A DNA stretch of 64,000 nt from positions 448,001 through 512,000 of the forward strand of contig JBIJDH010000001.1 in assembly GCA_044344255.1 (NCBI GenBank). The letters are read 5' to 3'. The stretch comes from Myxococcota bacterium. Its GTDB lineage: Bacteria > Myxococcota_A > UBA796 > UBA2385. Of this stretch, positions 1 to 64,000 are shown in pieces. The notes under the pieces are model-generated. The model saw only the letters and a list, made by a program, of their open reading frames with translations, had not been told where the DNA came from and made no database searches. Position numbers and translations under genes: made by a program. Numbering within the stretch: the stretch's first letter is position 1; each line of letters opens with the position of its first letter.

Positions 1-586
1 GCACTGCCCTTCGCCGGCCCCGCCGAGGTCGACGGCCCCTCCCTCGCGCTGCCCGCCGCCCTCGCCCTCCTCTCCCTGTGGACCGGGAAGACGGTCGCCA
101 GCGGCCTCGTCGCCAGCGACGATCTGAGCGCAGATAGGCGCGTCGCCAGCGCGGCCGCCTCGCCGAGGCGCTGGGGGCCGCGGTCGTGCTGTACACCTTC
201 GCCGCTGACACCCACGGCGTGGAGCGGACCCGGGCCGCGCCCGCCTCCACCAGGGCCGCGCCGCCGGCAAGCTCGACCAGGCCGACGAGGCGCTCGACCA
301 GACCGCCGCCGACCTCGAGGCCCACCACGGGCCCACCGCCATCGTGGCGGATCAGGCCGACGGGGAGAGCACCCAGGCCTTCTGGCTCTACGAGCGGGCC
401 CGCCTCGGCCTCCTCCGCGTCCTCGCCTGGGCCGATCGGGGCCTGGGCAAGCCCTACCTCGCAAAAGACGCCACCGCCGAGGCGGCCCTCCTCGCCGAGA
501 AGGCGCAGGGCGACTTCCGCGCGATCTTCGACCGCATCGCCGAGGGGGCCAAAGGCCCCTACCGCGCCGACGGCGAGGTCTATTAG
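1..586 (+). pseudogene. Frameshifted relic of a Lon (S16)-like protease domain with a helical/TPR-like C-terminal region; 5' end outside the window
   Basis: Frame 1 (1-150) reads EVDGPSLALPAALALLSLWTGKTVASGLVASDDLSADRRV, matching the Lon DGPSxG...A.ALLS..TG..V....A.TGE motif with G->D/R changes and no catalytic Lys. High-GC3 coding continues in frame 3 (~153-220) and then frame 2 (to TAG at 586). Confidence 0.65.
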
Positions 587-631
587 CGGGCCGACCAGAC
601 TCCCGCCTATCCCTATTTATAAGCAGCTAAT

Positions 632-664
632 TCAAGCAATTTTCACTGGGTGAAAATTGTTTGA
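632..664. promoter_or_regulatory. AT-rich 15-bp inverted repeat (operator-like or hairpin)
   Basis: TCAAGCAATTTTCAC-TGG-GTGAAAATTGTTTGA, 14/15 paired, in a short AT-rich patch upstream of the cmr relics. Confidence 0.6.
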
Positions 665-911
665 GAGGCCTGCGCCTTGCCGACGCCCGCCCTCCCGCAG
701 TACTTCAAACGGCAGCGGGCCGACCTCGGATTCATCGCAGCCCAAGCCGATCGAAGGGACAGGGTCTCTTCCCCTCCCCTCCCCCCGCCAGCTCCTCCCA
801 CCTGCTCCTCCCCTGCCGCTCCTGCAGCGGGCGGAGCGCGGCCACTCCTTATGTCCGGGCGTCCCCTTGTCCCACCCGAGCGCACGAGCACTGCCGGTCC
901 CTCGCCCAAGG

Positions 912-1244
912 GGCTCCCTGCTCCTCCCGCGGCAGGGGCCCAGCCAGGATTCCATCGCCTCGGCGTGGCGCTGTCAGGACCTCTGGTTTGACTCCTGGCG
1001 GCTCTCGGAGCTCGTCCGGGTGGCCGCCGCGCACACTCCGGCCCTGGGCGCCGCGCTCAACACCTCCGATTCGGGCTGCCGGGACATCGTCGCACGTCAT
1101 GAGGGTTCGCTCGTGTTCGCTGACGGCGACGATGTCCTGGCGCCTTTACCCCTGTACGGAGCGCTCGACCGCGCCCGCTGCTCCCCGGGGCGCGGGTCGC
1201 CGATGTGGAGACCGCTCCGACACGAACCCAGGAGGGCGCGATGA
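912..1244 (+). pseudogene. cmr2: Collapsed Cas10/Cmr2 (type III-B) pseudogene
   Basis: GPSQDSIASAWRCQDLWFDSWRLSEL resembles the Cmr2 N-terminal GPVQxFIxxARxxxDLWxGSxLLSEL. It is fused in frame to HTPALGAALN...RDIVARHEGSLVFADGDDVLAPLP, resembling Palm2 H..LS.AL..F....IV..H.G.LIYAGGDDVLA. Confidence 0.8.
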
Positions 1245-2197
1245 TCTGGCTCCAGACCCGGGTCGAGCTCCTCACCAACCCCTACGAGGTCTTCGGGGAC
1301 CTCGACCGCGCGAACGCCCGCCAGCTCCTGGAGCAGGGGCGGTACGGCGCCGCCGCCCGGGCCTGGCAGGAGCTCGCCAACAAGACCGGTCGGCACGCCG
1401 ATCGTTGGCGCGCCGCCCTGTCTACCGGCCTCGACCAGGCCGACCGGATCAACCTCCGCGGCGCGGCGGAGACCCTGTGTGAGCTTCACCGAACCATCCA
1501 CCGCGACCGCCGCCACGATGGGCTGCTCGCCGCCGATCCCCTGGCCTCGGAGGTCTCCCTCTCCTGGCTCCCCGCGCGCGCGGTGGGCCTCGAGGCCGTG
1601 CTGGAGATCGACGGCAGCGCCGACCCCACCCGACAGACCGAGCAGCTCCTCAAGCCCGGCTTCCTCGACTTCATCGAGATGATGATCCGCTTGGCCGAGC
1701 GGCGAGATCAGGACGGCGAGCACGACCTCGGCTCCCTCTTCGCCTATCGCGCCCTGGAGGCGATCCCACAGCGCCGGCTCGCCCGCCTCGGCTTCGAGGT
1801 AGACCGCTTCGACTGGGCCGAGCTGTATCGGCGCGCCGGGGCCACCGATGATCGCGCGCGCGCCGCCCTCGTGGCGAGGCTCTTCCCCAAGACCGACATC
1901 ACGCCGGACCACGGCCTCCGGCCCACCGTAGACCGCGGGGTCGGCCTGAGCGTCCTCGCCTTTGGGCTCCGCGATCCGCTCGTGCCCGAGGCTGAGCTCC
2001 AGAAGCTGATCGGCCTCGGGAAGGCCCGAAACGCCAGCATCCTGGCCCACGGCATCCGGCAGATCCAGCCCAAGGACAGCCAAAGCCTGCTCCGGGAGAC
2101 CCGCGCGCTCTTCTCCCGGCTCCTCGAGCTCGAGGGGCTCTCCTCGGTCGAGCGCGCCGCCCTCACCCACCGCCACTCCCCGCCACCCGCGCTCTGA
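1241..2197 (+). CDS. TIGR02710-family CRISPR-associated (Csm6/Csx1-like) HEPN protein lacking the N-terminal CARF domain
   Basis: LTNPYEVFGD, YRALE and RNASILAHG motifs; AGGAGG RBS; ATGA overlap with the cmr2-relic stop. Confidence 0.75.
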   Translation: MIWLQTRVELLTNPYEVFGDLDRANARQLLEQGRYGAAARAWQELANKTGRHADRWRAALSTGLDQADRINLRGAAETLCELHRTIHRDRRHDGLLAADPLASEVSLSWLPARAVGLEAVLEIDGSADPTRQTEQLLKPGFLDFIEMMIRLAERRDQDGEHDLGSLFAYRALEAIPQRRLARLGFEVDRFDWAELYRRAGATDDRARAALVARLFPKTDITPDHGLRPTVDRGVGLSVLAFGLRDPLVPEAELQKLIGLGKARNASILAHGIRQIQPKDSQSLLRETRALFSRLLELEGLSSVERAALTHRHSPPPAL

Positions 2198-2226
2198 GCC
2201 GAGCCGGAGGGCGAGGCTCGCCGGCC

Positions 2227-3072
2227 TCAGCGCGGCGGCTCGGGCTCCTGGGTCAGGGGGAAGAACTGGATGCTGATCTGATGCACGTTCTTCCGCTCCC
2301 CCGGGTCGCTGTCGCAGAGGGTGGAGACATGCTCGAGCAGGTGGAAGAGCTCCCGCCGCAGCTTCGGCAGCAGCGACTCGGGGACCGCGAGGGTGAGGCC
2401 CGTGTAGAACCGCTCGTCCCAGGGGACCCGCTCCAGGCTGGAGGCGGCGAGGCTCAGGACGCCCTCGTGGTACCGGGCGGCGACCGCGTGGTGGGCGTCT
2501 ACCCCGGTGGCCACATGGATCTCCGCGCGGACCGGCTGGAGGTCCGCGTCGAGCATGCCGAGGCGACGCAGCAGCACGAGCGCCTGCTCGATCTCCTCCT
2601 TGGCGACCGCAGCCCGGAGACGCCGCTCGATCCAAGCGGGATCCGGCGACCAGCCGGGTAGGAGCGAGAGCTCCCGCAGCGCGGGGCCGAGCCAGGTCGA
2701 GAGGTAGGTGAGCTCATCGGCGTCGATGTGGCGCGCGCCGCGGAAGCGGGGATGGGAGTAGACCTTCTCCAGGATGTCCATGCGCGCGCTGAGGTTGGTC
2801 ACGCGGCCGAGGGAGACCAGGAGCACGAAGAAGGCCCCCTCTTCCTCATCCAGCTCGAGGGGCCCCACCAGGGCCTGGGCGGTCTCGATCTGCGGGGCTC
2901 GGCGCCGCGCGAGGATGTTGGAGAAGGCCGCCGCCGAGATCCCCGCGCCCCGATGTTTGGCCAACCACGCCTTCGTCGTGAAGCTGGAGCGACCCGCCCG
3001 CCGGGCGTCGATCCAGTCCCGGAGGAAGGTCACGGGGTCGAGGTAGCGGAAGACTTGAACCTGCGTGGGCAT
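2227..3072 (-). CDS. TIGR02147-family protein (HTH + DUF4423)
   Basis: VFRYLDPVTFLRDW N-terminus and VHQISIQFFPLT C-terminus are typical of the family. Confidence 0.85.
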   Translation of the reverse strand: MPTQVQVFRYLDPVTFLRDWIDARRAGRSSFTTKAWLAKHRGAGISAAAFSNILARRRAPQIETAQALVGPLELDEEEGAFFVLLVSLGRVTNLSARMDILEKVYSHPRFRGARHIDADELTYLSTWLGPALRELSLLPGWSPDPAWIERRLRAAVAKEEIEQALVLLRRLGMLDADLQPVRAEIHVATGVDAHHAVAARYHEGVLSLAASSLERVPWDERFYTGLTLAVPESLLPKLRRELFHLLEHVSTLCDSDPGERKNVHQISIQFFPLTQEPEPPR

Positions 3073-3331
3073 CGGCCGACGCTAACCCGCAGCACCCCCG
3101 GCTGCGCAAGGAGCGTCCGGCGGGGGCGCGGCGCCGCGGGGTGAGGGCCGGCGGAGGGCGGCACCCTCGGCACCCCCGCACCGGTCGAAATTTCTATCGC
3201 CTCCCTGTCTGAAGGGGTCAGCCCGCCGTGACCTCCCCCTGCGCGACGATGAGCCACCGCCTCCCGGCGGCCAATCTCCCCCCCACGGTGGGCGGGGCGA
3301 CCTGTCCTATCGCCGCGCACGGACCCTCACC

Positions 3332-3791
3332 GTGCTCACTCCCCCTGTCCGCGTCCACTCCCTCGCCCTCCTCTCTCTTTGTGGGCTCACTGTCTGTGTG
3401 CTCACTGTCTGTGAGCTCACCCTCGCCCCCACGGCGGGAGCCAGCACCCTGGTCGGAAACCCAGCCCCCGGCTTCCACTTCGGCAGCCCCTCGCCGGTCA
3501 GCATCCGAGACGCCTCCTTCAATTTCGAGGAGGTCATCCTCACTCGCTGCGACAATTCGGAGGAGGTGACCGTCTCGGCCAACCCCGCCACCAAATACCT
3601 CTTCAGCTCCGGCCCCTCGCTGACCACCGGCGCAGAACAACCACCGCCTGCACGTCGAGCTCCACGCCGAGGACTGGCTCACCACCACCACGGTCGCCAG
3701 CGCGGGCAGCGGCGTGTCGCCCAACAGCCAGTCGCACGCCGCCTGGGTCGCGGCGGTGGAGGAGGCCATCGTGATCACCTTCGCGCCCTGA
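3332..3791 (+). pseudogene. Exported protein with a +1 frameshift or internal deletion near 3630
   Basis: Signal-like N-terminus then STLVGNP. High-GC3 codons in frame 2 to 3631, then in frame 3 (QNNHRLHVELHAEDWL...VITFAP) to TGA 3789-3791. Confidence 0.5.
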
Positions 3792-3872
3792 TCCGGCCGG
3801 CTCGGCGACACCCGGTCCCCTCTCGCGCGGACGCGAGTCAGGTCGGCCGCCGCAGCTCCCACGGCCTCGGCG

Positions 3873-4634
3873 TCATCGAGCTCCACTGGCGGTGATCGGG
3901 AGCTCATAGAGCGAGATCAGCGAGCGCCGGAGGTCACTCGCCGCGGCCACCCGCAGCTCGGGGGTGGTCCAGGCCCGCACGCGGAGGGTGATCTTCTCGC
4001 CGGTGACATCATCGAAGAGGATCGACGCTGGCCGGCGGGTGTCGAAGCGGACGTCGGCCCGGAGGATGTCGTGGACCGCCTCGAGCAGGGCCTCGGGCGC
4101 GCCGCGGCGCGGCAGCGTGACCACCACGTCCACCCGCCGGGCGCCCGAGCGGCTGTGGTTGCGGATGGGGACCGCCGCCACTCGATTGTTGATGATGGTG
4201 ACCTGCTGACCGTCCTCGGTCTCGAGGGTCATCGCGAAGAGGCCGACCGCGGTGACCCGGCCCATGACGTTGTCGACCTCCACCTCGTCGCCGATGTGAA
4301 AGGGGCGCAGGGTGAGCAGGAAGGCGCCCGAGGCCACGTTCGAGAGGCTGCCTTGCAGCGCGAGGCTGATCGCGAGGCCGGAGGTGCCGAGGATGGCGAT
4401 CACGCCGCCCGAGAAGGTGCCGAGCCGCTCGAGGGCGCCGGCGATGGCCACCACCAGGACGAGCGGGAAGACCGCCGACTTGATGAGGTTGCGAACGAGG
4501 GGGTCCAGGCTGGTGCGCGCCAGCGTGTTGCCGACCGCGCCCGTGAGCCAGGAGCCCGCCGCCCAGCCGGCGCAGAGGATGCCCAAGGCCCAGACCCAAT
4601 TCAACAACGGCTGCCAGTCCATACTGGTGAACAT
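3873..4634 (-). CDS. mscS: Small-conductance mechanosensitive channel
   Basis: GLAISLALQGSLSNVASG, RPFHIGDEV, three TM segments. Confidence 0.9.
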   Translation of the reverse strand: MFTSMDWQPLLNWVWALGILCAGWAAGSWLTGAVGNTLARTSLDPLVRNLIKSAVFPLVLVVAIAGALERLGTFSGGVIAILGTSGLAISLALQGSLSNVASGAFLLTLRPFHIGDEVEVDNVMGRVTAVGLFAMTLETEDGQQVTIINNRVAAVPIRNHSRSGARRVDVVVTLPRRGAPEALLEAVHDILRADVRFDTRRPASILFDDVTGEKITLRVRAWTTPELRVAAASDLRRSLISLYELPITASGAR

Positions 4635-5653
4635 CAGGCGCCACGGACGAGGTGACAGGCCGCCGAATGACCCGGAGAGACGGTCACGACCGGGGGGTGA
4701 CCGCCGCTGCGACAGCGGTCCTCGGCCACAGGGCAGCGAGGGTGAAAGGCGCAGCCAGGGGGCGGGTTCGAGGGGTTCGGCACGTCTCCTTGCAGGACGA
4801 TCCGGTTCTTCTTCCGCCCGGGGATCGGCTGCGGGATGGCCGACAGCAGGGCCTTTGTATAGGGATGCTGTGGGTTTTCGTATATGTCATCCACGGGGCC
4901 CGTCTCGACGATGCGGCCGAGGTACATGACAGAGATGCGGTCGGAGATGTGGCGCACCACGGAGAGGTCGTGGGCGATGAACAGATAGGAGAGGCCGAGC
5001 TCCTCTTGCAGCTCCTCGAGGAGGTTGACCACCTGAGCCTGAATGGAGACGTCGAGCGCGCTCACCGCCTCATCGCAGACGATGAAGCGGGGGTTCAAGG
5101 CCAGGGCCCGGGCGATGCCGATACGCTGACGCTGACCGCCCGAGAACTCGTGCGGGAAGCGCACCATGTGCTCGGGGAGGAGCCCCACCCGCCGCATCAG
5201 CCCGGCGACGCGGTCTTCGAGCTCGGCCCCCGAGGCGAGGCCGTGCACCAGCAGCCCCTCTCCGACGATGGTGCGGATGTCCATGCGGGGGTTGAGGCTG
5301 GAGTAGGGGTCCTGAAAGATGATCTGCATGTTCTGACGGAGCTTACGGAGCGGCTCACCGTCGAGGTGAAAGACGTCCTGCCCCTCGAAGGTCACTCGGC
5401 CCGCCGTGGCGGGGATGAGGCGGAGGATGGTGCGGCCCACCGTCGTCTTGCCGCAGCCGCTCTCTCCGACGAGCCCCACCGTCTCTTGGCGACCGAGGGT
5501 GAAAGACACGCCATCGACGGCCTTGACGTGGCCTACGACCCGCGCGAGCAGGCCCTTGCGGATTGGGAACCAGGTCCGGAGGTCGGCGACGTCGAGCATG
5601 GGGCGGTGGGGCTCCAGTGCGGGAGAGGGAGGGGTGGCGGTGGGCGCGCTCAA
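4634..5653 (-). CDS. oppF: Oligopeptide ABC transporter ATP-binding protein (OppF/AppF-like)
   Basis: [19 protein letters not shown]-terminal HPYT...GCAFHPRCP. Confidence 0.9.
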
Positions 5654-6846
5654 GGCTCATCCGGCTTGTTCACGCGGAAGGTCCGCATCGAGGCCTCGAC
5701 CGCCAGGTTGATGTCTTCGAGGCGGATGGCCTCGGTGGGCGCGTCATCCATTGTGGGGTCGCCGAAGAAGATGGCGTCTGCAGGCGCGGCGGCGACGGGG
5801 CCCGAATCGGGGTCAAACAGGCGGAAGTTTCGGTCCAGTCGCCCCTCCTCGACCGCGTGACAGGCGACGGTGTGGCCGCCCCCCACCCGCCGCAAGCGGG
5901 GCTCCTCCGCCGCGCAGCGGCGGTCGGCGTGCTCGCAGCGGTTGCGGAAGCGGCAGCCGGAGGGGAAGTCGAGCGGGCTCGGCACCACCCCGGGGATGAC
6001 CCGCAGCCGCTCCTTCTTCCCCGCGAGGGCGGGCAGCGAGTGGAAGAGGCCGACGGTGTAGGGGTGGCGCGGCTCACCGTAGAGGGTGTGGACGTCCGCG
6101 TACTCGACGACCTTCCCTGCGTACATCACGGCGACGTGGTCGCTCACCTCGGCCACGACGCCGAGATCGTGGGTGATGAACAGGATGCTGGCGCCTGCGC
6201 TCGCCTGCAGCTCCTGCATGAGCTCGATGATCTGCGCCTGGATCGTGACGTCGAGGGCCGTGGTGGGCTCATCGGCGATGAGGAGCTGCGGATCGCAGGA
6301 GAGGGCCATGGCGATCATCACGCGCTGACGCATGCCGCCCGACATCTGGTGCGGGTACTCGTCCACCCGGGCCTCGGGCCGGGCGATCCCCACCTTCTTG
6401 AGCATCTCGATCGCGGCGGCGTGGGCGTCCTTGTGGTTGAGGCGCCGGTGCAGGCGCAGGGCCTCTCCGATCTGCTCGCCCACGGTGTAGACCGGGTTCA
6501 GGCTGGTCATCGGCTCCTGGAAGATCATCGCGATGTCATTGCCGCGGATCTTCCGCAGCTCCGCCTCGGGGAGGGTGAGCAGGTCGACCCCCTTGAACAA
6601 GATGCGGCCGCCCGCCTTGATGCCCGGGGGCGTCGGGATGAGGCCCATCACCGACATCGCGGTGACCGACTTTCCGCAGCCGCTCTCCCCCACCACCGCC
6701 AGCGTGCGGCGCGCGGGGATGTCGTAGCTGACGCCGTCCACCGCTCGGGCGACGCCCCCCTCCATCTGGAAGTAGGTGCGCAGCTCTTCGACCCGGAGCA
6801 AGGGCTCCGGCTCGCCTTCACTTCGTTGGCCGCTCGTCCTGTCCAT
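5650..6846 (-). CDS. oppD: Oligopeptide ABC transporter ATP-binding protein (OppD/DppD-like) with a C-terminal extension
   Basis: [29 protein letters not shown]. Confidence 0.9.
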
Positions 6847-6891
6847 CCGCCGCCTCACTGACTACTCATCCCTGGGACTACTCATCACCGG

Positions 6892-7872
6892 CTATTCACG
6901 CGCCTCTGGCGTAGCCCATCTGGCCGTCCGGAGCCCATCCCCGAGCAGGGTCAGCCCGAGCCCGAGCAGCAGCAGGGCGAGGCTCGGCCCGAGCAGCACC
7001 CAGGGCGCGTGATCGACCCACGTCCGCCCTTCGTCGGCCAGCCGCCCCCACGACGGGGCCCGCGGATCCCGCCACAAGAACTGGTAGGCCGCCCGCAGGA
7101 GCAGGATCTGCGCCGCCGCCCGCGCGAGGGCCGCGGGGAGGGCGCGGGGCTCGAGGATCACCCGGGAGAGGGCCGGGGCGGCACACCATGCGAGGGCGAG
7201 CAGGGGATCGGCCAGCCCGAATGCGAGGAGGATCCAGACCAGCGGCGGCAGGGTCTGCGCCAGGGCCCGCAGCGGCGGGAGCGCGCGGAGGGGCAGCGCG
7301 AGCAGGGCGGCCTGCCCCGTGGCGATCACGACCACGGACAGGGTGGGCAAGCCGGCCGCCAGCACCTGGGAGAAGAGGTCCCCCCCCTCAGGGCCGGTGC
7401 CGAGCGGCGAGGCCCAGGAGGGGGGCTCGGGGAGCGCGCCCTCCGCCACCACCGGCACCCCCGGCGGGCCCGCCAGAGTGCCCCGGTTGAGCACGGCGAA
7501 GACCACGAGGCCCAGCAGATAGACGCCCGCCCGTCCGCGGGCGGAGAGCGCGGGGCGCCCGCCGGGGGCCGCCGCGAAGCGCCAGGCCGCCCCATAGAGC
7601 GGGACGGCGAACGTGGCCCAGGGCACCAGCGCCCGCAGCGCGTGGCCATAGAAGCCGAGCGTGGGCAGGCGATGGAAGAGCCCGCCCACGCCGAGGGTGG
7701 CGGCCCAGAACAGGGCGCTCCACAACAAGAGGCCGGCCGCGTCGAGGAACCGCCGGTGGAGCAGGTGACCGAGGCCAGGAAGGAGCAGGCCCAGCGACGC
7801 CCGCCAGGCGACGCCCGCGCGCGCGAGCTCAGGGGCTGGGCCCGGGCGGCCCGTCGCCGGCTCGGCGCTCAT
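6892..7872 (-). CDS. Divergent OppC/DppC-like permease
   Basis: PLGTGPEGGDLFSQV and PSWGRL...APW...P.LAL...LLGDGLR; EAA loop not recognisable. Confidence 0.6.
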   Translation of the reverse strand: MSAEPATGRPGPAPELARAGVAWRASLGLLLPGLGHLLHRRFLDAAGLLLWSALFWAATLGVGGLFHRLPTLGFYGHALRALVPWATFAVPLYGAAWRFAAAPGGRPALSARGRAGVYLLGLVVFAVLNRGTLAGPPGVPVVAEGALPEPPSWASPLGTGPEGGDLFSQVLAAGLPTLSVVVIATGQAALLALPLRALPPLRALAQTLPPLVWILLAFGLADPLLALAWCAAPALSRVILEPRALPAALARAAAQILLLRAAYQFLWRDPRAPSWGRLADEGRTWVDHAPWVLLGPSLALLLLGLGLTLLGDGLRTARWATPEARE

Positions 7873-7919
7873 CTCTGTCTCCAGGTCACGGCTGGCTCCA
7901 GGTCAAGGCAGGCTTCGGG

Positions 7920-9467
7920 TCAAGGCGGGTCCAGCGGCCGATAGAGGGGATCTCCCACGAAGACCATCATCCACCCCGCGACCACCGTGCTCTCATAGGC
8001 CGCCTCGCCATAGTTGGCGCCCTCGAGCAGGTACCGATAGAGCTGGTCGTACTCCGGCATGCCAGCGACATAGGGCTCATTGACCGCCCCATAGGTGGCG
8101 GTGATGCCGTCCAGCAGAGCGCTCCCTGCCCAGGTGCCGGCCGCGCGCAGCTCACAGGCCGAGCAGGAGTCGAGGTGGCCGCCGATGGCGCCGGGCGCCC
8201 AGGTGAAGCAGTCGTTGTAATTGTAGAAGGAGTACCAGCCGGCATAGAACAGCGCGTCCGGGCAGTCGGTGGGCGCGGGGGCGGTGCCGAATTCCTCGGC
8301 CTGTCCATCCCAGACCACCGGCCAGCGCCCGTCCGCCTCGAAGGCGGCGCGGGTGCCCCACATGTTCCACTCGCCGCTCTCATAGGAGCCGAATTCATCG
8401 GAGGTGGGAGGGGTGTCGCCGCGGTTGCCGTCGACATAGACGACGCCGTCGAGCCCGCCTGCGTCCCGGAGGGCCTCGGCCTCGGCGGTCCGATCGAGGA
8501 GGGCCAGCGCGGCCTCGGCGTCTGCCCCGTCGATCCGAGTGACGATGTAATAATCCCCGCCGCCCTCGCGGAGGGCGCCGACCGGGACATAGGGCTCATA
8601 GACCGCCGCTGCGCTGTTCCCCTCCTGATACCAGGGGTTGTACTTCGCCTCTGCCACCACCCGGGCGCGCTGCCCGAAGAAGAGCAGGGCGTCGAGGCTG
8701 GTGGTGGTGAGCGCGCCGCTCGCAAAGTCGGGGATCTGACCGCTCACCTTGTAGGGCACACCATAGACCGGGACGATGTACTCGATCTGTGGCCCGGCGG
8801 CCTCAAGACAGGCCTGGAGCGTGTCGTAGAGGTCCATCGCCTCTTCGACCGCGATGGTCGTCGAGTCCGTAAACGTGAACAGACATCGGTGGTCCGCGGG
8901 GAGCCCGCGAAAGGCCGCATAGGCCTCTGCCACCTCCACCGAGCCCTCCACAGCCTCGTTGGCGAGGGTGAGCACCCGCTCCGCCTCGGGGAAGCCCACC
9001 CAGGTCGCGCCGCTCACCTGGAGCGCGGGGCAGCCCTCCTGCTCGACAGACAGGGTGACGGTGGCGAGGACATCGACGTGCACCGCCTCGTCCGCGGGGA
9101 GGGCCCAGTCGGCCCCGGCGGCGTCCCCGCTCAAGTCGCCGAGATCCGCGGACCAGAAGGCGGAGACCTCACCCTCCGGCGCGACGGTCCAGCCTACGGC
9201 GACCGCCAGCGTGTCGCCCGGGCGGGCCTCCGGGGCGAGCGCCAGCGCGGGGCCCTCCCCACAGGTGGGCGGCGCCGGAGAGTCTGTCCCCGCGCTGTCC
9301 CCGCCACCGTCGGCCGCGCCGGAGCTATCTTCGGCACCGCTGTCTTTTGCGCCGCCGCCGCTCGGCCCCCCCTTCGAGGAGGGGCCGCCACAGCCGAGGG
9401 GGACGAGAGAGAGGGCCGCCGAAGCGACCCAGGCGAGGACGCAGCGGAGCGGACTGGCGCGATGCAT
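7920..9467 (-). CDS. TIGR03790-family lipoprotein
   Basis: Lipobox-like PLGC; VTRIDG, YAGWYS, GAIGGHLDS, GITATYGAVNEPY, WMMVFVGDPLYRP. Confidence 0.8.
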   Translation of the reverse strand: MHRASPLRCVLAWVASAALSLVPLGCGGPSSKGGPSGGGAKDSGAEDSSGAADGGGDSAGTDSPAPPTCGEGPALALAPEARPGDTLAVAVGWTVAPEGEVSAFWSADLGDLSGDAAGADWALPADEAVHVDVLATVTLSVEQEGCPALQVSGATWVGFPEAERVLTLANEAVEGSVEVAEAYAAFRGLPADHRCLFTFTDSTTIAVEEAMDLYDTLQACLEAAGPQIEYIVPVYGVPYKVSGQIPDFASGALTTTSLDALLFFGQRARVVAEAKYNPWYQEGNSAAAVYEPYVPVGALREGGGDYYIVTRIDGADAEAALALLDRTAEAEALRDAGGLDGVVYVDGNRGDTPPTSDEFGSYESGEWNMWGTRAAFEADGRWPVVWDGQAEEFGTAPAPTDCPDALFYAGWYSFYNYNDCFTWAPGAIGGHLDSCSACELRAAGTWAGSALLDGITATYGAVNEPYVAGMPEYDQLYRYLLEGANYGEAAYESTVVAGWMMVFVGDPLYRPLDPP

Positions 9468-9470
9468 GGC

Positions 9471-10307
9471 CTATCGCCCATTCGAGAGGAGGGTGACCCG
9501 CTCGCGCAGCCCCGGCGGCAAGCGGCGGTCCAGGATGGCCTGAGCCTCTGCGGTCGCGTAGCGGGCCGACAGGTGGGTGAAGAGGATGGCCTTGTTGCCG
9601 AAGAGCTCGGCGCGCTCGATGACCTCGTCCAAGTGTACGTGGCCCTTGTCGCGGGCCTCCTGGACAGAGACGCGGTCATCGACGAAGGTGACCTCCATCA
9701 TCAGCAGCGAGGCCTCCCGAGCGGCGGGGCAGCGCTCGAGGAAGTCGATCTTCGAGTCGCCGGAGAAGGCGACCTCGGGGACCTCGACGAGCTCGCTGAT
9801 CTCCACGCCCGAGAGCCGCGCGTCCCGCAGCTCCCGCTCCGGCCGCCCCACCCACTCGGCCCGCAGCTTCTTGCGCTCCCGCACCAGCACGTACCCGTGA
9901 CAGGGTACGACGTGCACGGCCCGGAAGGGCCGCAGGAGCACGTCCCGGCTCAATCGGAGCTCCTCACCGGGGTCAAGTCCGAGGACTGTGCAGCGGAGCT
10001 CCGACCGGTCGAGGCGGCGCCAGGCCTCGAGCATGCCCTCGAAGTCGGCGGTGATGGCGCTCGGCATCACGTAGGTGGGCGGTGTCATGCCCATCAGCGA
10101 GCGGGTGGCGCAGTGCATGACGGCGCCGCCCAGGTGGTCGATGTGCGCGTGGGTGAAGGCCACCCGGCCCTTCGACACCGCGCGCGGCGGGCAGCGCCCG
10201 ATGTCGAGACAGAGGTCGAAGCCAGGGAGCTGCAGACAGGTCTCCAGCCCGCCGATGGAGATGGCCTCCACCGAGACGCCCGCGAGCTGCAGCGAGACCT
10301 CGTTCAC
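9471..10307 (-). CDS. RNase Z-like metallo-beta-lactamase-fold hydrolase (short TM-type)
   Basis: THAHIDH, FSGD, EVTF, HLSARY. Confidence 0.8.
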   Translation of the reverse strand: MNEVSLQLAGVSVEAISIGGLETCLQLPGFDLCLDIGRCPPRAVSKGRVAFTHAHIDHLGGAVMHCATRSLMGMTPPTYVMPSAITADFEGMLEAWRRLDRSELRCTVLGLDPGEELRLSRDVLLRPFRAVHVVPCHGYVLVRERKKLRAEWVGRPERELRDARLSGVEISELVEVPEVAFSGDSKIDFLERCPAAREASLLMMEVTFVDDRVSVQEARDKGHVHLDEVIERAELFGNKAILFTHLSARYATAEAQAILDRRLPPGLRERVTLLSNGR

Positions 10308-11200
10308 GCCCGCCCCGGCGGGCTGGCCGCGGGCCGGCTGAGGAGCCGAAAGTCGAGGCCGCCCACCTCGACGAAGTCATTCATCTCCCGCAGGCGAGAA
10401 TAGACTCGGTCCCCCACACGATCCCCGAGGGTCTGCGGGGTGGCGTTGACCTGCGCCGGGTTGGGCGGCGGAGCGCCCGTGGCCTCCGCGGGGCGGTAGT
10501 TGGTGGTGGCGAGGATCGGCGCCATCGCGTTGTATCGCCGGCTCACCAGCTCATCGATGATGGTGAGCTCCCAGTCGGTGACCCGACCCTTACCGAGCTC
10601 ATCAATGATGAGGATCGGCACCGCCGCGAGCTCACTGAGGACGGCGCTGTCGCCTCGCCCCTCCTCGTAGCCCTGCTTGAGCAGCCCGAGCAGGCGCGTG
10701 AACTCGACGAAGCGGACCGACAGGCCCTGTCCGAAGATGAGCTGTCGGGCGAGCGCCACGGCGAGGTGCGTCTTGCCGCGGCCGACCGGCCCCCAGAGGA
10801 TGAGGCCACGGTTCGCCTGCCCTGGTCGAAAGCCCGCCATCCACGGTGCGACCTTGGAGAAGGCCTCGCCCTTCGCGGGGTCGGTGCGGCTGCCCTCCAT
10901 GAAGCTCGTGAGCGTGGAGGCGGCGAAGCGGCCGGGCAGGTTCGCCCGGTTGAAGGCAGCGACCCGATCGGGGATGAGCTGACAACGACAGCGCCCGACC
11001 CGCACCACGCCGTCCACGCGCAGGGTCACCCGGCCGCCGCCGTCACAGCGGCGACAGGTGGGGACACAGGCGCAGAGCGTGGCCAGCGCGACCTCGCCGG
11101 CGGGCGCCACCGTGTAGCCGAGGCCCTGACAGCGCTTGCAGGCGGGGTCTGGCGCGGCAGGCTCGACGGCCGCGGGGCTCTGGGGCGCGGGGGCGGTCAT
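10304..11200 (-). CDS. DnaC/IstB-like AAA+ ATPase with N-terminal Cys-rich Zn-binding motifs
   Basis: CKRC..CAC..CRRC..CRC; Walker A GPVGRGKT; Walker B IIDELG; TTN; RVYSRLREM. Confidence 0.85.
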   Translation of the reverse strand: MTAPAPQSPAAVEPAAPDPACKRCQGLGYTVAPAGEVALATLCACVPTCRRCDGGGRVTLRVDGVVRVGRCRCQLIPDRVAAFNRANLPGRFAASTLTSFMEGSRTDPAKGEAFSKVAPWMAGFRPGQANRGLILWGPVGRGKTHLAVALARQLIFGQGLSVRFVEFTRLLGLLKQGYEEGRGDSAVLSELAAVPILIIDELGKGRVTDWELTIIDELVSRRYNAMAPILATTNYRPAEATGAPPPNPAQVNATPQTLGDRVGDRVYSRLREMNDFVEVGGLDFRLLSRPAASPPGRA

Positions 11201-11955
11201 GGGGAGGGGCCCCTCCGGTCAGCGGTGTCGGTGTCGGCCAGCAGCCTATCCCAGAGCTCCCGCGCAGACACGAGGGGGAAGCGCCGCCGCAGGCGGTCGC
11301 GCGTCGCCTCCTCGACGAGCCCCTCGATGAGGCTGTCGGGCAGGCTGCCACGGAGCGAGGCGTAACCATCGGCCACCTCGGCGCGGAGGGCCGGACGCTC
11401 GTCACAGCCGATCCACACCGCCTCGTGGAACTCGCGCACCAGCACCACCCCCGCCGTCGCGCGCTCCTCTGGGCTCCCCATCGAGACGGGGAGGGCGAGC
11501 AGCGCCGAGATGAGCTGCTGGTGGGCCGCTTCGAAGGGCCCCGCGACGCGCTGCGCGCGGAGGGCCTCCACATAGCCGAGCATCGGGTCGGGCACCGCCG
11601 CGCGATCGCCGGGCACCCCGACGCCGAGGGGGGCCGGCTTGAGCTCCACCTTGCAAGCTTGCAGAGAGAGGGGCCTCTTCGAACGCCGCTTCAGGCGACG
11701 ATCTGCCGCGCGGTCGAGGGCGGCGAGGATCGCGACGACCGGCGTGCCCCCGTCGAGCCAGCGCAGGAGCAGCCGCCCATCGGCGCTGGAGAGGAAGGGG
11801 CTGCCTCCGCGCAAGGTGACGAGGTAGTCGCGCACGACGGCGGCCTGGCGAGCCCGCACCTGGTCCACCTCATCGAGCGCGTCGACCAGGAAGGGCTCCA
11901 GCCCGCCCTCGTCGCCCTCCGAATCAACTTCTGACAACTGTGGTACCGCTGTCAT
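11197..11955 (-). CDS. Hypothetical protein with a DnaD-like helical segment
   Basis: ATG at 11955 (MTAVPQL); FLSSADGRLLLRWLDGGTPVVAILAALDRA; 4-bp overlap with the DnaC-like gene. Confidence 0.65.
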   Translation of the reverse strand: MTAVPQLSEVDSEGDEGGLEPFLVDALDEVDQVRARQAAVVRDYLVTLRGGSPFLSSADGRLLLRWLDGGTPVVAILAALDRAADRRLKRRSKRPLSLQACKVELKPAPLGVGVPGDRAAVPDPMLGYVEALRAQRVAGPFEAAHQQLISALLALPVSMGSPEERATAGVVLVREFHEAVWIGCDERPALRAEVADGYASLRGSLPDSLIEGLVEEATRDRLRRRFPLVSARELWDRLLADTDTADRRGPSP

Positions 11956-11994
11956 CCCCTGCCTTCCTTGCGCGCTCCGAAGGGCCGACCTATC

Positions 11995-13245
11995 ATGCCC
12001 CGTCCTCAGCGGAGCCTGTTCATGGTGCCCTCGACCCGCACGCCCTCCCCCCGCTTGCCCTCCCCTCGCAAGCCGCTGCTGGGCCTGTTGGCCCTCGTGG
12101 CCGGCTTTGCCCTCTCCGTCCCCGCCTTCGCCGCCAAGGGGAGCGACACCCTCGACGAAGACGACAACGAGAAGGACGAGGACGACAAGAAGAAGAACAA
12201 CGACGACGACGACAAGGTCGACAAGCCGCTCGACCCTGACAACGACGACGACTGGGCCCCCGCTCCCGACAAAGAGGAGTCCGAGCTCAAGTTCGACGAC
12301 GAGTCGGAGGAGGACACCCAGGTGGCCGCCCGCGGCCCCGGTGAGGACACCGCCAAGCTCTACAGGGAATACCTGGAGAAGGTGAAAGACCTCAGCCCGG
12401 ACGAAGAGGCCCTGGCCTGGGAGCGATACCTGAAGAAGTACCCGAAGACCAACTTCAAGACGAAGATCCAGGCCCGCCTCGACGAGCTCGGCTCCGCGAT
12501 CTACGACGAGCAGGTCGAAGACACGATCAGCCGGGCGCCAGACGCCGGTAAGTCCGAGATCCGCTTCGCCCAGCCGGCCAGCCTCGAGTCGATCGACCCC
12601 CGGAGCAAGGTGCGAGCGGGCTTCGGCTTCGGCCGCCCCTCCTACAAGTCGCTCGTGCTCACCGGGGAGTACCAGCTCAAGCGGGAGTGGTCGGTGACGG
12701 GCGGCGTGCGCAGCCGCTACACCGGCGCCAGCCTCGAGGCCGGCACGCACTACGCGATCATCAAGTCGGCCCGGCAGCAGATGCTGCTCACGGTCCTCGG
12801 CGACCTCCACTACAACCTGAACCCCGCCTACCCGGGGATCCGGCCCCAGGTCGGCTTCGGCAAGCGCTTCACCATCAACTCCGACGTCTACATTGACTCG
12901 ATGGTGCAGGCCGGCACGGACCTCCTCATCCGCAACAACGACGTGGGCAAGACGGTCCTCGACCCCCGCTACATCGGTGGGCTCAACATCACCGTCGCCC
13001 CTGCGCCGATCCTCCGCGCCTACCTCGAGACGTCGATCAACATGAAGCCGGGCGGCGACGAGCGGATCTCCTCCTTCGCCTTCGACACCTTCAGCTTCGG
13101 CATCCGCTTCGTGAAGCGCAAGAGCACCAACAAGGACCTCTTCGAGGCCGGCCTCGGCGCCGAGGCCCCGATCATCTCCGACTACTGGGGCTACCATCAG
13201 GGCGCCGTGTTCGGCGAAGGCACGCTCTACCTGAACAAGTCCTGA
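11995..13245 (+). CDS. Putative outer-membrane beta-barrel protein with an acidic N-terminal region
   Basis: Signal peptide (PAFA), D/E/K-rich linker, amphipathic beta strands, aromatic C-terminal strand; strong GC3 bias. Confidence 0.75.
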   Translation: MPRPQRSLFMVPSTRTPSPRLPSPRKPLLGLLALVAGFALSVPAFAAKGSDTLDEDDNEKDEDDKKKNNDDDDKVDKPLDPDNDDDWAPAPDKEESELKFDDESEEDTQVAARGPGEDTAKLYREYLEKVKDLSPDEEALAWERYLKKYPKTNFKTKIQARLDELGSAIYDEQVEDTISRAPDAGKSEIRFAQPASLESIDPRSKVRAGFGFGRPSYKSLVLTGEYQLKREWSVTGGVRSRYTGASLEAGTHYAIIKSARQQMLLTVLGDLHYNLNPAYPGIRPQVGFGKRFTINSDVYIDSMVQAGTDLLIRNNDVGKTVLDPRYIGGLNITVAPAPILRAYLETSINMKPGGDERISSFAFDTFSFGIRFVKRKSTNKDLFEAGLGAEAPIISDYWGYHQGAVFGEGTLYLNKS

Positions 13246-13267
13246 GTCCGGCCCGCCGCCGATCGCC

Positions 13268-13310
13268 GGGGCCGGGCCCGACGCTCCATGGGGGGCGCGG
13301 GCCCGGCCCT
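13268..13310 (+). terminator. GC-rich hairpin after the stop codon
   Basis: GGGCCGGGCCCG ... CGGGCCCGGCCC 12-bp stem. Confidence 0.45.
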
Positions 13311-13428
13311 CGTCGTTTCGCGCCCCCGGCCCCCGTCGTTTCGCGCCCCTGGCGGAGACGTGTAAGATTCGCGCTGCGGGCGTCGTTCCAGGAGCGGCGA
13401 CCGAGGAGGCGCCCGGTGGAGACCCCCC

Positions 13429-14013
13429 TTGACCACCCCTGACTCGGGCCTGATGCCGCTCGCCGAGGAGCGGACGCTGGTGGAGCGGCTGAAGCGCGGA
13501 GACCGCGCCTCAGCGGGCGCCTTGTACCAATGGTACGGCGACCGCCTGTTCCGGCAGGTCATCCTGCCGCGACTGCCGATCCCCGAGCTCGCGGAGGACG
13601 TGCTCAAGGACACCTTCCGAATCACCCTGGAGAAGATCGAGCAGTACAAGCCGGAGGGCACCACCAGCATCTTCTTCTGGATGCGGCGGATCGCGATCAA
13701 CCGCGCCATGGACGTCCACCGCGCCCACGACCGCAGTCGAAAGCTCGAAGATCGCCAGGAGGAAGCCGCCACCCGCTCGATGTCCGAACCCCCGCCTGCC
13801 CCCGACCGTGAGCCCGAGTCCGCCGAGACCCGCGCCCAGGTCGAGCTCTCGCTCACCCGCATGAACGAGCGCTACGCCCTCGCCCTCCGCTTGCGCCTCC
13901 TCGAGGATCGAGATCGGGAGGAATGCGCCGCCCTGCTCGGCGTCAATGTGGGGAACTTCGACGTCATCTTCCACCGGGCCTGCAAGGCCTTCCGACAGGT
14001 GTACCCCCCGTGA
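13429..14013 (+). CDS. ECF (group 4) sigma factor
   Basis: AEDVLKDTF, WMRRIAINRAMD, region 4 with EECAALLG. Confidence 0.9.
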   Translation: MTTPDSGLMPLAEERTLVERLKRGDRASAGALYQWYGDRLFRQVILPRLPIPELAEDVLKDTFRITLEKIEQYKPEGTTSIFFWMRRIAINRAMDVHRAHDRSRKLEDRQEEAATRSMSEPPPAPDREPESAETRAQVELSLTRMNERYALALRLRLLEDRDREECAALLGVNVGNFDVIFHRACKAFRQVYPP

Positions 14014-15797
14014 CCGAGAACCACCAGATCGAGCTCCTCCAACGCTGGCTTCAGTCGAAGCCGGGCGTGGGGCCGTCGGGTGGAGCGCGCGGTGAAGGAC
14101 GGGGTGAAGGACGGGGTGAAGATGGGGGGCCGACCGCGGGCGGGCCGCTCGACGAGGCCCCCGCGGCCCTCGACCCCGATCTGCGCTACGCGGTCCTGGC
14201 GCTCCGGCCCGACCTCGCCCCGCCGCCCCGGCTCAGCGTGGACGACATCCTCGACAGCGTCAGCGAGGGCCCCTTCGCGGTAGACCCCGGGGAGGCCGCG
14301 GCGGTCCAGGGCTGGATCGACGGGGCGGACGATCTCCCCGAAGGCCTCGACGAGGACGTCGTGGAGGCGCTCTATGCGCTGCGCCCCGACCGCGCGCCCG
14401 CCCCGACGATCGACCTCGACGCCCTGCTCGACGAGGTCCAAGAGGGGCCCTTCGCGCCCCGCCTCGCCAAGGTCCTCCCCTTCTCCGCCGCCCCCGCCGC
14501 CCTCGACAAGGCCACCCCAAAGGCCGAGCGCGCCGAGCTACCGGGGGCCTCGGGCGAGCGGGCCCCGGTGGTCGAGCTCTCCTCCCGCCGCCGCCTGCCC
14601 ACCTGGCTGATGCCCGCCCTCGGCGTCCTCGCGGCGGCGGCCAGCGTGCTCCTGGTGGTGGGTCCGATGCACGACGAGGCGCCGCCGATGTCGGCCCCCG
14701 CGCCGGTGCAAGACGCCGGCGTCCCGATGGCCCCTCACGCCGCGCCGTCCGAAGAGGCGCTGGGCACCGTCTCCCAGAGCGGCGCCGCCGTCGCCGGCCT
14801 CGAGGAGGGTGGCAAGACGTCGCCCGACCCCGCCGCCGCCTCACCGGCCGTCCCCGCAGCCGCCGAGCCCCCCTCGCCCCCGACGAAGGCGAGCGCCGGC
14901 CCGAGCGACGCGGCCGGGGTCGTCGGCGCGACCACCCCGACCGCGCTCCCCTCCCCCTCCGCTGACGCCCCGCCGAGCGCGGAGGCCGAACCGTCGGAGC
15001 TCGCCAACACTGGCGGGCTCGCGGGCGGAGCGGTCGGCGGCGCCGACCTCGACGACAACACCGCGTCGAACACCGCCGCCAACACCGCCTCGAACACCGC
15101 CGCCAACACCGCCGATGCCTACTTCGCGGATGAGGCAGATCAGGCCCGCTCGGGGGGTCGCTCGAAGTCAGACGCGGTGGTGGCCGGAGAGGGGCGATCC
15201 GCGAAGCAGGAAGAGGCGAAGAAGAAGTCCGACGAGAAGAGGTCCGAGGAGGATGTCGCCTCCCGCGAAGAGAGGGCGTACGACGCGGCCCGAGAAGACG
15301 AGGCGCCGCTCGCCAAGAAGCCCAGCAAGGCGAGCTCCCGGGCCCCAGCGCCCGCCGCCGCGCCGCCCCCCGAGCCTGCGCGGGCCGCGCCCTCCGGCGC
15401 CTCCTCCGCCAGCCTCGACGATCTTCGACGTCAGGCGAGCCCGGCCAGCCGCGGGCCGGATCTCGCGGCTCGGCACCCGGAGCTCCAGGCCACCTACGAG
15501 GAGATCAACGCCGCCACCCGCGCCGGGGCCACCAGCAAGGTCGTGGGCCTCTGCAATACGCTGCGCGGCCACTCCGACCCGGATGTGGCCATGGACGCCG
15601 CCTGGCGATCGGCGCGGATCACCCTCGCGGCGGGGCAGGCCGATCAGGCCCTGGCCCACATCGCCCGCGGCCTCGAGCTCTCCGGGGCGCCATTCTTCCG
15701 CGCTCGGCTGCTCGCGCTCAAGGGCGAGGCGCTGGAGGCCCGCGGTGACGCCGCCGGGGCGCGCCAGGCCTACGAACAAGCGGCCCGGGCGCGCTGA
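14010..15797 (+). CDS. Putative anti-sigma factor: duplicated cytoplasmic motif, one TM, low-complexity linker, C-terminal TPR-like helices
   Basis: GTGA overlap with the sigma stop; TM WLMPALGVLAAAASVLLVV; C-terminal KGEALEARGDAAGARQAYEQA. Confidence 0.65.
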   Translation: MTENHQIELLQRWLQSKPGVGPSGGARGEGRGEGRGEDGGPTAGGPLDEAPAALDPDLRYAVLALRPDLAPPPRLSVDDILDSVSEGPFAVDPGEAAAVQGWIDGADDLPEGLDEDVVEALYALRPDRAPAPTIDLDALLDEVQEGPFAPRLAKVLPFSAAPAALDKATPKAERAELPGASGERAPVVELSSRRRLPTWLMPALGVLAAAASVLLVVGPMHDEAPPMSAPAPVQDAGVPMAPHAAPSEEALGTVSQSGAAVAGLEEGGKTSPDPAAASPAVPAAAEPPSPPTKASAGPSDAAGVVGATTPTALPSPSADAPPSAEAEPSELANTGGLAGGAVGGADLDDNTASNTAANTASNTAANTADAYFADEADQARSGGRSKSDAVVAGEGRSAKQEEAKKKSDEKRSEEDVASREERAYDAAREDEAPLAKKPSKASSRAPAPAAAPPPEPARAAPSGASSASLDDLRRQASPASRGPDLAARHPELQATYEEINAATRAGATSKVVGLCNTLRGHSDPDVAMDAAWRSARITLAAGQADQALAHIARGLELSGAPFFRARLLALKGEALEARGDAAGARQAYEQAARAR

Positions 15798-15811
15798 TCG
15801 TCCCCAACGAA

Positions 15812-15843
15812 GCGGGCCGAGGAGCCTGCGCCCCTCGGCCCGC
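15812..15843. terminator. Hairpin between convergent genes
   Basis: GCGGGCCGAGG-N10-CCTCGGCCCGC perfect 11-bp stem. Confidence 0.55.
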
Positions 15844-15885
15844 CCTCCCCCTCATCGACCGTTCAGCCGATGCGGAGCGTCGCGC

Positions 15886-18800
15886 TCAGCGCTGGTAGCC
15901 GACGGTGAGGCCGAACATCGTGAGCCCATCGTCGATGCTGCCGACGAGGCGCTTGTCACCGCCGTTGTCGGGGGTGGAGTAGACGTCCACGAAGCGCGCC
16001 TTCAGCCCGGCGTTGCCGGCGACGTACCAGTTGTCCACGAAGGCGTAGCCGACCTTGAAGTCCCAGCCGGCGCCGAGGAGGTAGTCCTTCACGTTGACCT
16101 CACCGCCCAGCGTGCCGAAGACGTGCTCGCCGATCTCGGCGTCGACCTCGGCCCCCGCGAGCAAGCCGGAGGAGATCAGGTTCTCGTAGACGAGGTCCGT
16201 CCCCTCCTGCTTGAAGACGATGGAGTCGGAGATGTCGTAGCCGAAGCGCCCCGCCACCGAGACCTGCGAGGCGGCGCCCACGTCGAAGGGGTAGCGGATG
16301 AGGCCGACCAGCCGCACGTCGTTGACGAAGTCGGGGATCTCACCATCGGTGTAGCCGGCCTCCGAGAGGTCGATCGACCAGCGGGAGGTGCGGAAGGTGG
16401 CCTCGGCGCCCACATAGGTGAACATCGGCAGCCACACCCGGGCCCCGAGCTGGAAGCCCGAGGCGCCGGCCGGGCTGCGGCCCTCTCCGCCGCCCACGGT
16501 GACGTTCTGCTTGAAGATCGGGCCGTTGAGGGCCTCGGAGCGCTGCTGGTAGCTGTACATGCCGCCGAGGTAGCCGACGCCTGCGCGCAGCCAGGGGTAC
16601 TTTCCGGGCTCGCGCGGCGGCTTCGGCGCCTTGGGGGGCTCCGGGGTGGTCACCGCGCTGGGGGTGGCGGTGGGGGTCGGCGCCGCGGGGATCGCGGTGG
16701 CGACCGGCGTGCCCCAGGCCCCGCCGGCTACCGCGACGGCCCCGCCGACGGGCACCTTCACCATGCCCGCGACCGTGCCGTCGGCGTTGGCGACCGAGAC
16801 CTTGACCTCCCCGGTCGTGCCCGCGGGGACGGAGAGGGAGGCCGCGTAATCACCGTTTCCGAGGTCGATGGCCGAGCCGATCGTGCCCGCCGAGGCGAGG
16901 AAGTCGAGCTTCTGGCCCGCGACCCCCTTTCCGTTGCTGTCTTCGGCCCGGATCTTGAGGGTGGTCGAGCCGCCGGCCGGCACCTCCTTGGGGTCCGAGC
17001 TCAGGGCGAAGCGCGCGAGGGGGCCCGCCGCGACGGAGGCGGGGGCGGCGACGATGGTGCCGCCACCCTCCCGGCCCACCCGCAGCTCGGTGACGATGCG
17101 CCGCCAGCCGAGGGAGAGGTCCTGAGTCGCCGCCGAGCCCGAGGCGGAGGCGACGAGGTCTTGGGCGACCGGCACGGGGGACTGGAGCACCGCCGTCGCG
17201 CCGCCCTGACCGGCCGCCGTGGCCTGGATGCGCACCACGCCCGCGCCGCGTCCGGCGGTGAGGGTCACCTGCCCGATGCCGGAGTCATCGGTGGTGAGCG
17301 CGGTGGGCAGGGCCGCGTCACCCTGGGCGACCTGGAGGGCCACGGGGACGCCGGCCACGGGGTAGCCGAACTCATCGAGGGTGAGCACGGTCACGAGGGT
17401 CGAGGAGAGGCCGTCATTGGGGATCGACGGGTGCGAGGCGAAGACCAGCACGCGCCGGAGCGGGTTTCCGCTGGCGGGCGCCTTCACCGTGGCCACCACC
17501 TCGACCGGCCCGTTGCCCGTCGTGGTGAAGGCGGTCTGGTAGTCTCCGTTACCGAGGTCCTTGGTCTTGCCGTTCACCTTGGCGCCGTTGACGGCGAAGG
17601 AGAGCTCGCGACCGGACATACCGACACCGTCGGAGCCCACCACCTTCGCGAACAGGGAGAAGCCCTGCGCCGATGGGCTGAGGCCGGCGGGCTCGGCCGT
17701 GAGGGTGACGGAGCCCGGGCGGGCGGCCACAAGGTTGAGGTTGAAGGAGTCCGCCTGCTTGCCCTTGCTGTCCTCCACCGCGACCTGGATGGTGACCTGC
17801 CCGCCGGAGACGCTCATCGGCGGCGTGAAGTTGGCGGCGTAGACGCCGTTGCCCTCGTGGCGGGCGGGCGAGGTGACCCCGCCCGTCGAAGAGAACACGA
17901 CCCGGGCCGCGGTGTCGGGCGCGCCCGAGGCGCTGGCGACGTAAGCGCGCACCACGACACCCTGCGCGGGATCGGCGGGGACGCTCTGATGCAGGGGGTA
18001 CAGCTTGACCCGCTGAGCGCCCGGGATCTGCAGATCGAGCGGCTCCTCGGTCTTCTTGTCGGCGGTGATGCTCGTGACGAAGGCCTGCTGCACGCCGGGA
18101 GGCACCACGATCGGCACCTGGGCGCGGCCAGAGGCGTCGGCCTGGAGGGGGCCGAACTCGCGATCGCCCACCTTGACCAGGATCCGGCTGTTGGGCAGAC
18201 CGGTCACAGGGAAGGACGCCTTGCCCACGAGCGGGATCGCGAGCACGCCGTAGGCGCGGGTGGGATCGCGACGATCGGCCACGGTGACGAGCGCCACCTG
18301 CGGGAACTGCTGGTTCGGGGCCGTGTACAGCGCCGAGTAGCGCCCCTGGCCGAGCGGCGTGAGGTTCGAGATCGAGCCCGACGAGCTCTGGAGCACGACG
18401 TCGCCCTGCGTGGCGGCGGCGTTGGCGTCCCCGGAGAGGTTGATGGCGACGGTGGCGGTGCTGTCCTGCCCGAGCACGAGCTGCGGGGGGTTGGCCGATA
18501 TCGTCAACGCGCGGGCCGTGGAGGGCTGCGCGGTGATCGACCAACTCTTAGCGAAGTTACCCTTTGCGGCCGTCTTTCCCTTCAGGGTGACCTCGAGCAC
18601 CTTGCCCGTCTCAACCTTGGGAGGGGTCCAGGTGGCACGGTAGAGTCCGGGCCGGAGCTCGGTCACCGCAGAGGTGTTGCCCTGCGAGGCGCTCAGCTTC
18701 GAGCTCAGCCCCGTCATCGGCGAACCATCGACGTTCAGCGCGAGGAACTGCAGGTTGACCGCGGTGCTACCGTCCCCGACGACGTCGCCGCTCGGGAGCA

Positions 18801-18942
18801 GGTCGATGACGGGCTCGGCGAAGGCGCCGGCCTGAGCGTGCGCCTCACCCGCGAAGAGCGCGATGGAGACGATCGATCCGGGCGCGGCCAGCGCGGCGAC
18901 AGCGAGGAAGTTCAGCATCAACGAGCGGGGGGTGCGGCCCAT
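15886..18942 (-). CDS. Large exported protein with tandem invasin/Big-like Ig domains and a C-terminal beta-barrel
   Basis: Signal peptide (AHA/Q); repeated GxGxYxAxxTxP motifs; Pro-rich linker; C-terminal GLTVGYQR. Confidence 0.75.
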   Translation of the reverse strand: MGRTPRSLMLNFLAVAALAAPGSIVSIALFAGEAHAQAGAFAEPVIDLLPSGDVVGDGSTAVNLQFLALNVDGSPMTGLSSKLSASQGNTSAVTELRPGLYRATWTPPKVETGKVLEVTLKGKTAAKGNFAKSWSITAQPSTARALTISANPPQLVLGQDSTATVAINLSGDANAAATQGDVVLQSSSGSISNLTPLGQGRYSALYTAPNQQFPQVALVTVADRRDPTRAYGVLAIPLVGKASFPVTGLPNSRILVKVGDREFGPLQADASGRAQVPIVVPPGVQQAFVTSITADKKTEEPLDLQIPGAQRVKLYPLHQSVPADPAQGVVVRAYVASASGAPDTAARVVFSSTGGVTSPARHEGNGVYAANFTPPMSVSGGQVTIQVAVEDSKGKQADSFNLNLVAARPGSVTLTAEPAGLSPSAQGFSLFAKVVGSDGVGMSGRELSFAVNGAKVNGKTKDLGNGDYQTAFTTTGNGPVEVVATVKAPASGNPLRRVLVFASHPSIPNDGLSSTLVTVLTLDEFGYPVAGVPVALQVAQGDAALPTALTTDDSGIGQVTLTAGRGAGVVRIQATAAGQGGATAVLQSPVPVAQDLVASASGSAATQDLSLGWRRIVTELRVGREGGGTIVAAPASVAAGPLARFALSSDPKEVPAGGSTTLKIRAEDSNGKGVAGQKLDFLASAGTIGSAIDLGNGDYAASLSVPAGTTGEVKVSVANADGTVAGMVKVPVGGAVAVAGGAWGTPVATAIPAAPTPTATPSAVTTPEPPKAPKPPREPGKYPWLRAGVGYLGGMYSYQQRSEALNGPIFKQNVTVGGGEGRSPAGASGFQLGARVWLPMFTYVGAEATFRTSRWSIDLSEAGYTDGEIPDFVNDVRLVGLIRYPFDVGAASQVSVAGRFGYDISDSIVFKQEGTDLVYENLISSGLLAGAEVDAEIGEHVFGTLGGEVNVKDYLLGAGWDFKVGYAFVDNWYVAGNAGLKARFVDVYSTPDNGGDKRLVGSIDDGLTMFGLTVGYQR

Positions 18943-19277
18943 GGGGGACTCCACGTTTCCTGAATGAAGGGCGCGACCGGTGAGCGGCGGACGCCTCGTC
19001 GGGGTTCCGGAGGTCGGGGGCGAGAGGATACGCAAGGATGCCTCCTCCGTCGCCCCGGACGGGTCAAGGGGGTGTCAATCGCTAAGCCTCGCTGGGAGGG
19101 GGTCACCCGGCCAACGGTCATGCTCAAAGGGACGAAAATACAAAGAGCGCGAGGCCAGGTCGCCCAGCGGTGGGAGACAGCGGCAGAAAGAAGCGGTGGG
19201 AGACGCGGAAGCATGCCCCGAGCACGCTCGATCGATCGGTCCGGACCCTAACCAGCCAAAAGGTGCCTGCACCCCCA

Positions 19278-20069
19278 ATGCCAGCCAAACAGCCTCTGAT
19301 CACCGATCCCTTCGACCAACACGCGCGGGCCTACGCGGAGTGTTGGGAGGCGGAGGCGCCTGCGATCGCCCAGCGTCGGGCCGTTCACGCCACGATGGAT
19401 CGCTGGCTGGCCCCGGACGCGCGGGTGCTCGACCTCGGCTGCGGCACGGGTATTGACGCCGCCTGGCTGCAGTCCACCGGGCGGAGCGTGCTGGCCCGCG
19501 ACGCCTCTCCGGGCATGGTCGCAGCGGCCCGCGCGCGCGGGGTCGCGGCGGAGCGCCTCCCCGCCGAGCAGCTCGCCGCGCTCCACAGCGCCCCCCTCGA
19601 CGGCGCGCTGCTCAACTTCGGCGTGCTCAACTGCATCCCCGACCTCGAGGCCCTGTCTCGAGACCTCAGCCGCCTGCTCCGACCAGGCGCCAGCCTCTTC
19701 CTGGTCCTGATGCCGCGCCTCTCCCCGGCCTGGACCCTTGGGGCGCTCAAGCGGGGCGGCCTGCGGGCGGCCTGGGCGCGCGCGCAGGCGGTCACCGACG
19801 TGCCCGTCGAGGGCCGACCGGTCCGGGTGACCTACCACAACCCATCCGCCGTGATCGCCGCCTTTCAGAGCGCCTTTGTCCGCGTCGATCAGCTCGGTCT
19901 CGGCTTCCTGCTCCCCCCGCCGGGGAGCCGCCGGGCGGCCGCCCTCACCCCCACCTTCGACCGACTGGAGGCCCCGCTGCGGCGCCTCCCCGGGCTGCGC
20001 CAAGTCGGAGACCACGTGCTGATCGTACTCCAGAGGCTCCCCGATCCCCTCCGGGAGGCCGAGCGCTGA
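19278..20069 (+). CDS. Class I SAM-dependent methyltransferase
   Basis: VLDLGCGTG, DASPGM, NFGVLNC. Confidence 0.85.
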   Translation: MPAKQPLITDPFDQHARAYAECWEAEAPAIAQRRAVHATMDRWLAPDARVLDLGCGTGIDAAWLQSTGRSVLARDASPGMVAAARARGVAAERLPAEQLAALHSAPLDGALLNFGVLNCIPDLEALSRDLSRLLRPGASLFLVLMPRLSPAWTLGALKRGGLRAAWARAQAVTDVPVEGRPVRVTYHNPSAVIAAFQSAFVRVDQLGLGFLLPPPGSRRAAALTPTFDRLEAPLRRLPGLRQVGDHVLIVLQRLPDPLREAER

Positions 20070-20091
20070 CGGACCCCGATCGGGGGCACCG

Positions 20092-20850
20092 TCAGATGGT
20101 GTCCGGCGCCGCGCAGCCGAGCTCCGCTGCCATCGCCTGATCGGAGAGGGCCCAGAGGCTGCCGAAGGCCCGCCAGAGCTCACCTGCGAGCACCGGGCCG
20201 CCGTCGCGGTCACCGCTGGAGCGGAGGGGGTCGTTGAGGACCATCCCGTTGCGGCTCTCCGTGTCATGCGGGCTGTGGAGGTTCATCCGGAGCCGGTTGA
20301 CCCCAGAATTGCTCAAGTGGACGACGGTGACGGTGTCATCGGCGTTGACGGACTCGACCACGCCCACATGGGTGAGCTCGTCGTCCCGCCGTCGGTTGTT
20401 GTTTCGATCGTAGGTGTCGTCAAAGAAGACGATGTCCCCGACGAAGGGGCGCTTCTTTCGATGGAGCAGGCCTTCGTCCTGGGCGAGCTCGTAGAGGTCT
20501 TTGCTCGAGCCCCGCAGCGAAGCGCCTGCCTTGGCATACGCGGCCTCGACGAGGCCAGAGCAGTCGTACCGGTAGCGCTCGCCCGAGACCGTGAGCCGGC
20601 CCTGCCCGACGAAGGAGCCGGCCGCCTTGGCCACCGCCTCCCCCTCGCGGGCGCCGCGCCGCTTCACCCGTGGGTTGGCGATGTCTGCGCCCTCGTCCCG
20701 AGCCACCGCGGTGCGCTTCGAGCGGTCAGCGTAGGCGCCGGGGTCACGGCCCATCTCGCCGAGCGGACCCGGCATGTTGAGGCCGCCGCGATGCGCGCAA
20801 GCGGTCAAGAGACCGGTCAGCAGCATGAGTCGGAGGTGGGGGCGAGCCAT
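20092..20850 (-). CDS. NlpC/P60 (CHAP-like) cell-wall peptidase lipoprotein
   Basis: LTAC lipobox; YDCSGLV; GDIVFF; THVGVV. Confidence 0.85.
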   Translation of the reverse strand: MARPHLRLMLLTGLLTACAHRGGLNMPGPLGEMGRDPGAYADRSKRTAVARDEGADIANPRVKRRGAREGEAVAKAAGSFVGQGRLTVSGERYRYDCSGLVEAAYAKAGASLRGSSKDLYELAQDEGLLHRKKRPFVGDIVFFDDTYDRNNNRRRDDELTHVGVVESVNADDTVTVVHLSNSGVNRLRMNLHSPHDTESRNGMVLNDPLRSSGDRDGGPVLAGELWRAFGSLWALSDQAMAAELGCAAPDTI

Positions 20851-20955
20851 GATCGACGTTTACACTGTTGACGCGGCAAGGGCAAGGAGGACCTTTACCC
20901 GAGCCAGGACCAGACCCCTCCCCGGGGTTAGTCTGCCCCCCCGCCTGGAGACGCC

Positions 20956-21960
20956 ATGGCCGACCCACTCTCCGCCTCATTCTCCGCCTCATTCTCCGCC
21001 TCACCGCCCCCGATCACGCGCGCCGCATCCGTCCGGAAGGACATCCTCGACGAGATCGACGAGCTCCGCGTGTCCCGAGACGCCGTCATCCTGGCCCACT
21101 ACTACCAGGAGCCCGACATCCAAGACCTCGCCGACCACATCGGCGACTCCCTCCAGCTCGCCCAGGCCGCGCGTGACACCAACGCCCGGGTGATCCTGTT
21201 CTGCGGCGTGCACTTCATGGCCGAGACCGCCAAGATCCTCAACCCCGACCGCGTCGTCCTGGTGCCCGACATGGCGGCGGGCTGCTCCCTCGCTGACTCG
21301 GCCCCGGCGGCGCGGGTGGCGGCGTGGAAGGCGGCCCACCCCGGCTACGCCCTCGTGAGCTACATCAACTGCTCCGCCGCCGTAAAGGCCCTGTCCGACG
21401 TCATCTGCACGAGCTCGAACGCCGTTCGCGTGATCGAGAGCATCCCGCACGACCAGGGGATCCTGTTCTGCCCCGACCGCAACCTCGGGGCCTGGCTGAT
21501 CAAGCAGACCGGCCGCGAGATGGTGCTCTGGCCCGGTGCGTGCATCGTACACGAGACCTTCAGCGAGCAGAAGCTCGTGGCCCTGAAGGTGCGCCACCCG
21601 CGGGCAAAGGTCATCTGCCACCCGGAGTGTGAGCCGAACCTGCTCCGGCATGCCGACCACATCGGCTCCACCTCGAGCCTGCTGCGCTATGCGACCACCA
21701 CCCCGGACGCCGACACCTTCATCGTCGGCACCGAGCCCGGGATCCTCCACCAGATGCAGAAGGCGGCGCCCGACCGTACCTTCTTGCCGCTGCCGGGCAT
21801 GGACGAGACCTGCGCGTGTAACGAGTGCCCGCACATGCGCCGCAACACCCTCGAGAAGATCCGTGACGCCCTCAAAGACTTGAGCCCGCGCCTCGAGATG
21901 GACGAGGCCCTGCGCCAAGCCGCGCTCAAGCCCCTCACCCGCATGCTCTCCCTCGGCTGA
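20956..21960 (+). CDS. nadA: Quinolinate synthase
   Basis: ILAHYYQ, GDSLQL, FCGVHFMAETAKILNP, AGCSLAD, HPEC, CPHM. Confidence 0.97.
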   Translation: MADPLSASFSASFSASPPPITRAASVRKDILDEIDELRVSRDAVILAHYYQEPDIQDLADHIGDSLQLAQAARDTNARVILFCGVHFMAETAKILNPDRVVLVPDMAAGCSLADSAPAARVAAWKAAHPGYALVSYINCSAAVKALSDVICTSSNAVRVIESIPHDQGILFCPDRNLGAWLIKQTGREMVLWPGACIVHETFSEQKLVALKVRHPRAKVICHPECEPNLLRHADHIGSTSSLLRYATTTPDADTFIVGTEPGILHQMQKAAPDRTFLPLPGMDETCACNECPHMRRNTLEKIRDALKDLSPRLEMDEALRQAALKPLTRMLSLG

Positions 21961-21980
21961 GGGGGCCGCGGCGCCCGGAG

Positions 21981-22052
21981 GCCCGTCAGCGCGCGGCGGC
22001 CCGTCAGCGCGCGGCGGCCCGTCAGCGCGCGGCGGCCCGTCAGCGCGCGGCG
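21981..22052. repeat. Perfect 18-bp tandem repeat x4
   Basis: (GCCCGTCAGCGCGCGGCG)x4; includes the stop codon of the convergent small ORF. Confidence 0.9.
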
Positions 22053-22225
22053 GCGGCCTTGTCGCGGTTGAGACCGGCCGTCACGAGCTCGAGCACCTTG
22101 GTGGAGACAAGGATCACCTCGTCGTGATTAAGGCCCTGGGTCTTGACCAGGTGCTCGTACCAGCTCTTCGCCAGGCGGGAGTTGCGCTCGAGCAGGAGGT
22201 CGGTCGCGGAGGGCGCCTTGGACAT
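22040..22225 (-). CDS. Small helical hypothetical protein (61 aa)
   Basis: MSKAPS...RLAKSWYEHL...GLNHDEVILVSTKVLELVT; high GC3. Confidence 0.7.
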   Translation of the reverse strand: MSKAPSATDLLLERNSRLAKSWYEHLVKTQGLNHDEVILVSTKVLELVTAGLNRDKAAAAR

Positions 22226-22439
22226 CGGTTCACCGGGCGGAGGGAGGGTGGCGGGCGAAGGGGCGGAGGGATGGGCTCTCGGAGGCTCCAACCCGGTCAG
22301 ATCCCCTGCATGAACCGTGCCCGCGCTCGCCATCCCAAATCGCCCGGTATTGGGCCTCCATCGGCCACGCGGGTCATCGTTTTGCGTAGCGGGCTTCGCG
22401 CGGCTGCGAAATCGTCTTCGCAGCCACGCGCCCTGCGTC

Positions 22440-24452
22440 TCAGCGGCCCTCCATCGCCTTCTGCACCATCTTGATGTACTGTCGGAGGTTCGGGATGTCG
22501 GCGTTGAGGGCCTTCGCCCGCTGGAGGTCCTGGAAGGCCTGCTTGTGGTTCTTCCGGTAGTGGTGGCAGATGCCCCGCCGACACCAGGCCATCGCGTCGT
22601 TGCCGTCGATCGCGATCGCGTTGTCGAAGTGGTCGATCGCGCGCCGGTACTCCTTTCGGGCGAAGAAGAGGTTGCCCATCTCGAGGATGGGGGCCGCCGA
22701 CTTGGGTGCGAGGTCCTCCGCCTTTTGGAAGTCGCTCATCGCGGCGCCGTAGTCGCCGAGCTCCGTCTGGCAGCGCCCGCGCCCGAGCAGCGCCTGGACC
22801 ACGTCCGGCTGCAGGCCGATGAGATCGGTGTAAAACAGGATCGCCCCCTGGAGGTCGCCCTTGCCCTCCGCCTCCCGTGCCCGGCCGAGCCAGCGTTGAA
22901 TCTCACCTTCGCTGGGGCCAGCCATCGGGGTGTGCGCCGGTAGGGTGGAGCCGAGGCGATCGTCGTCATCGGTGAGCTGAGGGATCCGGGCGGCCGGAGC
23001 CTGAACCTCGTCTGGCTCCTCGAAGGTCAGAGAGAGGCCCTCGGTCTCGCTGTCCTCTGGACCTGCGAAGCTGGGGCTCACCCGCGCGATCTCGTCGGTC
23101 TCCGATTCACCGAGCGCGAGGGTGGGGGTGACCGCGCGGGCCTTGCCGACGCCGAGGATCTGGATGGCAGCGGCGCCGGACTCCGGGTCCGCGCCGCCCA
23201 CACGGGCCGACACCATCCGTGGCGCCTGGAGGGCGGGGGGCTCATCGTCCGGGGCAGGGACGCGCGGCGGGCTGGCGCCCAGTCGGACGCCGAGCGCGCC
23301 CGGCCGGGTCGCCGCCGCGCCGGCCTCTCGCGGGGCGGGGAGCGCGTCCCGCATCGGGCCGTCGAGGAAGGGCGAGCGGACGATCGAGGTCGGATCGACC
23401 TCATCGTCCCCATCTGCGGGCTGACCCGGCTCGAGCTCCGCGATCTCCAGCCCCGGCAGGGAGGGTTCGGGCGAGGCAAAGTCGAGCGTGTCGGAGTCTT
23501 CTTCGGTCTCCTTCGGACGGACTGAGGCGAAGGAGGCGGCGAAGAGCGTGTTTGGCCCGATCCCGTGGAGGGTCTCGCTCTCTTCATCCATTCCCCCCGA
23601 ATCCAAACCCTTCGTCTCCGCGCCCTTCCCTTCCACGCCCCCGGCGTCCGTCCACTTGGCTACGGGAGCCGACGGCTCCGCGACCAGCGGGCGAAGGGAG
23701 ACGGTGTCCTCCTCCTCGGGGATCTCCCCCATCACGGCGCGGCCAAGGGGCCGAGCGGCGGGCCGGGCTTCCGGCTCCGGATCGAGGCTCGGCCGGCTCA
23801 GACGCGTGGCGGCGGCGGCCGACCGGGTCGAGAACTGCGGGGGGAGGCTCGGCGCGGTGAAGATCCCCGTCGGATCTTCATCCACATCGGTGGGGTCCAG
23901 CACCACCGCGCTCGCATGCGCCGCGGCAGAACGAACGGGGATGAAGGAGACCTTGGGTGAGGTCAGGCTCAGCGGAGCAGAGGTCGCGAGCGGGCGCTGC
24001 GCCGGAGCGGCGGACGCGATCGGTGCGACGGCCAAGGGGGCCGCAGCGGCCACGGAAGCTACGGCAGGTACGGCAGCTATGCCCGCCACCGGCCTCTGCG
24101 TGGAGGCGGAGCGGTTCGACGGTGTGAAGCGCACGGCCGCCTCGAAGGGTCGATCGACCGAACGATCTCCCGAACGATCAACCGCGCGGCCGACGGGGCG
24201 CGACGCCGAGGCCAGTCCTACGGGCGGCTCGACCGGCAGACGCTCGTGGACGGCGCCCTGACCCGTTTGCTCCCCCACGAAGAGGGGGTGATCGAGGCGA
24301 GCGCGGTCCGCGTGAGCCCCCACCGAGGCCCGCAGCTCCAGGTCGAGCGCCCGGTCGAAGGGGAGGTGCTGGTGCGCGATCGCGGAGATCCGCGCCCGCG
24401 CGGCCAGGACGGTGGCCAGGATGGCCTCAGCGGCTTCGATCCGTTCGTACAT
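22440..24452 (-). CDS. TPR-repeat protein with a long disordered acidic/Pro-rich region
   Basis: About four C-terminal TPRs (ALLGRGRC...GDYGAAMSDFQKA). Confidence 0.8.
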   Translation of the reverse strand: MYERIEAAEAILATVLAARARISAIAHQHLPFDRALDLELRASVGAHADRARLDHPLFVGEQTGQGAVHERLPVEPPVGLASASRPVGRAVDRSGDRSVDRPFEAAVRFTPSNRSASTQRPVAGIAAVPAVASVAAAAPLAVAPIASAAPAQRPLATSAPLSLTSPKVSFIPVRSAAAHASAVVLDPTDVDEDPTGIFTAPSLPPQFSTRSAAAATRLSRPSLDPEPEARPAARPLGRAVMGEIPEEEDTVSLRPLVAEPSAPVAKWTDAGGVEGKGAETKGLDSGGMDEESETLHGIGPNTLFAASFASVRPKETEEDSDTLDFASPEPSLPGLEIAELEPGQPADGDDEVDPTSIVRSPFLDGPMRDALPAPREAGAAATRPGALGVRLGASPPRVPAPDDEPPALQAPRMVSARVGGADPESGAAAIQILGVGKARAVTPTLALGESETDEIARVSPSFAGPEDSETEGLSLTFEEPDEVQAPAARIPQLTDDDDRLGSTLPAHTPMAGPSEGEIQRWLGRAREAEGKGDLQGAILFYTDLIGLQPDVVQALLGRGRCQTELGDYGAAMSDFQKAEDLAPKSAAPILEMGNLFFARKEYRRAIDHFDNAIAIDGNDAMAWCRRGICHHYRKNHKQAFQDLQRAKALNADIPNLRQYIKMVQKAMEGR

Positions 24453-24552
24453 ACCACCCTGCCTGAGGTTCGGGGCCCGATGGGCCCCGCACACCCGATG
24501 TTTGTCGCTTCAATCCAGACCTTCAGGGGATCCCGGCGGCCCGTCGCGGCGG

Positions 24553-25140
24553 CTACTCGGCCCCGGGGAGGCCCGCTCTGGCCGGCGGCAGCCCGGAGCC
24601 GAGGGCTCCGGTGGCGCCGATCACAGCCGCCTCGGTGGTCATCTGAGAGGTGAGCCCGCTGATGCTGCTGGCGAGCTCCTCCTTGAGCCGCCGCAGTCGC
24701 GTGATGTTCTCCTCGAGCGTCTTCATCTTGGTCTTCAGCGAGATGTTCTCGTTGCGGAGCATCTCTGCCTCATCGGTGAGGGCCGCCACCCGCTGCCGGG
24801 TGCGCTCGGCCTCGGCGTCCGCCTCGCGGACCTCCCGCTCCAGCCGCTCGACCTCGGCCCGCAGCACGTCCCGCTCATCAAAGAGCTGGGCATGGTTGGC
24901 CCGCACCTGCTCGGCGCTGGCTCGCGCAGCCTCGACCTCGGCGCTCAAGCCGCGCAGCTCGGCCTCCAAGGCGTCCCGGCCAGACCGATGGCGCTCGATC
25001 TCGATCTCGGCGCCGATGATGCGTCGTGTGGTCCCCTCCGTCGATCGAAGGGCGTGGGTGAGCTCGCCCAGACGGGCTTCCAGGATGCTGGCGAGCTCTC
25101 CCTGAATCTCCTGAAGGCGATCCGCTGTGGCGTCGCTCAT
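24553..25140 (-). CDS. Coiled-coil protein
   Basis: Continuous heptad pattern from MSDATADRLQEI. Confidence 0.75.
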   Translation of the reverse strand: MSDATADRLQEIQGELASILEARLGELTHALRSTEGTTRRIIGAEIEIERHRSGRDALEAELRGLSAEVEAARASAEQVRANHAQLFDERDVLRAEVERLEREVREADAEAERTRQRVAALTDEAEMLRNENISLKTKMKTLEENITRLRRLKEELASSISGLTSQMTTEAAVIGATGALGSGLPPARAGLPGAE

Positions 25141-25497
25141 CGCGGCTGCTCCAAAATTCGGTTGATCGCGGAAGGGCAGGTGGCACAAGGCGCCCCCCCT
25201 CCCGATCCAGTTTCTACAATGAAGTCAAGAGAAGAAATCAAGATAACGATCGGGACTAACAGGTAAACACTCAACGGCGGCTTGAGGGGCTGGTCTGGAG
25301 GGACCTGGACCGCCACCGACATGCTCAAATTGGCCCCGTAGGGGGCCTGCCCAAATGCGCACGCCGGAGCCGTGTTTCAAGTTCCTCAGCGCCATGCGGC
25401 CACCAAGTGGCCTCCACGGTACCAGCGATGGACGGCACCTGTCAACGCGCCCACCGCCTGGATAGGGGCTCGTTCGCCCACCAGACGAAGGTTGACC

Positions 25498-25941
25498 ATG
25501 TCTCGGGTGCCCCTGCTCGCCGCCACCGCCGGGCCCCTCCAAGGGGCCCGCTACGAGATCACGGAGGAGGGGATCCTCCTCGGTCGTGATCCCGAATGTG
25601 CCGTCGCGATCCCGGATCAAGGCATCTCCCGCCAGCACGCCCGCCTGCTCTACCGGAGCGGCGAGGTGTGGGTGCAAGACGCCGGGAGTCGAAACGGCGT
25701 CTTCGTCAATGGGAAGCGGGTCACCCGCCCGAAGAGCGTCGGGCCCGGGGACAAGATCACCCTCGGAGACCACGCCTTCACGGTGGAGATGTCGTCGGAG
25801 GAGCAGGAACACTCCGTGACCGCTCAGGTTCCGGCCTCGCTCAAGCCCCCCCCGAACCGCACCCCGAGCGCGGCGTGGATCGCCGGTGTGGGCCTGCTGG
25901 CCGTGATCGTCGCCGTGGTGGTCTACTTCGTCCTGCCCTGA
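25498..25941 (+). CDS. FHA-domain protein with a C-terminal membrane anchor
   Basis: LGRDP, ISRQHA, DAGSRNGVFVNG; C-terminal TM. Confidence 0.9.
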   Translation: MSRVPLLAATAGPLQGARYEITEEGILLGRDPECAVAIPDQGISRQHARLLYRSGEVWVQDAGSRNGVFVNGKRVTRPKSVGPGDKITLGDHAFTVEMSSEEQEHSVTAQVPASLKPPPNRTPSAAWIAGVGLLAVIVAVVVYFVLP

Positions 25942-26020
25942 GCGCCTGCCCTGAATGTGCGAGGCAAACCGGGCCCCTCCGCCGATCTCGCCGTGGCACA
26001 TCTGCGCCACCGCCTTGGAC

Positions 26021-26075
26021 GTGACTCCAACTTGAGTTACGCAGAGGGACCGCACGTGACCGCAGTCAGAGTCAC
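26021..26075. promoter_or_regulatory. Two 20-bp palindromic operator-like sites
   Basis: GTGACTCCAACTTGAGTTAC (26021-26040) and GTGACCGCAGTCAGAGTCAC (26056-26075). Confidence 0.6.
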
Positions 26076-26090
26076 GCCGACGGAGGCCTC

Positions 26091-26915
26091 CTGTCTGCCC
26101 TCCCCCTCCACGAAGCGCTCATCCAGGAGCTGGCCACGCTCGGGCTCGCCCGGAACGAGGCCATCGCCTACCTCACGCTCCTGGAGGACGAGAGCGGCCG
26201 CGGCATGACCGGCTACGAGGTGGCGGCCCGCTCGGGCGTGCCCCGCAGCGCGGTGTACGCGGTGCTGCGCGGGCTCGAGACGAGCGGCGCCGCCTTCTCC
26301 TACGGCAGCGATCCCGCGCGCTTCGCCGCCACCGATCCCGAGCGCCTGCTCGACCGGATGCGCCGCGACACCCTCTCGCGGCTCGAGGGCGTGTCCCGGT
26401 CGCTCCAGGCGCTCCCCAAGCGCAGCCGGCCCGAGCCCGTCTGGATCCTCGGCCGCTACGACGACGTGATGGCGCGCATCGACACCATGATCCGCGGGGC
26501 GGAGCAGAGCGTCTACCTCTCGCTCTGGCCGCGGGAGCTCGAGCGCCTCCTCCCCGCCCTCGCCCACGTCGTCGACCGCCCGCTCCACCGCGTGCTGCAC
26601 TGCCCGGCGCGGGCCGAGCGCACGCCGCCGGGCTTCTCCTGCTGGATCGACGACGTCGCGGGTGACGAGACCAAGGCCGCCTGGTCGCACAAGGCCCTCG
26701 CGGTGGTCGACCGCCGGGAGGCCCTGATCGGCGGCGCCGAGCCGGCGGTCGACAACCACGCCGTCTGGACCGCCAACCCCTCGCTGGTCGACGTCGCCAC
26801 CAACCACATCATCCTCGACATCACGCTGATGGCCTCCCGCCTCGGCCGTGACTGTGTGGGCGACGTCTCGCCGATGATGCGCCCCCACCTCACGGGCGAC
26901 AGCGTCCATGCCTGA
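26091..26915 (+). CDS. TrmB-family sugar-sensing transcriptional regulator (probable CTG start)
   Basis: LATLGLARNEAIAYLTLL...TGYEVAARSGVPRSAVYAVLRGLE; the HTH begins upstream of the first ATG; GGAGG precedes CTG 26091. Confidence 0.85.
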   Translation: MSALPLHEALIQELATLGLARNEAIAYLTLLEDESGRGMTGYEVAARSGVPRSAVYAVLRGLETSGAAFSYGSDPARFAATDPERLLDRMRRDTLSRLEGVSRSLQALPKRSRPEPVWILGRYDDVMARIDTMIRGAEQSVYLSLWPRELERLLPALAHVVDRPLHRVLHCPARAERTPPGFSCWIDDVAGDETKAAWSHKALAVVDRREALIGGAEPAVDNHAVWTANPSLVDVATNHIILDITLMASRLGRDCVGDVSPMMRPHLTGDSVHA

Positions 26916-28653
26916 GGGAGCCGGGCCCACCCGGCTCGGCCCCTGGGAGCTCCTCGAGCGCATCGGCGCAGGGGGCATGGCCGAGGTCTTCCTCGCCCGC
27001 CTCCGCGAGGCGCCGCCGGGCGACGGCACGGGAGCGCCCGACGCGGTCGCCACCCCCGAGGTGGTGGTCAAGCGCATCCGGCCCGAGCACGCCGATGACG
27101 CCGACTTCATCGAGATGTTCCGCCACGAGGCCACGCTCGCCTCTCGATTCGATCACGAGAACATCGTCGCGGTGCGCTCCTTCGGCGAGCTCGACGGCGC
27201 GGCCTGGATCGTGATGGACCGGGTCCGGGGCCCGAGCGTCTCAGCCCTCCACCGCCACCTCCGGGAGCGCCGAACCCGCCTGCCTCCTCCGCTCGCCGTG
27301 GCCCTCACGATGCAAGTCGCGCGGGCCCTCGAGCACATCCACACCCGCGAGGACGAGCGAGGGCAGCCCCTCCAGATCGTGCACCGCGACGTCTGCCCTG
27401 CCAACCTCCTCCTCGACTGGAGCGGCCGGGCCCGCCTCTCTGACTTCGGCATCGCCCGCTCGGCCCTCTCCACCTGGGCCACCCGTGGCCCCACCGTCAA
27501 GGGCCACCTCTCCTCGATGAGCCCCGAGCAGGGCCGCGGAGAGGTCGCCACCGCCGCCTCCGACCTCTGGAGCCTCGGCGTGATCCTCCACGAGCTGTTG
27601 AGCGGCCAGCGCCTCTTCGCCCGGGCCAGCGACGCCGCCACCCTCGAGGCGGTGCAGTCCGCCCCGATCCCGAAGCCGAGCGCCTACGATCCCACGATCC
27701 CGCCGGCCCTCGACGCCCTGGTGCTCTCCCTCCTCGAGCGCTCGCCGGCGCGCCGCCCGCCCTCGGCGACCGCGGTCGCCGCCGCCCACGAGGCCGCGCT
27801 CTCGCCCGCTCCCCGCGCCGCCCTGGGCGCCTGGCTGCTGGCCGAGCTCGGGGAGGGCCCTCGGCCGGAGACATCCCTCACCCTCCTCCCCCGCTCCCCC
27901 GAAGAGGTCGATGACCTCGAGCTTGACGAGCCGGAGGTCATGCCGGTCACCGTGCGGCTGCCGCCGACCTCCCCGCGCCCGAGCGGCGAAGGCGGGCCCA
28001 CCCCGAGCCACCCCGCGCGCGCCGCCGCCCTCGCGCGCGCCGCCCTCGCGCTCGCCGCCCTGCTCGGCCTCGCGGTCCTGCTCACCCTCTCAGGGTCGTT
28101 CTCTCTGCTCACCCGCGCGCCGTCGGACCGTCCGCCCGCGGCGCCCCCGCCCACGGCGCCCGCGGTCTCTGCCTCGCGCCCGCCCGAGCCCGAGCCCGCC
28201 GCGCCGCCGCCCGAGCCGGCCCTGGTCGCCCCGCGGCCGGCAGCCCCCCGCGCCGCGGCCCCCCCGACGAGCTCCGCCGCGGCTCCCCCGCCCGCTCCTT
28301 CGGCCCAGTCTGTCGCCCCCGCCGCGCTCGCCCCGCCCCGGACCACGGCGGAGGTCGCTCCGGCGGTGCCGCCGAGGGCCGCAGAGGCCGCCGAGACCGC
28401 CGAGGCCGCGCCCGCCGTGGCACCCGCCCCCGCCGAGGGGCCGGGGCGGCTGATCCTCGAGCTGCGCGGCGGCTGGGGGGTGGTGCGCATCGACGGCAAG
28501 GTGGTCAAGGTGAAGGGCGGGACCGCCACCTTGACCCTCCCCGCCGGCCCGCACAGCCTGAAGATCGAGCAGGTGACCACCGGCCACACCGTCGAGCGCG
28601 CCTTCACCCTCTCCCCCGGCGCCGACACCGCGCTCGTCGTGGAGCTCGAGTGA
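26908..28653 (+). CDS. Hanks-type Ser/Thr kinase with TM and a PEGA-like C-terminal domain
   Basis: IGAGGMAEV, VKR, HRDVCPAN, DFG, SPEQ, DLWSLG. Confidence 0.92.
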   Translation: MPEGAGPTRLGPWELLERIGAGGMAEVFLARLREAPPGDGTGAPDAVATPEVVVKRIRPEHADDADFIEMFRHEATLASRFDHENIVAVRSFGELDGAAWIVMDRVRGPSVSALHRHLRERRTRLPPPLAVALTMQVARALEHIHTREDERGQPLQIVHRDVCPANLLLDWSGRARLSDFGIARSALSTWATRGPTVKGHLSSMSPEQGRGEVATAASDLWSLGVILHELLSGQRLFARASDAATLEAVQSAPIPKPSAYDPTIPPALDALVLSLLERSPARRPPSATAVAAAHEAALSPAPRAALGAWLLAELGEGPRPETSLTLLPRSPEEVDDLELDEPEVMPVTVRLPPTSPRPSGEGGPTPSHPARAAALARAALALAALLGLAVLLTLSGSFSLLTRAPSDRPPAAPPPTAPAVSASRPPEPEPAAPPPEPALVAPRPAAPRAAAPPTSSAAAPPPAPSAQSVAPAALAPPRTTAEVAPAVPPRAAEAAETAEAAPAVAPAPAEGPGRLILELRGGWGVVRIDGKVVKVKGGTATLTLPAGPHSLKIEQVTTGHTVERAFTLSPGADTALVVELE

Positions 28654-30812
28654 GGGCCCCCCGCCTGCGTCGTCCGTGTCGGGCGCCGATCGGCCTCGGG
28701 CTCACCGTCGGCGCGCTCGGCCTCTGCTCCGTCGGCCTCAGCGCTTGCGCCCCGGAGCGGAGCTGCGAGACGGAGCTCTACTGGGTCGAGCCTGCCCGCC
28801 GGGTCTCGGTGCGCGGTGACTGGAGCGGCGGCGAAGACGAGGCCCTCCACCGCGGTGAAGACGGGGTCTGGCGCATCACGCTCGACCTCCCCGAAGGCGA
28901 CCACACCTACCTCTTCCGCGTCGACGGCCAAGACGAGCGCGACCCCTTCGCCCCCCTCCTGTCCTGGGACGCCGAGGCGGGCCGCGAGGTGAGCCGCGTG
29001 AGGGTCGGTGACTGCCAGCAGCCCGCCCTCCGGGTCCAGTCGCTCGAGCCGACCGCCGACGGCGAGCTCCGGGTGGAGGCCACCTTCCTCCGCGGCAAGG
29101 GCGGCGCCCGCCTCGACGGCGCCACCGCCACCCTCGAAGACGGCGCCTCCCTGTCGGTCGAGATCGATCCCGGCGACGGCGCCCTGTCGGTGCGAGGCTC
29201 GGGCCTCTCGACCGGTAAACATCGGCTGTCCCTCCGCGGGTGGGGCCGCGACGGGGCCGAGGCGACCGCCTCCCTCCCCTTCTGGGTGGAGGACAGCCCC
29301 TTCGCCTGGGAGGACGCCCTCATCTATCAGGTGCTGATCGACCGCTTCGCCGGGCCGAGCGGCGCCCTGCCCCCGGGACAGGACCCCGGGCTCCGACAGG
29401 GCGGCACGATCGCTGGCCTCCTCCAGAAGCTCGATGAGGGCTACTTCGAAGCCCTCGGCGTGCGCGTGCTCTGGATCTCCCCCCTCTATCGAAACGCCGA
29501 GGGGCAGTGGCCCGGAGACGACGGCCACCTCTATGAGGCCTATCACGGGTACTGGCCGGTCTCCTCGCGCGAGGTCGAGCCCGCCTTCGGCGGCGAGGCC
29601 GAGGTCCGCGCGCTCGTCGAGGCCGCCCACGCCGCCGGCCTCCGCGTCATCATGGATCTGGTGCCGAACCACGTCCACGAGGCGCACCCCTGGGTGGCGG
29701 AGCACACGGACGACGGCTGGTTCCACGCCGATCCGGACTGTATCTGCGGAGACTACGACTGCCCCTGGTCCGAGGACATCGAGGTCTGCTGGTTCACGCC
29801 CTACCTGCCGGACTTGAATTGGGAGGAGCCGGCGGTCGAGCGCGCCGCCGTGGCCGACGCCATCTGGTGGGCGGAGTCTTTCGATCTCGACGGCCTGCGC
29901 ATCGACGCCGTGCCCATGATGAGCCGCCCCGCCGTCCGCGCCCTCGTCTACGGCCTCTCCGAGTCCCTGGAGGCGGGCCCCACCCGCTTCTTCACCCTCG
30001 GCGAGACCTTCACGGGCGAGGGCGGCGCCGCCGACATCCAGAAGAACCTCGGCCCCTTCGGCCTCGACGGGCAATTCGAGTTCCCGCTGCTCTGGGCCCT
30101 GCGCGGCTGGCTCGCCTGGCAGACGATTGACGCGGCGGAGCTCAACGCCGTGCTCGACGAGAGCGAGGCCGCCTGGGCCGGCTCCGGCTCGGTGATGGCC
30201 CCCTTCGTCGGCAATCATGACACGAGTCGCTTCCTGTCCGAGGCGGCCGGAGACGGCGGGGGCGATCCCTGGGCCTCCCCGCCTCCCCAGCCCGACGACG
30301 CCGAGCCCTACGAGCGCCTGCTGCTCGCCCAGGCGGTCGTCCTCTCCCTCCCGGGGGCCCCGGTCCTCTATCAGGGCGACGAATACGGCCTCGCCGGCGC
30401 CACGGACCCCGACTCCCGCCGACCGATGGTCTTCGGCCCCGGCCTCTCCGCGCTCCAGTCCTGGACGCTCGAGCGGGTCGGGCGGCTCGGTCGGGCCCGC
30501 GCCTGCAGCGAGGCCCTCCGCCGCGGCGGTCGACAGACGCTGCTGGCCGAAGGTGGCTCCCTCGCCCTCCTCCGCGACGCCGGCGATGGGGAGCCAGCCC
30601 TGCTGCTCGTCAACGCCGACGACACCCCCGCATTCGTGTCGCTGACCCTCCCCGAGGACACCGCGGTGGAGGACCCCTGGTTCACCGAGCTCCTCGAGGG
30701 AGACCCCGCCGTCCCCTTCACGCCGGGGGAGCCCACGAGCCTCTGGCTGCCGCCCCGCTCCGCCCGCCTCTTCCTGTCTGACCGCTCCGCCCGCTGCGCC
30801 GAGGACCTGTGA
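28650..30812 (+). CDS. GH13 alpha-amylase-family lipoprotein with a CBM48-like N-domain
   Basis: LSAC lipobox; YHGYW; DLVPNH; LRIDAV; GETF; GNHD. Confidence 0.9.
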   Translation: MRAPRLRRPCRAPIGLGLTVGALGLCSVGLSACAPERSCETELYWVEPARRVSVRGDWSGGEDEALHRGEDGVWRITLDLPEGDHTYLFRVDGQDERDPFAPLLSWDAEAGREVSRVRVGDCQQPALRVQSLEPTADGELRVEATFLRGKGGARLDGATATLEDGASLSVEIDPGDGALSVRGSGLSTGKHRLSLRGWGRDGAEATASLPFWVEDSPFAWEDALIYQVLIDRFAGPSGALPPGQDPGLRQGGTIAGLLQKLDEGYFEALGVRVLWISPLYRNAEGQWPGDDGHLYEAYHGYWPVSSREVEPAFGGEAEVRALVEAAHAAGLRVIMDLVPNHVHEAHPWVAEHTDDGWFHADPDCICGDYDCPWSEDIEVCWFTPYLPDLNWEEPAVERAAVADAIWWAESFDLDGLRIDAVPMMSRPAVRALVYGLSESLEAGPTRFFTLGETFTGEGGAADIQKNLGPFGLDGQFEFPLLWALRGWLAWQTIDAAELNAVLDESEAAWAGSGSVMAPFVGNHDTSRFLSEAAGDGGGDPWASPPPQPDDAEPYERLLLAQAVVLSLPGAPVLYQGDEYGLAGATDPDSRRPMVFGPGLSALQSWTLERVGRLGRARACSEALRRGGRQTLLAEGGSLALLRDAGDGEPALLLVNADDTPAFVSLTLPEDTAVEDPWFTELLEGDPAVPFTPGEPTSLWLPPRSARLFLSDRSARCAEDL

Positions 30813-33160
30813 TGCCCCACGACCCCGCTCCGCCCCGCCTGCGCGGCCCGCTTTCCTGCCTCGCCCTCCTCGCGGGGGCCCTGTCGGGCCTCGCGACCGG
30901 CTGCAGCTCCGACTGCCTGGAGGAGGACTGCGACCGCGTGCCCGAGCTCCCCTGGGATCCCGGTGACGGGGACACCGAGGGGGACGGCTACGGCTACGGA
31001 GACGACGGCGGAGACGGCACAGACGGCGGAGACGGCGGCATCGACACCGCCCGCGAGATCCTCAGCGTCCGCGACTGCGCGGTCACCTTCTCCTACACGC
31101 CGAGCGTGAGCCTCTCGAGCTTGCAGATCGCGGGCGAGTTCAACGACTGGAGCCCCACCGCCCTCTCGGGGCCCGACGGAGAGGGGGCCTGGAGCGTCGC
31201 GCTCGGCGAGCTCGACCCCGGCGAGTACGCCTACAAGCTCCTCCCGAACGGCGAGTGGGAGGGCGAGCCCCCGGCGACCGTCTATTCGAAGTGGGTGGGC
31301 GGGAGTGAGAACCGCGACCTGCGGGTGGGCGACTGCCAGCGGCCCCTGCTCCAGACCGTGTCGGCCTCGGCGACCCCGAGCGGCGCCCTGTCGGTGGAGG
31401 TGCAGATCGCCAGCGCCGCCGACGGCGCCGCCATCGACCCCGCCACGCTCGTCGTCACCGTCGGGGGGGAGGCCGTCAGCCCCGACTTTGACCCCTCCAC
31501 CGGCCTGCTCACCCTCAGCCTGAGCGGCCTGCCGGCCGGCAAACACTCGGTCCGGGTATGGGCCGCCGACGAGGCCGGGCGCCGGGCCGAGAACGAGCCC
31601 TTGTGGGTCCCCCTCTGGGTGGAGCCCGAGCCCTTCGCCTATCAGGACGGGCTCCTCTACTTCGTCTTCACCGACCGCTTCCGCAACGGCGACTACGGCG
31701 CTGACCTCTATGACCCCATCTCCGGCGTCTCCACCTGCGCGAATTACCAGGGCGGTGACTTCCAAGGTGTGATCGACGCGCTCGACGAGGGATACTTCCA
31801 GGCCCTCGGTGTGCGCACGCTCTGGCTGTCGCCGGTCTATGACAACCCGGCCGGCAGCTACCTCGGCACCGACGGCGTCCACGACTTCAGCGGCTACCAC
31901 GGCTACTGGCCCACGAGCCCGAGCGACATCGAAGAGCGCTGGGGAGACAGCGGGGGGAGCGCCGGCGCGGCCAGCGACCGCCTGCACGAGCTCGTCGAGA
32001 AGGCCCACGCCGCCGGCATCCGCGTGCTCTTTGACCTCGTGATGAACCACGTGCACGAGGACCACAGCTACCTCGACGAGCACCCCGACTGGTTCGGCGG
32101 CGGCTGCGTCTGCGGGGCCTCCGGCTGCGACTGGGACAGCCACGCCCGCGACTGCTGGTTCACCGACTACCTGCCCGACCTCGACTACCGGAACCACGAG
32201 ATCGTCGAGACGGTGACTGACGACACCCTCCGCCTGCTCGAGGTCTACGACGTAGACGCGGTGCGGGTGGACGCCGCCAAGCACATGGACCACGTCGCGA
32301 TGCGCACGCTCCGGATGCGGCTGCGCGACGAGGTCGAGGCCGGCGGCGGGGCCCCCTTCTACGTGGTGGGCGAGACGTTCACGAACGACCCCAACCTGAT
32401 CATGGACTATGTCGGCCCGACCGAGCTGCACGGCCAATTCGACTTCCCGCTCTACTGGTCGATCCGCTCGACCTTCGTCGATGGCGGCAGCTTCACCGGG
32501 CTCGAGGGAACGGTCGCGTCCAACATGGCCATCTATGGGGACGCTTATGACCAGATGTCCCCCTTCCTCGGCAACCACGACGTCTCCCGCTTCGCCACGG
32601 CGCTCGACGGGGTCGCCGGCGACGCCTGGACGGGCGACCTCGACGACCCCATGGCCGACGGCGGGGGCACGGTGACCGAGTGGGATCTCATCAACCAGCA
32701 GTCGATGGCCCTCGCTTTCACGCTCACGCAGCCCGGGGTGCCCCTCCTCTACTATGGAGACGAGATCGGGCTTCACGGCGGGGAGGACCCTGACAACCGC
32801 CGCCCGATGAGCTTCAGCCCCTACCTGTCGGCGAACCAGTCCGAGCTCTTGGAGCGGACCCAGGTGATCGGCGCCGCCCGGGCCGAGAGCGCCGCCCTGC
32901 GGCGCGGGGAACGGGCGCAGCTCTGGGTGGACGACAGCCTGCTCGTCTATGCCCGCGACAATGGCGGCGGCGACGTGGCCATCATCGCGATCAACAAGGG
33001 CGGCAGCGCCCGCAGCGAGCGCGTGTCCGTCTCGGCCCTCGGCGTCGAGGGGGCGACCTTCACCGACCGAAAGCTGGCCGGGCGCAGCGCCACGGTGAGC
33101 GGCGGCAGCCTGACCCTGTCACTCGGCGCCGCCGACTACGCCATCCTGGTGCGCGAATGA
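30809..33160 (+). CDS. GH13 alpha-amylase-family lipoprotein with a CBM48-like domain
   Basis: ATGC lipobox; YHGYW; DLVMNH; VRVDAAKH; GETF; GNHD. Confidence 0.9.
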   Translation: MMPHDPAPPRLRGPLSCLALLAGALSGLATGCSSDCLEEDCDRVPELPWDPGDGDTEGDGYGYGDDGGDGTDGGDGGIDTAREILSVRDCAVTFSYTPSVSLSSLQIAGEFNDWSPTALSGPDGEGAWSVALGELDPGEYAYKLLPNGEWEGEPPATVYSKWVGGSENRDLRVGDCQRPLLQTVSASATPSGALSVEVQIASAADGAAIDPATLVVTVGGEAVSPDFDPSTGLLTLSLSGLPAGKHSVRVWAADEAGRRAENEPLWVPLWVEPEPFAYQDGLLYFVFTDRFRNGDYGADLYDPISGVSTCANYQGGDFQGVIDALDEGYFQALGVRTLWLSPVYDNPAGSYLGTDGVHDFSGYHGYWPTSPSDIEERWGDSGGSAGAASDRLHELVEKAHAAGIRVLFDLVMNHVHEDHSYLDEHPDWFGGGCVCGASGCDWDSHARDCWFTDYLPDLDYRNHEIVETVTDDTLRLLEVYDVDAVRVDAAKHMDHVAMRTLRMRLRDEVEAGGGAPFYVVGETFTNDPNLIMDYVGPTELHGQFDFPLYWSIRSTFVDGGSFTGLEGTVASNMAIYGDAYDQMSPFLGNHDVSRFATALDGVAGDAWTGDLDDPMADGGGTVTEWDLINQQSMALAFTLTQPGVPLLYYGDEIGLHGGEDPDNRRPMSFSPYLSANQSELLERTQVIGAARAESAALRRGERAQLWVDDSLLVYARDNGGGDVAIIAINKGGSARSERVSVSALGVEGATFTDRKLAGRSATVSGGSLTLSLGAADYAILVRE

Positions 33161-34521
33161 GCGGAGACCGTTGGCCACCTCGGCTGGGCCTCCTGCTCGG
33201 CCTGTCCGTCAGCGCCCCCGCCTGGGCCGGCTTCGGGGCCGGCTCCTACGGCCGGGTGCAGGTCGAGTCGACCCCCGAGGGGGGCCACGGCACCCCCGCC
33301 GACATCGTCGCCCACCCCGGGCGCCTGCAGGCCGCGCCCTATCTGGAGCTCGACCTCTGGTGGGCCATGAAGGACGAAGCGGGAGGCGACTGGAGGGTGG
33401 TGGTGACCCCCGCCATCTCCGGCCAGCCCTTCCACTACGACGGCGAGTGGGCCGCCGACCTCGCCCTGCGCAACCTGTACGTCGAGGCCGACGACTGGAG
33501 CCCGGCGCCCCTGCGGGCCTGGGCCGGCTCCCGGATGCTGCGCGGCGACGACGTCCACCTGCTCGACTTCTGGCCCCTCGACAACCTCAACACCGTCGGC
33601 GGCGGGCTCGTCTGGGAGCCTCAGGGCTGGCGGCTCGCGGGGAGCGTGGGCCTCGCCCGACCCAGCGCCGAGGCCTATCAGGTGCAGACCGTCCCGGTCC
33701 CCCTCGCGGGCCGCGTGGGCGCCGAAGACGTGCTCACCCTCGATCGGCAGCGCGCCGTGGGCTCCGTCAAGGCCGGCCGCTTCTTCGCCACCGACGCCGC
33801 CACCTTCCGGGTCAACGGCTACGGGGAGCTGCACCACCTCCCCGAGGGGCAGCGGGTGGTGGAGGAGCAGCTCAAGGAGGCGCTCCCGGCCGACGGCGGC
33901 GGGGTCGCCGGGCTCCAGCTCTCCGGCTGGGGGTGGGCCCGGGAGTCCTACCTCCACGTCTGGGGCCGCCTCGCCACCGGCCTCGCGACGACAGACCCGC
34001 TGAGCGTCCCGAGCACCTTCGCGACCGACCACCGCACCACCGGAGCCCGCGAGTGGCTCGTGGCCCTCGCCGGTAACCAGGACTGGGGGCCGGTCGCTGT
34101 CCAGCTCGGCGCTTATGCCCGCCATAGCCGCGACGCCGACGGTCAGTCCGGCGATCCGGACGACGGCTGGGAGTCGGCGGTGGCCCTCCGCCCCCTCCTC
34201 GCCCTCGGCGAGCATGGCAGCCTCGGCCTCGAGCTCTCTCGACAGGGCCGCGCCCCCGAGGGCCTCAGCCCCCGCACGGACACCCTGCTCCGCCCGCGGG
34301 TCACGAAGGTCGCGATCATCCCGGCCATCCAGCCTCACTCCGGCAGCTACGCCCGCCCCCAGCTCCGCGCCCAGTATGTCTACGAGCACCTCAATGACGA
34401 CGCGCGGCGCTGGTTCCCCGACGAAGATCCCCGCCACCAGACCAACCACCAGCACTTCATCGGCATCGGCGCCGAGTGGTGGATCGACTCGAACGACTAC
34501 CTGCCGGGAGACAACCGATGA
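33157..34521 (+). CDS. Carbohydrate (LamB-like) porin
   Basis: Signal peptide; GSYGR; WAGSRMLRGDDVHLLDFW; RPQLR; C-terminal GIGAEWW. Confidence 0.8.
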   Translation: MSGDRWPPRLGLLLGLSVSAPAWAGFGAGSYGRVQVESTPEGGHGTPADIVAHPGRLQAAPYLELDLWWAMKDEAGGDWRVVVTPAISGQPFHYDGEWAADLALRNLYVEADDWSPAPLRAWAGSRMLRGDDVHLLDFWPLDNLNTVGGGLVWEPQGWRLAGSVGLARPSAEAYQVQTVPVPLAGRVGAEDVLTLDRQRAVGSVKAGRFFATDAATFRVNGYGELHHLPEGQRVVEEQLKEALPADGGGVAGLQLSGWGWARESYLHVWGRLATGLATTDPLSVPSTFATDHRTTGAREWLVALAGNQDWGPVAVQLGAYARHSRDADGQSGDPDDGWESAVALRPLLALGEHGSLGLELSRQGRAPEGLSPRTDTLLRPRVTKVAIIPAIQPHSGSYARPQLRAQYVYEHLNDDARRWFPDEDPRHQTNHQHFIGIGAEWWIDSNDYLPGDNR

Positions 34522-36329
34522 CGCTCACGCCGCTTGGGCGGGGCCGGTCACTCCGACCGCTGTCCCCTGCCCCGCCCCTGTCCCTGCTCCTGTCCCCCGC
34601 CCTGCTCGGGCTCGCCGCCTGCGCCGCGACCACGCCCTTCGCCGAGGATCCCGAGATCACCAACCACGTCGAGGACTGGCGCGACGAGGTCATCTACCAG
34701 GTGCTGGTCGACCGCTTCGCCAATGGAGACCTCAACAACGACCACGGCGTGACGCACGACCCCACGAACCTCGCGCGCTACATGGGCGGCGACTACCAGG
34801 GAATCATCGATCACGTGGACTACTTCGGGGCCCTCGGGGTGACGACGCTGTGGATCTCTCCCGTCGTGGTCAACGTGGAGGAGGACGCCGGCATCGCCGG
34901 CTACCACGGCTACTGGGCGCAAGACTTCACCCGCGTCAACCCGCACTTCGGCGATATGGCGAAGCTGCGCGAGCTCGTCGCGGTGATGCACGACCACGAC
35001 ATCAAGGTGGTGGTCGACATCGTCGTCAATCATGTCGGGCAGCTCTTCTACTACGACATCAACCAGAACGGACAGGCTGACATCAACGCCTACTACTCGA
35101 CCGACGGCTCGGACACGGTCGACCTCGTCACCGAGTGGGATCCGGCCTGGGACCGCCGCGGCATCCAGAGCTTCACGAGCCTCGGCGAGGCCGGGCCGGC
35201 CCCCCTCGGCTGGGTCTATCTGCCCGAGCTCAACCGAATCCCGCCCGAGCCGGCCGAGCTCTGGAATGACGACTACTACAACAAGAGCGGCCGGGTCACC
35301 GACTGGGGCGACGCCGAGCAGGTGGAGCGGGGCGACTTCCCCGGCGGCCTGAAAGACCTCGACACCCGCAACCCGAACGTCCAGCAGGCCCTCATCCGCG
35401 TCTATGCCGACTGGATCCGCCACACGAACATCGACGGCTACCGCATCGACACCGTCAAGCATGTCGAGCACGAATTCTGGCCGGTCTTCTGCGGGGCCAT
35501 CCGCGAGCAGGCGGCGGATATGGGCAAGGAGAAGTTCATCCTCTTCGGCGAGGCCTTCGACGGCGACGACAGCCTGATCGGCGGCTACACCGACGCCGGG
35601 ATGCTCGACGGAATGGCCTACTTCTCTCAGAAGTACACGGTCTATGACGGCGTCTTCCGCGACCAGGCGCCCCCCTCGGTCATCGCCGACCTCTGGGCTG
35701 CCCGAGAGGCCAATTGGGGCCAGGTGGCGCAAGACGGGGGCGTCGGCGTGCCGCCGGTCGACCTGCCGATCAACTTCCTCGACAACCACGACGTGCCCCG
35801 CTTCCTCTACGAGCGGGACGAAGACAGCCTCGCCCTCGCCCTGCTCCTGCTGTTCACCGAGGCCGGGCTGCCGGTGCTCTATTACGGCACCGAGCAGGGC
35901 TTCGACGGCGGGAATGACCCCACCAACCGCGAGCCGCTCTGGACCTCCGGCTTCGCGACCGACGGCGCGCTCTTTGACTGGATCTCCGCCCTCACCGCCC
36001 TCCGCGCTGACCAGGAGGCGCTGCGCCGCGGCGAGACCAGCGTGCTCTGGGCGAGCGACAGCGCCGCCGGAGAGGCCGACGCCGGCCTCTTCGTCTATCA
36101 GCGCCTCGCCGGCCTCGAGACCGTGGTGGTGGCCCTGAACACGCGCCCCGACCAGACGAGCCGCACCGAGAAGGACGGCGTGGCCATGAGCGTGCCCTAC
36201 GCGCCGGGGACACGGCTCAGCGCCATCTTCCCGCCGGGCCTCGCCCAGTCCTACACCGTGGGAGCCGACAGCACCGTGGCTATCGAGCTCCCGCCGCTGC
36301 AGGGGGTGGTGCTGGCGCCGGTCGACTGA
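34518..36329 (+). CDS. GH13 alpha-amylase/CGTase-like lipoprotein
   Basis: LAAC lipobox; DWRDEVIYQVLVDRF; YHGYW; YRIDTVKH; GEAF; DNHD. Confidence 0.92.
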   Translation: MTLTPLGRGRSLRPLSPAPPLSLLLSPALLGLAACAATTPFAEDPEITNHVEDWRDEVIYQVLVDRFANGDLNNDHGVTHDPTNLARYMGGDYQGIIDHVDYFGALGVTTLWISPVVVNVEEDAGIAGYHGYWAQDFTRVNPHFGDMAKLRELVAVMHDHDIKVVVDIVVNHVGQLFYYDINQNGQADINAYYSTDGSDTVDLVTEWDPAWDRRGIQSFTSLGEAGPAPLGWVYLPELNRIPPEPAELWNDDYYNKSGRVTDWGDAEQVERGDFPGGLKDLDTRNPNVQQALIRVYADWIRHTNIDGYRIDTVKHVEHEFWPVFCGAIREQAADMGKEKFILFGEAFDGDDSLIGGYTDAGMLDGMAYFSQKYTVYDGVFRDQAPPSVIADLWAAREANWGQVAQDGGVGVPPVDLPINFLDNHDVPRFLYERDEDSLALALLLLFTEAGLPVLYYGTEQGFDGGNDPTNREPLWTSGFATDGALFDWISALTALRADQEALRRGETSVLWASDSAAGEADAGLFVYQRLAGLETVVVALNTRPDQTSRTEKDGVAMSVPYAPGTRLSAIFPPGLAQSYTVGADSTVAIELPPLQGVVLAPVD

Positions 36330-36350
36330 CCGCCGCCCCCCTCCGCGACA

Positions 36351-36803
36351 CTACTTGCCGCGGACCAGCACCACGACGGTCTGGACCTTGGGGTCGAGGT
36401 GGCCCTCGGCCTGGAGGTCTTGGATGGCCACCTCGACCTCGTCCATCAGCGGGCCGCGGAAGTCTTTCAGCTTGCGGATGAGCTTCTTCTTCTGGCGGCC
36501 GAGGTCGATGAAGACGTGGTCGAGGGTGAGCGCGGCGTCTGCGGCGCCCTGGGAGTCGGGCGCCGGGGGCTCCTGGTCAGCGGCCTCGGCGGGGACGTCC
36601 ACCTCCACGACGGGCGGCTCGACGCCCTCTCCGGGGTGCTCCACCCAGACCCCGTCGGACTCCGGCCCGTCGGCGGCGACGGTCTCGGCGACGGACTCGG
36701 CGACGGACTCGGCGACGGTCTCGGCGACGGACTCGGCGGGGTTCGCCTCCACCGCGCGGTCGTCGGCCTCGGGCTCTTCGATGGGGTCGTGCTTGGCGGA
36801 CAT
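36351..36803 (-). CDS. Acidic hypothetical protein with a DUF6200-like C-terminus
   Basis: IDLGRQKKKLIRKLK...GPLMDEV...TVVVLV; internal AESV/AETV repeats. Confidence 0.65.
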   Translation of the reverse strand: MSAKHDPIEEPEADDRAVEANPAESVAETVAESVAESVAETVAADGPESDGVWVEHPGEGVEPPVVEVDVPAEAADQEPPAPDSQGAADAALTLDHVFIDLGRQKKKLIRKLKDFRGPLMDEVEVAIQDLQAEGHLDPKVQTVVVLVRGK

Positions 36804-36891
36804 GTTCACTCTCCTGACTGTGTGAATTCAAAGCTCTGCGGGGCGGATCGGAGCCTTTGCTCTCCTTCGTACTCCCCGGCGCGGGCGAGCC

Positions 36892-37779
36892 CTAACCCGG
36901 CGCCCCGCCCCAGGCGGACCAGGCCCCCGCGGCGCGGGCCGCCCGAGCCCGCGCGGCGACGGAGAGCAGGGGCAGATCGCGCTCCCAGGCGGCCCCGAGC
37001 GCGGGGTCGAGGAGGGCGAGGCGCCGCTGGGCGGCGGGGGCCAGCGTCGAGAGCAGGCGGAGCGCCCCGTCGAGGGCGAGGAGGGGCCCCGGCTCGAGCA
37101 GGGCGGCCCGGGGGAGCTCGGCGAGGGCGACCAGCGCCGCGAGCAGGGCGAGCAGCGGCGGGACCTCGTCGGCGCGATCCCCCCGGCGGAGCAGCAGCCC
37201 GGTGAGGGCCGCGGTGGCGCAGAGGCCCACCGTCAGGTCCTCCACGCTCCGGAAGGGCTTGACGTAGTCCACCCAGCCATCCCCAGGCAGGATGTCGGCG
37301 GCGGCGACGGCCACCTCGTCGAGCCGGACCGTGGCGTGATCGACCTCCGGGCAGAAGGGGAGCTCCGGGCCGGGCGAGAGCCGCAGGCCGGGCGAGGGCA
37401 CCGCCACCCGGACGAGGCGCAGGGCCTTCCGACCCGACACCTCCCCCGCGGCGCAGAGCACGAGCAGGGCCTCGGCGGCGCCGGCCAGGGTCGCGAAGGA
37501 CTTCTCCCCGGTGAGGCGCAGCCCGCCCACCCCCGCCTCGAGGCGGGCCTCGATGTGACGCGGGTGCGCCCCCCTCGCCTCGGTCGCGCAGAGGGAGCGG
37601 CGTTCGCCCGCCGTCGAGCCAGGGACGAGGCGCTGGAGCGCGGCCTGGTAGCCCACGGTGAAGGCCGCCCCGAGGGTCTCGGCGCGGGCGGCCTCGGCGA
37701 CGCAGCGGAGCAGCGGGTCTTCGGGCAGGCGGGCCGCGGTGGACAGGCCGAGCAGCGGGTAGACGCGGTCGAGCGACAT
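36892..37779 (-). CDS. Acyl-CoA dehydrogenase-like protein
   Basis: SLCATE, LTGEKSFAT, YVKPFRSVED. Confidence 0.75.
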   Translation of the reverse strand: MSLDRVYPLLGLSTAARLPEDPLLRCVAEAARAETLGAAFTVGYQAALQRLVPGSTAGERRSLCATEARGAHPRHIEARLEAGVGGLRLTGEKSFATLAGAAEALLVLCAAGEVSGRKALRLVRVAVPSPGLRLSPGPELPFCPEVDHATVRLDEVAVAAADILPGDGWVDYVKPFRSVEDLTVGLCATAALTGLLLRRGDRADEVPPLLALLAALVALAELPRAALLEPGPLLALDGALRLLSTLAPAAQRRLALLDPALGAAWERDLPLLSVAARARAARAAGAWSAWGGAPG

Positions 37780-37868
37780 CGGGCGCCTCCGGCCGGCGCG
37801 GCCCCGGAGCGGGGGCGGCCAGCGCGTAAAGGTTTCGGGTGGGCGAGGGCTCCGGCTATCGTAGCGCC

Positions 37869-38336
37869 ATGCCCCTCCCCACCCGCGCTCGGTGGCCCTC
37901 CCCCCCTCTCCAGGCGGGTCCTGCGCTCCTCGCCGGGGCCCTCCTGCTCGGCGCCTGCGGGGCGGATCGGCTGCCCTCGGGCCTCCGCACCAGCATGCGG
38001 CGCCTCGAGCCTCCCGCCGCCTGCACCCTGGCCCCCGCCGGCAGCCCGGAGGATCGCCTCGATCCCGGTGAGCTGCGGGTCCTCGTGCTGAGCCAGACCG
38101 GCGCCGCCGTCGCCGGGGCGCGGGTCGAGCTCAGCCTCCGCCCCTACGCCGCAGAGGCCGATCCCCGCGGCCTCGCCACCTTCTCCGGGCTCCCCGCCGG
38201 CCCCCTGAACTGGACCCTCGACAAGGAGGGCTTCGCGCACGCATGGAGCGGCCCGGCCACCCTCCCCCCGCAAGAGGGGGCCTTCATGACCTGCGTGCTC
38301 GAGGCCACGCCCCCCGCGCTGGCCTCCGGTCGCTGA
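37869..38336 (+). CDS. Lipoprotein with a carboxypeptidase-regulatory-like beta-sandwich
   Basis: LGAC lipobox; GAAVAGARV...ADPRGLATFSGLPAG. Confidence 0.65.
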   Translation: MPLPTRARWPSPPLQAGPALLAGALLLGACGADRLPSGLRTSMRRLEPPAACTLAPAGSPEDRLDPGELRVLVLSQTGAAVAGARVELSLRPYAAEADPRGLATFSGLPAGPLNWTLDKEGFAHAWSGPATLPPQEGAFMTCVLEATPPALASGR

Positions 38337-38361
38337 GCCGCGAGGCGCGCGCCGGCCCCGC

Positions 38362-38757
38362 TCAGATCGGGCTGTCCGAGCCGCCTTGAAGGGCCAGCAG
38401 CAGCGAGGCCCACAGCGGCCCCACGCCGTGGGAGAGCAGCCAGGCCTGGAGCAGGAAGGAGGCGACGGAGAAGAGCAGGAGGCCGGTGGCCCGTCGTTTC
38501 ACCCGTTCGAGCCGCGCGAGGGACTCGACGGGCAGCGCGCCGGCGTCGAGGTGGTGCATCTGGCCGTCGACGAGCAGGTAGGCCCAGAGCGTGAGCAGGG
38601 CGCCGGGCACCCCCGTCCAGCAGGGGACGCCGAGCAGGTGCAGCGGCAGCGAGAGCAGGAGCAGCCGATCGGCCCGCGCCAGCACCCCGCCGAGCTCCAA
38701 GAGGCCCGGAGGGGGGTCTCCAGCGAAGAGGGCGTCGACCCGCTCGGAGCCCGCCAT
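38362..38757 (-). CDS. Small membrane protein
   Basis: Two or three hydrophobic segments; abuts the plsB stop. Confidence 0.6.
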   Translation of the reverse strand: MAGSERVDALFAGDPPPGLLELGGVLARADRLLLLSLPLHLLGVPCWTGVPGALLTLWAYLLVDGQMHHLDAGALPVESLARLERVKRRATGLLLFSVASFLLQAWLLSHGVGPLWASLLLALQGGSDSPI

Positions 38758-41373
38758 TCAGTCGACCAGCCGCTTGAGGTCGTCCATGTACTGCTGGACC
38801 ACCGCGTCGTCGAACTGGAGGCCGCCCCCGTCGGAGCGGAACTGGAGCACCCCCTCCTCCCGCCAGGCCTGCACGGCGTTGGTGAGGTTGACGAGGGACA
38901 GGGACTCGGGGCGGCTGAGCTCGTCCACGGCGAGCAGGCCCTTGCCCACCTCCTGGACCCGCAGCGGCAGCTGATCGGGCCGGAGATCGCGGGAACGGAG
39001 CGCCCTGGCGGCCCGGAGCACGAGGGCGTAGCTCTCGAGCAGGTTGCGGGTGAGCTCGGCCAGCTCGGTCACGAGCTTCGGCTCGACGACGACCAGCTGG
39101 CCATCGGCCTCTTCGCGGAGGGCGCCGTAGGAGATGAGGCTCCGCAGGGCCTCGTCTTCGAGCGACTCGAGACTGCGGTCGGGGTCGAGGGTGAGCTCGT
39201 AGCGGAGCAAGAAGAGCTGCTCGCGGAAGAGGCGACGGAGCTCGGCCCGCGGCAGGTCGGCGGCCTGCTCCCGGCAGGCCCGCACCGAGGCGGCGAAGAG
39301 GCTCTCTGGCACCAGGAAATTGAGCAGGGAATTCTTGTAATACTCGAGGGTGATCCGCTTGGCCTCGAGGAGCTGGAGGATGTCACCCTCCTCGTCCTTG
39401 ACCCGGCTCAACAGACGCCGCTTCTCGAAGCGCTGAACGGCCTCGACCACGCCGCTGCGGCCGATGGAGCCCCCGGCCCCGAACTCCGCCCCCTTCCGCT
39501 GGAGGAGGCGCTCGAAGCGCTCGACGCGGGCGACGAGCTCATTCATCCGCACACCCCGCTTCGACTGCGCGAGGAGGGCGAGGGCGGTCAGGCCCGTCGG
39601 CAGGATGACGAGGCGCTCGGAGATGCGGTACAGGAGCCGCTCTCCGGTGCGCTCGAGCACCTCTCGCCGGTGGTCGCGATCGAGGGTGGCCCAGGGGGCC
39701 GGCAGGTCGGAGAAGAGGGCGCGGGTGCTGATCGGCTCGCCCACCCGGAGGTAGACCTTGCCGAAGCGGCGGCCGATCACCCGCCCCGCCTTGACCACCT
39801 GGCCGAGGTCTTCCCGCTCCTTCGTCGCTCCGCCGAGCTCGCTCGCATACGAGCGCTCCTCGGCGATCTGCTCGTAGCAGACCGCGATCGGGAGGAGGGT
39901 GACCTCTTGATCCTTCTGCTGGCGGGCCGCGGCGTCCATCACCATCGAGAGCACGCCGAGGCGCGCCGGCAGCAGCTTGCCGGTGCGGCTTCGCCCCCCC
40001 TCGATGAAGAACTCGACCGGGAAGCCGTCGCGGAGCAGCTGCCGGAGGTAGCGCTCGAAGACGACCGGAAACACCCGGTCGCCCTTGAAGCTGCGCTTGA
40101 TGAAGAAGGCCCCCGCCCGTCGGAACAGCGGCCCGAGCGGCCAGAAGGAGAGGTTGTCGCCGGCGACCACGTGCGGAACGACCAGATCGTGCTCGTACAT
40201 CACCGTGGAGACGAGCAGGTAGTCGAGGTGGGAGCGATGACAGGGCACGAGCACGGGGGTGCCGGCGCGCATCGCCGCCCGCAGGCGCTGGGCGTCCTCG
40301 GGGCGCATGTCGATGCCGGCGAAGATGCGGTTGAACAGCATCTTCGTGAAGGCGTACGCGACCTGGACCACGGGGAAGCTCATCCGGGCCGCGATCTGGT
40401 CAAGGACCTTCGCCACCTCGGCCTGGACGACGGGCGCGGCGCGGTGGGTGGCTCGCGCCTCCTCGGTCACGAGGCGCTGGACCTCCGGGGAGTGCAGCAC
40501 GAGGCGCCGCATCCAGCGCAGGGGCCGGATGCGCGGCCCTCGGATGACGTGGGACTCCCGGTAGAGGTAGCGCCGGAGCAGGATGCGGGCCGCCCTCACC
40601 TGCCGGGCTGGGGGCTCGGCCTTGTACCGCTCGAGCAGCTCCCGGAGGTCGAGCGGCTCGCCGGCCTGGACGAGGGCGACGCTCGTGCGGGTGAGCACGT
40701 TCCAGAGCTTCTGGAAGGTCCCCGGCTCGTCCTGGGAGCCGAGCAGCACACGAGCCACCTCGGTGCGGGCGAGCTCCGGGCGGCGGTGCCAGGCCACCAC
40801 GACGGGCACCACCTGGACCGGCGCGCTCGAGCGGGCCTGGGCCTCGACGAGGGCGCTGATGGGGTCCGGGGCCTCGACGCCGAGCGCGTCGGAGACGATG
40901 TCTCGCTCGGGCACGAGGAAGACGCAGGTGGTCAGCCCGCGCGACACGGCCTCGGCCAGCCAGCCGGAGTCGACGGGATCGGGGGCCTTCCCGCCGCGGA
41001 GCCGGGCCACGAAGGCGCCCTTGATCTCGCGGACGGCCTCGATGAAGGGCTGGAACCAGGTGGAGCGGATGCCGAGCGAGAAGGCGGCGAGCGGCAACCG
41101 CCGCCCGTTCAAGACCCGGTTGAGGGCCAGCCAGTCGATGAGCGAAGGGGTGTGGAGCGCGTAGACCACCGGGCCGCGGGAGGCCGCCTGGCGGATGTTC
41201 TCCGCCGAGTGCTCCTCCAGCCGGAGGCGCCGGAGGAGGATCCCGAGCCCGCACAGCCAGTAGAGCAAGCCGAAGCGCCGGACCATCGCGGAGCGGTACC
41301 GGCCCTCCCAGGACAGCGCGGGATCGGGGCGCTCGGGGCTGGGCGCGGGGGCGGGGAGGCCGGATGGGTCCAT
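38758..41373 (-). CDS. plsB: Glycerol-3-phosphate O-acyltransferase
   Basis: HRSHLD, GAFFIKR, FFIEGGRSRTGK. Confidence 0.88.
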   Translation of the reverse strand: MDPSGLPAPAPSPERPDPALSWEGRYRSAMVRRFGLLYWLCGLGILLRRLRLEEHSAENIRQAASRGPVVYALHTPSLIDWLALNRVLNGRRLPLAAFSLGIRSTWFQPFIEAVREIKGAFVARLRGGKAPDPVDSGWLAEAVSRGLTTCVFLVPERDIVSDALGVEAPDPISALVEAQARSSAPVQVVPVVVAWHRRPELARTEVARVLLGSQDEPGTFQKLWNVLTRTSVALVQAGEPLDLRELLERYKAEPPARQVRAARILLRRYLYRESHVIRGPRIRPLRWMRRLVLHSPEVQRLVTEEARATHRAAPVVQAEVAKVLDQIAARMSFPVVQVAYAFTKMLFNRIFAGIDMRPEDAQRLRAAMRAGTPVLVPCHRSHLDYLLVSTVMYEHDLVVPHVVAGDNLSFWPLGPLFRRAGAFFIKRSFKGDRVFPVVFERYLRQLLRDGFPVEFFIEGGRSRTGKLLPARLGVLSMVMDAAARQQKDQEVTLLPIAVCYEQIAEERSYASELGGATKEREDLGQVVKAGRVIGRRFGKVYLRVGEPISTRALFSDLPAPWATLDRDHRREVLERTGERLLYRISERLVILPTGLTALALLAQSKRGVRMNELVARVERFERLLQRKGAEFGAGGSIGRSGVVEAVQRFEKRRLLSRVKDEEGDILQLLEAKRITLEYYKNSLLNFLVPESLFAASVRACREQAADLPRAELRRLFREQLFLLRYELTLDPDRSLESLEDEALRSLISYGALREEADGQLVVVEPKLVTELAELTRNLLESYALVLRAARALRSRDLRPDQLPLRVQEVGKGLLAVDELSRPESLSLVNLTNAVQAWREEGVLQFRSDGGGLQFDDAVVQQYMDDLKRLVD

Positions 41374-41404
41374 CCCCACCGAGTAACCGGCCCGACCGGA
41401 ACGG

Positions 41405-42526
41405 TCAGGGCGGCCCCACTTCCACGGTCGCGGTCGCGGTCGACCCGTCACCCACACCGGCCGCCTCGAGCACCTGCCGGCTCACCGTCTGCCAGCTCCG
41501 CACCCGGGGGTGCGTCCGGCGACCGAGCCAGCGGCGGCCGGCCTCGATGTAGGCCCCGTCGTCGGCCGGCGGCACGACGGTGCCCCCCTGCTCGAGGATC
41601 TCCCGCACGTCTCCGACGTCTCCGGCCACCACCGGCGTGCCCTGCGCCCGGTAGTCGAGCAGCTTCAAGGGGCAGAACCAGGGAGGGGTGTCCTCCGGGT
41701 AGGGCGCGAGGGCGAGATCGAGGGCGGCCACGGCGTCGGCGAGGTCTTGGGCGCGCAGGTATCCGGGGGCGACCGCCCCGAGCGGCAGATCTGCCGGACG
41801 AGGCCCGATGAGGGCGAGGCGAGCGTGGAGCGCCACCGCGATGCGGCCGAGACGCTCGATGCCGTGCCACTGGCGCATCGAGCCGACAAAGCCCACCAGC
41901 GGCTCATCCTGGGCCACCCCCAAGAGGCGCCGCCCCCGCTCTCGATCACCCCGCACCGGCACCACGCCGTTCGGGATCCAGCGCACGTTGCGGCAGCCCA
42001 CCTCCTCGGTGAGCCAGCGCACGAGCCAGCGGCTCACCGCCACCACCACCGGCGCGGCGAGCAGCACCTGGCGCTCCCATCGGTCTGCCCAGCGGGGCTG
42101 GAGGACGGTCTCGAAGCGGGAGCGCTCCACCACGGGGGGCGCGTTGACCTCGAGCACCCAGGGCCGGCCGAGCCGATCGTGGAGCCGCCAGCCCGCGTCG
42201 CTGAAGAGCGTGTGCCGCTCGATGATCACGTCCGGGGTCCAGCCCTCGAAGGCGTCGTGCAGCACCCGATCGGCGAGGCAGCGGGCGGCCCGCACCTCCC
42301 GCATCTCGCCGTAGCGCTTGAGCCAGGACGGCCAGCCGGGCACCCCCGTGATGATCGCCGGGGTGGGCTCGCCGAAGCGGCCCCGTCGATCAACAGACTG
42401 GGCGGCGTAGAGCCGGGTGTCATGCTCCCGGGCCAGGGCCGCGCAGAGCCCGCGCACGTGGCTGCTCGAGCCGCTCGGCCCCTGGACCGGGATCCCGGGC
42501 GCCGGGAGCAGGTAGGCGACGCGCAG
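41405..42526 (-). CDS. GT4 glycosyltransferase (probable CTG start)
   Basis: (M)RVAYLLPAPGIPVQGPSGSSSHV; LEVNAP; FVGSMRQWHG; CPLKLLDY. Confidence 0.85.
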   Translation of the reverse strand: MRVAYLLPAPGIPVQGPSGSSSHVRGLCAALAREHDTRLYAAQSVDRRGRFGEPTPAIITGVPGWPSWLKRYGEMREVRAARCLADRVLHDAFEGWTPDVIIERHTLFSDAGWRLHDRLGRPWVLEVNAPPVVERSRFETVLQPRWADRWERQVLLAAPVVVAVSRWLVRWLTEEVGCRNVRWIPNGVVPVRGDRERGRRLLGVAQDEPLVGFVGSMRQWHGIERLGRIAVALHARLALIGPRPADLPLGAVAPGYLRAQDLADAVAALDLALAPYPEDTPPWFCPLKLLDYRAQGTPVVAGDVGDVREILEQGGTVVPPADDGAYIEAGRRWLGRRTHPRVRSWQTVSRQVLEAAGVGDGSTATATVEVGPP

Positions 42527-42535
42527 CGGGGCCCC

Positions 42536-43654
42536 TCAGCCGCGGGCGGCGGCGAAGGCGGCTTCGAGGTCAGCCTGGAGGTCGATGACGTGCTCCACGC
42601 CCACGCTCAGGCGGATGAGGCCGTCCGGCAGGCCGATCGAGGCCCGCACCGCCGCCGGGATGGAGGCGTGGGTCATGATGGCCGGGAGCTCGATCAGGCT
42701 CTCCACGCCGCCCAGGCTCTCGGCCAGGGTGAAGAGCGAGGTGCCCTTCACGAAGCGCACGGCGGCGTCGAGGTCTCCGTCGAGCACGAAGGAGATCATC
42801 CCGCCGAAGCCCGGATAATGCACCTTGACCACGTCGCTCCGCTCGCTGAGCCAGGCCACGAGCGCGCGCGCGTTCTCGGTGTGGCGCTCCATCCGGAGGT
42901 GCAGCGTCTTGATGCCGCGCATCGTGAGGAAGCAGTCCCAGGGCCCCGGGACGGCGCCGCAGGCGTTCTGGAGGAAGGCGAGGCGCTGGTGCAGGGCGTC
43001 GTCATTGGTGATGACCGCGCCGCCCACGACGTCGCTGTGGCCGCCCATGTACTTGGTGGTGCTGTGCACCACGATGTCGGCCCCGAGCGAGAGGGGCCGC
43101 TGGTAGACCGGCGTGGCGAAGGTGTTGTCAACCACCACCAAGGCGCCCACCGCGTGCGCCTTCTCGACCACCGCCGCGATGTCGGTGGTCTTGAGCAGCG
43201 GGTTCGTGGGCGACTCGAGCCAGACGAGCTTCGTGCCCGCGGGGATCACCGCCTCGGGCTTCGAGAGATCGACGAAGGAGAACTCAATGCCGAAGCGCGA
43301 CCACTCCCGCGTGAACAGACGGTACGTCCCACCGTAGACGTCATCTCCACAGACCACCTTGTCCCCCGCCGACAGCGTGCGGATGACGGTGTCGGTGGCG
43401 GCGAGGCCCGAGGCGAAGCAGAGGCCGTGCTTGCCCCCCTCGAGGGCGGCGATGCAGGCCTGCAGCGCGCTGCGGGTGGGGTTGTGGGTGCGACTGTACT
43501 CCCAGGGCCACTCACCGGGGTGCGGCTGGGCGTAGGTGGAGGTCTGGAAGACCGGCACCATCACAGCGCCGGTGACCGCCTCTGGGGGCTGACCGGCGTG
43601 GATGGCCAGGGTGCCGAGCTGGAGCGCCTTGTCCGAGTGTGCGACCGGCTTCAT
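42536..43654 (-). CDS. Cystathionine gamma-lyase/synthase (PLP)
   Basis: YSRTHNPTR, ESPTNP, DNTF, HSTTKYMGGHSD, LAESLGGVESL. Confidence 0.93.
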   Translation of the reverse strand: MKPVAHSDKALQLGTLAIHAGQPPEAVTGAVMVPVFQTSTYAQPHPGEWPWEYSRTHNPTRSALQACIAALEGGKHGLCFASGLAATDTVIRTLSAGDKVVCGDDVYGGTYRLFTREWSRFGIEFSFVDLSKPEAVIPAGTKLVWLESPTNPLLKTTDIAAVVEKAHAVGALVVVDNTFATPVYQRPLSLGADIVVHSTTKYMGGHSDVVGGAVITNDDALHQRLAFLQNACGAVPGPWDCFLTMRGIKTLHLRMERHTENARALVAWLSERSDVVKVHYPGFGGMISFVLDGDLDAAVRFVKGTSLFTLAESLGGVESLIELPAIMTHASIPAAVRASIGLPDGLIRLSVGVEHVIDLQADLEAAFAAARG

Positions 43655-45036
43655 GCGGCGCTCCCGCGGGTCTCGGAGATGAAGTCGATGAGGTCGATCC
43701 GGGTGATGATGTCGACCGGCGCGTGGTCGTTATCGAGGACGATCGCCACCTTGAAGCGGCGGAAGAGCTCTGTCAGCACCGCGACCTCGGTGTCCCGGTC
43801 GACGGTGCAGTACGAGGCCTCGACCAGATCGGCCACCGGCACATCCGAGCGCCCACCCTCGAGCGCCTTCTCGAGCAGCCGCTTGTCAAAGAGCACGCCC
43901 TGGATGCGGCCGCCCTCCATCACCGGCACCTGGCTGATGCCGTGCATCTTGAGGACGCCGATGACCTCGGCCACCCGCGCCGAGGGGCGCACGGTGACGA
44001 GGCTGCGCTTGCCGCGGAAGGCCATGAGGTCAGCCACGGAGCCCATGCGGGTGTCGGGCTCGAGGAAGCCGTTCTCGCGCATCCAGCTGTCATTGAAGAT
44101 CTTGGACAGGTACTTGTTGGCTCCGTCGGGGAGCAACACGACGGCCGTCAGGCCCTCCCGGTCGTGGCGACGGAGGTACTTGAGCGCGCCCGCGACAGCG
44201 GCACCCGAGGAGCCCCCGCAGAAGAGGCCCTCTTCACGCACGAGGCGGCGGGTGGTCTGGAAACACTCCTTGTCATTGACCCGCACCACGTCGTCGACGT
44301 ACTGGAAGTCCATGGTGGAGGGGAGGAAGTCCTCACCGATGCCCTCGATCACATAAGTGTGGGGCTGGGTGAGCTGACCGGTGCTGAAGTAGTCGTAGTA
44401 GAGCGAGCCGACAGGGTCCACGCCCACGACCTTGATCTCTGGCTTCTGCTCCTTCAGGTACTTTCCGGTGCCCGTGATCGTCCCGCCCGTGCCGAGGCCG
44501 GCGAAGAAGGCGTCGATCTTGCCGTCGATTTGGTTGTACAGCTCGGGCCCGGTGCTCTTGTAGTGGGCCCGCGGGTTGGCGTCGTTGTGGTACTGATTGG
44601 CGTAGAAGGCGTTCGGCGTCTCGGCCACGAGCCGCTTGGCGGTCTGGTAGTAGGAGCGCGGATCTTCGGCGTCGACGTTGGTGGGGGTGATGACCACCCG
44701 CGCGCCCCAGGCCCGCAGCGCCGCCCGCTTCTCCTCGGACTGCTTGTCCGGCATCACGAAGATGCTGCGATAGCCGCGCAGAGCGGCGACCATGGCGAGG
44801 CCTGCGCCGGTGTTCCCACTCGTGGCCTCGATGATGGTGCCCCCCGGCTTGATCGCGCCGGTGCGCTCGGCCTCATCGAGGATCTCGATCGCGATGCGGT
44901 CTTTGACCGAACCGGCCGGGTTCATGTACTCCAGCTTGGCATAGAGCGTGGACTTGAGCCCCTCCGTGACGTGGTTCAGCCGAACGAGCGGCGTATCGCC
45001 TACACACTGGAGGATGTTGTCGTGGACCTTGTGCAT
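43651..45036 (-). CDS. Cystathionine beta-synthase with C-terminal CBS domains
   Basis: NPAGSVKDR, TSGNTG, GTGGT, YLSKIFNDSW, CBS pair. Confidence 0.93.
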   Translation of the reverse strand: MHKVHDNILQCVGDTPLVRLNHVTEGLKSTLYAKLEYMNPAGSVKDRIAIEILDEAERTGAIKPGGTIIEATSGNTGAGLAMVAALRGYRSIFVMPDKQSEEKRAALRAWGARVVITPTNVDAEDPRSYYQTAKRLVAETPNAFYANQYHNDANPRAHYKSTGPELYNQIDGKIDAFFAGLGTGGTITGTGKYLKEQKPEIKVVGVDPVGSLYYDYFSTGQLTQPHTYVIEGIGEDFLPSTMDFQYVDDVVRVNDKECFQTTRRLVREEGLFCGGSSGAAVAGALKYLRRHDREGLTAVVLLPDGANKYLSKIFNDSWMRENGFLEPDTRMGSVADLMAFRGKRSLVTVRPSARVAEVIGVLKMHGISQVPVMEGGRIQGVLFDKRLLEKALEGGRSDVPVADLVEASYCTVDRDTEVAVLTELFRRFKVAIVLDNDHAPVDIITRIDLIDFISETRGSAA

Positions 45037-45208
45037 CGGTGCTCCCCGGGGGCGCGCCTTTACCCGATGGGCCGAAGAACCGCCACGCAGGCGGCCTGCG
45101 GCCGCGCCCGATCCGGTAGGATATGCGGGCCGGGGGCTCCGCCGACCCGCCGGTCGGACCCTACTCCCCCGGGCCTCCATCCCGAAGAACGCACCGCAGG
45201 GCTCACTC

Positions 45209-46801
45209 GTGGACGACATCAGGGACCGCATCGTACGCAGGGGAGACTACGTCCGGGGCTCCTTCCTCAAACCCGAATCGGTCGACGGCTACATCAACGC
45301 CGTCAACCCGGGTGACCGGAGCGACGTCCTCGGTCGATTCCCCTTCTCGGAGGCCAGCGTAGACGACGCCGTGGAGGCCGCGACCAACGGCTCCCGCGCC
45401 TGGCGTCGCCTGCCCCTGAACGACCGCGCCACGGTCGTCCGTCGCTTCCGCGACAACATCGCCCGCTTCCAGGAGCGCATCGCCCGCCTCGTCACCCGTG
45501 AGACCGGTAAGGCCATCTGGGAGTCCCGCCAGGAGGTGCTGGCGGCCATCCGCGCGATCGACCTCTTCCTCGATGAGGGGGTCCAGCTCCTCGCGCCGCG
45601 GGTGATCGAAGACATCGGCGCCCGCTCCGATCGGCTGCCCCGCGGCGTCGTCGCCATGCTCTGCCCCTACAACTTCCCCGTGCTCCTCCCCGCCTCGCAA
45701 GGGGCGGCGGCGGTGCTCGCCGGCAACGCGATCGTCGTCAAGCCGAGCAAGTTCACCCCGGGCGTCGGCCAGACCCTCGCCGAGCTCTGGGACCGCTGCA
45801 AGCTGCCGCGCGGCGTCTACAACATGGTGCAGGGACCGGGCACGGTGATCGGCACCCGGATGGTGCAGCACCCCGGCGTAGACGCGGTGATCTTCACCGG
45901 CAACTACGCCACCGCCGCCCACCTCCGCCAGGCGACCCCCGACCGCCCCGAGCTGCCCATGATCCTCCAGTGTGGAGGTAAGGGCATCGCCATCGTCCTC
46001 GACGACGCCGAGCTCGACCGCGCCGTCTACGAGGTCATGGTCAGCGCCTTCCTCACGAGCGGTCAGCGGCACAACTCGACAGGCCGGGTCATCGTCACCG
46101 AGGGCATCTACGAGAGCTTCGCCAACGCCCTCGTGCGCCACAGCGCGCGCCTGACGGTCGGCTACGGCTTCGACCATGACGTCTTCATGGGCCCGGTGAT
46201 CTCCGAGAACCTGCGCGCACGCTATCGCCGCTTCGGCCGCACCCTGGTGAGCAAGGGGCACGAGGCCCTGCTCGACGCCAACCCCGAGAAGATCGAGCGC
46301 CGCGGCTTCTACGCCCGCCCGGCCATCTTCCGGGTCCACTGGGAGAACGGCGACCCCTGCCTCGTGGACGAGCCCCCCGGGCCGATGCTGCTCATCTACA
46401 AGGTGGCCAACTGGGAAGAGGCCACAGCGCTGCACAACCAGGCCGCCTTCCGCGCCTCCACGAGCGTCTTCACGCGGACGGACAGCCCGGTCCTCAATGA
46501 GCTGCGCGACCGTGTCCGAACGGGCGCCCTCAACATCAACCGCGGCACCATCGGCGCCTCGCTGCGCCTGCCCTCGGTGGGGCTCGGGCGCAGCAGCAAC
46601 GGTGTCCCGGCGGGGCTCGAGATCCTGCAGGTGCTCACCCACCCGCGCTCTCAGCTCATCGAAGTGCGCCCCTTCACGGGCTCCCCGGTGCTGCCGGGCA
46701 CGAACTGGAACCTCCCCCCCTCGCACGAGCCCGAGGTGGAGGTGGAAGACACCGACGAGAGCGACGACCTCTCCGCCTCCCTCGAGCTCTCCGCCGAGTA
46801 G
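45209..46801 (+). CDS. Aldehyde dehydrogenase-fold protein (AstD-like) lacking canonical catalytic residues
   Basis: ETGK, PYNFP, KPSK, FTGN; LQCGGK in place of LELGGK; SGQRHNS in place of GQRC. Confidence 0.85.
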   Translation: MDDIRDRIVRRGDYVRGSFLKPESVDGYINAVNPGDRSDVLGRFPFSEASVDDAVEAATNGSRAWRRLPLNDRATVVRRFRDNIARFQERIARLVTRETGKAIWESRQEVLAAIRAIDLFLDEGVQLLAPRVIEDIGARSDRLPRGVVAMLCPYNFPVLLPASQGAAAVLAGNAIVVKPSKFTPGVGQTLAELWDRCKLPRGVYNMVQGPGTVIGTRMVQHPGVDAVIFTGNYATAAHLRQATPDRPELPMILQCGGKGIAIVLDDAELDRAVYEVMVSAFLTSGQRHNSTGRVIVTEGIYESFANALVRHSARLTVGYGFDHDVFMGPVISENLRARYRRFGRTLVSKGHEALLDANPEKIERRGFYARPAIFRVHWENGDPCLVDEPPGPMLLIYKVANWEEATALHNQAAFRASTSVFTRTDSPVLNELRDRVRTGALNINRGTIGASLRLPSVGLGRSSNGVPAGLEILQVLTHPRSQLIEVRPFTGSPVLPGTNWNLPPSHEPEVEVEDTDESDDLSASLELSAE

Positions 46802-46820
46802 GCGGGCGCCGCGAGCGCGG

Positions 46821-46851
46821 GGAGGGCCCAGGGCCCCCCGCGGGCCCCTCC
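46821..46851. terminator. Hairpin between convergent genes
   Basis: GGAGGGCCC...GGGCCCCTCC. Confidence 0.4.
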
Positions 46852-46900
46852 GACCCAGCCCGTCGAGACGAGCACCTCACGGTGACGATCCCCGTGAGGA

Positions 46901-47677
46901 TCAGCCGCCTGCGGGCTTCTCCGGCGGCTTCTCACCCGGCGGAGGACCGCCGCCCGGAGGCGGACCGCCCCCTGGCGGGGGACCCCCTGCGCCTTCGGGG
47001 CCGCCGGGAGGGCCCCCCGGGCCGGCGGGGGGGCCGCCAGCGCCACCCGCGCCGCCAGGACCCCCGGGGCCGCCGCCGGGGCCGCCGCCCGTGGGGGCGT
47101 CGGTGAGGGTGAGGGTCACGCCGCTGACATCGGCGGCGGTGGAGCCCAGATCCTTGCCCTCGGCGATCATGTCGGGCTTGCCGGACAGCTTGCCGTCCTT
47201 GTTGGCGTCACAGAGCGCAGCGAGGCGGAGCTCCTGGCCCTTGGGCACCAGCACCGAGAAGGGGCCGACCGCGGCGGGCTCGGTGGAGGTGAGCGGGCCG
47301 GGGGGGATGGAGGGGTCCGAGGGCGGCTTGGCGCCGATGACGTCCACCCGCAGCGTGCCAGCGCACTCGCCGACGATGGTGCCCGAGACCGTGACATGCT
47401 CGCCGGCGGCGATGTCCTGCTGGGTCTTCTGGGGCTTCATCGTATTGAGGTCAAACTCGGGCCCGCCGCCCGGGCCGCCCCCCGCGCCGCCGGGGCCCCC
47501 CGCGCCGCCGGGGCCGCCGGGACCACCCGGACCACCCGGGCCACCCTCCGCGCCGCCCGGGCCAGCGCCCGGACCACCCGGGCCTCCACCCGCGCCGGGG
47601 GCGTTCCCGGGCTGCTCAGAGGGGGCGGGGCAGGCCGCGAGGCTCAGCAGGAGCGGCAACATCATCCAGGACCGCAT
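46901..47677 (-). CDS. Gly/Pro-rich lipoprotein
   Basis: LAAC lipobox; GGP repeats flank a small domain containing DANKDG. Confidence 0.75.
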   Translation of the reverse strand: MRSWMMLPLLLSLAACPAPSEQPGNAPGAGGGPGGPGAGPGGAEGGPGGPGGPGGPGGAGGPGGAGGGPGGGPEFDLNTMKPQKTQQDIAAGEHVTVSGTIVGECAGTLRVDVIGAKPPSDPSIPPGPLTSTEPAAVGPFSVLVPKGQELRLAALCDANKDGKLSGKPDMIAEGKDLGSTAADVSGVTLTLTDAPTGGGPGGGPGGPGGAGGAGGPPAGPGGPPGGPEGAGGPPPGGGPPPGGGPPPGEKPPEKPAGG

Positions 47678-47731
47678 GACAACATCCTCCCAGGGGCGGG
47701 AACGCACGAAGGTCAGGGGAGCCGAGGGCGC

Positions 47732-49759
47732 TCAGGCGGGATCGATCCGGCAGGCGAGGCCGTCGAGATCGGGGGTCCCGAGCAGGGGGTCGAGCCGGTC
47801 CGTACCCACCAGGGCGAGGGCGTCGGTGCCCCAGCCATGCGGGAGATCGGCGGTGTCGGGGCGGAGGGCCAGGTCGAGCTTCACCGGCACCACGAGGGAG
47901 CCAGCGCGGGTGCTGATCTTCACGCGGCTGCCCTCCGCTACCCCGGAGGAGGGGTGGAGCGAGAGGACGGGCGCCGCGCCGCCGAGCAGGCGGTCGACGG
48001 CCCGGCCCGGGCGGCGGGTCGTTCGCAGGCGCAGGGGGCGGGCCTCGTCGTGGGCGGGCTCGCGCAGCGCCTCGAGCAGGGGCACGATCTCGTCGGGCAC
48101 GAGGTTGATCTTGCCGTCCGGCGTGGTCACCCGCCAGGTGGCCCGATCGGCGTCGCCGCGATCGATGCGGTGCGGCGGGGCCTCGAGGGCCGACCAGGGG
48201 GCATCGCCGAACCACTCGGTCAAGCGGGCCTGCCAGGCGTCGAGATCGGCGGTGGCGAGGTACCGACCGCCGAGGGCGAGCTGCGGCCCGAAGGAGGAGC
48301 CGCGCACGCCCGGGTGGACCGCCGCGAAGAGCTCCTTCAGGATCTGCGCCTCGGGGCGAGCCTCTCCGGCCGCGGGCAGGAGGGCTGGCGTCCAGCCGGT
48401 GAGGTGGTGCGGCAGCAGGTTGGTGTCGAGGAGGTGGAGGTCTGCGCGCTCCCAGGGCAGCGTGATCGGCAGCACCCAGTGGGCCTTCTCGGTGGTCTCA
48501 TCGGGGAAGGCGGCGAGGCAGACGAGCGTGTCGAGGCCATCCAGGGCTGAGGCCACCCGCTGCGAGGCCGGGAGCGCGCGCGCCGGGTTGCCCGAGACCG
48601 AGATCAGGGCCCTGAGCTGCCCCTCTCCGCCTTGGAGGGCCTCGTCGGCGAACAGGGAGCCGGGCGCCTGGAGGAGGATGAGCGGGAGCTGCCCGCCCAC
48701 GCGCGTTCGAGGGGCCTCGGCGGTGGGGATGAGCGCGAGCGGGATGTGGAGGTCGAAGACACCCCGGTGGTCGTAGAGGCCGCCCGGGCGCAGCGTGTTG
48801 GCGGTGATCGTGTGGAGCGCCAGCCAGGCCCAGGCACCCACGCTCGCGTTGCTGTTGGCCAAGGCCGAGGGGCCGAGCCAGGCGGTGGCCATCGCAGCGC
48901 GGGCGAACTTGAGGGTGACGCCGGAGAGGGCCGCCACGTCGACGCCGCAGATCTCGGCGCAGCGCTCGAGCGGCCAAGCCGAGATGAGCTCCACCAGCCG
49001 ATCGTAGCCGGTGGTGTAGTCGTCCACGAACTGGACATCACGGAGGTTGCCCTTCACGATGGAGGACAACATCCCGAGCAGCAAGAAGGGCTCGGTGCCG
49101 GGACGGCAGGCGAGGTGCTGGTCCATCTCGCCGGCGAGCTTGGTCTTCCGGGGGTCGACCACGACCACCTTCGTGCCCTTGGTCTTCCGCGAGTGCCGCA
49201 GGTCCCGCTCGTGGGTCATGCCGGGGACGGAGGCGCCCCAGTCGGTCTGGTCAGGCTCACCGCCGAACATCACCACGAAGTGCGCGCGGCCCAGATCCGG
49301 CAGCAGGAGCGCTGGGTGCCCCAACATCAGCTCGGACATCCGGACGCGCGGGCCCGCCCCCCAGGCGAAGGTGCTGAAGACGTTCGGAGTGCCCATGCCG
49401 AGCGCAAAGGCGAGGCTGCGCACGAAGCCCTGCGTGTTGCGTTCGAGGCCATCGCCGAGGAAGAGGCCCACACCGCGGGCGCCGGAGGCCTTCCGAGCGG
49501 CGCGGAGGCGGTCTCCGATGTCGCGGATCGCCTCCTCCCAGGTGGCGGGGACGAGGCCGGCCTCGGTGCGCCGCATCGGGCGAGTGAAGCGCCGAGGGTC
49601 CGCGAGGAGGCGCGGAGAGGCCGCAGCGGACCCACAGAGGAAGCCCCCGGAGACCGGATCGTCGGCGTCGGGTTGGAGGGCGGTGATGGCGCCGTCTTGC
49701 ACATGGGCGACGAGGCCACAGCTCCCTTCACAGAGTCGGCAGTAGGTGTGGATGTTCAT
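47732..49759 (-). CDS. Molybdopterin-dependent oxidoreductase family protein (divergent)
   Basis: CRLCEGSCG...GFLC 4Fe-4S motif; VVDPRKT; RPGTE; SGNP; ET..AHWVLP. Confidence 0.85.
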   Translation of the reverse strand: MNIHTYCRLCEGSCGLVAHVQDGAITALQPDADDPVSGGFLCGSAAASPRLLADPRRFTRPMRRTEAGLVPATWEEAIRDIGDRLRAARKASGARGVGLFLGDGLERNTQGFVRSLAFALGMGTPNVFSTFAWGAGPRVRMSELMLGHPALLLPDLGRAHFVVMFGGEPDQTDWGASVPGMTHERDLRHSRKTKGTKVVVVDPRKTKLAGEMDQHLACRPGTEPFLLLGMLSSIVKGNLRDVQFVDDYTTGYDRLVELISAWPLERCAEICGVDVAALSGVTLKFARAAMATAWLGPSALANSNASVGAWAWLALHTITANTLRPGGLYDHRGVFDLHIPLALIPTAEAPRTRVGGQLPLILLQAPGSLFADEALQGGEGQLRALISVSGNPARALPASQRVASALDGLDTLVCLAAFPDETTEKAHWVLPITLPWERADLHLLDTNLLPHHLTGWTPALLPAAGEARPEAQILKELFAAVHPGVRGSSFGPQLALGGRYLATADLDAWQARLTEWFGDAPWSALEAPPHRIDRGDADRATWRVTTPDGKINLVPDEIVPLLEALREPAHDEARPLRLRTTRRPGRAVDRLLGGAAPVLSLHPSSGVAEGSRVKISTRAGSLVVPVKLDLALRPDTADLPHGWGTDALALVGTDRLDPLLGTPDLDGLACRIDPA

Positions 49760-49870
49760 GGCCGGGGCCCATATCCCGACCAGCGCGAGCGCTCAGCCGA
49801 GCCGTCGTTTTTTCAGGTCATCGCCCCAACCGGTCGCCGTCCGGCGCGCGCCACCCCACCCGGACCGCCC

Positions 49871-50647
49871 TCAGGCGGGCAGCGCCCGGGCCAGCGCGGC
49901 GAGCTTTCGCGACGACCGTGGCAGATCGGCCGCCTGTCGGTGGAGGGCGCGCACCGCCGCGGCCTCGCGCAGCGCGGGGATCAGCCGCTCGACCAGCCGA
50001 TCGACCTCGGGGCCGTAGAGGGCCGCCAGCCAGGCCACGACCGGCTGCTCGGGGTGGGCGCGCAGCACGGCGAGGGCGGCCTGCTGGGCCTCCGCCAGGG
50101 CGTCCACCGCGAAGAGGGCCTCGAGGGGCTCGATTCGGCCGAGCTCCCCGGTGAGCCCCACGAGCGAGGCTCGCGCTCCCGCCTCGGCGTAAGCGAGGCA
50201 GCGGGCCGCAAAGTCGGGGTGATCGGCCATCGCACGCAGGGGAGCGCGGCCGAAGTCAGCGCCCTCCAGCTTTTGCGCGAGGCCGATCAGCCAGGGGGCG
50301 TCCGGGTGGCGGGAGATCGCGACGGTGAGCACGTCGGGGCCGGTCACGGGGTTCAGCTCGCCGAGCCTCCGGTAGAGCGACTTCGGCGCCACCGCCTCCT
50401 CGAGCACCGCCACCTCCCCGAGGGCCGCGCGGACGACAGCGGGCTCGGAGACGGCCCGAGGGCCGACGAGGAGCTCGACCAGCGCCACCGGCTCGCGCTG
50501 GGCGATGAGGCGGACGCTGGCGGCCACCGGCTCGCCGGCCCGGGCCAGCCGGACGAGCTCCGCCCGCACGAGGGGGAGCTCGCGGCGGAGATCGGCGGCC
50601 CCGAGGTCGAGCCGGATGCCCCCGGGGCTCGCCGCGTCGCCGCTCAT
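49871..50647 (-). CDS. Hypothetical protein
   Basis: Open frame, high GC3, 4-bp overlap with the upstream gene. Confidence 0.6.
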   Translation of the reverse strand: MSGDAASPGGIRLDLGAADLRRELPLVRAELVRLARAGEPVAASVRLIAQREPVALVELLVGPRAVSEPAVVRAALGEVAVLEEAVAPKSLYRRLGELNPVTGPDVLTVAISRHPDAPWLIGLAQKLEGADFGRAPLRAMADHPDFAARCLAYAEAGARASLVGLTGELGRIEPLEALFAVDALAEAQQAALAVLRAHPEQPVVAWLAALYGPEVDRLVERLIPALREAAAVRALHRQAADLPRSSRKLAALARALPA

Positions 50648-51204
50648 GGTTCGCCCCGCTGGCCGGTCCGGGCCGCCAGCCAGCGCGGGTCGGGCGGCTG
50701 GAGGGGGTGATGGGAGGGGGCCCCGATCACCTGGGTGGGCCGCACCTCGAGGTTGAGCACCCCCGGCGTGCGCGAGGGGCGCCCGGGGGGACAGAGCAGC
50801 GGGTGGCGGAGCGAGACCAGGGGGCCCACCTGCTCGCGGGCGAGGCCCCAGACCATCGAGAGCCCTACGCCGGCGAGGCCGATCCCGCCTGCATCCTCGC
50901 TGAGCAGGACGAGCACGAGGTCGCCGCCCCCGCCGGGGCCGAGGGCCTCGGCCGGGATGGCCCCCACCCGCTCCCAGGCCCGGCGGAGCAGGCCGAAGCG
51001 GTCGAGCGCCTCTCCTTCAGCGGCGGAGCGCAGCGCCACCTCGACGCGCCGGGCCGCGCGGTAGGCGCCCTCGGGACCGGCGTCCACCGCCACCCGACCG
51101 GCGGCGGAGAGGCGGGCCCCTCCGCTCTCCACCGCGGCGCGAAAGTGCCCGAGGAAGGGCAGGCGCCCCTCCTCGCCGAGCAGCACGGCGCGCGGCGGGC
51201 TCAG
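50644..51204 (-). CDS. Hypothetical protein (start either CTG 51204 or GTG 51186)
   Basis: Fills the gap between the thiolase and the next gene; coding-like GC3. Confidence 0.55.
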   Translation of the reverse strand: MSPPRAVLLGEEGRLPFLGHFRAAVESGGARLSAAGRVAVDAGPEGAYRAARRVEVALRSAAEGEALDRFGLLRRAWERVGAIPAEALGPGGGGDLVLVLLSEDAGGIGLAGVGLSMVWGLAREQVGPLVSLRHPLLCPPGRPSRTPGVLNLEVRPTQVIGAPSHHPLQPPDPRWLAARTGQRGEP

Positions 51205-52379
51205 ACGTACATCTCGCGGTCGATGATGGTGGTGGTGCCCTGACCAAAGCCGATGCACATCGTGGACAGGCCCAAACGACCGCCCGTCTGCTCGAGCACG
51301 CCGAGCAGGGTGGTGATCAAGCGACAGCCCGAGGCGCCGAGCGGGTGGCCGAGGGCGATCGCGCCGCCGTGGACATTGGTGCGGTCGAAGTCAAAGCCAA
51401 GGTGGCGCCCGCAGCCGAGCACCACCGAGGCGAAGGCCTCGTTGATCTCGACGGCGTCGATGTCCTTCATCTGCAGACCGGCCCGCTTGAGCGCCTTCTG
51501 CGTGGCGGGCACCGGGGCGGTGAGCATGATCGTGGGATCACAGCCCGCGGTGGCCATGCTGATCACCCGCGCCCGCGGCTTGAGCCCGTAGTCCTTCACC
51601 GCCTGGCGGCTGGCCAGGAGCACCGCCGAGGCGCCATCGGAGATCTGCGAGGAGGAGCCGGCGGTGATGAGGCCCCCGTCCTGGAAGGCCGGCTTGAGGC
51701 CCGCGAGCCGCTGGAGCGAGGTGTCGCGGCGGAAGCCCTCGTCTACCGAGAAGGTGCGGACGCCCTCCGCGGTGCGGAGCTCGACTGGCACGATCTCGGC
51801 GACGAAGCGCCCGGCGTCGGAGGCGGCGGCCGCCCGCTGGTGGCTCTGGAGGGACCAGGCGTCGAGCTCCTCGCGGCGGAGCTCGTAGCGGGCGGCGACC
51901 AGCTCGGCGGAGATGCCCTGCGGCACGACCGTGGTGCGCCAAGAGAGCTCGGGAGAGGGCATCACCAGCTCGCCCTCGTAGAACATGTCCGAGCCCATGC
52001 GCACGCGGCTCATGCTCTCTACGCCCGCGGCGATGACGATGTCCTGGAAGCCGCTGGCCACGCCCATCGCCGCGAAGTGGAGCGCTTGCTGGGAGGACCC
52101 GCACATCCGGTTGACGCTCACGCCGGTGGTGTCGATCGGCAGCCCCGCGATCAGGGCGGCGTTGCGGGCGATGTTGAGCCCCTGCTCGCCCACCTGGGTG
52201 ACACAGCCCATCACCACGTCTTCGATCAGGGCGGGGTCGATCCCCGTGCGGGCCACCAGCGCGCGGAGGGGGACCGCGGCGAGCTCGTCGGCCCGCATCC
52301 CGGCGAGGGAGCCCCCCTTCCGACCCATGGGGGTGCGCACGGCGTCGATGATGTAGGCCTCGTGGACGGTCTGCGACAT
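51201..52379 (-). CDS. Acetyl-CoA C-acyltransferase (thiolase)
   Basis: [30 protein letters not shown]. Confidence 0.95.
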
Positions 52380-52431
52380 GGGATCTCTCGGGGGGCTCGG
52401 GGGATCAACCAGGGAGGAGGCGAAGGAGGCC

Positions 52432-53061
52432 CTACAGGGCCTCGAAGGCCCCACAGGTGAGCATCTGAGCCCCGTAGTAGGGGTTGGCGATGGTGGGGGT
52501 GCCGGCGTCCTGGATCCAGCGGCCGGGCTTCATCGGGCAGTAGGCCACCGCGAAGGAGGCGCCGGGGGCCGCCCCCGCTGGAGCGGCTCCCGCAGGCGCG
52601 GCCCCTGCGCGGGCGAGCTCCCGCATCGGCTCGAAGAGGCCCAGGAAGGCGCCGCGGTCGGTGGCGAGGGTGCCGGTCCACGCGCCGCGCGCGGCCTGCA
52701 CCGCGGTCACCGCCGTGGCCTGCTGTGGAGACGCCGTGGCGACCCCGATCGCCGCCTCGAGCGCGGTCATCGCCGCGGTAGCGCCCGCGGCGTCATCCTT
52801 GGCCAGCGCGGCGCCGAGGTTGGCGTAGGCCTGGACGGCGGCGGCCAAGGAAGGATCCGCGCAGCAGGAGAACCGGACCCCCTCGAAGCCGCCAGCGGCC
52901 GGCCGCGGCTGCTCCCCGGTGACGACGGGCACGACCGGCCGGGCGGGCGCCGCCTCCTCACCCCCGCAGCCGAGGCCGCCGAGGACGAGCAGCCCGAGGA
53001 GGGGCGCCATGCGGGCGAGGTTCGAGAGGGCGGACGTTCGGGCGAGCGACGAGCAGACCAT
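52432..53061 (-). CDS. DUF3347-like lipoprotein
   Basis: YCPMKPGRWIQ...IANPYYGAQMLTCG; GLGC lipobox. Confidence 0.75.
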   Translation of the reverse strand: MVCSSLARTSALSNLARMAPLLGLLVLGGLGCGGEEAAPARPVVPVVTGEQPRPAAGGFEGVRFSCCADPSLAAAVQAYANLGAALAKDDAAGATAAMTALEAAIGVATASPQQATAVTAVQAARGAWTGTLATDRGAFLGLFEPMRELARAGAAPAGAAPAGAAPGASFAVAYCPMKPGRWIQDAGTPTIANPYYGAQMLTCGAFEAL

Positions 53062-53171
53062 GGTGGCCTCCAGCGGGCGCCGTATCTGTCGGTCCGCCGC
53101 CGGGCCAGCCCTTGCGAGCCGCATGGCGGCGCACTAAGACCGCGCCACGGACCCGCCGGAGGCGTAGAACC

Positions 53172-53519
53172 ATGGCCCACCCCACCCACGAATCAGCTCA
53201 CGACAGCGGCTCGCATGGCAGCGGCTCGCACGATAGCGGCAAGAAGAGCTACACGCCCGGCATGGTGCGCAACGCCGTCATCTGGGTGACCGGCGGCCTC
53301 TGCGCGGCCACCGGGATGGTCACCGCGGTGGCCGGCGGCGGCTTCGGCATGAAGGGCGGCGGGGACACCGCGGTCATCTTCAAGACCCTCGGCTACGACG
53401 GCCTCGACAACTTCGCGGTGGGCACCCCGGGCTTGATCGCGATCGGCCTGCTGCTCACCGGCGTCGCCCTCCTCGCGACCGCCAGCGCCGGCGCCTGGAA
53501 GGAGACCGGCGGTTACTGA
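53172..53519 (+). CDS. Small two-TM membrane protein with a His/Ser-rich N-terminus
   Basis: GGAGG RBS; HDSGSHGSGSHDSG; two TM segments. Confidence 0.7.
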   Translation: MAHPTHESAHDSGSHGSGSHDSGKKSYTPGMVRNAVIWVTGGLCAATGMVTAVAGGGFGMKGGGDTAVIFKTLGYDGLDNFAVGTPGLIAIGLLLTGVALLATASAGAWKETGGY

Positions 53520-53523
53520 GCCC

Positions 53524-55227
53524 GTGAACGCGGAGCCGGAGCCGACTGTGTCCTCGCCGACTGTGTCCCCTTCGCCCGATTCCCCGGCCCCCGTCGGCGC
53601 CTCGGTCGCCTTCCCGCGGCTCCTGCTCGGCCAGCTCAGCCCGGTCCTCGGAGACCTCGAGGGCAACCTGGCGCAGGCCAGGCACGCGCTCCAGCAGGCG
53701 CGGCTCCGACGGCGGCCCTGGGTCCTGTTGCCCGAGCTCTCGGTCACCGGCTACCCGCCGAAAGACCTCCTCCTCGTGCCCGCCTTTGTCGAGGCCGCCG
53801 AGGCCGCCGCCGTGGCGCTGGCCGCCGAGGTCGAGGTGGGAGAGGTCCTGGTCTTCGGAGCCCCCTGGCGCGCCGCCGGCGGGCTCTGGAACGCCGCGAT
53901 CGTGGCCACCGGCGGCACGATCGTGGCGGTGGTGCCGAAGGTCCGGCTGCCCACCTACGACGTCTTTGACGAAGCGCGCTGGTTCATGCCCGGCGCCGCC
54001 GCCCAGGTGGTCGAGCTGCAGGGCCTGCGCGTGGGCATCACCATCTGCGAAGACATCTGGTTCGAGCCCGGCCAGGGGGTGGGCCCCGATCCCATCGCCG
54101 AGCTGCGTGGCCGCTGTGATCTCGTGCTCAACCTGTCGGCCAGCCCCTTCCACGCCGGCAAGGGGGCCGAGCGCCTCGCGCTGCTGGGCCGCCAGGCCCG
54201 CCGCCTCGGCGCCCCGATCGTCTACTGCAACCAGGTGGGCGGCCACGACGAGCTGCTCTTCGATGGAGACAGCCTCGCCGTCAACGCCGCAGGCGCGCTC
54301 GTCGCCCGGGGGCCGAGCTGCGGCGAGGCCCACATCGCCGTCGATCTCGCCGACGCGCCGGTCGAAGACGAGGAGAGCGAGCTCGAGGAGCAGTGGTACC
54401 GCGCGCTGCTGATGGGCATCCGCGACTACGCGCGCCGCACCGGCTTCGACCGCGCCCTGATCGGTCTCAGCGGCGGCATCGACTCCGCCCTCGTCGCCAC
54501 CCTCGCCGCCGACGCCCTCGGGGCCGACAAGGTTCTGGGCATCGGCATGCCCGGGCCCTACTCTTCAGAGGGCTCGGTCACCGACGCCCGCGACCTCGCC
54601 GCCCGCCTCGGCATCCGCTTCGAGCTGCTGCCCATCGGCGCCGTCCAGGACGCGCTCACCGAGACGCTGAAGCCCCTCTTCGGCCACCGGAGGCCCGATC
54701 TGACCGAAGAGAACACGCAGGCCCGCGCCCGCGGCACCCTGCTGATGGCGGTCTCGAACAAGCTCGGCCACCTCTTGCTCACCACGGGCAACAAGAGCGA
54801 GACCGCGGTCGGCTACTGCACGCTCTACGGTGACATGAACGGCGGCCTCGCCGTGATCTCCGACCTCTACAAGACCGAGATCTGGCGCCTCTCGCGGTGG
54901 ATCAACCGCATCGAGGAGCGCATCCCCTGGGCGAGCATCGAGAAGGCCCCCTCGGCCGAGCTCCGCCCCGACCAGACCGACCAGGACAGCCTCCCGCCCT
55001 ACGAGGTGCTCGACCCCATCCTCCACGCCCACGTCGAGCGCGGGCTGTCGGCGGTGGAGATCGCCAAGGCGGGCATCGGCCCCGCCGACCTCGCCCTGCG
55101 GGTGGTCCGGATGGTGGCCCGCGCCGAGTACAAGCGCTGGCAGGCGGCCCCCGGGCTGCGGCTCAGCCCCAAGGCCTTCGGGACCGGCCGGCGCATGCCG
55201 CTCACCGCCCGCTGGCCGGCTTCATGA
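53524..55227 (+). CDS. nadE: Glutamine-dependent NAD+ synthetase
   Basis: PELSVTGYPP, ICEDIW, SGGIDS, ENTQAR, TGNKSE, PSAELRPDQTD. Confidence 0.95.
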   Translation: MNAEPEPTVSSPTVSPSPDSPAPVGASVAFPRLLLGQLSPVLGDLEGNLAQARHALQQARLRRRPWVLLPELSVTGYPPKDLLLVPAFVEAAEAAAVALAAEVEVGEVLVFGAPWRAAGGLWNAAIVATGGTIVAVVPKVRLPTYDVFDEARWFMPGAAAQVVELQGLRVGITICEDIWFEPGQGVGPDPIAELRGRCDLVLNLSASPFHAGKGAERLALLGRQARRLGAPIVYCNQVGGHDELLFDGDSLAVNAAGALVARGPSCGEAHIAVDLADAPVEDEESELEEQWYRALLMGIRDYARRTGFDRALIGLSGGIDSALVATLAADALGADKVLGIGMPGPYSSEGSVTDARDLAARLGIRFELLPIGAVQDALTETLKPLFGHRRPDLTEENTQARARGTLLMAVSNKLGHLLLTTGNKSETAVGYCTLYGDMNGGLAVISDLYKTEIWRLSRWINRIEERIPWASIEKAPSAELRPDQTDQDSLPPYEVLDPILHAHVERGLSAVEIAKAGIGPADLALRVVRMVARAEYKRWQAAPGLRLSPKAFGTGRRMPLTARWPAS

Positions 55228-56240
55228 GCGCCGAGCCCCACCGGCGCCGCATCGCCCCCCGCCTCGACCCCGACGCCCTCTCCGCCGACCTCCTGGAGTT
55301 CCTCAAGCTCCTCGACGGCGCGCTGCAAGACCTCGCCGGGGGAGAGGGCGCGCCCCCGGGCTTTGATCCTCGGCTCTTCCTCGCGCCGGGCCTGCCGCGG
55401 GTGCGCCCCCTGCTCGTCCTCCTGAGCGCGCGCGCCGCGGGGGACGGCGCCAGCGACGGCGCCGAGCTGCGGGACCCCTCCACCCAGCACGTCGCGGCCG
55501 CCGCTGAGCTCCTGCACATCGCGATCGCGCTCCACGACGCGGCGCTCGGGCGCCAGGGCGGGCGGAGGCGGCGCGCAGCCCGGCGCCTGATCGGCGGGGC
55601 GGTGGGCATGCTCGCCGGCCACCACCTCACGCTGCGGGCGCTCGAGCTCGCCCGACACACCCACGCCCCCGAGATCGTGGGCGACCTCCTCGAGACCATG
55701 CGCGAGGTGGCCGAGGGCCACGCCCTCTCCGAGCGCCTCCGCCAGCGCTTCGCCACCTCCGAGGAGGCCCTGGCCTTGGCCGAGGGCCACTCCGGCGCCG
55801 TCTTCTCCTTCGCCTGTCGCGCCGGCGGCCGCCTCGCTCACGCCGATCGCAGCGTCGTCTCCGCCCTCGGCCGATACGGGCGTCACACGGGGATCGCCTG
55901 GTACATCGCCGAGGAGCTGGCCTGGATTGACCTCTCCGCCGGTGAAGACCCCACCCCCTTCGAGGACCGCGCCGCTGAGGGGCGGCCGAGCTTCACGATC
56001 AGCGTCGCCGCCGAGCGGGACCCCGGCCTCGCCGCCGCCTGGACCGCCTTTGGCCGCCGCCGCCCCAAGCCCGACGAGGCGCTGTCGCTCGCCGAGCGCA
56101 TCCGGGCCGCCGGGGGCTTCCGGGTCGGTCGGGCCCGCCTCGCCCGCGAGAGCTGGGCCGCCCAGCAGGCCCTCATCGGCCTCGAGCCCTCCCCTCACCG
56201 GCAGGCGCTGGGCGAGCTGGCCGCGGCCCTCGCCCGTTGA
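55224..56240 (+). CDS. Polyprenyl-synthetase-fold protein lacking both DDxxD motifs
   Basis: RVRPLLVLLSA, AAAELLH...LHDAALG, GIAWYIAEEL. Confidence 0.75.
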   Translation: MSAEPHRRRIAPRLDPDALSADLLEFLKLLDGALQDLAGGEGAPPGFDPRLFLAPGLPRVRPLLVLLSARAAGDGASDGAELRDPSTQHVAAAAELLHIAIALHDAALGRQGGRRRRAARRLIGGAVGMLAGHHLTLRALELARHTHAPEIVGDLLETMREVAEGHALSERLRQRFATSEEALALAEGHSGAVFSFACRAGGRLAHADRSVVSALGRYGRHTGIAWYIAEELAWIDLSAGEDPTPFEDRAAEGRPSFTISVAAERDPGLAAAWTAFGRRRPKPDEALSLAERIRAAGGFRVGRARLARESWAAQQALIGLEPSPHRQALGELAAALAR

Positions 56241-56258
56241 CGGCAGGAGGGGAGCCGC

Positions 56259-57737
56259 TCAGGGGCAGGAGTAGCCGCCCTCCGCGTAGCTGGAGACCGA
56301 GAAGGAGGCGACGTAGGCGATGAACCGGTACCAGTCGCCCGGGCCGCCGAGGGTGTCCGCCGCGCCCACCACCCGCAGGTAGTAGGTGCCCGGCCCCACC
56401 GCCACGTTCTCGAGGCTGGCGTTGGGGACGGCGTCCCCGTCGCCCACGACCGAAGAGAGGAGGGCGCCGCCCTCGTCGTAGAGCTCGAGGGAGGGCGTCG
56501 AGAGCGCCCCCCAGAGGCCCGAGTTGAGGCACACCACGACGTAGCCTTCGTCGTAGCTGTTCTCGAGGGCGTACCAGTCTTCGTCGGCGGTGGCGTCGAG
56601 CTCGGCGCGCCCGAGCCCCTGGGTGAAGAGCTTGCCCGAGCCGTTCTCGAACTCCGTGAGCGTGATCGGGTTGGCCTGGAGCGCGGTGTCATCGGGCTCG
56701 AGGCCGACATCGAAGGACGTGGTCTCGAAGCGAGCGATGAGGTGGAGGAAGGCCCAGTGATCGGGCCCGCCGCCGCCCGAGACGTCGCTCACCTCGACGA
56801 GGTACTCCCCCGCCGCGGCGCCCGGGTAGAGCGCGAGGCCGGCGGGGCCGACGTCACCCTTGTCGCTCACCACCTCGCCCGAGGGGTCCACAAGGGTGAA
56901 GCGGGGCCGCATGTCGCTGCCGTCGATCACCTCGTTGCCGTCGAGCTCGAGGTTGACGGTGTCGAGGGTGCTGTCGATCACGATGTAGTCGACGTCGCCG
57001 GGCTCCTCGAGCAGCACGCCGATCGAGGTCCAGAGGCGCTCGGCGTCGAGGCTCACGATGAGGCTCGGCTCGTCGGGGCTGTCGGTCTCGCTCGTGAAGG
57101 CGTCCCACTCTACGAGCTCGACGGTGTAGGCGTAGTCGGGGCTGCCCGCCTGGGTGTCGAGGCCGTAGTAGGTGCCGATGTCCTCCACGCTCAGGGTGTA
57201 GGTGCCGGGCTCGGAGAGGTAGGCGAAGAGGATGGAGTCGGCGCCCGAGATGGTGCTGCCGGTGGGGAAGCCGTCGGAGGCCGTCACCACCTTGCCGTTC
57301 TCCTTGCGGAGCACGACCACGGTGTCGAAGCCCTCGGCGTCCTCTGCCTCGTAGGCCGTCTTCACGCGGATGAACTCTCCGCCTTCGGCGACGATGGCGT
57401 AGTAGTCGACATCTCCAGCGGGGTTGATGAAGCCGGTGGTGCTGGAGTCCCACAGCAGGCCCTCCGCCTCCTCAACGGCGTTGTTGCGGTCGCCGTCCTG
57501 GCAGGCGCCCTCCTCGCAGATCGCGTAGTCGGCGCAGGCGTCGTCTGACGAACAGCCGTCGCCGCCGTCGCCGCCATCGCCGCCATCGCCGCCATCGCCG
57601 CCGTCGCCGGAGCCGTCCCCACCGCCCGCGGACGAGCCAGTGGACTTGTCGGCCCCGCAGGCCGTGGCGAAGGACAGGGCGATGGAGAGGAGGAGCACCG
57701 CGAGGTACGAAGACGATTTCAGCCGGCCGTGGAACAT
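56259..57737 (-). CDS. Acidic lipoprotein with three PPC-like beta-sandwich domains
   Basis: ATAC lipobox; GGD repeats; repeated GDVDYY/GDVDYI/DEDWY motifs. Confidence 0.75.
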   Translation of the reverse strand: MFHGRLKSSSYLAVLLLSIALSFATACGADKSTGSSAGGGDGSGDGGDGGDGGDGGDGGDGCSSDDACADYAICEEGACQDGDRNNAVEEAEGLLWDSSTTGFINPAGDVDYYAIVAEGGEFIRVKTAYEAEDAEGFDTVVVLRKENGKVVTASDGFPTGSTISGADSILFAYLSEPGTYTLSVEDIGTYYGLDTQAGSPDYAYTVELVEWDAFTSETDSPDEPSLIVSLDAERLWTSIGVLLEEPGDVDYIVIDSTLDTVNLELDGNEVIDGSDMRPRFTLVDPSGEVVSDKGDVGPAGLALYPGAAAGEYLVEVSDVSGGGGPDHWAFLHLIARFETTSFDVGLEPDDTALQANPITLTEFENGSGKLFTQGLGRAELDATADEDWYALENSYDEGYVVVCLNSGLWGALSTPSLELYDEGGALLSSVVGDGDAVPNASLENVAVGPGTYYLRVVGAADTLGGPGDWYRFIAYVASFSVSSYAEGGYSCP

Positions 57738-57845
57738 CTTCACCATCCTGTTGACGAACGATGACTTGAAGAGACTACACCTGTGTGCATCATGGGGCAT
57801 CCAGCGCCCGAGCGCGCTCGCCGCGCCCGCTCCGCTGCGATCTCT

Positions 57846-57887
57846 CCTCTTCGCCGAGATCCCTCTTCGCCGAGATCCCTCTTCGCC
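57846..57887. repeat. 16-bp tandem repeat x2.6
   Basis: CCTCTTCGCCGAGATC. Confidence 0.8.
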
Positions 57888-57969
57888 TTCGGGGCCGCCC
57901 ACCGCTTCGCGCGGGGGCCTCGGAAGAGCGCGGGGGAAGAACTCAAGTCCACAGGGGGTTCCCCTCCGC

Positions 57970-58034
57970 TTGACACCCTTGTAACCAACCCGTCACAGTC
58001 CGTCATTGACACCCGCCCGCCCTTGCGGTGAAAT
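57970..58034 (+). promoter_or_regulatory. Tandem sigma70-like promoters
   Basis: TTGACACCC at 57970 and 58006; the second is followed after 17 bp by TGAAAT. Confidence 0.5.
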
Positions 58035-58182
58035 GCCCAACCTCTCCATATGCCGAGCCCGCTGCCCGGGTCCCCGACGGGTCGGGGGTGGCGGCGGGGC
58101 GGTCGGAGACACAGCGGCACCGCGATCCGAACGTCCCAGTAGAACCCCCCGGCCGGCTCAGCCTGGAAGGTGGAGCGTCTGA

Positions 58183-59355
58183 ATGTGGCCCGATCCCCTC
58201 AAGACCCAAGACATGTCCCCCGAAGCGATCCTCGCTGAGGTCCCGCGTTTCCTCTCCCTGGCCCAGCTCCGGAGCTTCCAGGGCGGTGAAGGGGGCGCCT
58301 CCGAGCGCCTCACCGCCGAGGAAGAGAAGGCGATGGCCCGGCAGATCCGCAAGGCGGAGCAGATCGCCCGTGAGGCGGTGGCCGGCATCAACGAGGCCGA
58401 CAACATCCTCATGCGCCGCCCCGATCGTGCCGAGCGCACCCGCGCCGGCGCCGTCGACCGCCTGGAAGAGGCCGTCAAGGCCGTCGCCAAGGCCGCCCGG
58501 AAGGACAACGACCTGCGCGGCTACGCCAAGCAGGCCGCCACCGCCTGGGCCGAAGCCGAGAACCTCCGCTGGCGCCTCGCGATGTCGGGCCGTCGCATCG
58601 CCCACGGGGAGGCCCGCAAGCTGGCTGGCCCCTTCATGGACGAGGAGGATCTCGTCCAGGAGGGCTACATCGGCCTCCTGCGCGCCGCCAAGCGCTTTGA
58701 CCCCGATCGTGGCATCCGCTTCTCCACCTACGCCCGCTGGTGGGTGCGCGCCCAGATGACGCGCGCCATCGACCACACGGGCCGCCCGGTGCGCCTGCCC
58801 GGCTGTGCGGTCGAGCAGACCCGCAACCTCCGCAAGGCGATGAAGCGCTTCGAGTCCGTGGGCATCGAGTACTCCACGCACGACCTCGCCGAGGAGGTGG
58901 GGATCGACAAGGAGCGGGCCGAGCTCTTGCTCAGCCAGGGCAACACCATCTCGCTCGAGCAGCCGGTGGACGACGGGCCGCGCCCACGCCCCCTAGACCG
59001 CTTCCTGTCGGATGAGGACGCCCCGCAGCCGGATCTCGAGGCGATCTCCACCCAGGAGCTCAACCGGATGGACGACGCCTTCCACGGCCTGTTGAGCGAG
59101 CGCCAGCGCTTCGTGCTCACCCGCCGCTACGGCCTCGACGACGGTGAGTTCCGCACCCTCTCCGAGGTCGGCAAGGAGATGGGGCTCTCCCGCGAGCGGG
59201 TCCGCCAGATCGAGCGCGAGGCCCTCACCCGCCTCCGCGACCAGAGCGGCATCCGGGGCCCGATCCAGCTCAAGACGCGGGAGGCAGCCACCCCGCCCCT
59301 GACGCCACCCCTGACGTCGCCCCCGGCGCCCCAGCTCGGCGCCGCCGCCCGCTGA
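58183..59355 (+). CDS. Sigma-70 family RNA polymerase sigma factor (RpoD/RpoS-like, no region 1.1)
   Basis: DLVQEGYIGL, FDPDRGIRFSTYARWW, TLSEVG...SRERVRQIE. Confidence 0.93.
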   Translation: MWPDPLKTQDMSPEAILAEVPRFLSLAQLRSFQGGEGGASERLTAEEEKAMARQIRKAEQIAREAVAGINEADNILMRRPDRAERTRAGAVDRLEEAVKAVAKAARKDNDLRGYAKQAATAWAEAENLRWRLAMSGRRIAHGEARKLAGPFMDEEDLVQEGYIGLLRAAKRFDPDRGIRFSTYARWWVRAQMTRAIDHTGRPVRLPGCAVEQTRNLRKAMKRFESVGIEYSTHDLAEEVGIDKERAELLLSQGNTISLEQPVDDGPRPRPLDRFLSDEDAPQPDLEAISTQELNRMDDAFHGLLSERQRFVLTRRYGLDDGEFRTLSEVGKEMGLSRERVRQIEREALTRLRDQSGIRGPIQLKTREAATPPLTPPLTSPPAPQLGAAAR

Positions 59356-59384
59356 GGCGTCGGCTCAGGTTGGCTCCGGCCGGC

Positions 59385-60389
59385 TCAGCCGCGTGAAGCG
59401 GCGATGACCCGGAGGAAGTTCTCGCCGTAACAAGCGAGGATCTCCTCCGGTCTCCATTTGAGGCGCAGCAAGGCCTCGGTGAGCCGGGGCATCTTCTCGG
59501 CGCTGTCGAGGTCGGAGGGGTAGAGCGACCAGCCCTCCCAGTCCGTGCCGATGGCGCAGTGCTCGACGCCGACCTTGTCCTTGATGTGGTGGAGGTGCGC
59601 CGCCACCGCGTCGACGCCGCCCGGCCCGATGAAGGGGGTGACGAAGATGACCCCCACCACGCCGCCGGTGCGGGCCACGGCGCGGAGCTGGTCGTCGTCG
59701 AGGCCCCGTGGGCTCGAATAGACCGCGTTCGCCGAGGTGTGGGAGCAGATCAGGGGCTTGTCGGTGGCGGCGCAGGTCTCGAGGAGGCCGGCGCGGTTGA
59801 CGTGGGCCACGTCAATGAGGATGGCGCGGTGGTTGAGCTCGGCGACGAGATCGCGGCCGAAGGGGCTGAGGCCGACCGTGTGGTCCTGGCCCCAGCCCAC
59901 CATCGGCCGGCAGGCCTCGTTCTTCGAGAAGTGCACGAGGCCCACATAGGCGAGGCCGCGGGCCTGAAAGGCCGGGAGCTCATCGAGCCGCCCGTACAGC
60001 CCGTGCGCCCCCTCGAGGCCGGCGAAGACGGCGATCTTGCCCGCCGCGCGGGCGGCCCGGATCTCCGCCGCGGTGGTGGCGAGGGCCAAGGTGTCCGGAG
60101 AGTCGGCGAGCAGGCCGTGCAGGCGATCGAGGTCGCTCGAGATGGCGCTCGGGCCCGAGGCCCGGCGGAGGGGGTTCGTCACGATGCCGAGCGCGAGACA
60201 TCCGAAATTGCCCTCTTTCAGCCTCGGGATGTCGCAGTGCCCCATCAAGGCCGCGCCCGGCAGGGGGTTGCCGCGGTGTCGCTTGTTCAGGTCCCAGCCT
60301 AGGAAGTAGCGGGTGAGCAGCACGTCGCAGTGCAGATCGACGAGGAGCGAGGCGTCGTGGATCTCGCGCGCCTCTCGGGACAGGATCAT
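59385..60389 (-). CDS. Membrane dipeptidase (M19)
   Basis: VDLHCD, GLEG, IDVAH, SH, IGTDWEG. Confidence 0.9.
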   Translation of the reverse strand: MILSREAREIHDASLLVDLHCDVLLTRYFLGWDLNKRHRGNPLPGAALMGHCDIPRLKEGNFGCLALGIVTNPLRRASGPSAISSDLDRLHGLLADSPDTLALATTAAEIRAARAAGKIAVFAGLEGAHGLYGRLDELPAFQARGLAYVGLVHFSKNEACRPMVGWGQDHTVGLSPFGRDLVAELNHRAILIDVAHVNRAGLLETCAATDKPLICSHTSANAVYSSPRGLDDDQLRAVARTGGVVGVIFVTPFIGPGGVDAVAAHLHHIKDKVGVEHCAIGTDWEGWSLYPSDLDSAEKMPRLTEALLRLKWRPEEILACYGENFLRVIAASRG

Positions 60390-61951
60390 CGGGGCGCTCC
60401 GGAGGCGGGTGCGGCGGGGATCGGCGCGTCAGCAGGGGCCCCGGTCGTGAGGGCCTGGACCCGCCGGCGGTCGGTGGGGATGTCGTGGAGCAGCGCCCAG
60501 GCGGGCACCCCGGGCTGCCGCTCGCCGAGCCAGATGCGGGCCGCGTCCCCGTTCGGCGGCGCGAAGCGGGGCTGGAGCCCGCCGTGGCTGCGGGTGGGGT
60601 CCAGGAAGACGAAGCCGTCTCCCCCCTCGAGGGTCGCGTCGCAGGCGAATTCTTCCACGCCGAGCGCCGGCCAGGCCACCCGGCGCGTCCCCGAGCCGGC
60701 GAGGAGCACGACACCCTCTTCGATGCCTCGCTCGGCGAGCAGCGCCTCCAGGCTCCGATCAACACACCAGTACGCGCGCCCGAGGTCGGTGACGATCGGC
60801 CCCGCACCGAGGCCTGCGCCGAGCGTCAGCGCGCCGAGCCCGAAGGCGCCGGCGCTGCGGACCGGGAGGCGGCTGAGCAGCCCATGGAGCCCCGCGGCGA
60901 AACAAGCGGGGAGCACGAGGTACAGCGGATGCCACAGCCGCGCCCCATACGCGAGGCCAGGGCTCCAGTAGAGGGCGTAGCCGCCGACGATCAGCAGGCC
61001 GAGCAGGGCGACCTCGGGGCGCCGGAGCCGGGCCGCGCCGCCGAGCACCAGCAGGCCGACCCCCGGCAGCCCGACCAGCAGGCGATCGAGGCGGGTGACG
61101 CTGTCGAGCGCGATCTGGAGCGCCTTCTCGGGGCTGTGGCCGAAGCTCCCCAGGGTGGCCATGCAGCCGCGATCGGCGCCGAAGCCGAGGCGGTTGCAGC
61201 CGGCGACGCCGGGGGGATCGACCCAGCCGTCGAACCAGGCGTCCATCGGGAAGCGGAGCGGGTCGCCGGTGAGGGCGAAGTTGTCCCAGCCGACGAGGGC
61301 GGTGGCCGCCGCGCAGGGCAGCAGCAGGCCGAGCCCGCCCCGGCGCTCCCGCCACAGCGAGGCGATCAGCAGCGGGCCGCCGACCAGCAGGGCGTCGAAG
61401 GGGCGCGCCAGCACGACATACGCGACGGGGAGCCCGACGGACCAGCCGGTCCGCCCGCGCGCCACGGCGAGGGCGGCGAGGGCGAGGGCGAGCAGCACCG
61501 AGGTGTGGCTCATCCGGCTCGCCGCGAGCACCCAGACCCCGGGGGAGAGGGCCATGAAGGCCGCGGCGAGCCGCCGGGCCGCCGGCTCCACCCCGAGCTC
61601 ACCGGCCAGGGCCGCGGCGAGCCCCGGCAGGAGCACGGCCAACAGCGGGTTGACGAGCGAGGCGAGGCCGAGGCGCTCCCCCACCGCGAGCAGCAGCGGC
61701 CAGCCGAAGGGGAAGGGTGAGTAGGAGGCCGGGGCCGAGACCCAGAAGGGGTAGAGCAGGCGGGAAGGGTCGTCGCCGGCCGGCCCCACGCGCTCGCCGG
61801 CCGCGAAGAGCCGCGCCTGGAGCGTGTAGGAGACCTCGTCGGTCACGTGGGGGAGGCCGTCCAGGGGCCCGAGCGCCACCGCCGTCGCGAGGAGGCCGAG
61901 CAGCAGACCCCAGCCCGCGAGCTCCCCCCGTGAGGGGCCCTCGCCGCTCAC
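60386..61951 (-). CDS. Polytopic GT-C-like (ArnT/PMT-type) membrane glycosyltransferase
   Basis: PHVTDEVSYTLQA after TM1; GWP; many TM segments. Confidence 0.65.
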   Translation of the reverse strand: MSGEGPSRGELAGWGLLLGLLATAVALGPLDGLPHVTDEVSYTLQARLFAAGERVGPAGDDPSRLLYPFWVSAPASYSPFPFGWPLLLAVGERLGLASLVNPLLAVLLPGLAAALAGELGVEPAARRLAAAFMALSPGVWVLAASRMSHTSVLLALALAALAVARGRTGWSVGLPVAYVVLARPFDALLVGGPLLIASLWRERRGGLGLLLPCAAATALVGWDNFALTGDPLRFPMDAWFDGWVDPPGVAGCNRLGFGADRGCMATLGSFGHSPEKALQIALDSVTRLDRLLVGLPGVGLLVLGGAARLRRPEVALLGLLIVGGYALYWSPGLAYGARLWHPLYLVLPACFAAGLHGLLSRLPVRSAGAFGLGALTLGAGLGAGPIVTDLGRAYWCVDRSLEALLAERGIEEGVVLLAGSGTRRVAWPALGVEEFACDATLEGGDGFVFLDPTRSHGGLQPRFAPPNGDAARIWLGERQPGVPAWALLHDIPTDRRRVQALTTGAPADAPIPAAPASGAPR

Positions 61952-63999
61952 GCCCGGCCCGGGTCAGGCGACCGCACAGGGCCTGGCACAGGGCCGAGCA
62001 CACAGCCGAGCATCGAGCGGCCGTCGTGGTTTCGGGGGAGGGTGGGCCGCTGAAGGTCTCCTACGGGCACGACGCGCGGGAACCAGCTCCACAGCTCGTT
62101 CCAAGCGGGGTCGCGGAGCGGCCGCAGGGGATCGCTCGTCGCCAGCGAGGAGAGCGAGCCGGCCCAGGGTCGCAGGGCCTCGGTGAGCGCGGCGGCGGAG
62201 GGCACCCGGTAGAGGTTCGCCATCCGGGGGAGGGCTGAGGGGGTCAGCAGCTCCAGCGGGAGCGTGGTGACGGCCCAGCCGCTCGGCGCGCCGCCCGCCT
62301 CCCCCGCGGCCTCGCGCAGCTGTCCGCGCGCGCGGGCGAGGCCCATCCGGCGCCGCCACTCGGGGCCGAGGCCGGGGTCGCGGCGGCCGAGGGGGAGGGT
62401 CCGGGAGAGCTCGTCGAGGGCTTGGGCGAGCGGGTCGAGCAGCGCGCCCGGATCTCCGACCACGAAGATCGCCGCGGGCGCCATGCAGCCGCGGCTGTCG
62501 AAGCGGCACAGGTCGAGGGCCAGCGCCCGGGCGAGCCGCGGGCGGGGGTCGACGAGGGCGACGCTGAAGCGGTGCCCGAAGAGCGCGTGGCGGGCCCCCG
62601 GCGTGGCCACGCGGATGGCGGCCATCGTCTCGTCCCCGCCAAAGGCGACCACGGCGTCGGGGCTCCCGAGGTCTCGGTCGAGGCTGAGCTCGACCGGCAG
62701 GCCCTCCGCGACGAAGGCGCGGGCGACGGCGGCGCAGAAGGCGGGGTCCCGCGCAGGCGCCTTGAGGCGGACCCGGATGCCCGCAGCGGCGTAGAGGGCC
62801 ACCCACTCGAGGACAGCGGTGAAGACGCCGTGCGCGGCCACCAGCGTGATCTCGGCCGGCCGGGCGCCTGGCACCGCGAGGCTGGCCTCGAGGCCCTCGA
62901 CGGTGATGGCGGAGGCGGCGAGGGCGAGACAAGCCTGCGCCATCTCGGGCGAGAGGCCCTGGGCCCAGGGGGTGGGATCGGCGCGCCCGAGGGCCGCGAT
63001 GGCCCGGAGCGCGGCGCCGACCCGCTTGTGGTCCCCCCGCTGGAGGGTGGGCGTCACGGCGAGGGCGAAGGGGTCGAGGAGGTCGTCTCGGTCGAGCGAG
63101 GTCTCCACGATCGGGAAGGCCAGGGCGACCTCCCGTCGGAGCTGCAGCTCCTCGACGGTGAGCGAGCAGCCGCGCGGCTCGTCACCCTCGAGGCGGCCGT
63201 GCAAGACCACGGAGCCGTCCGGCAAGAGCTCGCCGAGGTCTCGCGTCTCGATGGCGAGGGCGGTGTCGGCGTTAGCGAGGTCGTAGAAGCGGAGGAGGCC
63301 CACCGCGGCGTCCTCTCCGGTCCAGGGGTCCACCGCCCGCACCCGCATCCAAGGCGGCGGGAAGAAGGGCCCGCCGAGCTCGGGGGCCCAGAGCTGGGAG
63401 CAGAGCTCGGTCATCCCGTACTCGCCCACGAGGCGCACACCGGGGAAGATCGCGCGCAGGCGGTCGGCGAGCTCGCCCTCTCCCACCGTCCGCCGCCGCC
63501 CCTTGAAGCCGCCGGTGACCATCAGGATCGAGCCCGCGGGCAAGGGGCAGGCCTCGGAGACGCCCTCGATCAGCTCATCCCAGGCGAAGGCGGTGCCCGG
63601 CACGAACTGGGGGGCCACCGCCCCGCGCAGGGCCGCCCAGGCCCCCGCCTTGTCGAGGCCGCGCTCGGGATCGAAGCAGCGGCGGAGCCGAGGCGCGAAG
63701 TCGGCGCACATATGGCCGAGCGAGGCGTCCGAGGCGTGAGAGACGAGGGAGACACCCTCCTGCGGGACCTCCCCCAACACCGCCGCCGCGGCGAGGCGAG
63801 CGCCGAGATCGTAGAGCTCGGTGTCCCGCAGCCGCACGACCCCGCGGGCCCCGGTGGTGCCGCTGGTGCGAAAGGTGACCGTGGCGCCGGACGCCGGGAA
63901 GCTCGTGAGCGACAGGTCGCGGAAGAGCGCCACCGGGACGGCGGGGATGTCCTGCCAGCGGGTCGGCTGGGCTCCATCGGCGTAAGCCGCGTAGTCCCG
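61948..63999 (-). CDS. LuxE-like acyl-protein synthetase fused to a LuxC-like acyl-CoA reductase (5' end beyond the window)
   Basis: IPAVPV, FRTSGTTG, TGGFKGR, EYGMTEL, PRGCS; then AFGGDET, FGHRFS, DSRGCMAP. Confidence 0.85.
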   Translation of the reverse strand, partial: RDYAAYADGAQPTRWQDIPAVPVALFRDLSLTSFPASGATVTFRTSGTTGARGVVRLRDTELYDLGARLAAAAVLGEVPQEGVSLVSHASDASLGHMCADFAPRLRRCFDPERGLDKAGAWAALRGAVAPQFVPGTAFAWDELIEGVSEACPLPAGSILMVTGGFKGRRRTVGEGELADRLRAIFPGVRLVGEYGMTELCSQLWAPELGGPFFPPPWMRVRAVDPWTGEDAAVGLLRFYDLANADTALAIETRDLGELLPDGSVVLHGRLEGDEPRGCSLTVEELQLRREVALAFPIVETSLDRDDLLDPFALAVTPTLQRGDHKRVGAALRAIAALGRADPTPWAQGLSPEMAQACLALAASAITVEGLEASLAVPGARPAEITLVAAHGVFTAVLEWVALYAAAGIRVRLKAPARDPAFCAAVARAFVAEGLPVELSLDRDLGSPDAVVAFGGDETMAAIRVATPGARHALFGHRFSVALVDPRPRLARALALDLCRFDSRGCMAPAAIFVVGDPGALLDPLAQALDELSRTLPLGRRDPGLGPEWRRRMGLARARGQLREAAGEAGGAPSGWAVTTLPLELLTPSALPRMANLYRVPSAAALTEALRPWAGSLSSLATSDPLRPLRDPAWNELWSWFPRVVPVGDLQRPTLPRNHDGRSMLGCVLGPVPGPVRSPDPGRA

Positions 64000-64000
64000 G

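Follow-up and report, generated by a model that had tools for sequence, protein, structure and literature searches.

Near the start of the window, by which we mean the whole stretch of 64,000 nucleotides that was analysed, lie the remains of a cas10/cmr2 gene. They are preceded by a broken gene and an AT-rich palindrome and run directly into a frame for the RNase half of a Csm6-like effector (Table 1). The stretch belongs to a Myxococcota genome of 8.18 Mb (71% GC, 83 contigs, 95% complete) and is carried by lake and freshwater metagenomes. No RNA data set is listed among the carriers, which says nothing either way about expression. The best intact relatives have mostly deltaproteobacterial or Myxococcota taxon labels.

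Table 1. Features at the left end of the window, with positions counted from its first letter
Position	Strand	Feature	Basis
1..586	+	Gene broken across three frames, with a Lon/ChlI-like fragment ahead of an unknown tail	Six-frame reading
632..664	.	AT-rich palindrome (two 15-bp arms around a 3-bp spacer); likely a regulator operator from the lost cmr operon	
867..1034	+	cmr2 codons 1-56, start of Palm1 (Cmr2_N), decayed	Collinear with P0002 1-56, 68% identical
1035..1040	+	Junction 1: two codons replacing P0002 residues 57-414	P0002 alignment
1041..1178	+	cmr2 codons 415-460, middle third of Palm2, DGDD	74% identical to P0002
1178..1240	+	Junction 2 and last 21 CARF codons of the Csm6-like gene	Equals P0015 residues 178-198, one change
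1230..1244	+	Shine-Dalgarno-like AGGAGG (1230-1235), internal ATG (1241) and TGA (1242-1244), overlapping as ATGA	
1241..2197	+	Open 318-codon frame, 6H and HEPN of a TIGR02710/Csm6-like CARF-HEPN RNase, CARF missing	

A sigma-factor-like gene before the window follows residues 1-214 of the 258 residues of P0016 at 73% identity and then breaks off. In the region L001:17313-18586 (window -687 to 586) this truncated gene is fused by a third break to the frameshifted fragment that opens the window, which matches ChlI at an E-value of only 0.24 and which may be Lon-like. This third deletion and the frameshifts suggest that the whole neighbourhood is eroding. On the other side, an intact gene of the TIGR02147/DUF4423 family (2227-3072, minus strand) converges on the HEPN frame. 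It is followed by a short secreted-looking gene (3332-3895) with an apparent frame change near 3650 and a small tandem repeat at about 3380-3420.

The original prediction, made from the letters of the window, had read positions 912-1244 as a cas10/cmr2 gene collapsed into a mini-gene, with an N-terminal and a Palm2 block in one frame. Both blocks are indeed Cas10/Cmr2, as profile matches and their collinearity with an intact Cmr2 (P0002) demonstrate. The 110-residue, stop-free translation matches Pfam Cmr2_N (residues 9-39, E 0.0027), Cas10-Cmr2_palm2 (residues 53-88, E 0.00075) and TIGR02577 (E 1e-8). All three matches are below the curated cut-offs and the remnant is missed by automatic annotation, as had been foreseen; neither its 125-residue nor its 195-residue reading is a called protein in a collection of 15 billion proteins. 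A profile that we built from 49 intact Cmr2 proteins (58 gathered, 9 duplicates removed) found the remnant frame, twice, as its sole match among 117,481 six-frame pieces of the genome. The E-value is 1.1e-21 for the whole and 1.5e-10 and 1.8e-9 for the single blocks, which places the identity of the remnant far beyond chance. When longer proteins were searched with the remnant, five Cmr2 proteins of 592-679 residues and no other family were found. The outcomes that would have refuted the original prediction, namely no significant Cas10/Cmr2 match or a match of both blocks to an unrelated full-length family, did not occur. The closest intact protein is P0002, a Cmr2 of 679 residues. The ancestor of both blocks was a Cas10/Cmr2 of the HD-less type III-B kind (TIGR02577; PF12469 and PF22335).

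Alignment with P0002 moves the start of the homology from 912 to a TTG at 867, and the frame from there repeats the unusual N-terminal extension of P0002. Only 102 of the 679 P0002 residues are retained; residues 57-414 and 461-679 are missing, and residues 59-104 of the remnant equal P0002 415-460. A deletion junction had been expected near 1030, and the intact relative allowed us to place it at 1035-1040, with a net loss of 356 codons (1,068 bp) in frame. The two codons at this junction (seen in 1032-1043) resemble those expected for the next two residues of P0002, shifted by one base, which may mean an out-of-frame deletion with an adjacent one-base insertion. The Palm2 block spans positions 42-75 of the 133 positions of the profile. 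Compared with an intact Cmr2, the remnant is without most of Palm1, the first and last Palm2 strands and the whole C-terminal part.

The homology to Cmr2 stops at 1178. Beyond it the predicted mini-gene consists of 21 codons and a stop that belong to the next gene and are read out of its frame. The TGA lies within the ATG-ATC of that gene. A second deletion has here brought codon 460 of cmr2 up against codon 178 of a CARF-HEPN gene, in a different frame; 177 codons of the latter are lost. The single change in 1178-1240 is Y186D, where all 8 homologues have Tyr. In the intact relatives L019, L020 and L048 the operon order is cmr2-3-1-4-5-6-CARF, where the cmr gene names are read from the translations and are partly assumed by us. 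The window thus resembles L020 in having a Csm6-like effector gene next in order, and the points in L020 that are equivalent to the two ends of junction 2 are about 6.5 kb apart. Deletion 2 removed the rest of cmr2 and, by comparison with these relatives, probably also cmr3, cmr1, cmr4, cmr5 and cmr6. The proposal of a type III-B locus reduced by deletion and point decay is therefore supported, with the correction that a second and larger deletion had been overlooked. The term mini-gene goes too far, as there is no sign of selection that keeps the frame 912-1244. No repeats flank the two junctions.

Both junctions could in principle be errors in the assembly of a metagenome bin, which is in 83 contigs and for which one of the carrier runs, X18, shows a second, diverged haplotype. 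We examined 8 of the 20 carrier runs, of which none was flagged as a possible source, although their studies may share one lake or campaign. Single contigs bridge junction 1 in at least 6 of the 8 runs and junction 2 in at least 4 of the 8. The contigs show 0-1 differing letters, and those across junction 1 have at least 31 letters on each side of it. As contigs of other runs span both junctions, they are not misassembled, and we regard the chance of such an error as negligible.

What is left of the palm domains argues against any cyclase activity. The predicted change of GGDD to DGDD is present, with GAC at 1122-1124 in place of the first Gly (P0002 G442). This change is of minor importance and secondary to deletion 1, which took most of Palm1 and the first Palm2 strand with D396 and D398. 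In EiCsm1 an Asp of GGDD and a second Asp are reported to hold two Mg ions, in a catalytic site between Palm1 and Palm2 (PMC11734703). The second Asp would lie in the lost strand and correspond to P0002 D396. A working Cas10 has two complete palms and a GGDD with the upstream metal-binding Asp, and the remnant has none of these. An AlphaFold2 model of its 125-residue product, based on an alignment of 34 sequences (mean pLDDT 68.5, pTM 0.37), consists of long helices and one beta-hairpin, with an unpaired first strand, a disordered tail and no palm sheet. If the peptide is translated at all, it is predicted to have no palm fold and to make no cyclic oligoadenylate.

Small size and a GGDD-like loop derived from Cas10 are also features of mCpol, the cyclase of Panoptes systems (PF18182), raising the question whether the peptide might be a newborn minimal cyclase of this kind, whose single, dimerising palm would combine the beginning of Palm1 with the central part of Palm2. 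Its 125 residues are near the 114 positions of the mCpol Pfam model, both Asp of GGDD are kept and junction 1 is in frame. However, PF18182 matches P0002 at residues 392-452 and neither the remnant nor any other part of the genome. As described in PMC12657230, mCpol comprises a complete palm domain, forms dimers and produces c-di-AMP, and is found next to a 2TM effector. The remnant differs in being an out-of-register splice of two half-palms that belongs to no family and covers only 34 of the 133 Palm2 positions; the strand with the first metal-binding Asp is deleted, invariant residues are altered in both blocks and the modelled peptide has no palm. Its neighbour is a CARF-less HEPN gene, and there is no transmembrane effector of the Panoptes type alongside. 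We consider a minimal cyclase to be very improbable.

The remnant also bears the marks of decay that would be expected of a pseudogene, with apparently free change at conserved residues. Out of 38 columns that are conserved at 80% or more in the 49 intact Cmr2 proteins, 8 have changed, five of them in 867-1034, and 14 of 86 scored residues are found in none of the 49. When the intact proteins were scored in the same way by leaving each out in turn, no more than 7 conserved changes and no more than 10 unseen residues were counted in 48 of the 49. One intact Cmr2 (L012) scored worse than the remnant, with 12 conserved columns and 22 unseen residues, and so the decay score alone is no proof of death. 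The open frame, on the other hand, says little about function. Of all six-frame codons in the window, 58% sit in stop-free runs of at least 125 codons, and in simulations of neutral change with 20-30 substitutions and no indels, 44-58% of the copies remained stop-free. The remnant is without a frameshift, while the gene upstream has two, and its GC3 is 0.82 compared with 0.92 in the HEPN frame. A search for short homologues of the 125-residue frame gave none at E <= 1, with 164 candidates of 68-219 residues compared.

The surroundings do not provide the other parts of a type III-B system. cmr1, cmr3, cmr4, cmr5 and cmr6, which accompany cmr2 in type III-B loci, are all absent, and so is a nearby array. 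Searches with the cmr proteins of L019, L020 and L048 (tblastn, GC-filtered ORF set) found none of the five genes elsewhere in the genome, and no RAMP match exists across this 95%-complete assembly. It likewise contains no other match to cas10, mCpol or SMODS. A search with PF22335 (Palm2) gave two further matches, which by eye are GGDEF-type proteins; these searches with PF22335, SMODS and mCpol thus found no alternative cyclase in the genome. No cas1 lies above the cut-off, with a single match below it at E 0.04. An array search had been recommended with the original prediction. There is no array near 867-2197, and a genome-wide repeat scan finds only one, on contig C74 beside a cas3 gene. 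In the 23 kb upstream, no cas6 was recognised by eye among the ORFs. These results also bear on the idea that the peptide acts as a non-catalytic decoy, which would capture Cmr3 or another subunit when a type III-B system enters the cell. The frame is open and retains the helices of the Cmr2 N-terminus, but no cmr partner was found in the genome, conserved residues are mutated and the 164 candidates included no relative of the same length. We give this idea hardly any credence.

The HEPN frame is much better preserved. Its family is that of the TIGR02710/Csm6-like CARF-6H-HEPN proteins (PF09670, PF22205; CARF1--CARF_HEPN in PADLOC), and positions 116-378 of the 384 positions of the TIGR02710 profile are matched. 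The motif of HEPN domains is defined as R-X4-6-H. It is intact here as R-X6-H at 2027-2050 (R263 to H270) and invariant in the 8 sequences of our alignment (A2). The full-length protein P0015 (516 residues) falls into the same 90% cluster as the product of this frame (P0007). Of 339 residues compared, 5 are not shared between the window and P0015, four of them within residues 199-516, to which the frame corresponds. What the frame lacks is the CARF domain (P0015 residues 1-177), and CARF profiles match P0015 and not P0007. The product would thus differ from Csm6-like RNases in having no domain to bind cyclic oligoadenylate, in a genome in which no activating cyclase was found. The isolated 6H-HEPN part of StCsm6 is described as a dimer that cuts RNA only at the unactivated rate (PMC7498309). 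By analogy, the CARF-less HEPN would have at most the basal RNase rate of an unactivated Csm6.

No loci for the HEPN frame or for P0015 were confirmed in the collections genome_contigs and viral_contigs. Among 154 genomes of the order, 5 including the window's own have a match to P0015, with no other close one. A homologue of P0015 (51%) is found at L083:250-1956, at a contig end, in a genome of the same family that has no Cmr2 match at E <= 0.001. It is possibly an orphan CARF-HEPN.

We asked whether the CARF-less 6H-HEPN could be kept as a stand-alone RNase, controlled by the palindrome and not by cyclic oligoadenylate. The palindrome would likely be bound by the WYL protein encoded on contig C74, and the cas10 remnant, dead as a protein, would serve as an open leader frame that passes ribosomes on at the ATGA overlap. 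The open 318 codons, the intact R-X6-H motif and the Shine-Dalgarno-like signal before the internal ATG fit this reading. However, the same residues, QEGAMI, lie inside the intact P0015, so that the signal and the ATG are an inherited coincidence of the coding sequence. A sigma-70 consensus promoter was not found, nor was a Shine-Dalgarno-like signal seen upstream of 867.

Constraint on the HEPN frame can be estimated from the second haplotype in run X18. A contig of 758 bases differs at 15 positions in the frame, 11 synonymous and 4 non-synonymous, or 11 of 197 synonymous sites compared with 4 of 559 non-synonymous sites (Fisher p 1.5e-4). The resulting dN/dS of about 0.13 speaks for a functional RNase, but the comparison spans time as a full-length gene and does not date the constraint. 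On the window's side there are 3 derived replacements where 16-26 are expected under neutrality, with a branch length guessed from GC polarity and no outgroup. All three, polarised with the X18 DNA, are unlike P0015, which stands against the stand-alone reading. A second form of 318 residues (P0014), with its start called at this Met too, has 12 residues unlike those of the window; 6 contigs carry P0014 and 12 the other short lineage. Across both short forms 12 positions have changed, and no conserved column is among them (p 0.29, 0.11 and 0.02, depending on the threshold), which weakly suggests that changes avoid conserved columns. The only change at an invariant column, Y186D, precedes the new Met. 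Run X18 also contains one contig that crosses junction 1 and another that has G at 1123 and hence reads GGDD. Intact and collapsed alleles may therefore occur together in one species.

The palindrome is the other argument for a gene still in use. The exact 7+3+7 core is found twice in the genome, at 632-664 and on contig C74 (G000:C74:235614, L089:5614), where it follows a WYL/WCX gene and precedes cas3. The operator core is thus common only to this locus and the WYL-cas3 locus. The letter of the C74 copy is also the X18 variant at window position 657. WYL repressors bind inverted repeats in front of defence operons (PMC9122601). The palindrome is likely the operator of a regulator of the former cmr operon, and one WYL regulator likely serves both the type I and the type III-B locus. 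The core was not found upstream of cmr2 in the intact relatives. In genome_contigs, the palindrome occurs at 25 loci from unrelated taxa, none matched in tblastn by the WYL, cas3, cmr2 or CARF queries, and by that test it is not a wide motif. Between the palindrome and cmr2, at 784-863 (L003:1367-1446), the X18 haplotype skips or replaces 78 bases right before the cmr2 start.

The CRISPR locus on C74 (L089:4436-13600, G000:C74:234436-243560), which we take to be type I-G-like, is itself broken. It consists of the WYL gene, a cas3 with a C-terminal HD domain, a gene that by eye is cas8-like, and a repeat array with about 22 units of 36 nt. The cas8-like gene is cut at 379 residues by what looks by eye like a transposase-like element or insertion sequence.

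Weighing these observations, we consider it very probable that two deletions in a type III-B operon have left the locus as a scar, in which the cas10 remnant is most likely a non-functional pseudogene. In Staphylococcus epidermidis, type III CRISPR loss by mutation or large deletion is reported to be frequent and nearly free of cost (PMC3784566). Against a plain scar stand the constraint on the HEPN frame, the near-perfect operator-like palindrome and the lack of frameshifts in the cas10 remnant. A retained stand-alone RNase nevertheless appears unlikely to us, in view of the inherited start signals, the full-length past covered by dN/dS and the merely basal activity of the isolated StCsm6 HEPN.

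The two halves of the scar appear to differ in age. We suggest that cas10 died first and drifted neutrally, so that about 7% of its non-synonymous sites now hold residues unseen in the family, and that the HEPN half became a pseudogene much more recently. There is roughly an even chance that homologous recombination with an intact allele from within the species renewed the 3' end up to junction 2. A heterology halts branch migration, and the boundary of such an exchange would fall at junction 2. An intact allele does exist (P0015) and, to judge from run X18, may occur alongside the collapsed one. Another possibility, which we hold with some doubt, is that the full-length effector stayed under selection after the death of Cas10 and that deletion 2 removed the CARF domain late, but no other cyclase that could have activated it was found in the genome.

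A search of titles and the beginnings of abstracts in the open literature found no description of a collapsed cas10 or of a natural CARF-less Csm6. Our case is like the S. epidermidis losses in its large deletions and mutations (PMC3784566). It differs from them in that the scar recurs over several years of lake samples and has parts of visibly different age. As a dead scar the locus would carry little weight, since the loss of CRISPR systems by deletion is already known. It is an example of a false miniature Cas10 that annotation misses, and should not be counted as an mCpol. The age gap between the cas10 remnant and the HEPN half, together with the intact and collapsed alleles, makes it a case from wild populations for studying both the decay of defence loci and their renewal through recombination. 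If the truncated RNase is functional, it would illustrate how an ancillary nuclease of type III can turn into a stand-alone defence gene under transcriptional control. That a dying type III-B operon gave rise in this way to a selected, Cas10-independent defence RNase, with a WYL-type operator and translation coupled to the remnant, is improbable in our estimation; if true, the locus would capture a CRISPR effector in the act of leaving second-messenger control.
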